64,000 nucleotides of DNA from the human T2T-CHM13v2.0 reference genome, Homo sapiens, in assembly GCF_009914755.1 (NCBI RefSeq), contig NC_060932.1. One strand, given 5' to 3'. Of this stretch, positions 1 through 64,000 are shown piece by piece (within the stretch, counting starts at the first letter, position 1; each line of letters begins with the position of its first letter). A model generated the notes under the pieces. That model saw nothing but the letters and a program-made list of their open reading frames with translations, searched no databases and was not told the DNA's origin. Made by a program: the position numbers and the translations under genes.

Positions 1-1389
1 AATTCCAATCTGTAGATATAGATAAAAAACAGGGGCTCAACAAAGCAACAACATGAGAGATTCAGTGAGTAGACTGACTAATGAGATGGGATTAAAATAA
101 CTCAAATTTTATGAGCTGGAATCAGCAAAGTCTATCAAGGGACATGAAATCTACATATAAATATCAAGTCCTTGTAAACATGAATTAAGACAACAATTTT
201 TAACCCAATAGTAAATACAGGAACCCTGGATATACAATGAGACAAATAAATTGTGCTGGGTTTTTGAGGAAACACTACTTTGCTTCAGAAAGATGATATA
301 GACATAGTCTGAGTTTTTTGGAAATAATTTCAGGGAGAAATGAATGTTTTAGAGGCAATAGAGTCACCTAGATTAATTCCATTGAGAAATATTACAATAA
401 AATATACTGGAAAAAATTAAAGCTAAAGGAGTAGCAGTATGTTGCACTTTTCTTTTCCTTATCCATGCTAAAATGAATAGACTCTGGTTTTCTCATCATT
501 GCAACCAGACAGTTAACCTGGAATACTGATTCTCAATCTTAGTTGTGTTAAAATAAACATGGATAATCATAGTAATAATAACACACAATAACTCTGCCCT
601 GATAGAGTTAGGATGTAACACAGTAGATTTATTTTCTGAACTGAATTCAAGAAGGAGGATCCAAGTTGCTCATATTCTAGGAAGAAAATAGACTTCCACT
701 CAGAGATGACACAAAATAATATCAAAGAAATTGCTTATGAAGAACTCGGAATTACAATATAGAGAAAATTACTGAGACTCCAAGATGGTAGAGAAACCAG
801 GTTAAAAGGAAGAAACAACTGGATAAAAAGATCTCTTGTTTCCGAGTCATCATGAAACATAAGGATAGTCAAAAAGTTACAATTAAATAATAGAAAGTTC
901 TAGAGATAATCAGAAAATTAACACTATTTTTATCCACATCCCCCAACTGTGCACATAAATTTCATCATAGTTGCATTTGAAGAAATGATGTGGAAGGCAT
1001 CTAAATTAAGTTGTGAATACAGTCTTGGTACTTTTGAATAACTTTGAAGAGTTCCAGTGCTGTTATGGTGATATAGGTCCCCTACAGCCCATTCAGTCTG
1101 CTGATTTAAACTCTGGACAATATATTAAAAAAAGAAAAGAGGAAAAGAGAAAAAAGAAAAAGTAGGCTCTGATACTTAAATAATCATAGTAAGATTGTGG
1201 TAGAGAGGCAACATCCGATAAAATGACTCCTCCATTATTTGAGTTTCTCACTTTTTCTTTCAACTTTTCCAAGCGTTCTCCACAGTCACGGACTAACACA
1301 GGCAGGGGTGGCTAAGGTTGTTACGGAGGAATCTGGAAAAAGAAAGGAAATAACTGAACAAGAGGACACTCTAATTGTATGAGAACAAA

Positions 1390-1394
<5 letters not shown>

Positions 1395-1421
<27 letters not shown>
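1395..1421. repeat. (CA)n microsatellite
   Basis: About 13 AC units read directly. Confidence 0.95.
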
Positions 1422-1647
1422 TTTGAGTTGCCATATATAAATTAAAGGAATTGAATTGGTTAATAAAAATTTTCCCCAAAGTAAATTCCAGGCCTTAATG
1501 ATTACACTAATGAATTCCATCAAACATTCAAGTAAAAAATAATAGCAATTTAAAAAAAAACTGCATAAAAGAAAGTGGATTAAACACAATCCAACTTATT
1601 TTGGTAGGCCAATATAACTTTAATACAAAGACTGACAAGATTTTAAC

Positions 1648-1752
1648 AAAAAGAACAGAACAAAAAAGAGAAAAGGAAGGAAAAGAAAAAGGAGACAGAG
1701 AAGAAGAGCAAGAAGAGGCAAAAGAAGAGAAATAAGAGAAGGAAGAGGAGAA
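1648..1752. repeat. GA-rich low-complexity tract
   Basis: Nearly pure purine run (aaaagaacag...gaagaggagaa). Confidence 0.85.
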
Positions 1753-2540
1753 CATTATAGATTGATATTTCGCATGGATATAGATGCAATATATCTTAAT
1801 TAAATCTTACCAAATTGATTTTAACAATACATAAAATAAAATAGATATGACAAAGTGGGATTAATCCAAGCAATTCACCAGGTTTTAAAATTTGAAATTA
1901 GTCAATGTAATTAATGATATTACCAAAATAAAGGGGAAAATTATACGAAATAAAAGATCATTTAAACAAATGCATAAAAATCAGTTTACTGCTATTAAAC
2001 ATAAAACTCAAAACACTGTAGGTAGTACTTCCTCAGGCTGACATAGGCCATTTTCTGAAAGAAATTCAGTTAATGTTATTCTTACCTGGTGAAACACTGA
2101 GTTGTTTCCTAAGACCAGAAAGAATATAATAGCTCCTGTTTTAAACATTTTATTGGAAGTCTTAGTAATCACATTTGAACAAATAATAATAATAAAATTA
2201 ATAAACATCAGAATGGAATAAGTACAGATGTCCTTATGTACAAATGAGAATATCAACAAAACTTCTAGAACTAAGATGAACTTAGCAAAGTAACAACATA
2301 AAAGGTAAAACTATTTTAAAAAATCAATTATATATTAGCAAAAAACTATTGGAAAATAAAATATATCTATCTGTATGTCTATCTTTGTGTCAGAGCCAAG
2401 AATACAAAGTGCTTAAGAATGAATCTAATGAAGACATCTAAGACCTCTAAACTAAGAACTGTTAACGATTTTCTGAGAGAAGTTAAAGAAGACCTAAATA
2501 AATGGAAATACATACTATATTCTCTGATGGGAGGAATTAA

Positions 2541-2714
2541 TTTTTTTTATTATACTTTAAGTTCTAAGGTACATGTGCACAATGTGCAGGTTTGTTACAT
2601 ATGTATACATGTGCCATGTTGGTTTGCTGCACCCATTAACTCGTCATTTACATTAGGTATATCTCCTAATGCTATCCCTCCCCCAGCCCCCAACCCCACA
2701 ACAGGCCCCGGTGT
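2541..2714 (-). mobile_element. L1PA (PA4-6-like) 3' UTR end, about 175 bp, inserted antisense in the L1M
   Basis: ttttttttattatactttaagttct...gtacatgtgcacaatgtgcagg...acaggccccggtgt is the reverse complement of the primate L1 3' end. Confidence 0.9.
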
Positions 2715-3821
2715 TGAGATGATAACTTTTTGCAAAGTGATCTATCTACAAATTCAGTATAATTCCAATTAAAAATTTTGCTGAGGTTTTTTTTTTGTGT
2801 GTGTATGTGTGTGGAAATTTGCAACAGGGTTCTAAATTTACAAGGAAATGCATGCTACCAAAAAAATCGAAGAGATTTTTAAAATCAAGAACAAATTTGG
2901 AGGCCTTACCTTGCTTGAATTCAAGACATCACATAAAGTACAGTTATCAAGACAGTTCGTTACTTGGTGAGATGGTATTCATAATACATAAGTAGCACCA
3001 AAAAGACAGTCCAGAATTAGATTCACACATTATATTGCCAATTAATTTTGACAAAGGTGCAAAGGTATTTCAAAGGGGAAAATAATGTCTATTCAAAAAA
3101 TGGTGCTGGGCTAACATGAATACAGACCCTTACCTCACATCATACACAAAGCATTAACTTAATAGGGATCATAGGCTTAAATATAAAAGCTACAAGTATA
3201 GCATTTTTAGAAGAGTGGGAGATGTATTTTTGCCACATTGGCATAGGCAAAGCTTTCTTAGACACAATACAAAACACACGAACCATCTTTTAAAAATGAA
3301 TTAATTATACTTCATTAAAGTTACTTTAAAAAATGTGGTGCACAAATGGCATCCTTAAAAATAAGCCAACCATATACTAGAAGAATTTATTTGAAATTTG
3401 AAATACATACATCACATAGAAGACTTGCAATCAGAATAAAGAATTTTAAAACCTCTATAATTAGGCAAACAGTTGAAATAAAAATGGATAAAAGTAAATT
3501 GACACTTCGTAAAAGAAGGCATAAGAAGGTTAGTTATGACAACCACATGAAAAGCTAAATATCATTAATTATCACAAAAAGCAAATTAAAACCATTGTAA
3601 GATATGATGACACACACCTAGTGATGAGTAAAATAATAATGGTAATAAAGTTATTAGTAATATACGGAAACAACAAAAAGCAACAATGAAAGCAAAAACT
3701 GACTATTCCAAGTGTTGGTGAAAGTCAAGAGAAATTCATACTCTCCTACACTGCTTGTGGGACTGTAAAACAGTTGGCAGTTTATTAAAGGGTTAGATAT
3801 TCACCTGCATATAACCCAGTC

Positions 3822-4217
3822 CTATAGTTCCAATGTGTGTGTCCTTCCAAATTCATATATTGGAACTTAAACCACAAGATCATAGTGTTAAGAAAAGGGA
3901 CCTTTGGGAGTTGATTGGGCCTTTGGGAGTTGATTAAGCCATGAGGACTCCTCATTCATGGATGGGATTAGTGTCCTTATATGTACAATTATTATGTGTC
4001 AGTTAAAAATAATAATAAATACAAAAAAGGGGGCGCTTGGGGAAGTGTCTTAGCTCCATTTGCCTTTCTACCCTTCTGCTATGTGAGCATGCAGCAACAG
4101 GCACCAGCTATGAAGCAGAGTGACCCTTCTCAGACCCCAGAATTGTAAGAAATAAATTTCTATTATTTATAAATTACCCCATCTAAGGTATTTTGTTATA
4201 GCAGCTCAAAGTAGGAC
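3822..4217 (+). mobile_element. MaLR solo LTR (MSTD/MLT1A-like)
   Basis: Begins ctatagttccaatgtgtgtgtccttccaaattcatat and ends gaaataaatttctattatttataaattacccc...ttttgttatagcagc. Confidence 0.8.
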
Positions 4218-5529
4218 ATCTAACCTTCCACTGTTAGGTAATTCCCAATAAATGAAAGTGACTATCTGTACCAAGACTTGTACGTAACTAATAGAGCTTT
4301 ATTTCTAATAGTTCAAATCTGGTAACATCCAAATGCCCCTAAATGGTGAATGAATGGGTAAATTGTAGTATATCCCTGTAATATTATGCTACTTGGCAAT
4401 AAAAAAGCAAATATTTATACATGCAATTACATAATTGAAATAAAACAAAAACATAGATGATTTTCAGAATCCTTATGCTGAGTTAAAGCAGCTAGGGGAT
4501 GAAGAATATGTACTGCATTTACATTTCCAAAATATGCAATCCAATCTATAATAAGAGATAGAAGTTCAATGGTTGTCTATGTATGGTGATGAGGGGAAAA
4601 ATGGGTTACAGAATGGGTCCATGGATGGTGTTGAGGGGAAAAATGGGTTACAGGAAGCCTTTGGGGATGTTCACTATCTTGGTATGGTGAAAGTTTCTCA
4701 GATATTTTTATTTGTCAAAACTTATTATATTGTTTACTCAAAATCTGTACAATTTTTTAATACATCAAGTTTACCTCAACAAAATGTTTTCTTAAAAGCA
4801 CCTCCAGCCACTCATTAATCCCAATTTAAGCTTTTTCTGGCTAAAGGAATATAGAAATAATTGTCTTCATAGTTAAATTCCTTTATTTCCATACTGTGTT
4901 TAATTATAAAAACAACAGCAACACTAAGCAATAGCATTAAAATACTAAAAGTTACTCACCTGTCCCCTAGAGTGATTATATTATGACTAAAACCCAAGGT
5001 GGTGTTAATCATAATGTTTAAAAATTTAGAGAGCAGAAAAATTTCTTGCTCAAATGTTTCATGGTTAACCAATGATATTCAATCTAGTAAATATTAACAA
5101 TACCACCAAAATGTAAAAAACAGTATAAATTATCTAACATATTATGTTTAAAAACATCCAACAAAACCAAGAAGAACACAAGTTTATTCTGGTTTATTTA
5201 CTTATTTTCCTTTAGTCTGCAAACTTGCACACTCACTAGGATCCAAAAGAGAAAAGATTATCTCTAGGACATAAAAGCAATAAAAAATTATTGTTACATC
5301 TGAAATCCATAAATTCATCATTATATGAAGGCCAGCCTCAGGCAAAATGGAAAAACAAAAGACGATTAGGGATAAAAAAAACCTTCGTATAGTAGGCATA
5401 AATAATATTTGTGTTTGAGACAATGAATAACAATCACATTCATCTATAAATAATCCAAACTGTACAAACAAAGGTACTCAAGTATTCCTTAGCTTATTGT
5501 GTGACCAGTCCTAAGTCTTCCTAATTTAA

Positions 5530-5810
5530 CCCCCATGTTTACATCTCTTTTAGACCTCTAAATGTTGAAATCTCCAGATTAGACCTCGGATTTTTTTGAT
5601 ATTTCTATGCCTACTGTTTCTGTGGTCTTTTCAGCATTTACACAGAACTTATATGATCACGACTCCATGACTCTTTTGAATTCCAGATGTATGTATTCAA
5701 CAGCATAGTCAATATCTTCACTAGGATGTCTTAATTTCATCTTAACTTTAATATACCTAGATAGGAAATTTTTCTTATTCTACTAATATCAGCTTTCAGC
5801 CCTGCCCAGA
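5530..5810 (+). mobile_element. L2 fragment
   Basis: ttccagatgtatgtattcaac...atcttcactaggatgtct...catcttaactttaatata resembles the L2 core. Confidence 0.55.
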
Positions 5811-8133
5811 GTCTTGTATTTTGATAAGTGGGTAAGAAAACAGTGAGGATGTGGCTGTGATGCTCTGGTTTTCTTTTTATTTGATAATTCTTCATAGAGG
5901 TTTTAGCGATCTTGATTTTACAATGCCACTTGAATAGGGAGAGTATACAATGCATGGCAGGGCTGCTTTGACTGAAATGTCCTCTCAATTTTTGAATATG
6001 GAGCCACTCTTTTATTATTTAATGTTTCTCGATAACCTAAAAGACTGGAACGTTGAGTTTCTACATCTTTGTTTTGTTTTATTTATTGTAGTATATTATT
6101 TGTGGGTTTTTAAAAATTATAAAGATTCATGTTGTACAATAAAAGGTATTGCTACTATTGAGTGGGAATATTCTTATCTATCTACTATCTACTGTTCCTT
6201 TCAAAGAGGGAGCCAACCCCAGTAGCTTTTGTTCACATTGTAAGGTCAAGCATTGGATTTGGTTCATATCCCAATAGCACCTGTCTCCAAAGGATGAGAG
6301 AACTTAGTCTCCTCTGGCTACAATAGTCGATTTTTACTTTGTTATATATTGAAGGCAATGCTACCACAGGTGTGAAGATTAAAAACTTTTAAAAATCTTT
6401 CTTATTTGTTACTTTACTTAAGTAAGAAATAAAGGCCAGAGATACAGATCAAACTATATCAATATGTAAATATGAATATGAAAAAATAACTATTTTTACT
6501 CTTGGAATGTGCATTCTTGCTGTTATTTTTCAACATATCAGCATAAGCATGCATTTTACTCATATTTTAAATGCTTTCCTAATGCATAACTATTTTATGT
6601 GAACTCAATTTTTCCTCTTTTTGTTCCCATGGATGTCATTACTTTATACAATCTCAATGTTCATATAAGTAGAATTCTAATATCTTTATATATTGTAATT
6701 GTGACTTTAAAATATTTTAGCCTGTCTTTAATCTTCTCCTTGTCTTCATTATGCAATGCATTTTCATTTAGAAAAAAATTTAAATCTTAACTTTATACCG
6801 CTCTCCAGTTTCTTCTCAATATTTCCCCCAAGAGTGATTTAAAAAATACTTCCCCTCATATTTTTTATCTCTTTCACTAGTAACTCATTTTACTTTCGTC
6901 CTTACTTAGAGATGAATTTTCTCACCTTTGCTTTACCCGCAGGATTTAAAGAAAGGTTTTGACTGTTCTATTTTGCCATCACTCTGTATGTTTGTCAGTT
7001 ATATTTTACTAGTTAAGTAATTGAGGAAATAGCATAAAAGTATTTACATGGGTTTCAATAGCTACTAGCAAAATTGTTCAGCATCCCTCTCTCAAGGACA
7101 TTTTAATCTTTTTTTTTTTATTCCTTCCTTGAGACCCACTGGGAAAAAGAATTCAATGTTTACTGTTGGCCTACATGGATTCTGACAAAAGGGCATTGTT
7201 TTTCATTTTGTCTAAGGAGCAGAATTACATTCATTGTGTCAGCTGGACTCATGATTACATCCTTCCTCTTGAAGACAATGATACTGGGTTTTATAGTGAA
7301 GGACATGGGGAATACTTTATCTTCCCTGTGTTTGCATGAGGAGACCATGTGACATTTACTATCATTTTCCATCTCTAAAATCATTGCCTTGTTATAAAAG
7401 CTTATGATCAAATTATTTTGCTATGAACAGGTATTACTAAAATCCTTGTTTGCAAAATAATAGAGAGGGAAGGAAAGACAAGAGGAAAGAAGACAGGAGC
7501 CTGTGATTATTTTAAGCAGTGAAAACATTTAATGTAAGAATATTAGGGAGCTTACAACATTGAAGTACACAAATTCAGTGATGTCAGCTCCTTTGTGTCG
7601 GTACCAGCTCTTGGGTCCCTTTGGCAGTGTGAGCAGGGCAAATACACAGCTTATCATATGTAACAGTGATTGACCAAGAGGAAAATGCAACACTAGGAAA
7701 ACTGAAAAGCCAATTTAAAATGTAGTAAAAAATTATTTGGTGGAGTTTAAAAAAAAATTCTCAAGGTTTTTATGATTTTTGGACACTTTCGTAGCTCACT
7801 GGTTTTAATCACAAATACATCTGTCAAAGTAAACTCTTTTATGTATTTCATTGCAATAATTCTTATATTTTAAAATTGTATTGCTGTGTTTCAAAGAGAA
7901 GTCTGTTTCTTTTTAATACTGTTTGACATATATTGATTATTTATGGAAAACACCCTTAATTTAATAAAAAGTATTTTCCCAATCTTGTGGTCTCATTATA
8001 ATAAAGAGCAAGTGTTCTAGGATAGTCTGTGGGTCTCAGAAACCATATCTGCACCAATAGAGAGAGGCAAAGGAGATTTCTGGAAAGGCTGGGAAAATAG
8101 AAAAAAAATGTTGAAATTGGAATTCTAAACATA

Positions 8134-9274
8134 CTGCATTAAATAAGAAATAAATCCAGACTTACTAAGGAGAGACTTTATTCACCTGAATCATTGCAAG
8201 AGGAGGGAGAAGAATTATTCCAATGTGGGAAAGGAAATATCACAATAGGGAGAATACTCCAGATCAAAATATCTGCAAGGATTAGGCAAAAAAGATTTCT
8301 GTACTATAGGGAGGAGTGAACAAAGAAAAAAATCAGATGTCTTGCTGTACTAGCAGATCAGAGAATGATCATGAAGCCAGCCTATTCTTGGGAGGGACTG
8401 CTAAGGAGGGGATGTATTTTGTCTCTAGCAGGGTGAAGACCAAAATGCAAGGACCTAGGGGAAAAGAAGATACTTAACCAAAGTTTCATTGACAAGTATT
8501 TTGTTCTGATTAAACAATGAGGACAAGTAGTGCAGCTAATCATATATGAGGCAAAGAATGGCAATTTGGAGAGTCTGCTTTTGGCCTTGTCACAGGTGAA
8601 AAAAAAGACAGCATCCATGAATCTTCTCTAAGGCATATAAGAAGGGTTGTTCTTTGCAGTAAGTCCTTTTAGGGAACACAAAATGTTAGAGGAATTTCTT
8701 AATCTTTGCTGTTTTCCAGGATCACAAGTGACCAAGACAGTCATAATATTCTCCTCAGCTTGACTCAACTTTAGCAAGCTTCTTATGACTCTGGGCAGCT
8801 GACCTTCCTCTTCTTAGAAAATTTCTTCAGAAAATTTACTATTGTAAATTTTTTCTCTGCCTCTATGAGATGTAAATCTTTACCCAGCCACTTGCCAGTT
8901 TTACAACCCAGGAATTTCTTTCTCAAGGACCCTACACAGCCATCCATTTGAAATAAAATTATTAAGAAAAATAGAGCTTCTCTCTTCTAGTCTTTGTAGG
9001 AGGGTAGGAGCCTAAGTTCAATATAAGCCAATTAATAAACACAGATGACTTAATCATATTGACCAACCTTCCACTTAATGTACTCTAGTACTTTTCATGA
9101 GCTCATCCAGCATTAAAAAATTCCTTTGCAGTTTGCTTCAGTGGAGTTGAGTTTTATCTCTTTTGTTTATTGCAGTAGTCTTCACTCCTACTGCAATAGT
9201 ATTGAATAAAGTCTTCCTTGACTGTTTAACTTGTCCAGTGCAATTTTTTATGTAGGTTCAAGTAAAGTTCAACA
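8134..9274 (-). mobile_element. MER67-like ERV1 LTR, split by a MER31 insertion
   Basis: ccagacttactaaggagagactttattc at the left; the terminus gttttccaggatcacaag...ggttcaagtaaagttcaaca resumes after MER31. Confidence 0.7.
8729..9252 (+). mobile_element. MER31-like ERV1 solo LTR nested in MER67
   Basis: tgaccaagacag...cctcagcttgactcaactttag...tgaataaagtcttccttgactgtttaacttgtccagtgcaattttt. Confidence 0.8.
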
Positions 9275-10249
9275 CTGTCATAACTAAAGGGATTCTTCAG
9301 TATTTAACTTTTTTTTTAGTTATCACATTTTTGCCTTCATATTTGTTTTTGTTAGTTTATTTTACATAATTGAAATATCCGCTGTGGACTTTTATCCACA
9401 GTAGTCTTGGGAAAGAATTGATAATCTCACCCAACATCAAAATTAATTTTGCTTTAAGAAAGAAGCCAAAAATAGCAAAGCATGCAAAAACAATCACACA
9501 GTGAAGGTGTAGTTACTTCCAGGCAGTTTCTATTGTCCGACTTAGGAGGTTCAGGGTCACAAGTACTACGGCTGAAAGTTCATGGAAAATCTCAGCAAGG
9601 GAGAACCTCAGCAAGGGAAAGCCCTAAGTTCTGGGGTAACTTACAGATTTATACATGGTCTATACAGGGCATGTGGTCATGAGTTCCACAGCTTCTTCAG
9701 CTGTGCCTAACTAGCCCATACCCCATTGAAGCTGTGTTATCTGATCACTCACAACTTGATCTCAACAGTGAGGGGCTTGGTCCACTGCAGTCCACATCCT
9801 AAGTCTAAATACATATCCTCCTGTAAATTTCCTGAGTAAATGTTTCTAGGAAAACTGTCCAAGAAGATAAAATCTTCAGGTATCACTGAGGGAGGGGAGG
9901 CTAAGGAATAAGCTAAAAATCCTTTCCAAAGGCTTTATTGGAAGCCAAACAATGTATACCATATTTAGTATATTATTTTGCTTTTCTTTTCTTCTTGTGG
10001 CATTTTATTTTAGGTGTTTTAACCCTTATTATTTATTTTATTAATTAATTATTGCTGCATTTAGGACTTTGTCCACCTGGTACAGGAGATAGTGTAATGG
10101 AGTAGCAATTTGAACTACACATCTAGTTCACAATATAGAATGAGAGTTTGTCTTTAAACATAAGGGCATTATATTCAGGATTTTATTACAAAAATGCAAT
10201 TCATTAAGTTTATTTTTAATTTTCATATTTTAATATGACTTGTTTTGCA

Positions 10250-11460
10250 TAAGTTGTGTTTGTATAAATTCTAATAATAAAAATTTGTAGAAATATGGAG
10301 AGTATAAAGTCAAAGCAGACATTAACCTAGCTTGCCGTTGTAATGAGTACCCTCAGAGATAACCAAAATTAATAGTTTAAAATAGGCTGGGTATAGTGGC
10401 TCACACCTGTAATCCTGGCACTTTGGGAGGCTGAAGCAGGAGGATCAGTTGATGCCTGGAGTTAGTGACCAGGCTGGACAAAATAGTGAGACCTTGTCTC
10501 TACAAAATATCAAAAATTAGTTGGACATAGTAGCACGTGCTTGTAGTCCCAGCAACTCAGGAGGCTGAGGTGGGAGGATTGCCAGAGCCTAAGACCCTGT
10601 CTCATTAAACAATAATAATAATAATAAAGAGAATAAAAAGAAAGACAAAAATAAATACACGTTTCAGTTTTTGTCTAGGCATGTATTTCTTTCACATCCT
10701 CTCTCGCTCTCTCTCTCTCTTTTTCCATAAATAGTTAATATCCTAATGAAATAACACTTCATGTATATTTCCCCCAACAAATTGTTTTTCCCCTTTAACA
10801 ACACATTTTAGAGCTTATATATATTAGTTCTCATATAATCCAGGCACAATTTTCTATATTCTCCATATTCTCGTGGTATAAATGTCTGAAGGTCTACTTT
10901 GGATTGTAGTTTCAACATTTATTGCTTGTATGCTCTCAACTAACTTTATCTTTAAAATATAGATAATGAATGGCCTTACTTCGTAGGTTCATTTTCAAGT
11001 AGTAAATGAATTAATAAATTGAACTTATTAAATTTGTTTAGTTGGTGCTCAATAAAGTTTATAAAATATGGCTACTATTTAAATATTTAGCTTTGTACAT
11101 AAACATTATGCAGATATGTGGATATTTTTCATAAGAGGAGAACTGCTGAATAAGCACATAATAAGATTGGGCACTTTCTATGTAATTGCCCACCCCAAAG
11201 TGTATACTAATACATATATTCCACTACAGTAAATGAGAGTTTTTGATTTTCCACATTCTTGGCAATATTTGATATTAACCAAACTTTAAAGCTATGACTA
11301 ATCAGATGCTGAAGAATTAATAGATCATTTTACTGTGATTTTTATTTTCCTAATTCCAGTTTTACTATACATAGTTTCATATGCTTATGAGCAAAATTGT
11401 CTTCCTACTTTTATTTATCATATCCTCATATTCCCAGTTCTTTTCTCTGCTGAATTAATT
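10250..11460 (-). mobile_element. Ancient L1ME-type 3' region (host of an AluJ)
   Basis: Degenerate antisense L1M 3' motifs (caaagtgtatactaat...ccactacagtaaatgagagtt...ttttccacattcttggcaatatttg). Confidence 0.55.
10385..10628 (+). mobile_element. AluJ with an internal deletion in the right arm and an (AAT)n tail
   Basis: ggctgggtatagtggctcacacctgtaatcc...aggaggatc...atagtgagaccttgtctctacaaaa; the right arm jumps from gagcct to aagaccctgtctc. Confidence 0.9.
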
Positions 11461-11532
11461 GGTTAAATTATAAATTACATTTTAATTTTCAGAGTTCTCA
11501 GAGAAGTGTTCCATGATTTGGTCCAGGTTTGG

Positions 11533-12388
11533 TGTTACTGAAGCACCAGGGGTTTGGTCTAGATCCTGCTGATTGCTGCACAGAAAGCCAGTCACTGAGA
11601 CAATGAGTACTTCCAGGAAAGAAGGTTTTATTTGGGTGTTGCACCTGAGCAGATGGAAGATCAGTCTTAAATTTATCTCTGGCCTAATAAAATTGAGGGT
11701 TTATACAGTGGGGAAATAATGTATCTACATGTGGCTAAAGAGAAATTAGGGATGGCTAGAAAATCATGAGGGATGAGGGTTGATACAGTGTGGATATTTT
11801 TCCCCTTCAAATTTCATGTTGAAATGTAATCCCCATTGTTGGAGGTGGGGCATGATAGAAGGTGTTTGAATCATTGGGGTGGATCAATGGCTTAGTGACA
11901 TCCCCTTGGTGATGAGTGAGTTCATGTGATATCTGGTTGTTTAAAAGTGTGTGACACCTTTCCCCATCTTGCTCCCACTCTTGCCCTGTGATGTGCCTGC
12001 TCCCACTTTGCCTTCTACAAGGAATAAAAATTCCCTGAGGTGTCCCCAAAAGCCGAGCAGATGCCAGCATAGTGGTTCCTATAAAGCTTGCAGAACTGTG
12101 AGCCAATTAAACCTCTTTTCTTTATAAATTACTCAGCCTCAGGTATTTCTTTATAGCAATGCAAGAATGGCCTAATTCAAGGGATCTGGCTTCCCATTGT
12201 CTGGATGTGGTGACCTGGTGAATTTAAGTTTCTCAATACTATCTGGGAGGCCTGAGGGTCGGTTTCCTGAGGAAGGAACTCAGATAAGACAAATGCAAGC
12301 TTCAAACTTTAAGACCTGGAGGGTCAGTTTCTGTGTTTATTCTGAAAGACTGTAAATATCAGTTCTATGGGACACTTAAGCTGATCAC
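11533..12388 (-). mobile_element. MER4-group ERV1 LTR (MER39-like), split by MSTB
   Basis: tgttactgaagcaccaggggtttggtctag...; resumes after MSTB with gtttcctgaggaaggaactcagataagacaaatg...agttctatgggac. Confidence 0.7.
11781..12179 (+). mobile_element. MSTB-like MaLR solo LTR
   Basis: TG...CA termini, gagccaattaaacctcttttctttataaattac, and a 5-bp TSD agggt/aggga with one mismatch. Confidence 0.9.
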
Positions 12389-13053
12389 GTTGGTAGCTGC
12401 ATTTAATGGGAAAGACAGAGTAGAGCATACTTTTTTCAATCTTCTCTGGAACTAGAATGGAAAAACCTGGTTTTAATATTGTTTATTGTTTTGTCTTGTT
12501 TTTTATTTATTTTCTATATGTTTGGCCTACATCACACCCTATTATTTTTCAAAGGTGACATAAAAAATGCAGAGATATTTTAGAGCCTCTTACTTATTAG
12601 AAAAATATTCCACCAATGCTATGAATTATATTTTCAAAAATTATAAAGATTTTTATTTTATATTTTACTTTTTATAATTTTAATTTATAAAACATGTTAA
12701 TAAATATCACTTTTTTACTTTTTATGAGTTTTAATTACTTTTATATCAGATTGATTTTTCTTAAAAATACATAATTAAATTTCATTAAAAATCTTTATTT
12801 CATAGAAAACCAAGATTTTATGCATCGCTATTACTGATATTTGAATCTAAGCTCCATTTATTATAGGAATGTGTTTCTCAACTAATGCAATAACACAGTA
12901 GCAAGGAATAATATTATTTGGTCAAATTTGATGCAAATAAATATAAAATCTATTTTGACACAACTAGGAGAATCAGCTATTACCATCAAATGAAAGGTTA
13001 AGTGCAGTTTGGCATGCAACATGGTATTTGACAGGATACAATTACTAGTAAAT

Positions 13054-13441
13054 TGCTATGGTCTGAAATTTGTGTCCCCCCAAAATTTACATATTGAAAC
13101 TTTATCCTTAATGCAATAGTATTATTAGGTGAAATCTTTGGGAAGTGATTGGGTGTCGAGGGCAGACCACTCATGAATGGGCTTGGTACCCTTATAAATG
13201 AGGCCTAACAGAGCTTGTGTGCCCCTTCCATTGCCCCATCCATTTCCCCTTCCACCTTGTGAGGGTGCATGGGAAAGGTGCCATTTGTGAAGCAGACAGC
13301 AAACCCTCACCAGACACCAAATCTGCTGGCATCTTAATCTTGTACTTCCCAACTTCTAAATCTGTAAGAAATAGATTTCTGTTATATATAAGCTACCCAG
13401 TTTAATGTATTTTGTTATAGCAGTCTGAATGCACTAAGACA
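13054..13441 (+). mobile_element. MLT1A-like MaLR solo LTR
   Basis: tgctatggtctgaa...gcactaagaca with a perfect 5-bp TSD TAAAT (13049-13053 and 13442-13446). Confidence 0.9.
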
Positions 13442-13790
13442 TAAATATATTAGGCATAAATATAATCCTATGCTAAAGGTAATCCTGTGTATACTGAAAT
13501 ATTGAAAGTACTTTGCTTTTTTATTATGAAAGAACACATCAAGTTAGCAAACAGTCTTATTTAGTCAGTTACATATGCTGAAACAGTGAACAAGGAAACA
13601 ATGTAATAATAATCACTGGAAACTCTTCAAGAGCACTGCTAAAAATTCTAGTATCCAGTAGTGTTCCAGCAGTATAAAAAGTGTCTTAACAGTTTATGGG
13701 AGAATCAGAAATATCTGATTGTGTGATTAAAGAAATGTGCGCTGGGTGTGTCTTCATTGCTATTTACTTTGCAATAGGAATAAAGAATAT

Positions 13791-14507
13791 CGATACAGAC
13801 AGGAGGTAGGAGGGCGGGGGTCCCTGGTGAGAGCTACACCCTCAAGCTTGGACCTGCAGCCCTAAATGAGAACAGGCACTCCTGTTTTCCTGCCTGAATG
13901 TTGTTTTTTGACCCACCTCTTCCCACTATCCTGTACCCATATAAACCCCAGACCTCAGCTGGCAGAAGGACAAACAGCTGAACATCAAGAGGAGAAGCAG
14001 CAACTGAACGTTGGAGACTATGGATAGATGTGGCTTAACTTCAGAGAGCACAACTTCAGAAAGGAGTCCAGCTGTAGAGGGCCAGGCTTCAGGGAAAGAT
14101 CACCTTCCCGTACCATACCCTTTCCAGCTCCCCTTCCACTGGGAGCTACTTCCACTGCTTAATAAATCCTCCATATTCACAATTCTTCAAGTTTTGTGAC
14201 CTGATTCTTCCTGGATGCCAGGCAAGGACCCGGATACCAGAGGGCAAGTTGTAAAAGGCTGTCACCCTGACTCTCCACTGAGCTGGTTCACACTTAGCTG
14301 TCCACAGACAGCAACTGCTAAAAAAGCATTAATTGTAACACACCCCTAGACACTACTGTGGGGCCAGAGCCCAAAAGCGCTCACCCTGGCCCTGGCACCG
14401 TCTCGCCTGCATACTCCCTCCCACTCCTGCAAGGGATTTGAGCAAGGCAGCCAAACCCCTATTGCAAGTCCCTCCCAAGAAGGGGTCCAGGGAATTCTCC
14501 TGTGCCA
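13791..14507 (+). mobile_element. LTR1/LTR27-group ERV1 solo LTR
   Basis: gatacagacaggagg...caccctcaagc...TATAAA...AATAAA...ccagggaattctcctgtgcca, with a 4-bp TSD ATAT. Confidence 0.8.
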
Positions 14508-16224
14508 ATATTACTAAAAATCCTTTTAGAAAGCAGGAGTATGGGGGGATGACTGATAATAATACATTACTACAAAAATGGTAGGTAATTCTGAAAATAT
14601 GTTTCTATTATTATTCTTTGGATCAGAATTTTAAATCTTTGGGATTTCTTTCAACTACATGAATGAGAATTAATATAGGAATTCTTCTATTCTGTTTTGT
14701 TGCTTGCTGAGAAAAGTATGTTTCCAAACACAACTTTTGGAAAGTTTACCTGATGTAAGTAATAATGTAATATATAAAGTATATTTACCTTCTCTTTTAA
14801 CATCAAGTAGGCAAGTTCACAGTTAACTGAAGTTTTATAACTATTATGTACATATCACAGCCACTTCAAAATATAATACACAATAAAAATGTAGACTCTG
14901 TAGCCTGTGTAACTAGTGGATATGCAAACTTAACACATACTAAATATCTAAAATCTCTATCGATATTTAAAAAACCATTAAAATGTTTGCACTTACTTGA
15001 CAAATATAATCAGTATCATTTTATTTCATCATTGTGCTTCGGGCTACAAAGTAAAATTCAGATTATCTTGTAATAGTGTCACATCTTTTCCAGGCTTTAT
15101 ATGTATTCTTCCATAGGCAGCCAAGCAGAACAAAAATTTGAAAAATTGTTTGGTCCAGTTAAAAGAAAACTTCTTAGTTTGATTAATAGTGTGTGTATTT
15201 GAATGTGTGTGTGTATGCATTTATATATTTATAAATTAGTGACCTCTTCTTTTTTGATAGCAGGATTTTCAAACGTAAAATTTAAATTGGACCAAAAAAT
15301 TGATTGATTTATAATTCAATTGATTGTCACAACTTGAAACATTTGAGGGATCCAATTCTTAATATAAGAAAGATTTATGTTATTTTGCAAAGTAAATCTC
15401 AAGTCAATGCTGTTAGAGAAGTGAAACTCATATTCAAGCTCTTTTTTGTTTGTCTGAGAAGTTCTGCGAAGCCACTAAATCTCAAGCAGGAAATCATTAG
15501 TATAATCACTAAGATGTTTGCAATTACCACATTTTTATAGTGATAGTTTTTTTGTATTCTTATTATTGCTTACATTCTCTTAAACAAGGATGTTTGCCCA
15601 TTATCAGTTTCTTTCAATTAAAAACAATACCATGAAGGAAAATCTTTCCATTTCATAAAATCCCTGCTTTAAAATTTTAGCAATCATGCAAAATAATGAC
15701 TGCAGAAAGATTACAAGATGTTTTGATTATTTAAACAATAACATTACACACATTAAATAAAAATCACATGAAATCTTAATGGACTAATAAAAATTTAATT
15801 CTGACAAAGAATGTCATAGACAAAGAATGTCTATGACAAAGAATGTCTGTAAAATCCTACCCAACTGGAAACTCAAATCATTTTAAGCATATTTTAATGT
15901 TTAAACAGGCTTCATTGATAAACCACATAGAAAATACCTTGTGCAATACATTTTTAACAAGATAAAAGAGCACTGAAACTGTGAAACATATATTTTTTTA
16001 TTTTATAATTGCATTGTTAAATATTTCCTCATAGTAAAAAATTAATAGAATCATTAAAGAAAAAATGTGATACATAGATAAAAAGAAAACAAAAAACACC
16101 CATAAATCCACCATAAAGAAAGACTCACTTTAAAATGTTGATTTGTTGTTTCTTGCTAGTCTTTGTCTTATTTTAGGTAATTGTTATATGGCAATGTATA
16201 CTGTAAACATCTTATTGAATTGGT

Positions 16225-17250
16225 ACTTTTACATCCAGATATGATGGAGTGACACACTTGTCCATTTACCTTAAAAATTAATATCTGGAAAAGGATATAA
16301 AAGCATAATTTTCAGACTTGAACCAAAAGCAGCACAGACAGTGATCAATGAGAGAAGTAAGGAAATAAGAACTGGAACCCAGCTGGAGCTTGGGTGCCTC
16401 TCTGAGTTCATGATAAGAATTTACAATTTGACATAGCCAAGGCATCTATAATTCACAGGGCAGAATGGAAAGAAGACACCTGGCTATCAGCAGAGTATTT
16501 CTCTCGAGAATACACCTAAATATTGATTAAGGCTGCATGTAACAAAACTACCTGAGACCTGGAAAAGAAGGACCGGGAGAGAGCAGACAGTAAAATTATC
16601 AGACACCCCAGAGGGCCAAGTATGGTTTTATGTTTCCATTAGCTAAAGCAGAAATGCCTCCTCAACAAATGGAACAGCTAGCAGATTTTTCAAAAGAAAT
16701 AACCCCAGTAACGGGGCCAAATTAGCATACACTAATGATTATTCTCTGGTCCTGGCTAAGAAAGCTTAAAATCAAGCTGGGAAAATATAAAATTGTTTTC
16801 AAAATACTTAGTGCACCCTAGTACCAGCCAAGGCCAACTATATTTAACAAAATACAAAACCCAAAACAAAACCAAAAAGGATTCTCAACATAAATTCTCA
16901 AATAACAATAAGTAGCTTTTCATCAAAAAATTTCAGGCATAACAATAAGCAGGAAAATATAGTCTATAATAAGAACAAAAGATAATCAATAATGTTAGAT
17001 CCAGAAATGACAGAGATGATGAAAATAGCAGACAATGTCATTGCACCATGTTTTATAAATATATTTTATATATTTATGGAATTACAGAAGAGGAAAGCCT
17101 GAGCATAATAGGGAGGTATATTAACTATACAAAAAGATACAAATCATACCTCTAGAGATAAAAATACACTGAATGACATTTAAAAATATTTGATACCACA
17201 GAACAAAATGTTAGTCAACTTGCAGATAGAGCAAAAGCAATGGAATTCTG
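16225..17250 (+). mobile_element. Ancient L1M 5' UTR/ORF1 fragment
   Basis: ccagaaatgacagagatgatgaaaatagcagac and ctagagataaaaatacactgaatgacatt match L1M ORF1-region motifs. Confidence 0.65.
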
Positions 17251-17259
17251 TCCAAAACA

Positions 17260-18210
17260 TATCTTATCTTACTTCTAACTTTTTTTAATTACTAAACTTA
17301 AGTCTACAGTCCATTGTGCTTTAATTTGTATGTGATGTGGGGAAAGGGACAAAATTTATTTTACATTGAAATGTTCATTTGTTATAGCCCAATTTGTTGT
17401 GAAGATCATTCTTTTCCATTTGAATTATCTTGGGTGTTTTATTAAACATTGATTCTACATATATGATGGGTTTATTTCTACATCCTCTAATTTGTTCTAT
17501 TGATCTATATTTCTATACAGCTGCCCATCAATATTCACGTGGTATTGGTTCCAGGACCCTTGTAGATCCCAAAATTCACAGATGCTCAGTTCATATACAT
17601 ATATATAAATGAAATGGTGGTAGTATTTACATATAACCTATGCATATACTCCCATATACTTTAGATAATCTCTGGATTAAATACAACCTCCAATACAATG
17701 CAAATGCAATGTAAATAGTTGTTATACTGTATTGTTTTAAAATTTGTATTATTTTCTGTTGTTATATTGTTATTATTTTTCAGTATTTTTGAGCAGTGGT
17801 TGGTTGAATCCTCAGATGGGGAACTCACAGATATGGAGGACTTGACTGACTGTAGTTTCTTTATTAACAAATTGTCTTAGTTATTATTCCTTTAGGGTAA
17901 GCCTTGAAATCAAGTAGTGTATATTCTCCTTCTTTTCATTCAAAATTTGTCTTTTCCAGGTCCTTTATTTTTCTGTATAAGTTCAGGGATCAACATGTGA
18001 ATTTCTAAAATAATGTGGAATGTTGGTTAGATAAGTATATTAAACTAATAGATTACTTTGTGGAGACCTGACATCATAAAAAAAAAAAACTATAACTTCT
18101 CTTCCATGAGTATTGTATCTCTCTCCGTTTACTTAGGTCTTCTTTATTTTCTTTAATAATATTTAATAGTTTTCAGGATACAAGTTCTCAAATAATGTGT
18201 TATATGTATT
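17260..18210 (-). mobile_element. Ancient L1M ORF2 fragment, split by MER2
   Basis: Antisense ORF2 motifs (ttgttgtgaagatcattcttttccatttgaatt, gccttgaaatcaagtagtgt, ttccatgagtattgtatctctctccgtttacttaggtcttc). Confidence 0.7.
17518..17852. mobile_element. MER2 (TcMar-Tigger MITE)
   Basis: TA|cag...ctg|TA termini, ttggttccaggaccc and gttggttgaatcc...gatatggagg. Confidence 0.85.
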
Positions 18211-18336
18211 GGAAATACAAATGCATATTGTGTGTGTAATTCTTGCTCTTTATGATGCTGAGATAGTTAAAATGACTGTGCAAGCTAGAACTTTGCAAAG
18301 TGGTGTTAATGATTAATGGTAAAAATTATAATTGTT

Positions 18337-18712
<376 letters not shown>

Positions 18713-21509
18713 TTATACCCTGGGGCTATGTTGAAATTAAGTCATCTAGAAGGCCAGGGATCATGGTCAGAAGGCACACCTTGGACATGGGTGACATATC
18801 CTTAGGGTGTAAGGACAGGCATAGGTTTTTTTAAACAGTTATATTCCTGCCTAACAGTCACCAGGGCCTCTGGGAGTCAAGACTCTAGGCAATAAAAAGG
18901 CTAGTTGTACAGGTATTAGGTTGTTTGCCTGTAAGTTATAACCTATGTTGAATGGTTGAAGTGCCCAGAAGAAGGGAATTCTCATGTCACAGATTCCACT
19001 TGAAATGAGAGGCTGGAACAAAACCGCTAGTAACCAGTAACCAGGCACCTTTATTTGTTTACAGAGAGACAAGCTTGCATAAAATTTCACTGACTCTCTC
19101 TTCATAGGCTTTTAGGAATTTTTTTTTTGAACTATATGGCTGAGGACAAGGAAAACAAAACAAAACAAAAACAGATAAAAGAACCTACCGCCTACAGTGG
19201 GAAGCTAAAGCATCTTAATATTCCAGAAACCATTCAGGATCTTTAGGGAAAATCTCATATATGTGACAATATCTGCAAAGGTACTGATGCCCCTCAGAAG
19301 CCAGTGATTCCAAGGCTGGAGGAATTGCTAAAGCCTTAAATGTTAATTTTAACCTGTGAATGCTTGCAGAGAGTAGGATAGGGTTTACATGGGAGCCCAC
19401 TTCTAACTAAAACACTGGTCTTACCCATCAGAAAGAGACAGGAGAGCCACTGAATTCAGGGAGAAAAAAAGACTTCCTTATACTCTTATTCCATTGGGAA
19501 AGAGCCTGCTGTATTAGAAAAGTTCCCGTTCTGAATTACAGGGATGTCCCAGAGATTAATATTGGTTGGCATGGGTCCAGGGTCCTGGGACATTTGCCAG
19601 GTGCTGAAGCTCTGGGTTGATACAAAGACAGACTGAATATGAAAGGACTTATGGGGAGAAAACTGTCAGGACTGGACCAACTGGGATAGTGACAGGAAAG
19701 CTAAAACAATTCTAGGGAAAGAAACATCTGGAAGATAAAGAAGGAGGGGAAAGGTCATTAGGAAGACATTGTATGAGGAATTCCTGTGTCAGGGGGCTAT
19801 AATAGTCTTTAGAGATGTACGCTATTCATTCTTACCCCAGAGCACACAGCCTACTAGTTCTCAAACACATACAGTGAAGGATTGCCTATCTTGTCTCAAA
19901 ATTACTTAAAAATAATATTTCCACTACTTTGATTGCCACCCCGCCATTGAACTTTACCTAGCCTGTTCAGACCAGAGAAGAACTAATCTTAGAGGCCAAC
20001 AATGCCTCCCTAGACAGTTGCTACGCTGAAAGGGGAGGGAACCCCTAACATTTCCAAGTCAAGTGGACACTGGAGCCCTGGAAACTGAATTTAGGCTCAC
20101 CTGATGAAACTGCTATTCTTTTAGCAACAGCTAAATGAAGCCAGGGCAGTTTGGCTTACTCACTGCAAAACCTGCTGATGGCTTTTACAGTGATGGATGG
20201 ATCAAATCAGGGCTTGTTGCAGGATGGCATGCTGATGGGACAGGTGAATCTACGTAATCACCACAGCCTTTAGCAAGGACACCAGACTTTCAGGAATAAG
20301 GTATTGTAGGAATGAGGAGCCACAGTGAACTTCTTCCATTTTTCCATTTCAATTTTCGCAGATAAATAGGCCTTTATACCAAGAGAAAATAATTTCTGGG
20401 TCTCCGTGGAAAAACAATAGTAATGTGACAGATTATCTATCTGATTCACTTCTGAGGGAAAATGAATTGAACCACAGTTGACTAGATATAGACATGACAC
20501 TCCAAAGGACAGATGATTATTTGGGTCAGGTAGAAGAACAAATAACCCCTCTTTTATTTCTCTCTCAGATACATCTGATATGCTCCTGAATCAAGGGATT
20601 GAACTGAAGAAGAGCAGAGTTGTCTGAAAGGACCACCAGGAGGCTCAGGAAACTTAGTACGTAGCTTGTGGTCTAACACATGTCTTCTAAATTTGTTTTG
20701 AGAAAATCGACCAAAAATATTTATCTTTTATGTGAGATGGACAACAGTTCACATTTAATCTTATGTCACATTTATATTTTGTGTTCCTACTCTCATGGTA
20801 CAGTCCACAGCGATATTAACATTGGTGTTTCATAGAACATCATGCTATGTTAACGGCATCATGCTAATTTAAGCTAGTGAACAGAAATGGTAAGTACTCT
20901 GGATATGTAAATGAGCTTTACATATGCTAAAACAAGAGAGATGAACTTCATAAAGTTTTCAGGGGCCTGCAATATTAATGAAGTTTTCAAATCACCAGTG
21001 GTATGAGTATACTGAAATGTCATCTTTAAAGGCAGGGCCAGACTGCTGCCTTTTCATGACCTACTACTAAGGGAACAACTTGGAATGTTCCAAGGAACAA
21101 TTTAGGGAGCCTCTGTGGATCAGAAAGAAGTCTCTGGAAAGCCACAATAGGAGAGCATGGTAGGTAGAATTTCAAAAGAAACTCAGTGGCCTTCAGTCTT
21201 GTCAAAGCTCCTCCACTCGAGTGTGGGTGGAACCTGTGAGTATGATGAACAATCGCTGCTGTGATGATGTTAAATTATATGTGAAAAGGTGTTTTGCTGA
21301 AGTGATTAGGTTCCAAACCCAAATCAGTTTACCTTAAGATAAGAAGATTATTTTTGGTGAGTCAGAGCTACTCAGGTGACACTTTAAAAGGAATGAGATT
21401 GTTTCAGGAGAAAGTTTTAAAATGTGAGAGAAATTCAACAAGAGGGAGATACTGTGTAATTGTCTTTGAAGATGGAGCGTACTAGATAGCAAGCAAAGAG
21501 CTAAGATAG

Positions 21510-22293
21510 TGTGTCTGGAATTGGTTCCTTCCGGTGGGTTCTTGGTCTCACTGACTTCAAGAATGAAGCCGCGGACCGTGGCAGGGAGTGTTACAGTTCT
21601 TAAAGATGGTGTGTCTCGAGTTCGCTCTTTCCGATGTTTAGATGTATCCAGAATTTCTTCCTTCCGGTGGCTTCATGGTCTTGCTGACTTCAGGAGTGAA
21701 GCCACAGACCTTCATAGTTAGTGTTACAGCTCTTAAAGCTGGCACATTCCGAGTCATTCGTTCTTCCTGGTGGGTTCACGGTCTTGCTGACTTCAGGAGT
21801 GAAGCCGCAGACCTTCAGAGTGAGTGTTACAGCTCTTAAAGGTAGTGCGGATCCAAAGAGTGAGCAGCAGCAAGATTTATTGTGAAGAGCAAAAGAACAA
21901 AGCCTCCACAGCACTCAAAAGCAGACATGAGCAGGTTGCCACGCTGGCTTGGGTGGCCAGCTTTTATTCCCTTATTTGGCCCCACCCGCATCCTGCTGAT
22001 TGGTCCATTTTACGGAGTGACGATTGGTCCGTTTTACAGAATGCTGATTGGTGCCTTTACAAACCTTTAGCTAGACACAGAGTGCTGATTGTTGCATTTA
22101 CAATCCTTCGGCTAGTCAGAAAAGTTCTCCAAGTCCCCTACTCCATTAGCTAGACACAGAGTGCTGATTGGTGCATTTATAAACCTTTAGCTAGACACAG
22201 AGCGCTGATTGGTGCGTTTACAATCCTTTAGCTAGAAAGAAAATTTCTCCAAGTCCCCACCCGACCCAGAAGCCCAGCTGGCTTCACCTCTAA
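21510..22293 (-). mobile_element. LTR12 (ERV9) solo LTR
   Basis: tgtgtctggaattggttccttccggtgggttcttggtctc...cccagaagcccagctggcttcacctct, repeated gctgattgg units and a 4-bp TSD ATAG (21506-21509 and 22294-22297). Confidence 0.95.
21995..22215 (-). promoter_or_regulatory. LTR12 U3 CCAAT-box (NF-Y) array
   Basis: About 5 intact GATTGG (CCAATC on the - strand) plus one mutated copy. NF-Y binding is established for LTR12; activity of this copy is unknown. Confidence 0.6.
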
Positions 22294-22421
22294 ATAGGAG
22301 CTAAGAACAACCCCAGGATGACAAGCATGAAGGAATGAGGTCTTCTTCCTACAACCACAACGAATTGGGTTCTGTCAGCAATCAGAATGAGCTTGCACAC
22401 ATTTATTTCATCCTTAGACCC

Positions 22422-22794
22422 TGACATAGTTTGGATTTGTGTCTCCACCTAAATCGCACTTCAAATTATAGTCCCCAGTGTTGGAGGAGGGACTGTGTGG
22501 AACGTGGGCAGGTCATGGGGGTGGATTTCCCCCTTGCTGTTCTGGCAATAGTGAGTTCTCACAAGATCTAGTTGTTTAAAACTGTGTAGCCTCTCTCCCT
22601 TCACTCTCTTCCTCGTGCTCTGGCCATGTGAACATGTGCCTCCTTCCTCTTTGCTTTCTGACACAATTGTAAGTTTTCTGAGGCTTTCCCAGCCTTGCTT
22701 CCTGTATAGCCTGTGGAATTGTTAATCCTCTTTTTTTTCCTAAACTACCCAGTCTCAGGTAGTTCTTCATAGCAATGTGAGAACAGAATAATAA
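22422..22794 (+). mobile_element. MSTA-like MaLR solo LTR
   Basis: tgacatagtttggatttgtgtctccacc...cagtctcaggtagttcttcatagcaatgtgagaac with a perfect TSD GACCC (22417-22421 and 22795-22799). Confidence 0.9.
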
Positions 22795-23649
22795 GACCCT
22801 AAGCAGAAACCAAGCCAGACCAAGTCCAGACCATGCCTGGACTTATGATCTACAGAACTGTGAGATAATAAATGTGTGTTAAGCAAGACCAACATCCAGT
22901 TTTTAATATGATACTATCCTTCAAAAAGATAACCAGGCACTTAACGAAACATTGATTTTATTGAATCACTTCTATCCCAGAGGGGAAAACAGTTATTCTT
23001 TTATTGTTCTTGACACCAAGGTTTACTTTTCCAAGAGCAGTTTCTCTACCAGGACAACATCCCCATAAGATCCCACATATTATAGACTCAGATCAAATAA
23101 TGTATTTTATGGTGAAAGAGGCTTCCATTGAACCTGAAGCTATGCTTTTCACCTGATCATTTGGGCTTATCATTTTGGTTGTTCAACAGCCAGGGAAAGG
23201 AGTGAATAGATTTTTGGATTTTGCTAGAGTTTCAGCAACACAATACATCAGAGAGAAATATATCTGGAGCCCAGGAAATTAACTGAGGCAATTCTTGATC
23301 TAAGACCAGCGATAGCTCTATGCACACTTATGACAATTATTACCTGACAACGGCAGCTGCTAAAAGCTCTTTTTTCTCAGGGATTAAGGTCTGGGTAATT
23401 TTATCAGTCAAGTAACTGAGACCAGCTGAATTATTGCTGAGGGTGAGAATAATTTGGAATACCGTTTATGGTGAAAAAAAAAAAAACGAGATGACAATAT
23501 TGGTTAAGGCCTAGGGAGCAGCTGCAACTCTTGAGTATTTTAACTTGATCAATTGCCACTCTTATATTAAGTTTCTTATAGAATGTGAAGCAATCACTAA
23601 CTCTGTGGGACATTGTACTTAATATAGGACACAAGAGATCGTAAGTGGT

Positions 23650-24125
23650 TCAAGGAGCGATGGCCTTCATCGACCCTTCTATCACAAACTTTACCATAGT
23701 TTTTTTCTCCAGCATCATGGCACATTGCTATGGGTATTTAACACACCTCTTTCTTTCTGAATGGAGCTCGTCTGCTATAGCTGCATTAGATGACTGTTGA
23801 TGCCTACTCAGTCAAGCTGATGCATGTGTCTATGTTTAACTGTGGGGAGGTTGACAGTTCCTGGGTAAACAGATGTTACCCTCTTTCATGTCTCAGGCTG
23901 ATATGTATTTTATAGAGATTCTCATAGAGTTTGTAGGGGAATTGAGCCCCAATGGCCCAGAGTGGAAACTTTTCAATAATGCTCTTCAAGACAACTTTTT
24001 CTCTTTTTTTGTTTCACTTCTTACATTCTTCCCATTTTGGTTCCTTCATGTCACTTCTCAAAATAAACACCTGCATGAGTCCTCACCCCAAACCCTACTT
24101 TGTTGGGCGAACCCAAACAAGGGCA
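23650..24125 (+). mobile_element. LTR33/LTR16-like ERVL LTR (3' LTR of the remnant)
   Basis: attgagccccaatggcccagagtgg...aaataaacacctgca...gaacccaaacaagggca. Confidence 0.65.
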
Positions 24126-25482
24126 GCAGTGTGTCTGAGACATCCTGTATGAGAGGTGCTTAATAAATATTTGCTTCTTTGCTGCAGACTGTCTGCTCAA
24201 GTTTCTAAACTGGTTATTCATCTTAAGGTAGTTGTAGTCCTGGCTATCAGCAGAAATCAGAGAAAAAGAATAAAGTAAAACTTTAAACTATAAACCACAA
24301 AGCATGAGAAAAATCTTTCTGAACCCAAAACTTCAAAGTTTTCCTTGAAAAATAATATATTGCAGGGTCAGTACAAATTTTTAGCTAATTTACAAAATCT
24401 CTTACCATCAGACAAAAGGAGTTTAAAGATCTTTTGATAATGTATACTTTTCTGGTTCAAGGTGTACTTAAAAGCATAGCATGTATGAAAAATTACTTGA
24501 GCTCTATGCTTGTCTTCTTTCCTTCTATGGATGCCAGGCTATCAGAGTCATAACACACGAGAAACAATTTTTATTGACGTCAAAATTCTAGCTTAACTGT
24601 TTTATTTTTTGTTAAATGAACAAATCTGTAGGATTTGTTAGAGAAAAGAATCAGGAGCCTAACTAATTTATTTTTCCTTTTCCTCAATTGTCTCTTTATA
24701 TGGACTTTCTTAGGAGAAAAAATGAAAACAGGTACCGCAGTGATTTCAATTGCTATACTATTAATAGCCTTCTTTTCTTTTAGGGGGAAAAAAGAAGAAA
24801 ATACTATTTTAGGATGTCAAGGCCCTTGAGATATGGGGAAGCTTTGGCTGCATGAGACTCTGTGGGTACACACAGCTATCACAGCAATACGTATCAAAGA
24901 CTTTAAATGGATCTCAGTGCCCCAGAAAGAATATGTGGTAGCTAATTTATGGCTAAATTTATAAAATAGGTGGATGGTGTTCTATCAATTTCTTTTCAGA
25001 CATAACCAAAGCATAAGAATTATAGTAAGATAAACATATACCTTAGAGAAAAAAAATAAGGTTATAAGGTAATAACCCCAGGGTAACTCAAAATATCTTA
25101 ATATCTATGTAATGGTGTAATGGTAACAATCCAGAATATTTTGAATATAAGATCCATCAAGGATTTTAGGTGGAGGTAGTAGATCATATATATAACTTTT
25201 TAAATATAGTTTCATTTGAATTTTATGTAATAATCCATGCTGCTTATTTCCTTATATACGGTTTTTACTTCATTCTCTACCTTTTCTAATACCTAGAACT
25301 CTAGTTGGAATGAAAAGGAATATTTATGTCATTTCAATTCAATTTTACTACCATACCATGTTTCCATTATGGATAAATCTATATTAATATTTTGGTATAA
25401 GTACCCTCTTAGACATTAGAAGTCAATTTGGGTGTACTGCATGATATTAAATGAAACATAATTTTAATGGAAACAACTATAA

Positions 25483-26330
25483 ATATATTTCAGGCCCAGA
25501 AACTTAATTAATAACTTATAAGCCTTGTCACTAACTTACATAGATCATAAAAAAAATCATTTGAAAATGTAAAAACAAACACACAAACTTATAATTTCCT
25601 TATATTTTCATTTAATTGTACTTATTTCATATTTTCTTTAATGGTAAAGTTAATTCATAATGTCATATACTTTATAAAGTTTATAAGTAACAAAAGAATT
25701 ATATCTAGTAGTACATTTTGATTTTTATGCCTATTTGATCATCTATTCAAAAATGATAATTATTCAGATTTTAAAATATGAACTATGTTCAAAAATGGTA
25801 TATGTTCATGTTTATGAATAAATTAAAAAGATAAGCACTCAGTGAGATATGAATAAATTAGGATGCATTACATCATTGATCACAGATATGGAAGCATGGC
25901 AGTCTCATCCTGAGAGGTGCTCAGTTCCTTTCTAAGGGTCATACAAAGAGAAATCCCTTGTTTCAAAACTCTATATAGTGGCAAAGCATGTCACCTTTCA
26001 CAGAAAAGACTCAAAGAATCACTTCCGAAAATGGTAAGCTCATTCTCTCTGAGCATTTCCACAATGAAAGACAACCCTGCCAAACAGAGAAAGGCCTTTT
26101 ATTTCAAAATGAGAAATCACATTAAACATTTTTTCTCATTGGATTTTATAGTATTTTCTGAGGATCAAATTTGGCACTGGCTAGATTTAAATTGAATATA
26201 TATATATATTTTTCAGGCACAGAAAGTTAATTAATAACTTATAATAATTTATAAGCCTTGCCACTAACTTACATGGATCATAAAAAGAAATATATCATTT
26301 GAAAATGTAAAAAAACCACAAACTTATAAT
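25483..26330 (+). repeat. Dispersed direct repeat of about 115 bp (25483-25595 and about 26208-26330)
   Basis: Both copies read tttcaggcNcagaaaNttaattaataacttata...agccttgNcactaacttacatNgatcataaaaa...tcatttgaaaatgtaaaaa...cacaaacttataat. Confidence 0.9.
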
Positions 26331-26734
26331 ATATAATATATGTTATATACTATACTTATATTATATTAAACCTATAACATTATTTATGCTGCTTTCAGTG
26401 GAAAAAAATTTGAACAAAATTTGAAGGATGTAGTATACTCTAAATAATTTGCATAGAATATGTATTTATGCTTTTAATGATTTTAACTTATTTTATTTTC
26501 TATCATATTTACCATCAAAAAAATAAAATTAACTTTTAATATTATTTTTACATTAATAATAATCATAGTAATTATGTTAATAACTCTACTCTTTCTTCTG
26601 CTGTCAACTATGGAGAAATCTGACTTCTACAGACCATATTCTAGTCAAATGGTTTAAGACTCTTCTCTAAAGAATTTAGGTTTCTAATCTGGTAAGTGAG
26701 GATTATACTTTCATACAGTCTTCCCCAGACAGCT

Positions 26735-26962
26735 GAGTGTAGTGTTTAAAGGCTTAGTGCCTGAGTAATGCATCTACTACTTGTTAAGTGCAAGATACTC
26801 CCCTTGGGGCTTTAACATTTTCAGCTGTAAAATGGATGCAATACTGCAATATTAATAATACCTAGCACAAAAATTGCCAGGAATATGAAATCAGATATTA
26901 TATATAGCACTTCACATTGTAACTGCCCCATATTAAATGTTAATAAATATTGTTATTTTTAT
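26735..26962 (+). mobile_element. MIR
   Basis: cagctgtaaaatgg...aataatacct...tagcactt...taataaatattgttatt. Confidence 0.65.
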
Positions 26963-26994
26963 TATCTTTACCTTTAAGCACTTCTGTGAATGTT

Positions 26995-27160
26995 ACATAT
27001 TAATATTTGTTAAATATTAATTTCAAAATTAATTAAAATTTAATTAAATTTAATAATTTTAATTTATTTATAAATAAATATAAATTAATTTTAAAATTCA
27101 TATTAATGTTTTAGAAATATTTTAAATTAAAATTTACATATTAATAAAAAGCTATTAATA
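26995..27160. repeat. AT-rich low-complexity tract
   Basis: Almost entirely A/T, with short palindromes. Confidence 0.8.
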
Positions 27161-27533
27161 TATAGGCAAAAGAAATCTCAGTAAGTCAGTTTAAGGTAGT
27201 TGATTTCTACATATTATATTGAACAAAAATAATAGTGCAAGGTAATTTTGTAGATCAGGCAACAATGTCTCTTCCAAATTTTTAACATGGAAGAAAATGA
27301 TCAGATTCATGTATAGTGTCCCATAATTTATTTATGAATTGACAATATGCTGATTATCTTAGCTATCTTTTGCTCTGGCTCTATATTTTAAGTGTGGACA
27401 CACATTTGGGATTTTCTTGCTACGGATGTGAGTAACTATATCAAATAAGGTAGCTATGTGTGAAGATTCTAAAATTTGATGCAAGATAAACATACTAAGA
27501 TTAGAATAAGGTATGCCAGTGGGGTGGTCGGGT

Positions 27534-28780
27534 TGTTGCAGTCTCCTTACTCCTTAGTTTAACAAGGTTCGAGTTCTTGTCCCACAACCAAGAAGAATAA
27601 GGCACGTGGACACCAGAGAGTGAGTAATGCAGAGTAGGCTTTATTAAGCAACAGAAAAGCTCTCAGTAACGACAGGGGACTTGAAGAGGGCTGCCAAAAA
27701 TGGGGCTGAGTTCTGGGTTTTTATGTGACAGAAACAAGGAAATCTACTGTAGGAACTGACTTAGTGGGAAGGGTAAAGTTCCCCCTTGGGGGTGTTGCAT
27801 CTGTGTATGCCTGGGCTTGGCCATAGGGACTCCATCTTGATTATTATGCATGAATTCTTAAACAAAAACTTCAGGGGTCTAAAACCACAATCCTAATGGC
27901 ATTGTAATTGGTTAAGATCATTTTTGGAAGTCTTCAGTCCTTTTCTGCACCTGCGTGGGTGGGGTAAAGTCCATTCTGAACAAGCATCTTGGTATAAGAG
28001 GAAGTTCTTTTTTTATTATTATGCTTTAAGTTCTGGGATACATGTGCAGAACATGCAAGTTTGTTACATAGGTATACATGTGCCATGGTGGTTTGCTGCA
28101 CCCATCAACCCATCTTCTACATTAGGTATTTCTCCTAATGCTATCTCTCCCCTAGCTCCCCACCCCCCAACCAGCCCCGGTGTGTGATGTTCCCCTCCCT
28201 GTATCCATGTGCTCTCATTGTTCAGCTCCCACTTATGAGTGAGAACTTGCAGTGTTCCTGTGTTAGTTTGCTGAGAAAGATGGTTTCCGGCTTCATCCAT
28301 ATATCTGCAAAGTACATGAACTCATCCTTTTTTTATGTCTGCATAGGATTCCATGGTTTATATGTGCCACATTTGCTTTATCCAGTCTATCATTAATGGG
28401 CATTTGGGTTGGTTCCAAGTCTTTGCTATTGTGAATAGTGCTGCAATAAACATACACGTGCATGTGTGTTTATAGTAGAATGATTTATAATCCTTTGGAT
28501 ATATACCCAGTAATGGGATTGCTGGGCCAAATGGTATTTCTGGATCTACATCCTTGAGGAATCACCACACTGTCTTCCACATTGGTTGAACTAATTTACA
28601 CTCCCACCAACAAAGTAAAAGCGTTCCTATTTCTCCACATCAAGAGGAAGTTCTTAACCACATTTCCTCCTGCTAGCTACATAACAGTGGTGGTGCCGGT
28701 GTAGTCCCTAAGACATTGTCCCTCTTCTGAGACCCTCTTTATCTATCTCACTAACCAGCTCCTACCTGCCCTCTCTCTCA
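27534..28780 (-). mobile_element. ERV1-class solo LTR (family not resolved), split by an L1PA
   Basis: TG...CA termini, cgagttcttgtcccacaaccaagaagaataaggcac..., a minus-strand poly(A) signal and an approximate TSD gggt/gggg. Confidence 0.65.
28008..28641 (-). mobile_element. 5'-truncated L1PA7/8-like element
   Basis: Antisense L1 3' end (gttctgggatacatgtgcagaac) with a perfect 14-bp TSD aagaggaagttctt (27996-28009 and 28642-28655). Confidence 0.95.
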
Positions 28781-29002
28781 GGGGCAGCCTAGAACTTAAC
28801 TCAAGTGTAAAGAGTTAAATTAAGAGAACCTGGCCAAGAGGCCAAGATGTAGTAGACATGGATATGCACTGCCAGTCCTGTATTACAGTTAATTTTTTTC
28901 CTTTACTCGATTTGCCTTCTTTTGTTCAAAGGTGTTGATTCCCAACAAAGATCTTGCACCCTCCATTTCAGTGCCTGTTTCTGTATAACACAAACTAGAG
29001 CA
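28781..29002 (+). mobile_element. LTR40-like ERVL LTR 3' fragment
   Basis: ggtgttgattcccaacaaagatcttgcaccctccatttcagtgcctgtttc. Confidence 0.45.
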
Positions 29003-30020
29003 GAGTAAGAAAGATATTTTTCCTACTTACAATTGAAATAGCAGATCAATACAATGTTTTTCCTTCTAAAGCCATTATGAAATATAGAAAACATACATAA
29101 AGATTAGAACCACTTGAAACCTTTGACAGTTTCTGGTAATAAAACCAAAGTAAATTAACTGAAATGTATAAAAAGATAACTCACAATTATATTCTGAGAA
29201 AATTAGAAATTATTTAGCATAGGAATCCTAAATGTCAATGTTATAGAGTGTTCATATGATAGAATATTATGCAGTAATTATTTATTATGTAATTGTTAAG
29301 CATTTTAATTTGACATTGTTATTTTGGCTGCTACATTGTTATATATTAATTTAAAGGTCAACTCAAAATTTGCTGCTGCAAAGCCATAATTTCTCTGCAT
29401 ACAATTTGTTCAATGAGGTTTTTAAAACTAATGGCAGAATGTATCTATATTCCTATTGTTTCATCTTTTTAAAAGTCAGCACCAGCAATCATCCTGTTGT
29501 TATATTTTGTATTTAGATTTTTGTCTTCTATTCTTCAAAGCTGTATGTTATCTGAAAATTTAATCATGTTCAATCAACACCTACTCTAAGTTTTTTGTCA
29601 AAATTATCTTACTGAGTGAAATTCAAAATTAGTCATAAACCAATGTCCCCAGAAATGTAGAGGACCATTACTTTGTACTATCTATAGAAGTAAGGTTATT
29701 CAACATGTGGGGGGTCTATTCAAATGTAAACTCTCGAGTTTATACTTCTTAAACTTATTCCATAAATACAGTGGGACATAATAGAACAAAAGGAGAATGT
29801 TTATTTAATGATGAAATGATGTGTCAACAGATTCAGAAAGAATGAAGGAAATTATTGTACCTTGAAGTATGATATATGAGAGATATATGGATATTTATAA
29901 TACCCAGATTGGCATATAAATCTATTATAAACAGTGCAAGACTACATGAATAAGTGAATGATTAATAAACTTAATATTTAATGTTGACCAATTGACTCAT
30001 GACAAATACATGTAGTTACC

Positions 30021-30049
<29 letters not shown>
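30021..30049. repeat. Poly(A) tract, 29 nt
   Basis: Read directly. Confidence 0.95.
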
Positions 30050-30051
<2 letters not shown>

Positions 30052-31861
30052 TATTTCCAGGGCAATTTTCTGTTTTTTCCCTTCTGGATTTTAAAAGTTA
30101 GTTTTCAGGATAATAGAATACAGCTTATACTTTAATCTACACAGAAGTTTTTTTGTCTCCTTTTTGGTCTTTTCATTTTTTTGCTTCCTAAGTGCTTCCA
30201 TGTTTCTCAGTCTTTAAAAACGTGGATTGCTTTAATCATCTATGTATCTTCTTTCTTGAATTCAGAAACATGATCAAATTATTGTTATTCTATGAGATCT
30301 CCTTACAATGTCTCATTCATTTTAGAGTAAAATGCATTCTTATTTTCAAAACTACTCATAGATATTATGCATGGATAAGCACCAAAGTTACTTTATTTTA
30401 TGCTTTTATTTGAATTTCTTTTTTTTTCTCTACCTTCTAGGGCTCCTCATGGTTTCTGCTTTTAACATAATCACGGAAGACATTAGATCTTTTTTATTGT
30501 CTAAAATAATCTTCCCACTTATTGATTCTCATACTTTAAAAATGCCTTTTAGAAATCAATACTTTGACCTTGACATATTTTGAGTATTAAAAATATCTTT
30601 CTTACTTCAGCTTCATTTTCTTTGTCTTGGTTTTAACTAACTGGCCTAAAATTTATGAAAAGAAAAAGTAAAACTTTTTCTGTGACATATTTTTCTTAAT
30701 GATTTTTCATTATTTTACTCAAATCATGGCATAAAGATTACAAGAAAACCTGGGTTTTACACTACATGGTATTTCATGTACTCCAGGTTAGAAGAACATC
30801 TTCTAAATTTTCAAATTTATTACACTATATACTTTTTTTTTGCCATTCTGCTTGACCATTCCCTGAACTCGCCTTCCCAGTTACTTGCTCTTATCCCCAT
30901 ATTATGACTCCAAGTCACTGAATTCTCCTTCTGACCATGTTAATATATTTTTGGGATTCTTTCTCCTCTTATTTTACAGGCTCTTTCATTTATACATTTA
31001 AAATACTGCTTCAAAGGTCTATTCCACTATTGCATTTTCCATGATTAACTGTATCTAGTTTTTTCTAAGTTTGTATGTTGTACATAAATATAATTTCTAA
31101 TAGAGTAAGTTGAATGTATTCATGTTTCATTTGCTCTCATAATGTTAAATGTGTTCTCCTCTCTCTTCTCTTACATAAAATTGTTATTTCTCATAAGCGT
31201 TCCTATTTCCACTAATCAAAATTAACTATTTGATCTTAAGTATCACCAAATGGCTAAATTGTATGTGTCTTCTATAATGGAAGGCATTCTAAATAATGTT
31301 TAACATTTTAATATTAATTAATTACTAGTTTTTAAGTAAAGAATAAGTAGATATCTAAATAGTCATTGATATTAAAGCCTTTGCTTTGCTATTCATCCTT
31401 CTTTTACTAAAGACCCCAGGATAAGAATGTGGTTGGAATTAAGTTATTCACTTAAAACCTGAGCTGTAATCATCTTGAGATGTTTCATTATACCTTACTG
31501 AGACTAGTAAAATATCCACCAGATAGTAGTGTTCAATAAATATTTGTTAAACTTATTTCAAATAAAATTGAAATAAAATTTGAATGTCATTGGTTTCCAA
31601 ATACTAGTCACAGAAAAAGTAATTTTAAGAATAGAAAAAATATAAATACATTCTAAATAGTTTCTAACAAAATTTAAAAAGTGAAATAGAGAATTAGAAA
31701 GATTTGTTTAAACAAAATAAAACATTTGTCTGTCATGATATTATTTTCTGTTTGTTCCTTTTGATTTTTCTTCCACTGTTTTTCCTTTTCTGTTCCCCAG
31801 GGGGTTATTTGAAACATCTTTTAGTAAACATTTTATCTCTTTTTTATAGGTTTTTAGCAGA

Positions 31862-32110
31862 TGCTCTGTAATCAATGTGTTTTCTGTAAAGGATCAGATA
31901 GTAAATAGTTTAAGCTTTGTAGATCATACATTCTCTGTTGCACCTACTAAATTGTGCAAGCATAGCAAAAAAACAAAACAAAAGAAAACAAAAAACCAGC
32001 CACAGACAATGAATAAATAAATGGGTATGGATATGTAAAATTTAAACTTTACTTACAAAAACAGGTGAATAATAGATTTTAGCCCATGGGCAGTAATTTG
32101 CCAACCACTA
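31862..32110. mobile_element. MER58A (hAT-Charlie MITE)
   Basis: ttttctgtaaaggatcagatagtaaata...cagccacagacaat...tttacttacaaaaacagg...gcccatgggcagtaatttgccaacc. Confidence 0.8.
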
Positions 32111-33239
32111 TCTTCTAGGGAGTACAATCTACATATGCAATTTATTACAGAATGCTAGTGTCAATATGGACCACTTCAAATAGAAAGTGCATATCTCGTA
32201 CCCATGTTACGGTATTTTAGTCCTTTTATCTTCTTCATCTATGATATAGTTGCATTAATTATTATGCTTAAATTTTGAGAATATCAGTCAATTTTTGCTT
32301 CAACATTAAAGCATAAGTGAAGTGAAGCTATTGATTTCTAAGGGATTTTAAAACTAACAAATAAACATGGAACAAGGGGGAGACTATTTTAGACAATATG
32401 TAAAAATAAAAAATAAAAAAGAAGATCTACTCCTTTAATGATTATGTCAAAAGCTGAGAACTTGAGGAGCTATAACAGGCAAGGGGAAAAGGGAATTCAA
32501 ATAAAAGCAATAAAGTGTCCTTTTTAACTGTCCTAAAAGGTTTTTTGAGGTACTCTTCATTACCCTTCTGTTTCTCAGACTTGATAATACCTATTGATCT
32601 ATTTTTAAGTAAACTGATTTTTTCCTCTGTCATATCCATTCTGCTATTGGCTCCATCCACTGTGTTTTAAAATTTTGATTATTGTATTTTTTTTCAGTTC
32701 TAAATTTTCCTGATTCTTTTATCTCCTATTACTTTTTTGTTGTTTCTTTTAACTTTTTTCAAGAGTGTTTGTAACTACTTGTTAGAACATTTTCATGATA
32801 GAAACTTTGAGATTTTGTCAAATAATCTCAACATTTGTGTGATCTCAGTATTGCCACCTGTTGATTGCCTTTTTTTCCTTGAGAGTTGAGAGTGTCCTTA
32901 CTTGCAATGATGAGTAATTTTGGACTGTATCCTGGACATTTTGAGTACTATAAGTGTCTGGTTACTATTTAAGTCTTCCTTTTATTTCAGGCATTCAATA
33001 TGTTCTGGTTCAGAACAAACATCCTGGTCCACTTTGTGGTTAATGTCAACTAAATTTTCACAGCCTTTGCAATACTATTCTGGTCTGCCCTACTTGCATG
33101 CTACTCAGACACCCATCTGAAACCTGCATGGTTTTCCACATGACAATTCAGTTATCAAATGTTTTTTCTGTTTTGTATATGGTTGGTTTAATATATAGAC
33201 TGCTCTGAAGTCTTCTCAGCACTTCATAAACAAATTTAA

Positions 33240-33609
<370 letters not shown>

Positions 33610-33696
<87 letters not shown>
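33610..33696. repeat. Compound (CT)n(AT)n microsatellite
   Basis: About 24 CT units followed by about 19 AT units. Confidence 0.95.
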
Positions 33697-33701
<5 letters not shown>

Positions 33702-34635
33702 TTTTTTTAAGGAGAGAATGGTGGACAGAACTCTGATCACCATCTCCATGGCTGCAATGTCTGATGGAAGAGACAAGAATGCTATGTGTACGGTGTGAAC
33801 AGTGGCCTATTTGCCTAGTCACCATGCTGTGAATTGTGATGCTGCCATCCTATTGCAGGGCATGGATGAAAGCTGAGTCTCCATTTATAATCCTTGTGGT
33901 CGAAATAGAGAACATCACTTCACTGTTGTAGGACAAAGATAGAAGACAGAGCTCTGCTCTCAGTCTCTGCACTCGATAAGAAAGGAGAGCAATACAGCTG
34001 GTTTTTGTTTGTTTGTTTTAATCTTCACCCAGAGCAAGATGGTCAAAATATTTCTGTCCTCGTTTGTGTGTTTTGTCTGACCCTATTGATGTTTGTTAGT
34101 AGTAGACTTCCCAGGACCCAAACTGGAATATTTATAAAGTAACAAAAAAAGAAGAAAATCTTAGAATTTACTTCTGGGTCACTTCTTAAGTCCTGTAGTT
34201 CTTAGCATCTCCACCCTCCTTCCTTCATCTTTCAAAGCCATTAGTCAATTGCTTATTGAATTTTCTCCAAGACTTTTTATTTAGTAAGAGGAATACGGTG
34301 AATCTACTTACTCTGTAATTTCCAGAACTAAAACTAGGAGGTTATTTTTGATGTTTAAAGAATTATTTTAGTTCAGTTGTCAAGTTGGAAGCCAGACTAG
34401 AATAGGTTGATGTGAAAGAGGGAAATAAAAAAAGAATATCAATATAGACATATAATTTGACAAATTTGGCAGCCAAGAGAGGCAAAAAAGCCAAGGTAAT
34501 AGTAGAGAAACATATAATTTAATGGAAAGGCTTTTTTATTCCCCCAGGGAAGTAAACATCAGCCTATTTAAATAATGATGATAATTAGTCTGTATAGGCA
34601 CCATGGGCTAAGAAGCAGACCCCAGACAGGAGGTT

Positions 34636-35125
34636 TGTGGTTGATTTGCATTTACCTGATGATTAGTGATGTTGAGTGACATTTCATGTACCTGTTGGCT
34701 ATGTATATGTTTTCTTTGAAGAAACGCCCAATAGACATGATCTCATTTGTATGTTAAATCTAAATAGTCAAACTTGTACAAGCAGACAGTAGAACAGTGG
34801 TTGCTAGGGGTGGACAGACGGGGAAATGGGTAGATATTGGTGAAAGATTATACAGTTTTAGTTATGCAAGTTAAGTAAGTTCTGGAGACCTAATATATAG
34901 CTATGTAACTATTGTTAACAACAATTTGATGTATATTTCAAAAATATTACGAAGGTATATCTTAAGTGTCAAATAAAAAAGGAGATTAAAAAGGAAATAT
35001 GTAGATAATGGATATCCTAGATGGCAGTGATCATTTCACAATACATACATGCATATCGAAGCATTAGACTATTTGCCTCACATATATATAATTTTTATTC
35101 ATCAATTATACCTCAGTAAAACTAT
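34636..35125 (+). mobile_element. L1MA9/MB-like 3' end with an inverted 5' piece (34636-34730 antisense), inserted in a MIR
   Basis: Antisense gatttgcatttacctgatgattagtgatgttgag, then sense catgatctcatttg...gttctggagacctaatata...tcaattatacctcagtaaa. Confidence 0.75.
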
Positions 35126-35135
35126 TTTTTTTTTT

Positions 35136-35300
35136 AAGTGCAGTCTTGGAAGCCGAACTGCCTGAGTTCAAATCCTGGCTACCCATGTTACCTTGAGCAA
35201 GTTAAATTACCTTTATAATTTTCAGATTATTCATCTATAAAATGAGGGCATATTAGTGCTCATACTTGATTATTAAATATGCTAATGCATGAATGTGCCT
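35136..35300 (+). mobile_element. MIR (5' tip at about 34597-34630)
   Basis: ctgcctgagttcaaatcctggct...accttgagcaagtta...catctataaaatg. Confidence 0.75.
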
Positions 35301-36264
35301 TGTTAATCTATTGTCTCTTCACCTTTAAAATCACCCATCTATGCTGTACAGCAGCAGTTGATTTCAATAGTAGGTATTAATTTCAGTTTGCAGATTTCTT
35401 GGCACTCCTATAATCAACACTTTATAATCACTCTTATAATCAACTTCATAGCACAGTATTAGAGATATCAGCACCAGCTGGCTGGAGCTTCTTAGAACTA
35501 GGACACCCATCTCTATATGATCATCTCCAAGATCCCAAGGCAACGCCTCCAGTCAAGCAGTATCCTCTCTGCAGATGTCTGGATTCTGCTTTTCTGACTC
35601 CCTTCTCCAAGATTTAAATTTTAATAGTTTCAAAAGTTCTGCTTTCTTTCCCTAAATCTTGTTTTAGAAATGCATTGTTTTATTGCACTTTATTTCCTTT
35701 TTGATCTTTTAATTTCTTCAACGTTGGTTGAAAAATTACTTATATTCAATTATTTCTGTTAAAATAGCAGGGTAGTTGATGTTCTTCTGATTGTATGTTT
35801 ACTGATATGACATAGAAAGTATTCAGAACATAAACTTCTTAAACATGTTAATTATTATTGTGCTCTAATTACAGCAGAAAGAGTTCAGAATCATGGGGAA
35901 CCTAGATTGTTGAGTTGAGGAATATAAAGCACAGATTATTGTGGGAATGCTTACAAGGAGAGAATATATGATAAGGAGTGTTTACCACTTATATTGTCAA
36001 TGCAAATAATATCAAGGATCAGAGAGGAGACACATTGTCATTTGTCCTTAACTATTTAATCAATTAATTCCTGAATAGACTTAACTTTATTTCTAAGCAA
36101 TAGGGATGGTTCACAAAAAGGCTACAGTTTTCAGGGCCCTGACATCTTGGTGCTGAGGACAACTATAGTTCTGGCCTAAAAAGCTAGTGGCTATGCTTTA
36201 GATCTCTGAGCTCAGTATTAATTAAAAACAAAAACAAATACTATATATAAAAATAACAGGGTAT

Positions 36265-37990
<1,726 letters not shown>

Positions 37991-38007
37991 GAAAATGATA
38001 GTTCAAT

Positions 38008-41000
38008 TGATGCAAAAATTCTCAACAAAATACTGGCAAACTGATTCCAGCAGCACATCAAAAAGCTTATTCACCATAATTAAGCTTCATCCCCATGATG
38101 TGAGGTTGGTTCAACATATGAAAATCAATAAATCTGACTCATCACATAACGATAACTGAAGACATAAACCACATGATTATCTCAATAGATGCAAAAAGGC
38201 CTTCAAAAATTCAACATCCTTTCATGTTAAAACTCTCAAACAACTAGGTATTGAAGGAAACATATGCCAAAATAATAAGTGCCATATGTGACAAACCCAC
38301 AGCCATTAACACATTGAATGGTCAAAAACTGGAAGCAGTTGAAAACCTGCATGAGAGGAGGTTACTATCTCTCACCACTTCTATTCAACATAGTATTGGA
38401 AATTCTGGCCAGGGCAGTCAAGCAAGAGAAATAAATACAGTGTATTCAAATAGAAAGAAAGAAAGTAAAAATATCTTTGTTTGCAGATGACATAATCCTA
38501 TGTTTTGAAAACCCCATCCTCTCAGCCCAAAAGCTTCTTAACCTGATAAGCAACTTCAGCAATGCCTTAGGATACAGAATGAATGTGCAAAATCAATGGC
38601 ATTCCTATGCACCAAGAACAGGCAAGCCAAGAGCCAAATCATGAATGAACTGCCATTCATAATTGCCACAAAAAGAATAAAATACCTAGAAATACAGCTA
38701 ACCAGGGAAGTAAAGGACCTCTTCAAGAAGAACTACAAACCACTGTTCAAAGAAATCAGAGATGACACAAAGAAATGGAAAAAACATTCTATTCTCATGC
38801 ATAGGAAGAATCAGCATCATGAAAATGACCATACTGCCTAAGGCAATTTATAGATTCAATGCTATTCCCATTAAATTGACAGGGACAGGGGGCAGAGAAA
38901 TTAAAGGCAGAAAAAGGCAAGTCCCCAGTGAAACCCAACCTTCAAGCTGAAAGCCTGAAACTGTGGCCCAAAGTGAGAACTCGTATCCCTGTTTTCACGC
39001 TTGTATGTTCCCTTTTCCTAAACCACCCATGGTCCCTCCCTGTCCCATCCTGTGCCTATAAAAACCCCAGACTCAGTCAAGAGACGGAACTATGTCTGGA
39101 CATCGGAGAGAAGTGGCCTGACTTCAGAGGGACAGCTTGACAGTGTCACTTCGGAGAAGAATCCAGCTGAAAGTGGCCAGACTTCAAGGAAGATTACCTA
39201 CCTGCCCCATTCCCTTTTAAGTTTACCTTCCCACTGAGAGCCACTTTCATCAACAATAAAATCCCCTGCATTTACCATATTTTGTGCTGCCTAATTTTTC
39301 CTGGATGCCAGACAAGAGCTCAAGAGCCACAAGTGCAGATACAAAAGGCTGTCACACTGGCCCTTTGCCCTTGCTAGTGGAGGGCAGCCACCCTATGTGA
39401 CAAGGCAAAGTGCCCACTGGGCTGTTAACACTCAAACTGTCCATGAATGGCAGAGCTAAAAGGGCACATAACACTCCCTCTGGCACTTTGGAAGTCACTG
39501 GTACCCCTGCCTGGCTGCTGCTGCAGGGCCTGCATGGAATTCACTCCTGTCAGTGCTAAAGCATCCAGCCAATTCCTGCACCCACTCACCTGCATGCTCC
39601 CTCATGTGAAGGGTAGAACACGGGAGGTCCAATGAGTAGAATTTGATCCTCCCCACACTGAAGTGGCCAGCCAGTTCCAGCCCTTGTTCACTCCAGTTCC
39701 CACACTTGTTCTCTTGTGTGCTCCCTCGCACAAGAAGTTGGGAGCAGCGAGCTGAGTAAATGAGGCACCCCTGTCACAAGTCCCCGGAATGGGTCAGGGA
39801 AATATTCTGCTTCAAAAGTACCATTGACATTCTTCACAGTATTAGAAGAAACCTATTTTAAAATTCATATGAAACAAAAAAGAGCCTGAATAGCCAAGGC
39901 AAGCCTAAGCAAAAAGAACAAAGCTGGAGACATCACACTAACCAACTTCAAACTATACTACAGGGCTACAATAACCAAAACAGCATGGTACTGGTATAAG
40001 AACAGACACGTAGACCGTTGGAACAGAATACAGAGCCCAGAAATAAGACCGCACACCTACAACCATCTGATCTTCAACAAACCTGACATAAACAAGCAAT
40101 GAGGAAAGTATTTTCTATTTAAAAAATGGTGCTGGGAGAACTAGCTAGCCATACGCAGAAAATTCAAACTGGACCCCTTCCTTGCACCATATATAAAAAT
40201 TAACACAAGACGGATTAAAGACTTAAATGTAAAACCCAAAGCTATAAAAACTCTAGAAGAAAACCTAGGCAATATTATTTAGGACATAAACATGGGCAAA
40301 GATTTCTTGACAAAGATGCCAAAAGCAATTACAACAAAAACAAAAATTGACAAATAGAATCTAATTAAACTAAAGAGCTTCTGCATAGCAGAGGAAACTA
40401 TCAACAGGGCAAACAGAAAACCTACAGAATGGGAGAAGAGTTTTAAAATCTATCCATCTGACAAAGGTTTAATATCCAGCATATGTATAAGGAAATTAAA
40501 CAAATTCACAAGACATAAAAAAAAAACATTAAAAAGTGGGAAAAGGACAGAAACAGACACTTCTCAAAAGAAGACATAATGCAGTCAACAAACATTAAAA
40601 AAAGCTCAACATCACTGATCATTAGAGAAATGCAAATCAAAACCGCAACGAGATACCATCTTATACCAGTCAGAATGGCTATTACTAAAAAGTCAAAAAA
40701 CAGATGCTGGTGAGGTTGTGGAGGCAAAGGAATACCTTTACACTGTTGATGGGTCTGTAAATTAGCTCAACGATTGTGAAAGACAGTGTGGCTATTCCTC
40801 AAAGTCCAAAAGGCAGAAATGCCATTAGACCCAGCAATCCCATTACTGGGTATATGCCTAAAGGAATATAAATTGTTCTATTATAAAGCTTCATGCACAT
40901 GTATGTTCATTACAGCACTATTCACAATAGCAAAGACATGGAATCAACCTAAATGCCCATCAATGATAGATTAAATCAAGAAAACGTTGTACATATATGC

Positions 41001-41381
41001 CATTAAATATTATTCAGCCATCAAAAAGAATGAGATTGTGTCCTTTGCAGAAACATAGATGGAGCTGGAGACCATTTTTCTTAGCAAACTAACACAGGAA
41101 CAGAAAACCAAATACCATGTGTTCTCACTTATAAGTGGGAGCTAAATGATGAAAACGTGGATACATGTGGGGGCACAACACACACTGGGGCCTGTCAGAG
41201 GGTGGGGGATGGAAGGAGGGAGAGCATCAGGAAGAACAGCTAATGGATACTGGGCTTAATATCTGTGTGATGGGATTATTTGTGCAGCAAATCACCATGG
41301 CACATGTTTACCTGTGTAACAAACCTGCACATCCTGCACTTGTACCCCTGAATTTGAAATAAATGTTGGAAATTAAAAAAA
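38008..41381 (+). mobile_element. 5'-truncated L1PA11-13-like element (ORF2 to 3' UTR), split by an LTR
   Basis: Continuous degenerate ORF2 and a 3' UTR ggagagcatcaggaagaacagctaatggatactgggcttaat...gtacccctgaatttgaaataaa. Confidence 0.9.
38877..39814 (+). mobile_element. LTR28/LTR1-group ERV1 solo LTR
   Basis: tgacagggacagggggcagagaaatt...TATAAAAA...AATAAA...gggtcagggaaatattctgcttca. It interrupts L1 at cccattaaa|taccattgac with TSD aaat/aaag. Confidence 0.8.
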
Positions 41382-41532
41382 GAATAATTATGGTTTCACA
41401 GATCAAATAATTTTATCATAATGACATCTGGATCTATCAATCTATCACCTATCATCTATAAAACTAATCACATCCATACACACACAGAGTCTAATATGTA
41501 AAAGAAAAGATAACTTGAGTAAGATAAGTTAA

Positions 41533-41887
<355 letters not shown>

Positions 41888-42737
41888 TATTTCATTGTTT
41901 TTACTTTTTTCTAAGTGTTACGTATTGAACCAATATTACTTGTATGAGAACAAAAGCAATAATAAATAAAAATTGAATGTATGTATATATAACTCACTCT
42001 TCTCAGGAAAAACAGCTGAGAATTTTAACTACAAAGGTCATAATATATAAAAATATTGCAAGCTTCTTAACTGGTGGTACAAAATACGATTTTCCAGTGC
42101 TAAATTTCTCAATTTCCTCTACTATATAGCAATGATAAAATAATTTAGAAAATGATGTATAGCATTTAGATGAATGGGTTAATGGGAGAAAGCAGGCTAT
42201 TTAGTTTGTTATTTTTAATCTTATTTATTATATAAAATTTTTACATAAAATTTATAAGTAAAACCTAGCCAAAATATGACTAGCTATGATTATGGCAATT
42301 ATAGAAAATGAATAAAAATAAAGAAATCAACAAACATATTACAGTAGATGACAGGATATTCATCTATTAAAAATCCTCATCTGAATTGGGTAAACTGATA
42401 ACCTAAGATTGTTGATTGTTATCTTTGTTTGCAAAGGGTGAGACTTCTGTAAAATGTCCTGTCTATTTCTTCTTGGTAAAGCCTATTCAATATGTTTTTT
42501 CTAGTGTCTGAATGAATTCTTATCTTTCATGAACAGAATACCACTGATATGTATCTGAAGATGATTTCTCTATTGCAGAGCTATCAAATACAATTTTTGC
42601 ATGTCTCATTTCTTGAGGGACTTGTTTTCTATTGCATTACTTCTTTTTTTAATTTTGCTTTTCCCCAAATACCATACCAAAATCACCGTATCTCTTTGTG
42701 TTTGTTTATGATGTCTTACATTTTTTTTTTAAATTAA

Positions 42738-43080
42738 GATATCAAATTAGTTAGTCAAGATAAATACATTCTGGAGATCTTTTACACAGCATAGTGCATA
42801 TAAACTATGAACAGTGTATGCATTCTCAAAATTTGCTAAAGGGTAGACCTTGTGTTGGGTGTTCTTAACATACACACAGACACATGCACAAATAGTTATA
42901 AAGGTGGAAGAAGAAAACTTTGGGAGGTGACGGATACACTTATGCCCTTGGTGGTAAATACGTGGCCATGGATATATACTTATCCTTAAACTCATCAATA
43001 TGTATGTAGTAAATATGCACAGAATTTGAAGGTCAATCATGCCTAAATAGTTTAAAAAATAAAAATACATTTAAAAATAA
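42738..43080 (+). mobile_element. L1MC1/2-like 3' end
   Basis: aaaatttgctaaagggtagacct...gaaaactttgggaggtgacggata...atacttatccttaaactcatcaa. Confidence 0.75.
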
Positions 43081-44125
43081 ATCAAGTTTGGTTGTTGTAC
43101 AACAACTCTAAGGTAACAGTTCCTAAAAATAAATGAATTTTTAAAACTATGGTGAAAAAATAAATAGAATAGTATAGATATGTCTGTTTTTTATTTTATA
43201 CTTCTATCCTCTTTTTTCTCAGAAATGATTTCAGGGTAATTAAAAAGAAACAAATAATATACAGGAAGATGGTTGGGATAAAAAACTATAACAAATGTTG
43301 GTACACACATAGTTATATTTGATCTATGTGAGTTTGGACTTTTGACTAAAATTCAGAAATATACATTATTTCAAAAAAAGAAAATTATGAAGGGTAGGCA
43401 CAGGACTTTTATATGTGTGGATATTAATACATTGTGATGATAAGATGTAATTTAAAGGGGTGAAAACAGTAGAAAACATCTTGTTATATTTCTGTATTAT
43501 ATATGTTATTAAATGCCAAACAACATTAGGGAGAGAATATTTTCACCATATTCATACAGCAGATTGCAAAAATATAGGGTCAAGGTGTGGTTCATTCAAC
43601 TAAAAAGTAGATTACATTAATTTGTTTCATATTTTATTGGCAGTTTCATTTTTGTGATGATCAAAGCAATGAGAAATTGAATAAATATTATTTAGTTTGG
43701 ACAAATAAAGATATATTTAGTGTGGACAACTAAAGATGGATTCTTTAGTAAAATAATGGGGATCTTGAAAGAAAACTATTGTATCAGAAAACATTTACTA
43801 AGGCAGGATAAAAGTATGATTTCTACTTAGATAGCAGAAGTAGATTGCACAAAGATTAATTTCTATAAACTGAAGGTGAAAGATTATTTCACATGATCTA
43901 TATTTGTAAAGCAGACAAATAGGCACTCTTAGAAACTTACAAAATGAGTTGTAAATCTTACAGAACACCTAATGAAACTCCAATGATTAATTCAATGTCC
44001 TCTAATTATTATAGAGTTTGAAATACATTTGTAAATAGGAATGGATGGTAGGAACTTAATCAGAAACAATATGATAGAGTGACAGGGATATATTTATAAG
44101 CATTATTCAGAATAAAGCTAAGAAG

Positions 44126-44380
44126 ACCACATGTTCTCACTCATAAGTGGGAATTGAACAATGAGAACACATGGACACAGGAAGGGGAACATCACACACC
44201 CGGGACGGTTGTGGGGTGGGGGGAGGGGGGAGGGATAGCATTAGGAGATATACCTAACACTAAATGACGAGTTAATGGGTGCAGCACAACAATATGGCAC
44301 ATGTATACATATGTAACAAACCTGCACGTTGTGCACATGTACCCTAAAACTTAAAGTATAATAATAATAAAATTTAAAAA
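44126..44380 (+). mobile_element. L1PA3/4 3' UTR end
   Basis: catgttctcactcataagtgggaattgaacaatgag...ctaaatgacgagttaatgggt...acttaaagtataataat, with a possible short TSD aagaag. Confidence 0.92.
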
Positions 44381-44559
44381 AGAAGCAGATAAGGCTTGCA
44401 ATTTTTCCGAAGACAACTCAAATTCCTTTAGAAAACATTTTGATAAAAAATATATACAACAAGAATTCACTAGTAGCCTAAGATGTGTAGGAAAATGTCT
44501 CATTTATTTCTAACTGAGGGAAATGTCCTATATATTTCTCCTCTTCCTGTAAGGAGATT

Positions 44560-44957
44560 AAAAACATTATATATTCCCATTCATTAGATGAGGCCTGCTG
44601 TGTCTTCCTGTGAAAGGCATTTTCTTCCCCTCCTCTGTGATAACAGTAGGAGTGTGACACTTCTTTGGCCAGTGAACATGATCACAAGTGAAGGTATGGT
44701 GACTCTGAGCAGAAACGCTAAGAGCCATCACTTTGTTTCAACAGCTCTCTTGCTCTTTTACCTCTGCTATGGACTTTGCTATATATTGAGGTTTTTCCTT
44801 CAGTTTGGATCCTGAAATGAGGACAAATAGAGGAGAGTCAAATGACCAGATCTACAGCTACCATGTAATTCATCAAAGGCACAATCCCTTATTTGCATAA
44901 GCCATTGTCATTGTTGAGTTGCTGTTACCCAATAATTTTATATTATTGTCTGATTAT
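44560..44957 (+). mobile_element. MLT1I/J-like MaLR LTR
   Basis: gtgacacttctttggccagtga...ctgagcagaaacgctaagagcca...taagccattg...tgttacc. Confidence 0.6.
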
Positions 44958-45534
44958 GTGTAATATATATGTATTGTAAAAATAATAGAAAACAAAACTA
45001 TAACACTCAATGTTGTTCCTGTCTTCTGACTAACAAGATGTCTAGATTGAGATATGATAGAATATACATTAATACCAGAATATTCTCTTGGTAAGTGAGG
45101 AGCTAGTTATTTTGAAGTTCATTGGTGAAAGAGAAAAGTAAAATCCTAAAATCTGCATTAGAGATATTTCTCTGATTTTTTTAAAGGAGGAGGTGGGTTA
45201 TTCTTATATTATATACTAGGTGAAATATATATATATTTGTGCTTATCATGGATATTTTGTGGTTATATAATTAAAAATATGTAACTTAAGAAAGGGACAC
45301 AGGATAAATTCATAGAGAATTATTAATCCACATTTATCTCATTTTCTTTGAGACGCAGTTATTCAATTTGTCAATAAAAATAAAATCCGAAGTGTAGCTG
45401 AATTTCAGCAAAGCATATGGCAAAATTTTTACATTTGTAAGTATTAATTAACCACTAATATTATTTATCAATTTCCCAAAAGTTTAATTACTCTACTCAA
45501 CAACTGATTAGTGAATTTGTATATTGTTATTTAG

Positions 45535-45760
45535 ATCTTAGCCTAGTGCTCACCTTCTGAGAAAGTCCTTCCATAACCATCCACTCCTCACTTATCTCAC
45601 CCACTGTTTGCCACATTACACTATTTAAATATTTATTCCTGGCCTCTTTCTCTAGACAGTGAGCTACAAAATGGTAGAGATCTTGCCCATTTTATTTAAG
45701 TGCATTCCTGGCATCAAGGACAATAATAGAAAATGGGCTGCTCAATATGTGTTTGTTGCG
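45535..45760 (+). mobile_element. L2 3' end
   Basis: ctagacagtgagct...gtagagatcttg...gctcaatatgtgtttgttg. Confidence 0.65.
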
Positions 45761-47789
45761 TGGTTGTGTAGAAGGAAAGGAAGTAATAAAGTAAAGAAGA
45801 AAGCTAGGGAGAGAGGCACCATATACAGAAAGGTCCTTGGTTAGCCTCTATGATGAAAATGATCATGGTGAGGATGACAATGATATCAGTATTGATAATT
45901 AAATCAACACTGGAAAATATCTATGGCTTTTAAAAAGGACTAGGAATGGTTATAAGTTCTAGAGTGACAAATGCCAAGTGCCACAATTAGCAATTGTGTA
46001 ACAAATGGTATTTCTATGCCTTCCTGTAGTGGTTAACTAACCTTTATTGAGAACAGTGTATGTACCAGGTGCAGGTAATACAGAGATAAGAATGTGTTAA
46101 TTGATCTCAAGAAGCCTTAGGAAAACAGTCTCTTCCATAACTGTGGAGGAAATTAGAAAGGTTAGAACTCAGTAGCTGAATAAAAATAAATGCAAACAAA
46201 TACAAATGCTATGTTTCTAGACAAACAACTCAGAATGATGTGGCAATTTTCTACACAAAGGATTAAAAGCATAAAACTTGTTACTTTCTCAAGTATTTGG
46301 TTAATCATTGAAATACATTTTATATTCTTTTTAACATTGAAAATGTGTCATAAAATATTCATTTTCTTTAGAAGTAATATTTAACAAATTTGGCAATAAG
46401 ATTATTAGCCCAAAGATTTATTAATTATTCAGGATACTGTATTTGTTGCTTACTGTGCATATATGACTAATAGAAAAATTACTGTAATCACAACTAAATT
46501 GATGTCCTTGACCTAAGTATGGTATTAAAGTTAAAAAATTACTATGTTTAAATTCAACTTAAAAATCAAACATTTGATTAACGTTCTTAATCAAAATATC
46601 CTATTATATTCATTATTACCTGACAGTCAAATAATGTGTCCAAGTTAGAAAATTTGGTATTTAATGCATGTTTAATTCTATTTAATTCAAAGTACATGAA
46701 CAGTCAGTATATCCAATGAATCATCACTCTAGTATAACACAAATTTATGCATTTCTCTATTTCAGTTAATTAATGCTTATATAAGGCAAAGCAGTTTCAG
46801 AGGTTGTTTATCATAGTTTAGATTTTAGAACCTCAGTTCTAAACGGAATAGCAAACACACACATGCAAAAAAAAAAAAAAAGAAAGAAAAAGAAATAACA
46901 GTATCACAGTCGGCATAAAAACAACCTATTTAGAATAAGTAGTTCAGTTCAAGATGTAGATGCTTTATCAATGGCTTTAATTGGAAGAAAGGAGGTTTTC
47001 AACCACTCAAAGTAAAATATGATAGCTTGTGTCAGAGTGTTATAAAACATATTCCTCTTAAGAGCAGAAGGGGAGAAAGAGAAATGAAAAACATGATGGA
47101 CCTTGAATAACGGCTCAACAGTAATGCTGTATAATTGCTTTTCATCATTTCTATCAGCAGTGAAGCTGTAAAACATTGATCAAAGATGATGACTATCACA
47201 AAGTGCTTAAAGTGCAGCACATTGTTAAATTTCCTCAGCGTCTGATATAATTATAGCATGAGCAAGCATAAAGATGATTTCCCCACCTCCACCTGCCTTC
47301 CTCAAATGATTTCCCAGCCAAGGTAGATGGGATTAAAGAAATCTGACATGAATTAGCTATATGAGAATGTCAATGTCAAATGATATATCACAGGCACTTG
47401 CCTCAAAAAGGATAAAAATACCATGAACATTTCACATTAATGCACACCGGAATTCAGTCACTCTCTTTACTGACAAACATGCTACTCAAATAAAGGATTC
47501 AAAGCATACCCAATGAATGAGACAGTGCAACATGGAGAAAGAAGTGTTTACTGATGGTTTAAAAGAGATAGCTCTTGGCTGCTAAGGCTTTACAGCTGAA
47601 GAAATGATTGAGGGAGAAAAGCTTTTTATCAATTCTTGGAAGTAATAGGTAAAGGATTTCTTTCAATAATTTTGTAGCTTATGCTAAATTAATATTTTAA
47701 GCATATGGTTTCATTAGAATTCAACTATATTAATGTATCAATCATTTGATAAATTAAAAATTATTAAAATTCTACTGTTTGTCTACAGG

Positions 47790-48274
47790 TGCTGTGCGGT
47801 TACGGTACTTGCATGTTAGGCTCCTTGCCACATCCTTTCAGCCCATCTGATTTCACCGCAGCAGGGATGAATAATCATACACCTCTGCCGGTTTCCTACA
47901 TCAAGTACTCACTCTGCTGTCTCTCTGATATGGAACACCACTCGATTAAAATTAGAGGAATTAGGAAGTGAGGGGAATTTAATGCATTGGGACTGAGTTT
48001 TAACCAATGATAGAAGCGGTTAGATGTTTCCTTCCCCATATGCTCTGGAAGGATAATTGTGAGATGCACTCTACATAGTTTGATTCCCTGAGAGTGGGTT
48101 GAGGTCCTATTGCTCACAGCAGTGACCAGTGCATTAGTGCTCAGTCACTAGCTTTTACTTTATCTTTGTCTCATTTTCCCACTTCTTCCATTTTATTACT
48201 CCACCCCAAAAACCTACGTGATTCTAAGTTCTTGTTTCAGTATCAGCTTTCAGGGAGGAACTGAAACCAAGATA
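47790..48274 (+). mobile_element. LTR33/LTR16-like ERVL 5' LTR
   Basis: ccaatgatag...gaggtcctattgctcacagcagtgacc...tcttgtttcagtatcagctttcagggaggaactgaaaccaagata. Confidence 0.6.
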
Positions 48275-49397
48275 GCTGATACTGAAAGTAGTGATGGAAA
48301 GTTTACCCTTAAAGATGGGATTCTGAAATTAATTCTCTCATAGGTCAAATGGCAACAAGAACTTCATTGCTGGTAATAAATGAGGTGTTGATTATCCCCG
48401 GTGTGCTTTACTTCCACGTTTTTAAAGACACAACGGTGGAAAGTTAAATGAGAATCAGATGTAAAGAAATACAGATTTATGTAATAGCTCTATCACTTGA
48501 AAGCTATGGGGGCAAGGTATTTATAAGGCGTGTGGAGGTGGCTCACCTGTTTTAACTATACCAGAAGTCTTAAAGTAAAAGAACGGCAGGCTCAGTTCAG
48601 CCAACTATTATTAGCTCAGGACATGCCGGAAAGTCAAGAAGGTCTTTCTTGCAGTTTTAGTTACCTGTAACTGTAGGAAAGATAGCACTAAGAAGAAGGC
48701 CTATGATTTAATCACTGGACTTAAGCAAATGCAAACAATAATGAAGGCTCTGCTTTTGGAGGTTCCCTGACATTAGAGATACGCTATTGAATGAGTGGGA
48801 ACCTGACAAGTTGCATAAATCACTTGGAAATATTGACCTGAGAATATGGCACTTCCGACGTTCCCGATCTTTTTGAACTTTGAGAAGGAGCATTGCCACT
48901 GTTGCTAGACACCAACTTCTCTTTGTATGAGGACAACGTAAAGAAATTATCTAAGGTGAGTGCCTTACAGTATGATATCTGTCTCTTTTAAAATAAATCA
49001 CATCTTCAGTATTTGACTCAAATATATAAATATGATCAACTCTTAGCAAAGTCTAAGAAGACAAATATGGTCTCTTCTACAGGTGAGATATCTCATGAAA
49101 CAAGTTTCAGAACTGGGGCTACTAAGGTAATATGTACTAGCAGAAACAGAAGGATGTATATAAATGGATATTGGTGTTTCATGAAAACACACACAATACA
49201 AGGTTAGAGAACTAACTATTTACCTGGATGCATTTTCAGTGACATAAAATATATTCTGTGTGAACACCTGGAAATATGATGCCGAGAGGACTACTTGAAG
49301 CTCAGATGCAGTAGTGAGCTGCAATAAGTGATGTGAACATGCAATAAATCCATGTAATGTATTAAACCCATTTTCTCAGCCCAGTGCTGTGACTGCT

Positions 49398-49444
<47 letters not shown>

Positions 49445-50200
49445 TTGAGATGGAGTCTCACTCTGTCGCCCAGGCTGGAGTTGGAGTCCAGTGGCACAAT
49501 CTCTGATCACTGCAACCTCCACCTCCCAGGTTCAAGCAATTCTCCTGCCTCAGCTTTCCCGAGTAGCTGGGACTACAGGTGCACACCACTATGCCTGGCT
49601 AATTTGTTTGTATTTTAGTAGAGACGGGGTTGCACCGTGTTGCCCAAGCTGGTCTCAAACTCCTGAGCTCAGGCAATCTGCCCTCCTTGGCCTCCCAACG
49701 TGCTGGGATTACAGGCGTGAGCCACCGAGCCCAGCCTGCTTTTTTAATACTCTACTCCTTACTCTACTAAGGTAGAGTATTCTTTAATACTCTACTCCTG
49801 TATTTTTAATACTCTACTCCTTAGTATTAAGGAAGCAGTCACAGCATTTGGCCTGAGAAAATGGGTTTATTACGTGAAGCTAGAGTTAACCTATACTTTT
49901 CGAAAGCTCCAGAAGACACTAAAGCAATATGTAATGCACTGGAGAGAGAATCATCAATGTAGTTCAGAAGGTTAATATTGGCTATTCTATGTATGCTAGG
50001 ATTGACAGCAAATGATGCTTACATGGAGCTTGGTCTGATAGAATGCAGGCACAGGAGAGGACAGGTGATATCTGTGGCTCTGGCAATCAGACCATGGTGG
50101 TCCCAAGGGAAGAGAGAGATTGGCAATAGAGTAAGCTCTTGCTTGGCTTATTTAGTCAGAATAAGTTGATATCAGTCAATTGCTTGCTTCCCAAGCCTTG
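48275..50200 (+). mobile_element. ERVL-class (ERV3-16A3-like) 5' internal/gag remnant
   Basis: A degenerate PBS and leader (gctgatactgaaagtagt...cccttaaagatgggattctg) directly follow the LTR. Confidence 0.5.
49397..49736 (-). mobile_element. AluS (Sz-like) with a (TTTA)n tail
   Basis: Antisense dimer, about 12 TTTA units, short TSD tgcttt. Confidence 0.93.
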
Positions 50201-50307
50201 TGTTAAAGTCTCAGTTTGTGGTGATATCCTGCCAATAAGTTCATTTTCTAGATTGGCTGGATTCACTTTCCAGAAGGTATACTTGAATATATATGTATAT
50301 TTACTAG

Positions 50308-50614
<307 letters not shown>

Positions 50615-51815
50615 TAGATTAGAAGCTCTTTAAAGAGCAAAAGCCTAATTTTATTCATCATTTTATTCCCCCTAGTATAGTATAGGCATAGTGCCTAATG
50701 CATGACTTAAAGTCAAATATTTGATGAGTGTACCCATGAGAGAATATAAGAATGATATGCATTGAACATTTTGTGGAGCTATAAATTGTCTTTTTCGTTG
50801 TAGTGTAGGTGATTTAGAAGGATAATGGAATATAAAATTTGAATAGTAGGTAATAATCATAAAGTGGAGAGATTTGAAATCCAAACTGAGATGTTTGTGT
50901 TTAAATTGTAGGCAAGGCAAATGTTGGGAAGCAGTTTTTTTTTTTAAAAGAAATATGTCAGAAGAAGATAAAGGATAGATTTGAAAGATTTTTGGGGGAT
51001 GAGATAACAATATCTTTTAGGTTACCATTTTCCAATCAGATATCTCAATGTAGTACACTGGCAACAGTGATGTGTGGTGGTGTTTTTTTTTTAAAGAAGT
51101 AGATTAGAACTAAAACACTTGGAGTGTACACTCACAATATAATCTACAGTCTAGAGTAAGCAACAACCACATTTTGAGATATCCAGGGAAATGTCTTTTA
51201 TAATACATATACAAATTGAAAAATGTCATCCATTATTTTGGTGAAAGTAATCATGCATAGAACAAGTGTGGGTATCTTTCTGAACTACATGTTTAATAAT
51301 GTCTCTCCCTTGATAAATAGTATTTAGTATTTTCACAATAGACACACAATTAAATTCAACTGTCTTGATATTACCTGTTTTTCCTAAATTTTCATACATT
51401 CACTTAATTTTCAGTTCCTCAAAATCCACAAGATTTCAGCAATAAACTTTTTTGTGTATTCTCAAACCACTTTAATAGATAGAACTATTTAGAATATCTG
51501 TTTCTTCTTAAGTGAGTTTCCTGGTATGTTTAGTTTAAGATGCTCAATTTGAGAAAGTAATTTGTTCATAATACTTCCCAGCTATTATTTAATGCCTGTG
51601 GGAGCAGTAGTGAATTCCCAACTGTTTTTCATGAATTAAAAAAATTAAATTTATTTATTTTTAATACATTATATTTGTATGTATTTATGAGTTACATGTG
51701 AAATTGTGTTACAGGCATAGAAAGTGTAATGATCAAGTCAGAGTATTTAGGGTCTTCATCATCCAAGTATGTATAATTACTATGTGTTGGGCACATTTCA
51801 AGTCCTTTCTTCTAG

Positions 51816-52043
51816 TTATTTTAAAAGTACAATACATTGTTGTTAACTATAGTCACCCTACTCTTCTAACAAAAATTATAATTTATTCCTTCTATGAATT
51901 ATATGTTTCTACTCAGGAACAAACCTCTCTTATTTTAAAAGTACAATACATTGTTGTTAACTATAGTCACCCTACTCTTGTAACAAAAATTATAATTTAT
52001 TCCTTCTATGAATTATATGTTTCTACTCAGGAACCAAGCTCTC
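51816..52043. repeat. 114-bp tandem duplication (2 copies, 3 mismatches)
   Basis: 51816-51929 versus 51930-52043; also visible as repeated ILKVQYIVVNYSHPTL in the ORF track. Confidence 0.95.
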
Positions 52044-53378
52044 TTTATCCCCTTCTCCCACCCATATCCCCTTTCCAGTCTGTAGTATCTATCATTCCAC
52101 TGTCTACCTCCATGTGATCAGCATTTTTCACTCCCACATATGAGTGAGAACATGAAAAATGTATCTTTCTACTAACATAGTGACCTCCAGTTCCATCCGT
52201 GTTGCTGCAAATGACATGATTTCATTCCTTTTTAATGGCAAAATAGTATTACATTGTGTATACGTACCACGTTTTCCTTAGCCATTCATCCGTTGATGGA
52301 CACTTAGGTTGATTGCATGTCTTTGCTGTTGAGAATAGTGCTGTAATAAACACGGGAGTGCATGTATAACTTTGACATATTGATTTATTTTCCTTCAGAT
52401 AAATACTGAGTAGTGGGATTGCTGGATCATATGTTAGTTATATTTTTAGGTTTTTTTTGACAAATCATTATAATTTATTTTGTAGAGGTTGTGCTAATTT
52501 CTAATCCCCATCAACAGTCTATGAATTTCCTTTTGTCTGCATCCTTACTTTCTGTTATTATTTTTTGCCTTTTTAGTAAGTGCCATCCTAAATGAGGCAA
52601 AGTGATATCTCATTGTGATTTTCATTTGTATTTCCCTAATGAGTAGTAACAAACATTTTTTCATAACCTGTTGGTCATTTCTGTGTCGTCTTTTGAGAAA
52701 TGTCTATCCACGTCCTTCATCCATTTTTTAAATGAGATCATTTGAATGTTTACTCTTGCATTGTTTGAGTTTCTTTTATATTCTTGATAGTACTCCCCAG
52801 TTGGATGAGTAATTTGCAAATATTTTCTCCCATTCAAGAGGTTATCTTTTAACTCTGTTGATCGTTTACTTTTCTATGCAGAATCTTTTTAGTTTAATGT
52901 AGTCCCATTTGATATTTTTATTTCTGTTAGCTATGCTTTTGAGGTCATGGTCATAAAATATTTGCCTACACAAACGTCCTAAATTTTTTTCCTGTTTTCT
53001 TCTAGTAGTTTTATAGTTTTGGGTTTAAAGTTTAAGTCTTTAATTCATCTTGAGTTGATTTTTGTATATAGTGTTGGATAGGGGTTCAGTTTCATTCTTT
53101 TGCATATGGTTATCCAGTTTTCCAAGCACTATTCACTAAAGAGAATGTCCTTTCCCCAGTGTATGTTCTTGATGGCTTTGTGAGAAATCAGTTAGCTGTA
53201 ACTGCCTTCTCCTGAGTGTATTTTATTGATGACTTTATCAAAGATCAGTAGGGTGTATTCCTAGCTTCTCCATTGTTTTCAATTGGTCTATATGTCTGTT
53301 TTTATACCACTATTATGCTGTTTTTGTTACTTTAGTTTTGTAATATGGTTTGTAGTAAAATAGTGTGATGCCTTAGTC

Positions 53379-53545
53379 TTTTTTTTTTTTTTTTTTTTTG
53401 TGATAGAGTCTTGCTCTGTCGCCCAGCCTGAAGTGCAGTGGCGCTATCTCGGCTCTGCAACCTCTGCCTCCTGGATTCAAGCCATTCTCCTGCCTCAACC
53501 TACCGAGTAGCTGGAACTACAGGTGCGTGGTACCATGCCTGCCTA
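53379..53545 (-). mobile_element. 5'-truncated AluS (right arm only)
   Basis: Poly(T) plus the right monomer, inside L1 ORF2. Confidence 0.9.
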
Positions 53546-54730
53546 GGCTTGCTATTTTTGCTTAAGATTGCTTTGGCTATTGTGGTGTTTTGTTTGTTTT
53601 TCTTTCCATACAAATTTTAGAATTGTGTTTTTACTATTTCTGTGAAAAATGACATAGGAATTTTCATAGGGATTGCAGTGAATCTGTAGATTGCTTTTGG
53701 CAGTATGGTCATTTTAATGATATTAATTATTTCAATACATGAGCATGGATGGCTTTCTATTTTTCTGTATTTTCTTCAAATTATTTTATTAATGTTTTGT
53801 AGTTTTTCCTGTGGAGGTCTTTCACCTCCTTGGGTAAATTCATTTCTAGGTATTTTATTTATTTTGTGGCTATTATAAATGGGTTGACTTTTTTTCAGCT
53901 AGTTTGTTATTGGTTTATAGAAATGCTACTGATTTTTGCATGTTCGTTTTGTATCCTGCAAATTTATCACATTTTAAAATTAGTTTTAAGAGATTTTTAG
54001 TAAAGTCTTTGGTTTTTCTAAATATATCATTGTATCATCATCAAAGAGAGACAATTAGAGTCCCTCTTTTTCAATTTAGATGCCTTTTATTTCTTTCTCT
54101 TACCTGATAGTTCTGGCTAGAACTTCAAGTACTTTTTTTAAATAGAAATAGTGAAAGTGAGCATCTTTGTCTTGTTCGGATTCTTAGAGGAAAGGCTTTC
54201 AACTTCACCCCATTCAGTATGATGTTACCTACGAGTTCGTCACATGTCCTTTATTGTTTTGAGTTTTTTTTTCTCATATGCCTATTTGAGAGCTTTTATC
54301 ACAAAAGGATGTTAAATTTCAACACGTGATTTTTCTGCATCGAGTTTAAAATCATATGGTTTTTGTCCTGTTGATGTTATGTACCATGTTTATTGATTTA
54401 CGTATGTTGAATCATCTTTGCAACCCTGAGATAAATCTCACTTGATTGCAATGTATTATTATATTTTTGATGTATTGTTGGATTTGGTTTGCTAATATTT
54501 TCTTTAAGAGTTTTTAAATCTCTGTTCAGTAGGATTTTTGGCTTCTGATTTTCTTTTGTTTTTGTGCTTCGTGATTTTTTTCTCACTCTAATGCTGGCCT
54601 TATAAAAGGAGTTTGGAAGTATCCTCTCTTCTTTAAATATTTTTGGAATAGTTTGAGTAAATTAGTATTAGCTGTTTATATGTTTGATAGAATTCAGCAG
54701 TGAGGCTATACTTCCTGGGCATTTTCTTAA

Positions 54731-54893
54731 TTTCCTCTTCTTCCTCCTCCCCTCCCTCTCCCCCTCCTCCTCCCCCTCCTCCTCCCCCTCCTCCTCCCCC
54801 TCCTCCTCCCCCTCCTCCTCCCCCTCCTCCTCCCCCTCCTCCTCCCCCTCCTCCTCCTCCTCTTTCTCCTCCTCCTCCTCCTCCTCCTTTCCT
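54731..54893. repeat. Pure polypyrimidine tract with about 8 copies of CCCCTCCTCCTC and (CCT)n
   Basis: About 163 nt without purines on the + strand. Confidence 0.95.
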
Positions 54894-55729
54894 GGTGGAT
54901 TCTGCTGTGGCCTAGGACAGGTCTAAATGCTCCCTCTGTGGGCACTGATCCAGAATTAATAGCTGAGGGGGCTTTGTCCTGTGCCTTGTCCACTGTGGTG
55001 TGGCTGGCAGTCAGTTGCAGTGCAAAGCCCCACAATAACTTCCCTTTTCCTCCCTCAAGCAGGCATTTTTTTTTGTCTCTGTGCTGTGCTGCCTGGGGTT
55101 GGGCAAGAGCCATGTAGAAAATGCAGAACTGTCTTCTTACCTCATTCAATATATCTTCTTCATTATTATGTTAACATCAGGTACTATAAAATCTGACCTG
55201 ATTTTTTTTTTGTTTGTTTGTTTGTTTTTTGTGAAGATGGTTTCTTGGATGGATAGTTTTTGATTTGGTGTTCCTGTAGGGGGACAGTCACTGTAGGGTT
55301 CTATTTGGCCATCTTGCTCTGCCTCCCCCTGCTGTATTTATTGCTGATATTTTCCCTTGGCACCACCTTTTTGACTCATGGGCTATTTAGAAATGTTGAT
55401 ATTTTGACATTTTGCAGTTGTCTTTTGTTATTGATTTCCAGTTTAGACATATTATGGTCTGAGAACCAATTTTGTATGATTTCAATTTTTCAAAATTTCT
55501 TATAGTGCTTTATATTCATACTTATGGTCTATTCTGGTGAATGTTCCATGTGTGTTTGAGAAAAACGATTATTCTAATGTTGCTAGGAGCAGTGTTCTAT
55601 ACATGTCAATTACATTATGTAGATTGATATCATTTTTCAAGTTATCTGTGTATTTTCTAATTTTTTCCTACTGTTTTATTAATTACTTAGAAAACAGTGT
55701 TTCATTATCAAAATATAATTATATATTTT

Positions 55730-56440
55730 TTCTAATTCTGTGAAAAATGACATTAGTATTTTAATAAGGATTGAATTAAATCTGTAGATTTTTTTGGGTA
55801 CTGTGGTCATTTTAATGATGTTGATTCTTCTGACCCATGCGCATGGGATGTTTTTCCATTTGTTTGTTTAATCTATGATCTGTTTCATGAGTGTTTTGTA
55901 GTTTTCCTTGTAGATCTCTTTTATCTCCTTGGTTTAACATTTCTAGATATTTTATTTTTGTATCTATTGTAAATGGAATTGCCTTCTTGATATGGTTTTC
56001 AATTTGATTGTTATTGGTGCATAGAAACATTACTAATTTTTGCATGTTAATAATTGCATCCTGAAACTACTGAATTAATTTATCAAATTTAATATTATTT
56101 CCATGGAGTGTTTAGGTTCCTCTAGATATAAGATGATATAATCAGCTAACAGGAATAATTTGACTTTCTCTTTTGTAATTTGGATGCCTTTTATTTCGTT
56201 CTCTCACTTGATAGTTTTGGCTAGGACTTCCAGTAATATGTTAAATAGGAGGGCGAGAGTGAGCATCCTTGTCTTGTTCCAGTTTTTAAAGGGAATGCTT
56301 TCATGTTCTCACATATAAGTGGGAGCTAAATAATCTCTACACATAAACATAGATTGTGGAATAATAGACATTAGAGTCTGGAAAGTGTAAAGGGGTGGGA
56401 GGAGGATGGATGATGAAAAATTACTTAATGGATAAAACGT
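55730..56440. mobile_element. L1PB4-like fragment with inversion (ORF2 antisense 55730-56301; 3' UTR sense 56302-56440)
   Basis: Antisense gagcatccttgtcttgttccag...gggaatgcttt abuts sense catgttctcacatataagtgggagctaaa...ggatgatgaaaaattacttaatgg. Confidence 0.75.
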
Positions 56441-56449
56441 TTTAGAGTT

Positions 56450-59030
56450 TGGTGTTTTTGTACTATTATGTTTCCTTTCCCATTTTCCTGTATGTATATC
56501 TTGTAGATATTTTCTTAGAGGTTACAATGAATACTATGATTGGCAACCTAAAAATATAATAGCCTCATTTGAATTAGTAGCAATTTAGCATCAATAGCAT
56601 ACAAAAAACATGCTCCTCTATGGTTCTGCTCCTCCTTTTGTTGTTATTGTCATAGATCATTATATCTTTATACAGATTTGCCCAGTCATCTAGATTATAA
56701 GCATATTTATGCATTTGTATTTTAAATCATGTAAGAAATAAAATCTGACTTTACAAATCAAAAATAATACAATGCTGGCTTTTATATTCATCTATGCAAT
56801 TACCTTTATTCAAGATAGTTATTTCTTCAATTTTCTTTCCAGTGTCCTTTCATTTCAACCTAAGGACTCCCTTTAGTATTTCTTGTAGGGCAGGTGTGCT
56901 GGTATTGAACTCCCTCTGTTTTATTCTTTTGGAAATGTCTCAGTTTCTTTTTATGTCTTAATGCTGTTTGACAGATATAGATTCTTGGTTGACAGATTTG
57001 TTTTTTACTTTTAGTAATAAAATATGTCATCCCACCTCCTTCTGGCTTCCATGACCTCTGATGATAAATTGGCCATTAATTTTATTGAGAGTTCTTTGTA
57101 TGTAACTAGTCACTTCTCTGTTTCTTCTTTCAAGATTCTCCTTCTGTCCTTGGTTTATAAAAGTTTAAAAATAAGTTGATATTATATAGTATGGGTTTTC
57201 TTGAGTTTCTCCTACTTGGAGTTAATTGAACTTGTTGAATTTTTAGATTCTTAGATTTATTTATTTTATTAAATTTGGGATGTGTTACAGTCATTGTTTT
57301 ATAAATGTTCTTTTCCATGTGTCTCTTTGCCCCTCTATGTGCCTGTACGTATATGTCTCTGTGTATCTGATGTGGATCTCTGTGAATGCAGCTGTGTTAT
57401 CTACCATGGGCCTCTATGTGCATCTCCGCACACCTCTCTGCCTGCCTTGGCATGTCTGTGTCTCCTTGTGTCTGTGTGTGTATGTGTGTGTGTGTGTGTG
57501 TCTCTCCTTCCCTCTCCCCCAACCCTTTTTGAGAACTTCAAATGCATGTGGTGGTCTGCTTGGTGGTATTCTACAGGTCTCTTAGGATCTGTTCATTTTT
57601 CTTCTTTGTTCTTCTTCTTATATAGTGGGTAGTTTTACTTGCCTTATCTTCATGTCTGTTTATTATCCTTCTGCAAGTTTATATCTGTTGTTGAACCCCT
57701 CTTGTAAAATTTTCATTTCAGTTAGTGTACTTTTCAGCTCCAGAATTTATATCTGATTTATTTTTATAATTTTGATCCTTTTTACTGATATTCACAATTT
57801 GTTCATACATCAATTTTTTTATTTACTTTATTTCTTTATGAATGGTTTTCATTAGCTTTTAGAGCATATTTAAGGCAGTGGATTTAAAGTCTTTGTCTAA
57901 AAACTGCAATGTCTTAGCTTCCTCAGGGATAGTTTTGGTAGATTAAATTTTTTCATCAAATAGGCCATATTTCCCTGATTTTTTTTGTATGCTATGTCTC
58001 TTTCTGTTAAAAATTAGACATTTGATTATTCTTATATAATATCTCTGTAAATAAGATTCTTTCCCCTTCCCCAAAGGTCACTGTTCTTGGTTTTTGAAAT
58101 ATGCAGTCATTCGTTTATTGACTTCTCAAATTAATTTCGCAAAGATTGTATTTGTAATGCATTGTCACTAAACTCTCTGTTTATTTAGATAGTTTTTAGT
58201 TATTATTAGTTTTTATTGACAGGGTTTCCCTTGAACACCAGAAACTGGTGAAAAATAAAATATTCCCATCTTGGCAGGTTGGCTCTCTGCTGAGGAATTA
58301 CTGCAATATTTAGCCAAAGTGTTTACAACCCTGCTTTAGCCTTTACTTCTTGCATGCACTGAGCATAGAGATCAGCTAATGGTGAAAGTTTAAGGATGCC
58401 TCAAGGTCTTTTCCTGCCAACACCTTGTGTTGGATGTGTTAAGCTATCTAAATTCTCATGTATGAATTCCTTAATCCCCTAAATAAACTCTTTCCCCAGC
58501 TTTTCTTCCCAGGACATCTCTTAAATGTCTCAAATGAATCTTTAGTCCCGAGTAACTGAGATTTTTGTTTACGTTACCATGCATTAAAGCAGTACTTACT
58601 ACTTTTCCATCCAGAGTGAGTTGAGTGAGGCAAAACAGAGCTGAGCACCTTGCATAGAGTTTTCTTCAGGTAAATCCCAGACAATTTAGAACTAACAAGC
58701 ACAGTAGTTTATGAATAAGGTTTTCCCCACTTCCTCTTGAACTAGCTGTCAGGGTCATACACTGGGGCCATAGAAAGCTGTCTTCAAGAACGCTTCCAAG
58801 CCCTGGAAAGGTGAGGGCAAGTAAAATGTCGCAAAATTTTCCTACCATTTTAAAGTTGTCTCTCTATTTTTTTAATCAGCTTGGTGGCCGTAAACCATTG
58901 ACTGTTTTCCAGAGTTCTGACAAAGTTAGTTCTGGAAAGTTCTGCTAGTTTCTTTGACCTTTCTGTGAAGGGATGATAGACATTGATTCTATCTTATTGA
59001 CCATTTTGCTTACATTGCTCAGTCTTTTAA
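56450..59030 (-). mobile_element. Ancient L1M ORF1/5' UTR region (contains a (TG)n at about 57472-57501)
   Basis: ctttagtatttcttgtagggcaggt, gattcttggttgacag, catttcagttagtgtacttttcagctccagaatt. Confidence 0.75.
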
Positions 59031-59275
59031 CTTGTGTTTAAGCCTTTCACATTTAAAGTGAGTATTGATGTGGTTGGATTGACATCTATAGTTTATCTAG
59101 TTGTTTTATATTCAATTTTTTCTTTTTTATTTTCTGTTTGCCTCTTTAAGTCAAATTGAGTATGTCTTATAATTCAGTTTTAATTCTTCTGTCAATTATT
59201 TTTACTTTTTAAAAATTATTTAGTGTTTTCTCTAAGGCTAATAATGTGCATTTGAAAATAATCTCAGTATGTTAC

Positions 59276-59738
59276 TGTTATGGTTAATACTGAGTGCCAA
59301 CTTGATTGGACTGAAAGATGCAATGTATTGTTCCTGGGTGTGTCTGTGAGGGTGTTGCCAAAGGAGATTAACATTTGAGTCACTTAACTGGGAGAGGCAG
59401 ACCCACCCTCAATCCAGGTGGACAGTCTCTAATCATCTGCCAGCACAGCCAGAATAGAAAACAGGCAGAGAAACGTAGAGAGAAACATAGAGAAACGTAG
59501 AGACTGGCCTAGCCTCCCATCCTACATCTTTCTCCCATGCCAGATGCCTCCTGCCCTCAAACATTGGACTCCAGGTTCTTTGGCTTTGGGACTTGGACTG
59601 GCTTCCTTGCTCCTCAGCTTGCAGACAGCTTATTGTGGAACCTTGTAATCATGTGAGTTAATACTCCTTAATAAACTCCTGTCTATATACACATCTGTCC
59701 TATTAGTTCTGTTCCTCTAGAGAACTCTGACTAATACA
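59276..59738 (+). mobile_element. MLT2A1/2 (HERV-L) LTR, serving as the 5' LTR of a chimeric provirus
   Basis: tgttatggttaatactgagtgccaacttgattgg...gtgtctgtgagggtgttgccaaaggagattaacatttgagtc...ctctagagaactctgactaataca. Confidence 0.93.
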
Positions 59739-61163
59739 GATATTGGTGCCAGTAAGAGTGAGGTGCTGCTGAAAAGATACCTGAAAATGTGGAAGTGATT
59801 TGAACTGGGTAACAGGCAGAGGATGGAACAGTTTGGAGTGCTCAGAAGAAGAAAGGAAAATGTGGGAAAGCTTGGGACTCCATGGAGATTTGTTGAATGG
59901 CTTTGACCAAAATGCTAATAAAGATATGGACAATGAAATACAGGCTGAGGTGGGAACTGGAACAAGGGTAACTTTTGTTATGTTTTAGCAAAGAGACTGG
60001 AGGCATTTTGCCCCTGCCCTAGAGATTTGAGGAACTTTGATCTTGAGGAAGACAATTTAGGGTATCTGGTGGAAGAAATTTCTAAGCAACAAAGCATTCG
60101 AGAGGTGACTTGGGTGCTGTTAAAAGTATTCAGTTTTATAAGGGAAGCAGGGCATAAAAGTTCAAAGAATTTGCAGCCTGACAATGCAATAGAAAAGAAA
60201 ATCCCAATTTCTGAGGAGAAATTCAAGCCAGCTGCAGAAATTTGCATAAGTAATGAGGAGCCCAGTGTGAATCCCCAAGAAAATGGGGAAAATGTCTCCA
60301 GGGCATGTCAGAGACTTTTGTGGCAGTCCCTCCCATCACAGGCCTGGAGACCTAGGAGAAAGAAAAGGTTTTGTGGGCTGTGCCCAGGGTCCCCATGCTA
60401 TGTGCAGTCTAGGGACTTGGTGCCCTGCTTCCAGCCACTGTGTTGAGCCTTCGAGTCCACAGAAGTCAAGAACTGGGTTTGGGAACCTCTGCCTGGATTT
60501 CAGAGGATATACAGAAATGCCTGGATGCCCAGGCAGAAGTTTACTGCAGGGGAAGGGCCCTCATGGAGAACCTCTGCTAGAGCAGTGTGGAAGGAAAATG
60601 TGGCTTTGGAGCTTCCAAACAGAATCCCTACTGGAGCAATGCCTACTGGAGCTCTGAGAAGAAGGTCACTGTCCTCCAGACCTCAGAATGGTAGATCCAC
60701 TGACAGCTTGCATGTGCACTTGGAAAAGCTATAGACACTCAATGCCAGCTGGTGAAAGCAGCTGGGAGGGAGGATATACCCTGTAAAACCACAGGGGCAG
60801 AGTTGCCCAAAACCATGAGAACCCACCTTTGGCATCAGTGTGATCTGGATGTGAGACATGGATCCAAAGGAGTCATTTTGGAGAGAGGCAGACTTAAGAT
60901 TTGACTGCCACACTGGATTTCAGACTTGCATAGGGCCTGTAGCCCCTCTGTTTTGGCCATTTCTCCTATTTGGAATGGCTATATTTACCCATTGGCTGTA
61001 CCCCCATTGTATCTAGGAAATAACTAACTTGCCTTTGATTTTACAGACTCATAGGCAGAGGGGACTTATGCTGAAATGAGTTAAGACTTTGGGGGACTGT
61101 TGGGAAGGCATGACTGGTTTTAAAATGTGAGAACATGAGATTTGGGAAGGGCCACAAGTCAAA
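59739..61163 (+). mobile_element. THE1-int (MaLR internal region, remnant ORF)
   Basis: gctgctgaaaagatacctgaaaatgtggaag...gaactgggtaacaggcagagg; ORF 60027-60446 (DNLGYLVEEISKQQSI...KFKPAAEICISNEEP); degraded PPT at about 61144. Confidence 0.93.
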
Positions 61164-61502
61164 TGATATGTTTGGCTGTGTCCCCACCCAATCTCATCTT
61201 GAATTCTCTTGTGTGGTGGGAGGGACCTGGTGGGAAGTAATTGAATCTTTCCTGTACTGTTCTCATGATAGCGAATAAGTCCCATGAGATCTGACAGTTC
61301 TATAAGGGGGAGTTTCCCTGCACAAACTCTCTCTTTGACTGCCACCATCCACGTAAGTTGTGACTTGCTCCTCCTTGCCTTCCGCCATGATTGTGAGGCT
61401 TCCCCAGCCAGGTGGAACTGTAAGTCCATTAAACCTCTTTCTTCTGTAAATTGCCCAGTCTTGGATATGTCTTTAGCAGTGGTCCGAAAACAGACAAATA
61501 CA
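61164..61502 (+). mobile_element. THE1A-like 3' LTR
   Basis: tgatatgtttggctgtgtccccaccc...gagtttccctgcacaa...catccacgtaag...aaaacagacaaataca, followed by TSD GTTAC. Confidence 0.92.
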
Positions 61503-61920
61503 GTTACTGTCAGTGAATCAAGGAGGGCTATTGTTGTGTCAGGTCTACTCGGTGTCGATGCTAAGGTCCTTCACACTCATCAGGGTGATCTGAGAGATGA
61601 GTCAGTGGGTGCAGAGCCACTGTGGCTGAGAATTGTTCTGGGGGTTAGCAAGCAGGAGATGAAAGTGGAGAAGAAAACCATGTCCAGGGGTTGAACACCT
61701 CCAGCTAAAGAAGGCCAGGCATAGAGGTGTCTTACGACTAGGGAACCTATTTGAGTCACTGCAATAAAGTATGTTCCTAGTAGTGAATCCACACAGGTTT
61801 GCAGCAACTTGATTCTTGCCCTCTCAGAGAAAATAATTCTGTTGAGAGGCATAAGACAGGGTGAGAGACTGAGGCAAGTTTTAGAGTAGGTGTGAAAGCT
61901 TATTAAAAAGTTTTACAGCC

Positions 61921-62011
61921 AACCTGGGAGGTGGAGCTTGCAGTGAGCCGAGATCGTGCCACTACACTCCAGCCTGGGCGACAGAGTGAGACTCCATCTC
62001 AAAAAGAAAAG
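61921..62011 (+). mobile_element. 5'-truncated AluY (about 90 bp)
   Basis: ggagcttgcagtgagccgagatc..., A-rich tail and TSD aaaagttttacRgc (61906-61919 and 62012-62025). Confidence 0.9.
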
Positions 62012-63303
62012 AAAAGTTTTACGGCAAGAGTGAGAGAAAGCAAAGTACGCTTGGAAGAGGACCAAGCAGGTGATGTGAGAGATCAAGGCTCCATCAGACC
62101 TTTGACTTGGGGGTTTTATATATTGACATGGTTCTGGGGTTTGTGTTTCTTCTCCCTTGATTCATCCCTTGGAGTGGGGTGTCCGCATGTGTGGTGGCCT
62201 GCCAGCACCTGAGAGGGGCCACATGCACAGCATGTTTATTGAAGTTGTGCACATACTCACTGGGGCATTTTCCCCTTATCAGTCAAGCATTGCTAGAGAA
62301 AGGTCATATACCAGTTAAACGCTGCCATTTTGTCTCTTAGTGCGCATGCTTGAGCCCACTCACCTAACTTGTGAAATCTTATTAGGAAGCTACTGATCAT
62401 CAGCAGCAGTGTCAGGTGTTTTCTATCTATCCGACGATTGCTCTTCCCTGGCACTAACTGAGACCAACTGTTATTTAGAGAGACAGTTTAACAACTGCCT
62501 GACCATCAGCTGATACTCACTCACCTGATGTTCCTGAGAGGGGTCCCTCTCTTGCCCTGCTCATGTATTCCTAGCTACTACTCTAACAAATATACCTTTA
62601 AATAATGTTATACTACTTCATGTGTAACAAAGGACCACTTAATATTATTTTTCTCATTCCTCCTACCAATCCCTGCTACCATCATTGTCATTCATTTAAA
62701 CATTATTATTTTATAATTTAGTGGTTATTTTGGGAGAAATTGAGGTAACACTATATTCATCTTTTTTATATTTCCAGTGTTTTGTACTTCTTTCTGTAGA
62801 TTGGAATTTTGACCTGTATCATGTTTCTTCACATTAAGCCTTCTTGTAGATAAAACGGCAATTAACTTTTCATTTGTATCTTTCTTTTCTTTCTTTAAAT
62901 GTTTTTTCTTCTTCTGAATTTATTGAAGTACAATTTAGGTACATTAAACTATGTGTATTTCAAGTGTACAACTGAATAACTTTTGACATGCTTTTTTTTG
63001 GTAAAAACATTACTATACTCTTGTCTTTTAAAAAAATTTATAGTTTTCCATTTCATCCTTTTAAAATCTTTACTTGCAATTATTCTGTTAAAAAAAAAAG
63101 TTTTATTCTATAGAGTTTCCCACATACTTTCTTCTGTTGTTTCTAGTATTAATGTGGTATTTAAAGTATTCCTTTGTTTTCTATGTTTCATGAAAAAATA
63201 GTTAAATCTAAATGCTTAGACTAATTCAGTCTTAGAATTTTTAGTGATTGGGCAAAGCTAACTCATAGATAGATTAGTGTCTTTCATGGGTAATTCCTTT
63301 TTT

Positions 63304-63602
63304 CATTCTTTTTTTTTTTTGGAAACGGAGTCTCTCTCTGTCACCTAGGCTAGAGTACAGTGGCTCAGTCTCGGCTCACTGCAAGCTCCGCCTCCCGGGT
63401 TGATGCCATTCTGCTGCCTCAGCCTTCGAAGTAGCTGGGACTACAGGTGCCCGCCACCATGGCCGGCTAATTTTTTTGTATTTTCAATAGAGATGAGGTT
63501 TCACCGTGTTAGCCAGGATGGTCTCGATCTCCTGACCTCGTGATCCGCCCACCTTGGCCTCTCAGAGTGCTGGGATTACAGGCGTGAGTCACCATGCCCA
63601 GG
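63304..63602 (-). mobile_element. AluY
   Basis: gcaagctccg and ccgtgttagccaggatggtctcgatc, with a 17-bp TSD tgggtaattcctttttt (63287-63303 and 63603-63619). Confidence 0.95.
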
Positions 63603-64000
63603 TGGGTAATTCCTTTTTTACATATGAGTTTTGTCCTTCATTTGGCATTCTTCATGTTTGGTTAATCTTTATTCTAGGTATGGACTTGAGGGAAGATAGC
63701 ATTTTTCTTTCAGAACTTCAAAATTGTCACTTTATTTTTTAAAATTTGCTTAGTTTTTGATAAGAATTCTGATAGACTTTATCATTATTTTTCTTTAGGG
63801 AATATATCAATTTTACATATCAATTTTCCTCTCATAGTTTTTAATATATTTATCTTCACCTGTAGTTTTCAACAATTAAAATATAAAATACCTAGATTTT
63901 TGTTTGTTTGTTCTGTTTTAAGGGGTGTGTGTGTGTGTGTTCATTTTAAAGTTTGGTGTTTTTCAATTTTGGATCTGTGGTTCATGTCTGTCACAAATTT

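What the first reader, a model, noticed from the sequence alone, without database searches (positions are those of the whole stretch)
59271..61507. Hetero-LTR provirus: HERV-L (MLT2A) 5' LTR + THE1 internal + THE1A 3' LTR inside one TSD, switching at the PBS
Seen: a complete MLT2A LTR (59276-59738, TG...CA) is followed directly by THE1 internal sequence and a complete THE1A-type LTR (61164-61502). The whole unit is flanked by one perfect 5-bp TSD, GTTAC (59271-59275 and 61503-61507), and the host MER50 sequence resumes seamlessly. No THE1 5' LTR or HERV-L internal sequence is present. The junction reads GATAT-TGGTGCCAG-TAAGAGTG. From recalled consensus, this begins like the HERV-L post-LTR sequence (GATTTTGGTACCAG) and continues like THE1-int (TGGTACCAGTAGAGTGG). 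Established: normal reverse transcription yields identical LTRs, and MaLRs lack pol and are thought to depend on ERVL enzymes. Inference: plus-strand strong-stop DNA made from a HERV-L genome jumped, via the shared primer-binding site, onto a co-packaged THE1 minus strand, and the heterozygous product integrated as one unit. That would be fossil evidence of a HERV-L helper / THE1 passenger system and of intermolecular second-strand transfer. It would also place THE1-int under an MLT2A promoter. I cannot tell whether this class of chimera has been systematically described.
Basis: partly seen in the sequence, partly recalled or inferred. Interest (0 to 1): 0.8.

Follow-up and report, generated by a model that had tools for sequence, protein, structure and literature searches.

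The report
HERV-L/THE1 two-LTR chimeric retroelement
This is a decayed retroelement with a HERV-L repeat at its front and a THE1 body and repeat at its back, inserted as one piece; about thirty similar fossils in the same genome suggest that HERV-L and its presumed passengers were copied side by side.

Summary
An MLT2-type HERV-L LTR (59276-59738) is followed by a 5-nt spacer, a Leu-type primer-binding site, MaLR/THE1 internal sequence and a THE1-type LTR (61164-61502). A perfect 5-bp duplication, GTTAC, flanks the whole unit.

It is not a one-off. Five junction BLAST searches of the same genome found 29 distinct places (plus 2 partial) where an MLT2 LTR end runs directly into MaLR internal sequence; the last search found none that were new.

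I read 11 of these in full. Eight have a near-complete THE1/MST-type 3' LTR abutting the internal part. With the window, 8 of 11 two-ended elements have a 5-bp flank match of at least 4/5 (chance P = 5.6e-13).

All 12 junctions cross over inside the short block that HERV-L and THE1 share: LTR end GACTAATACA, spacer and PBS. The chimeras' 3' LTRs fall in several supported THE1 subclades, and their 5' LTRs in two HERV-L LTR groups, so they arose repeatedly.

The best explanation is exchange between HERV-L and MaLR reverse-transcription intermediates in one particle, most simply HERV-L plus-strand strong-stop DNA landing on a MaLR minus strand. The reciprocal form is rare (2 unverified pattern hits against 622 normal HERV-L junctions).

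Nine literature searches found no description. Smit 1993 and Benit 1999 could not be read.

The parts
59271..59275 (+). left copy of the 5-bp target-site duplication, GTTAC
   Evidence: identical to 61503-61507
59276..59738 (+). complete MLT2-type (HERV-L) LTR, TG...CA, 463 nt; it holds a private three-copy 10-12 nt tandem repeat at 59467-59503
   Evidence: aligns end to end with HERV-L 5' LTRs and solo LTRs at 77-83%; end branch 0.14
59739..59743 (+). 5-nt spacer GATAT between the LTR and the PBS; HERV-L length and start, with the last two bases as in the THE1 spacer
59744..59763 (+). decayed Leu-type primer-binding site carrying the THE1-type TA insert; the crossover zone
   Evidence: HERV-L reads CAGGAGTGG then TTCTAGAGG, THE1 reads CAGTAGAGTGGGG then TGCTGCTG; the tRNA-Leu assignment is recalled, not tested
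59739..61163 (+). MaLR (THE1-type) internal sequence with a broken reading frame (longest ORF 139 aa); about 85-200 nt is missing near 60432-60440 compared with other copies
61144..61163 (+). purine-rich stretch abutting the 3' LTR (polypurine-tract position), as in ordinary THE1 copies
   Evidence: same context in L033-L037; function inferred
61164..61502 (+). complete THE1-type LTR, TG...CA, 339 nt
   Evidence: lies in a 99* clade with the 5' LTRs of ordinary THE1 elements; end branch 0.092
61503..61507 (+). right copy of the 5-bp target-site duplication, GTTAC

Best explanation
The element is one integration product whose two LTRs come from two different retroelements. Its left LTR was copied from a HERV-L replication intermediate. 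Its primer-binding site, body and right LTR were copied from a THE1 (MaLR) intermediate. The join lies in the roughly 30-nt block that the two families share: the last 10 nt of the LTR, a short spacer, and the Leu-type PBS.

The simplest route has four steps.
1. A HERV-L RNA and a THE1 RNA were reverse-transcribed in the same particle.
2. The short THE1 minus strand was finished first.
3. Its 3' PBS complement paired with HERV-L plus-strand strong-stop DNA (U3-R-U5-spacer-PBS) instead of its own.
4. Extension of both strands gave MLT2 LTR - THE1 body - THE1 LTR, and integrase inserted this with a 5-bp duplication.

Such a product cannot copy its own two-LTR structure, because canonical reverse transcription makes both LTRs alike. 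Each of the roughly 30 loci is therefore a separate event.

Shown: the architecture, the single duplication, the recurrence, the position of the crossovers, and the scatter over subfamilies.
Inferred: co-packaging, the strand-transfer step, and the kinetic reason for the one-sidedness.
For: 1. Single integration. The window has GTTAC on both sides. Of 11 two-ended elements (the window plus L031-L037 and L039-L041), 4 have 5/5 flank matches (window, L031, L036, L040) and 4 have 4/5 (L033, L034, L035, L039). The chance of at least 8 of 11 reaching 4/5 or better is 5.6e-13.

2. Recurrence. There are 29 distinct junction-spanning places plus 2 partial ones. Each search scored 40 of about 4200-6000 candidates. 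The fifth search found 19 spanning places, none of them new.

3. Same build. Of the 11 fetched relatives, 8 have a near-complete THE1/MST-type LTR abutting the internal part, and none has an MLT2 3' LTR.

4. Crossovers in 12 of 12 junctions lie between the LTR end GACTAATACA and the end of the PBS.
- Ten have a HERV-L-type 5-nt spacer: GATAT in 6, GATTT in 3, GATTC in 1.
- Two (L034, L036) have the THE1 spacer GTAAAT.
- Five carry the THE1-type TA insert in the PBS.

5. Independent origins.
- On the THE1-type LTR tree, the chimeras' 3' LTRs sit in several starred subclades among ordinary 5' LTRs. Starred branches force at least 5 label changes.
- Five chimeric 5' LTRs are interspersed among HERV-L 5' LTRs and solo LTRs, and seven belong to a second MLT2 group. 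The end of that second group's LTR also precedes a canonical HERV-L junction at C4:80706036.

6. The two LTRs share no homology beyond the last bases, so first-strand transfer could not regenerate the structure.

7. One-sidedness. The reverse-type junction pattern gave 2 hits, against 622 for normal HERV-L and 1970 for normal THE1. On held loci the patterns were specific and found 12 of 12 HERV-L and 15 of 17 THE1 junctions.

8. ERV-L handles plus-strand strong-stop DNA oddly. About 6.5% of complete MuERV-L proviruses carry linker and PBS sequence after the 3' LTR (PMC5930517, passages read).
Against: - No experiment shows co-packaging or the transfer. Sequence alone cannot separate strand transfer from recombination between two finished cDNAs.
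- A symmetric exchange should also give THE1 LTR - HERV-L body - MLT2 LTR. Only 2 candidates were seen, and their upstream LTR could not be read. The kinetic explanation (the short passenger finishes first) is my inference.
- Two of 12 junctions carry the THE1 spacer behind the MLT2 LTR. Pure PBS pairing does not predict this without extra assumptions, such as a minus strand running a few bases past the PBS, or a template switch in the LTR end.
- Three of 11 two-ended elements (L032, L037, L041) show no flank duplication.
- The window's 5' LTR has a longer end branch (0.14) than its body (0.082) and its 3' LTR (0.092).
- 17 of the 29 places are known only from junction alignments. Some may be duplicates of one another (C2:89.49 Mb, C2:92.13 Mb and C10:38.73 Mb; C23:29.17 Mb and C24:11.59 Mb).
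- Experimental retrovirology reports plus-strand transfer as mostly intramolecular (recalled, not read here).
Confidence: 0.65

Rival explanations
1. The two elements were reverse-transcribed separately. Their finished or nearly finished linear cDNAs then recombined at the roughly 30-bp shared block, by host homologous or single-strand-annealing repair. Alternatively, integrase used one end from each cDNA and the inner ends were repaired. Either way this happened before or during a single integration.
For: It gives the same architecture, the same single duplication and the same crossover block. It explains without extra assumptions the crossovers in the LTR end (L034, L036) and in the spacer.
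Against: It predicts the reciprocal product about as often as the forward one, unless selection differs. Only 2 unverified candidates were seen against at least 29 forward ones. A 30-bp homology is short for cellular recombination. It would still need both cDNAs in the same complex, so the helper/passenger conclusion would stand.
Confidence: 0.2
2. The loci are copies of a self-propagating chimeric family that keeps an MLT2 5' LTR and a THE1 3' LTR from one generation to the next.
For: About 30 copies share one architecture. On the internal-sequence tree the chimera label is more clustered than in shuffles (5 changes against a mean of 9.3).
Against: - Canonical reverse transcription makes both LTRs alike, and the two LTRs share no R homology.
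- The 3' LTRs fall in several starred THE1 subclades among ordinary elements.
- The 5' LTRs fall in two HERV-L groups and are interspersed with ordinary HERV-L LTRs.
- The spacers and PBS forms differ between copies.
- The clustering reflects biased sampling: the ordinary copies were picked for likeness to the window.
Confidence: 0.05
3. Post-integration history: a solo MLT2 LTR and a THE1 element inserted separately, and a deletion or gene conversion later removed the THE1 5' LTR.
For: Nested and rearranged repeats are common. Three of 11 two-ended elements show no flank duplication.
Against: - It would need a base-precise deletion at the same place in 12 of 12 loci.
- It would leave the duplication of one element on one side only, yet 8 of 11 have matching outer flanks (P = 5.6e-13).
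- The bases after the MLT2 LTR (GATAT) do not repeat the left flank (GTTAC).
- Gene conversion has no homology on the host side.
Confidence: 0.03

Closest known systems
Ordinary THE1 (MaLR) elements: THE1 LTR - GTAAAT - Leu-type PBS - 1.5-kb body - THE1 LTR
   Same: The PBS with its TA insert, the internal sequence, the purine-rich 3' junction, the 3' LTR and the 5-bp duplication.
   Different: The 5' LTR is replaced by an unrelated HERV-L LTR, and the spacer is 5 nt of HERV-L type instead of 6 nt.
HERV-L proviruses: MLT2 LTR - GATTT - PBS - gag-pol - MLT2 LTR
   Same: The full 5' LTR, the spacer length and the first 9 nt of the PBS.
   Different: No HERV-L internal sequence and no MLT2 3' LTR.
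Intermolecular strand transfers in experimental retrovirology
   Same: The proposed step is an intermolecular second (plus-strand) transfer guided by the PBS.
   Different: Those studies use near-identical co-packaged genomes and report the second jump as mostly intramolecular. Here the partners are unrelated except for about 30 nt, and the products are germline fossils.
Plant LTR-retrotransposon hybrids
   Same: Reverse-transcription-linked recombination between co-packaged RNAs, including autonomous and non-autonomous partners. A flanking duplication is used as proof of a single integration. Sources: three-LTR complexes with flanking duplications (PMC1950507, part 1 of 2 of the text read); the review of reverse-transcription recombination (PMC6894440, passages); sugar-beet chimeric TRIMs (PMC13570524, passages); soybean LTR swapping (Du 2010, not held).
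   Different: The cases I could read are three-LTR complexes or new lineages in which both LTRs were swapped. They are not elements with two unrelated LTRs joined at the PBS.
HERV proviruses with unlike LTRs from recombination between two integrated proviruses (recalled: Hughes and Coffin)
   Same: The 5' and 3' LTRs differ.
   Different: Those have unlike flanking duplications and LTRs of one family. Here the flanks match and the LTRs come from different families.

Membership tests
Single retroviral-type integration (one provirus-like unit) | Short direct duplication of target DNA flanking TG...CA ends | tested here: met
   GTTAC/GTTAC around TG...CA ends. At least 4/5 flank match in 8 of 11 two-ended elements.
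HERV-L LTR (MLT2 type) | Full-length similarity to LTRs that directly precede HERV-L internal sequence | tested here: met
   Query 1-463 aligns with LTRs of loci L056-L082, 12 of which continue into the canonical HERV-L leader.
HERV-L LTR (MLT2 type) | Assignment to subfamily MLT2A by a curated library model | not testable with these tools
   No Dfam or RepeatMasker library. Two LTR groups were seen (about 440-460 nt and about 540 nt) but could not be named.
THE1 / MaLR element | Internal sequence and 3' LTR like those of elements with THE1 LTRs at both ends | tested here: met
   74-84% identity over the whole internal part to 16 ordinary loci. The 3' LTR lies in a 99* clade with ordinary 5' LTRs.
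THE1 / MaLR element | Two like LTRs | tested here: not met
   The 5' LTR is MLT2-type. The best LTR-to-LTR local match is 15 of 17 nt.
HERV-L provirus | HERV-L gag-pol internal sequence | tested here: not met
   No similarity inside 59276-61502 to HERV-L internal sequence from 12 loci.
Product of intermolecular plus-strand strong-stop transfer | Whole 5' LTR from one parent; PBS-proximal crossover; the rest from the other parent; a single duplication | tested here: met
   12 of 12 crossovers lie in the LTR-end/spacer/PBS block.
Product of intermolecular plus-strand strong-stop transfer | Formation during reverse transcription in a particle holding both RNAs | not testable with these tools

The most novel reading that the evidence does not exclude
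The human genome holds about 30 independent fossils in which a MaLR (THE1/MST) minus strand captured HERV-L plus-strand strong-stop DNA. That would be direct physical evidence that HERV-L particles packaged and reverse-transcribed MaLR RNAs, making HERV-L the long-assumed helper. The strong one-sidedness (forward at least 29, reverse at most a few) would record the kinetics of second-strand transfer, with a short passenger beating a long helper. Because unlike LTRs cannot recombine into a solo LTR, these chimeras would also be unusually durable full-length copies.
Probability: 0.5. Interest if true: 0.75.

Novelty: new variant of a known kind. Interest (0 to 1): 0.65.

Why it matters
MaLRs make up several percent of the human genome and encode no polymerase. 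That ERV-L supplied their enzymes is a standard assumption resting on sequence kinship, not on a physical link. A set of single-integration chimeras joined exactly at the shared primer-binding block would be such a link. It ties particular HERV-L LTR groups to particular THE1/MST subfamilies that were active at the same time. It also gives a natural record of an intermolecular second-strand transfer, a step seldom seen outside vector experiments.

There are practical consequences too. These loci put a MaLR body behind a HERV-L promoter. They also break annotation rules that pair LTRs by family and dating methods that compare the two LTRs of one element.

Tried and rejected
- Finding HERV-L through its dUTPase (Pfam PF00692). 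None of the 12 fetched loci had an MLT2 LTR nearby. They are probably other ERV groups. I dropped this route and used the LTR-plus-PBS query instead.
- Whole-element BLAST with L036. The 40 scored candidates, of 21653, were all ordinary THE1 apart from the query itself, so it was useless for the census.
- Fetching the 7 new loci. As a result 17 of the 29 places are known only from junction alignments.
I shortened it to 35 places for the same tool.
- Checking that the flanks are one continuous MER50.
- Papers not held: Du 2010, Smit 1993 and Benit 1999. One literature search failed on term length.
- Internal-sequence tree. It is star-like with no starred branch, so it neither shows nor excludes a single origin. 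The LTR tree was decisive instead.
- I considered proving the upstream LTR of the two reverse-type candidates with a further composite pattern.
Full report
**What is at the site.**
- GTTAC at 59271-59275.
- An LTR from TGTTATGG (59276) to ACTAATACA (59738).
- The five bases GATAT.
- A decayed Leu-type primer-binding site, TGGTGCCAGTAAGAGTGAGG.
- 1.4 kb of internal sequence.
- A second LTR from TGATATG (61164) to AAATACA (61502).
- GTTAC again at 61503-61507.

The two LTRs are unrelated: the best local match is 15 of 17 nt. The internal reading frame is broken, with a longest ORF of 139 aa.

**Identity of the three parts.** No repeat library was available, so I identified the parts by their company in the same genome.
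- 5' LTR. A query made of the LTR end plus the PBS from a relative (40 of 3508 candidates scored) brought 30 loci, two of them re-finds of chimeras already held. The window's 5' LTR aligns end to end, at 77-83%, with 27 of the other 28 LTRs; L079 aligns in two pieces.
- Twelve of those 30 loci continue as GATTT (once GATAT) + TGGTACCAGGAGTGG + TTCTAGAGGAAC.... This leader has no BLAST similarity to the window's internal part. I take it to be canonical HERV-L. The same junction pattern occurs 622 times in the genome at up to 3 mismatches.
- Internal part. It matches, over its whole length at 74-84%, the internal parts of loci that carry THE1-type LTR sequence on both sides.
- Ordinary THE1 junction. 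These elements read LTR end + GTAAAT + TGGTACCAGTAGAGTGGGG + TGCTGCTG. The spacer is 6 nt in 18 of 18 and exactly GTAAAT in 14 of 18. The pattern has 1970 hits.
- 3' LTR. The window's 3' LTR sits in a 99* clade with such 5' LTRs.

The subfamily labels MLT2A and THE1A, and the MER50 flank, remain untested.

**It is not unique.** A BLAST of the window's junction against its own genome (40 of 4237 candidates scored) returned 11 other places that span both the MLT2 side and the internal side. I fetched 6 kb around each.
- All 11 have an MLT2-type LTR running directly into MaLR internal sequence.
- Eight have a near-complete THE1/MST-type LTR abutting the end of the internal part (L031, L033-L037, L039, L040).
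- L032 is internally deleted, L038 is truncated, and L041 has a fragmentary 3' LTR.
- None has an MLT2 LTR at the 3' end.

Four more junction queries taken from relatives raised the count to 29 distinct places plus 2 with only about 45 nt of LTR.
- The last query found 19 spanning places, none of them new, so this kind of search is near saturation.
Seventeen places are therefore known only from their junction alignments.
- A few may be duplicates of each other (two on C2 and one on C10 near the centromeres; one each on C23 and C24).

**One integration each.** With the LTR ends set by alignment to the window:
- The 5-nt flanks match 5/5 in the window, L031, L036 and L040.
- They match 4/5 in L033, L034, L035 and L039.
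- They do not match in L032, L037 and L041.

By chance, a match of at least 4/5 has probability 16/1024 per locus. Eight or more out of 11 has probability 5.6e-13. The duplications differ from locus to locus, so these are separate insertions and not segmental copies.

**Where the parents are joined.** HERV-L and THE1 share the last ten bases of the LTR (GACTAATACA), a spacer of 5 or 6 nt, and the first 15 nt or so of the PBS. All 12 sequenced junctions switch inside this block.
- Ten have a 5-nt spacer of HERV-L type: GATAT in 6, GATTT in 3, GATTC in 1.
- Two (L034, L036) have the THE1 spacer GTAAAT behind an MLT2 LTR, which puts their crossover in the shared LTR end.
- Five carry the THE1-type TA insert in the PBS: the window, L036, L037, L039 and L040.

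The window's crossover therefore lies between spacer position -3 and PBS position +10.

GATAT is rare at normal HERV-L junctions: 1 of 14 PBS-bearing loci, against 6 of 10 chimeras with a HERV-L-type spacer (Fisher P = 0.009). L055, an odd locus with GATAT, was left out of that count. GATAT reads as HERV-L GAT followed by the last two bases of the THE1 spacer. This hints that the THE1-derived strand often reached two bases past the PBS. The sample is small, and I treat this as a lead only.

**Separate origins, not a family.**
- 3' LTRs. On the tree of THE1-type LTRs (9 chimeric 3' LTRs and 16 ordinary 5' LTRs; 5 starred branches), the chimeras sit in several supported subclades beside ordinary elements. 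Starred branches alone force at least 5 changes of label, and the label is no more clustered than in shuffles.
- 5' LTRs. On the MLT2 tree, five chimeric 5' LTRs (the window, L035, L036, L039, L040) are scattered among HERV-L 5' LTRs and solo LTRs. Seven belong to a second, longer MLT2 group, which my reference set did not sample. The end of that group's LTR also precedes a canonical HERV-L junction at C4:80706036.
- Pairing. The second group pairs with the more basal THE1/MST-type LTRs and mostly with a PBS lacking the TA insert. The first group pairs with two younger THE1 clades. This fits partners that were active at the same time.
- Internal sequence. That tree is star-like with no starred branch, so it decides nothing.
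- Age. The window's end branches are 0.14 (5' LTR), 0.082 (body) and 0.092 (3' LTR). These are the same order of age, though the 5' LTR is somewhat longer.

**Mechanism.** Canonical reverse transcription builds the left LTR from plus-strand strong-stop DNA, which is itself copied from the right end of the minus strand. That is why the two LTRs come out alike. A whole left LTR from another element needs plus-strand strong-stop DNA templated on a second minus strand. The only homology available to guide it onto the first minus strand is the PBS and its surroundings, which is exactly where all the joins lie.

The product's RNA would begin in MLT2 R and end in THE1 R. These share no homology, so the structure cannot breed true. 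This agrees with the scatter on the trees.

I therefore read each locus as HERV-L plus-strand strong-stop DNA captured by a MaLR minus strand in a particle holding both intermediates. The co-packaging and the transfer step are inferred. Recombination between two finished cDNAs at the same 30 bp would leave the same sequence, and it is my main rival (0.2).

**One-sidedness.**
- Reverse pattern. A pattern for the reciprocal junction (THE1-type spacer, PBS, HERV-L leader) found 2 places, C6:146051924 and C2:179556684, with 2 and 3 mismatches. I could not read their upstream LTR. The normal HERV-L junction pattern found 622 places.
- Pattern performance. On held loci the patterns did not cross-match. 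They found 12 of 12 HERV-L junctions and 15 of 17 THE1 junctions, but the forward-chimera pattern found only 3 of 12 known chimeras. The reverse count could therefore be too low by a few-fold.
- Forward pattern in the genome. It gave 25 hits, four at known chimeras and one new candidate at C5:136257764.
- Conclusion. Even allowing for this, forward products (at least 29) outnumber reverse ones.
- Possible reason. This is my inference.
- Related report. About 6.5% of complete MuERV-L proviruses carry linker and PBS sequence after the 3' LTR (PMC5930517, passages read). That shows ERV-L handles this step loosely.

**What is known.** Nine full-text searches found no description of MLT2/THE1 or ERV-L/MaLR elements with unlike LTRs inside one duplication.
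- A recent ERV review calls MaLRs pol-less relatives of ERV-L, citing homology with ERV-L gag (PMC11359688, passages).
- The large HERV classification paper states that a thorough analysis of MaLR was outside its scope (PMC4724089, passages).
- Plant work describes hybrids linked to reverse transcription, and three-LTR complexes proved by flanking duplications (PMC1950507, part 1 of 2; PMC6894440 and PMC13570524, passages).
- Smit 1993, Benit 1999 and Du 2010 are not held. Curated repeat-library notes could not be seen. An earlier mention cannot be excluded.

I rate this a new variant of a known kind: recombination between co-replicating retroelements, seen here as hetero-LTR fossils that tie a non-autonomous family to its presumed helper.

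**Verdict.** The mechanism is well supported as to where and how often the exchange happened, and inferred as to how. Interest 0.65.

Noticed in passing
window 59467-59503: Three tandem copies of a 10-12 nt unit (AGAGAAACGTAGAGA-like) inside the MLT2-type LTR. This is a private expansion and may add to the LTR's long end branch (0.14).
   Followed up: no
window about 60432-60440: The internal part lacks about 85-200 nt that other THE1-type copies carry at this point. All alignments break here.
   Followed up: partly
L081:1717-3235 and L067:1728-3239: These are MLT2 LTR + GATTT + PBS followed by sequence that is neither the canonical HERV-L leader nor MaLR. The two share a 690-nt stretch at 82%. 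They may be internally deleted HERV-L derivatives or another passenger.
   Followed up: partly
L055, just after the LTR end (minus strand of the locus): An MLT2 LTR followed by GATAT and a PBS-like TTGGAGCCAG, then unrelated sequence. I left it out of the spacer statistics.
   Followed up: no
genome places listed: Many MaLR-like PBS junctions have spacers such as GAAAT or GAAGT and PBS variants such as CCAAGAAGTGGGGG. They presumably belong to other MaLR families, whose LTR-PBS spacers differ from those of THE1.
   Followed up: no
C2:89492300, C2:92131788, C10:38728766; C23:29167393, C24:11586563: These junction-spanning places lie in regions where segmental or X/Y duplication is plausible. 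They may not be independent events.
   Followed up: no
window 12093-12153: A 61-nt fragment with 77% identity to positions 252-312 of the THE1-type LTR.
   Followed up: no
window 61921-62000: An 80-nt stretch just beyond the element matches about 300-nt insertions found in both orientations in several fetched loci. It is probably an Alu fragment.
   Followed up: no
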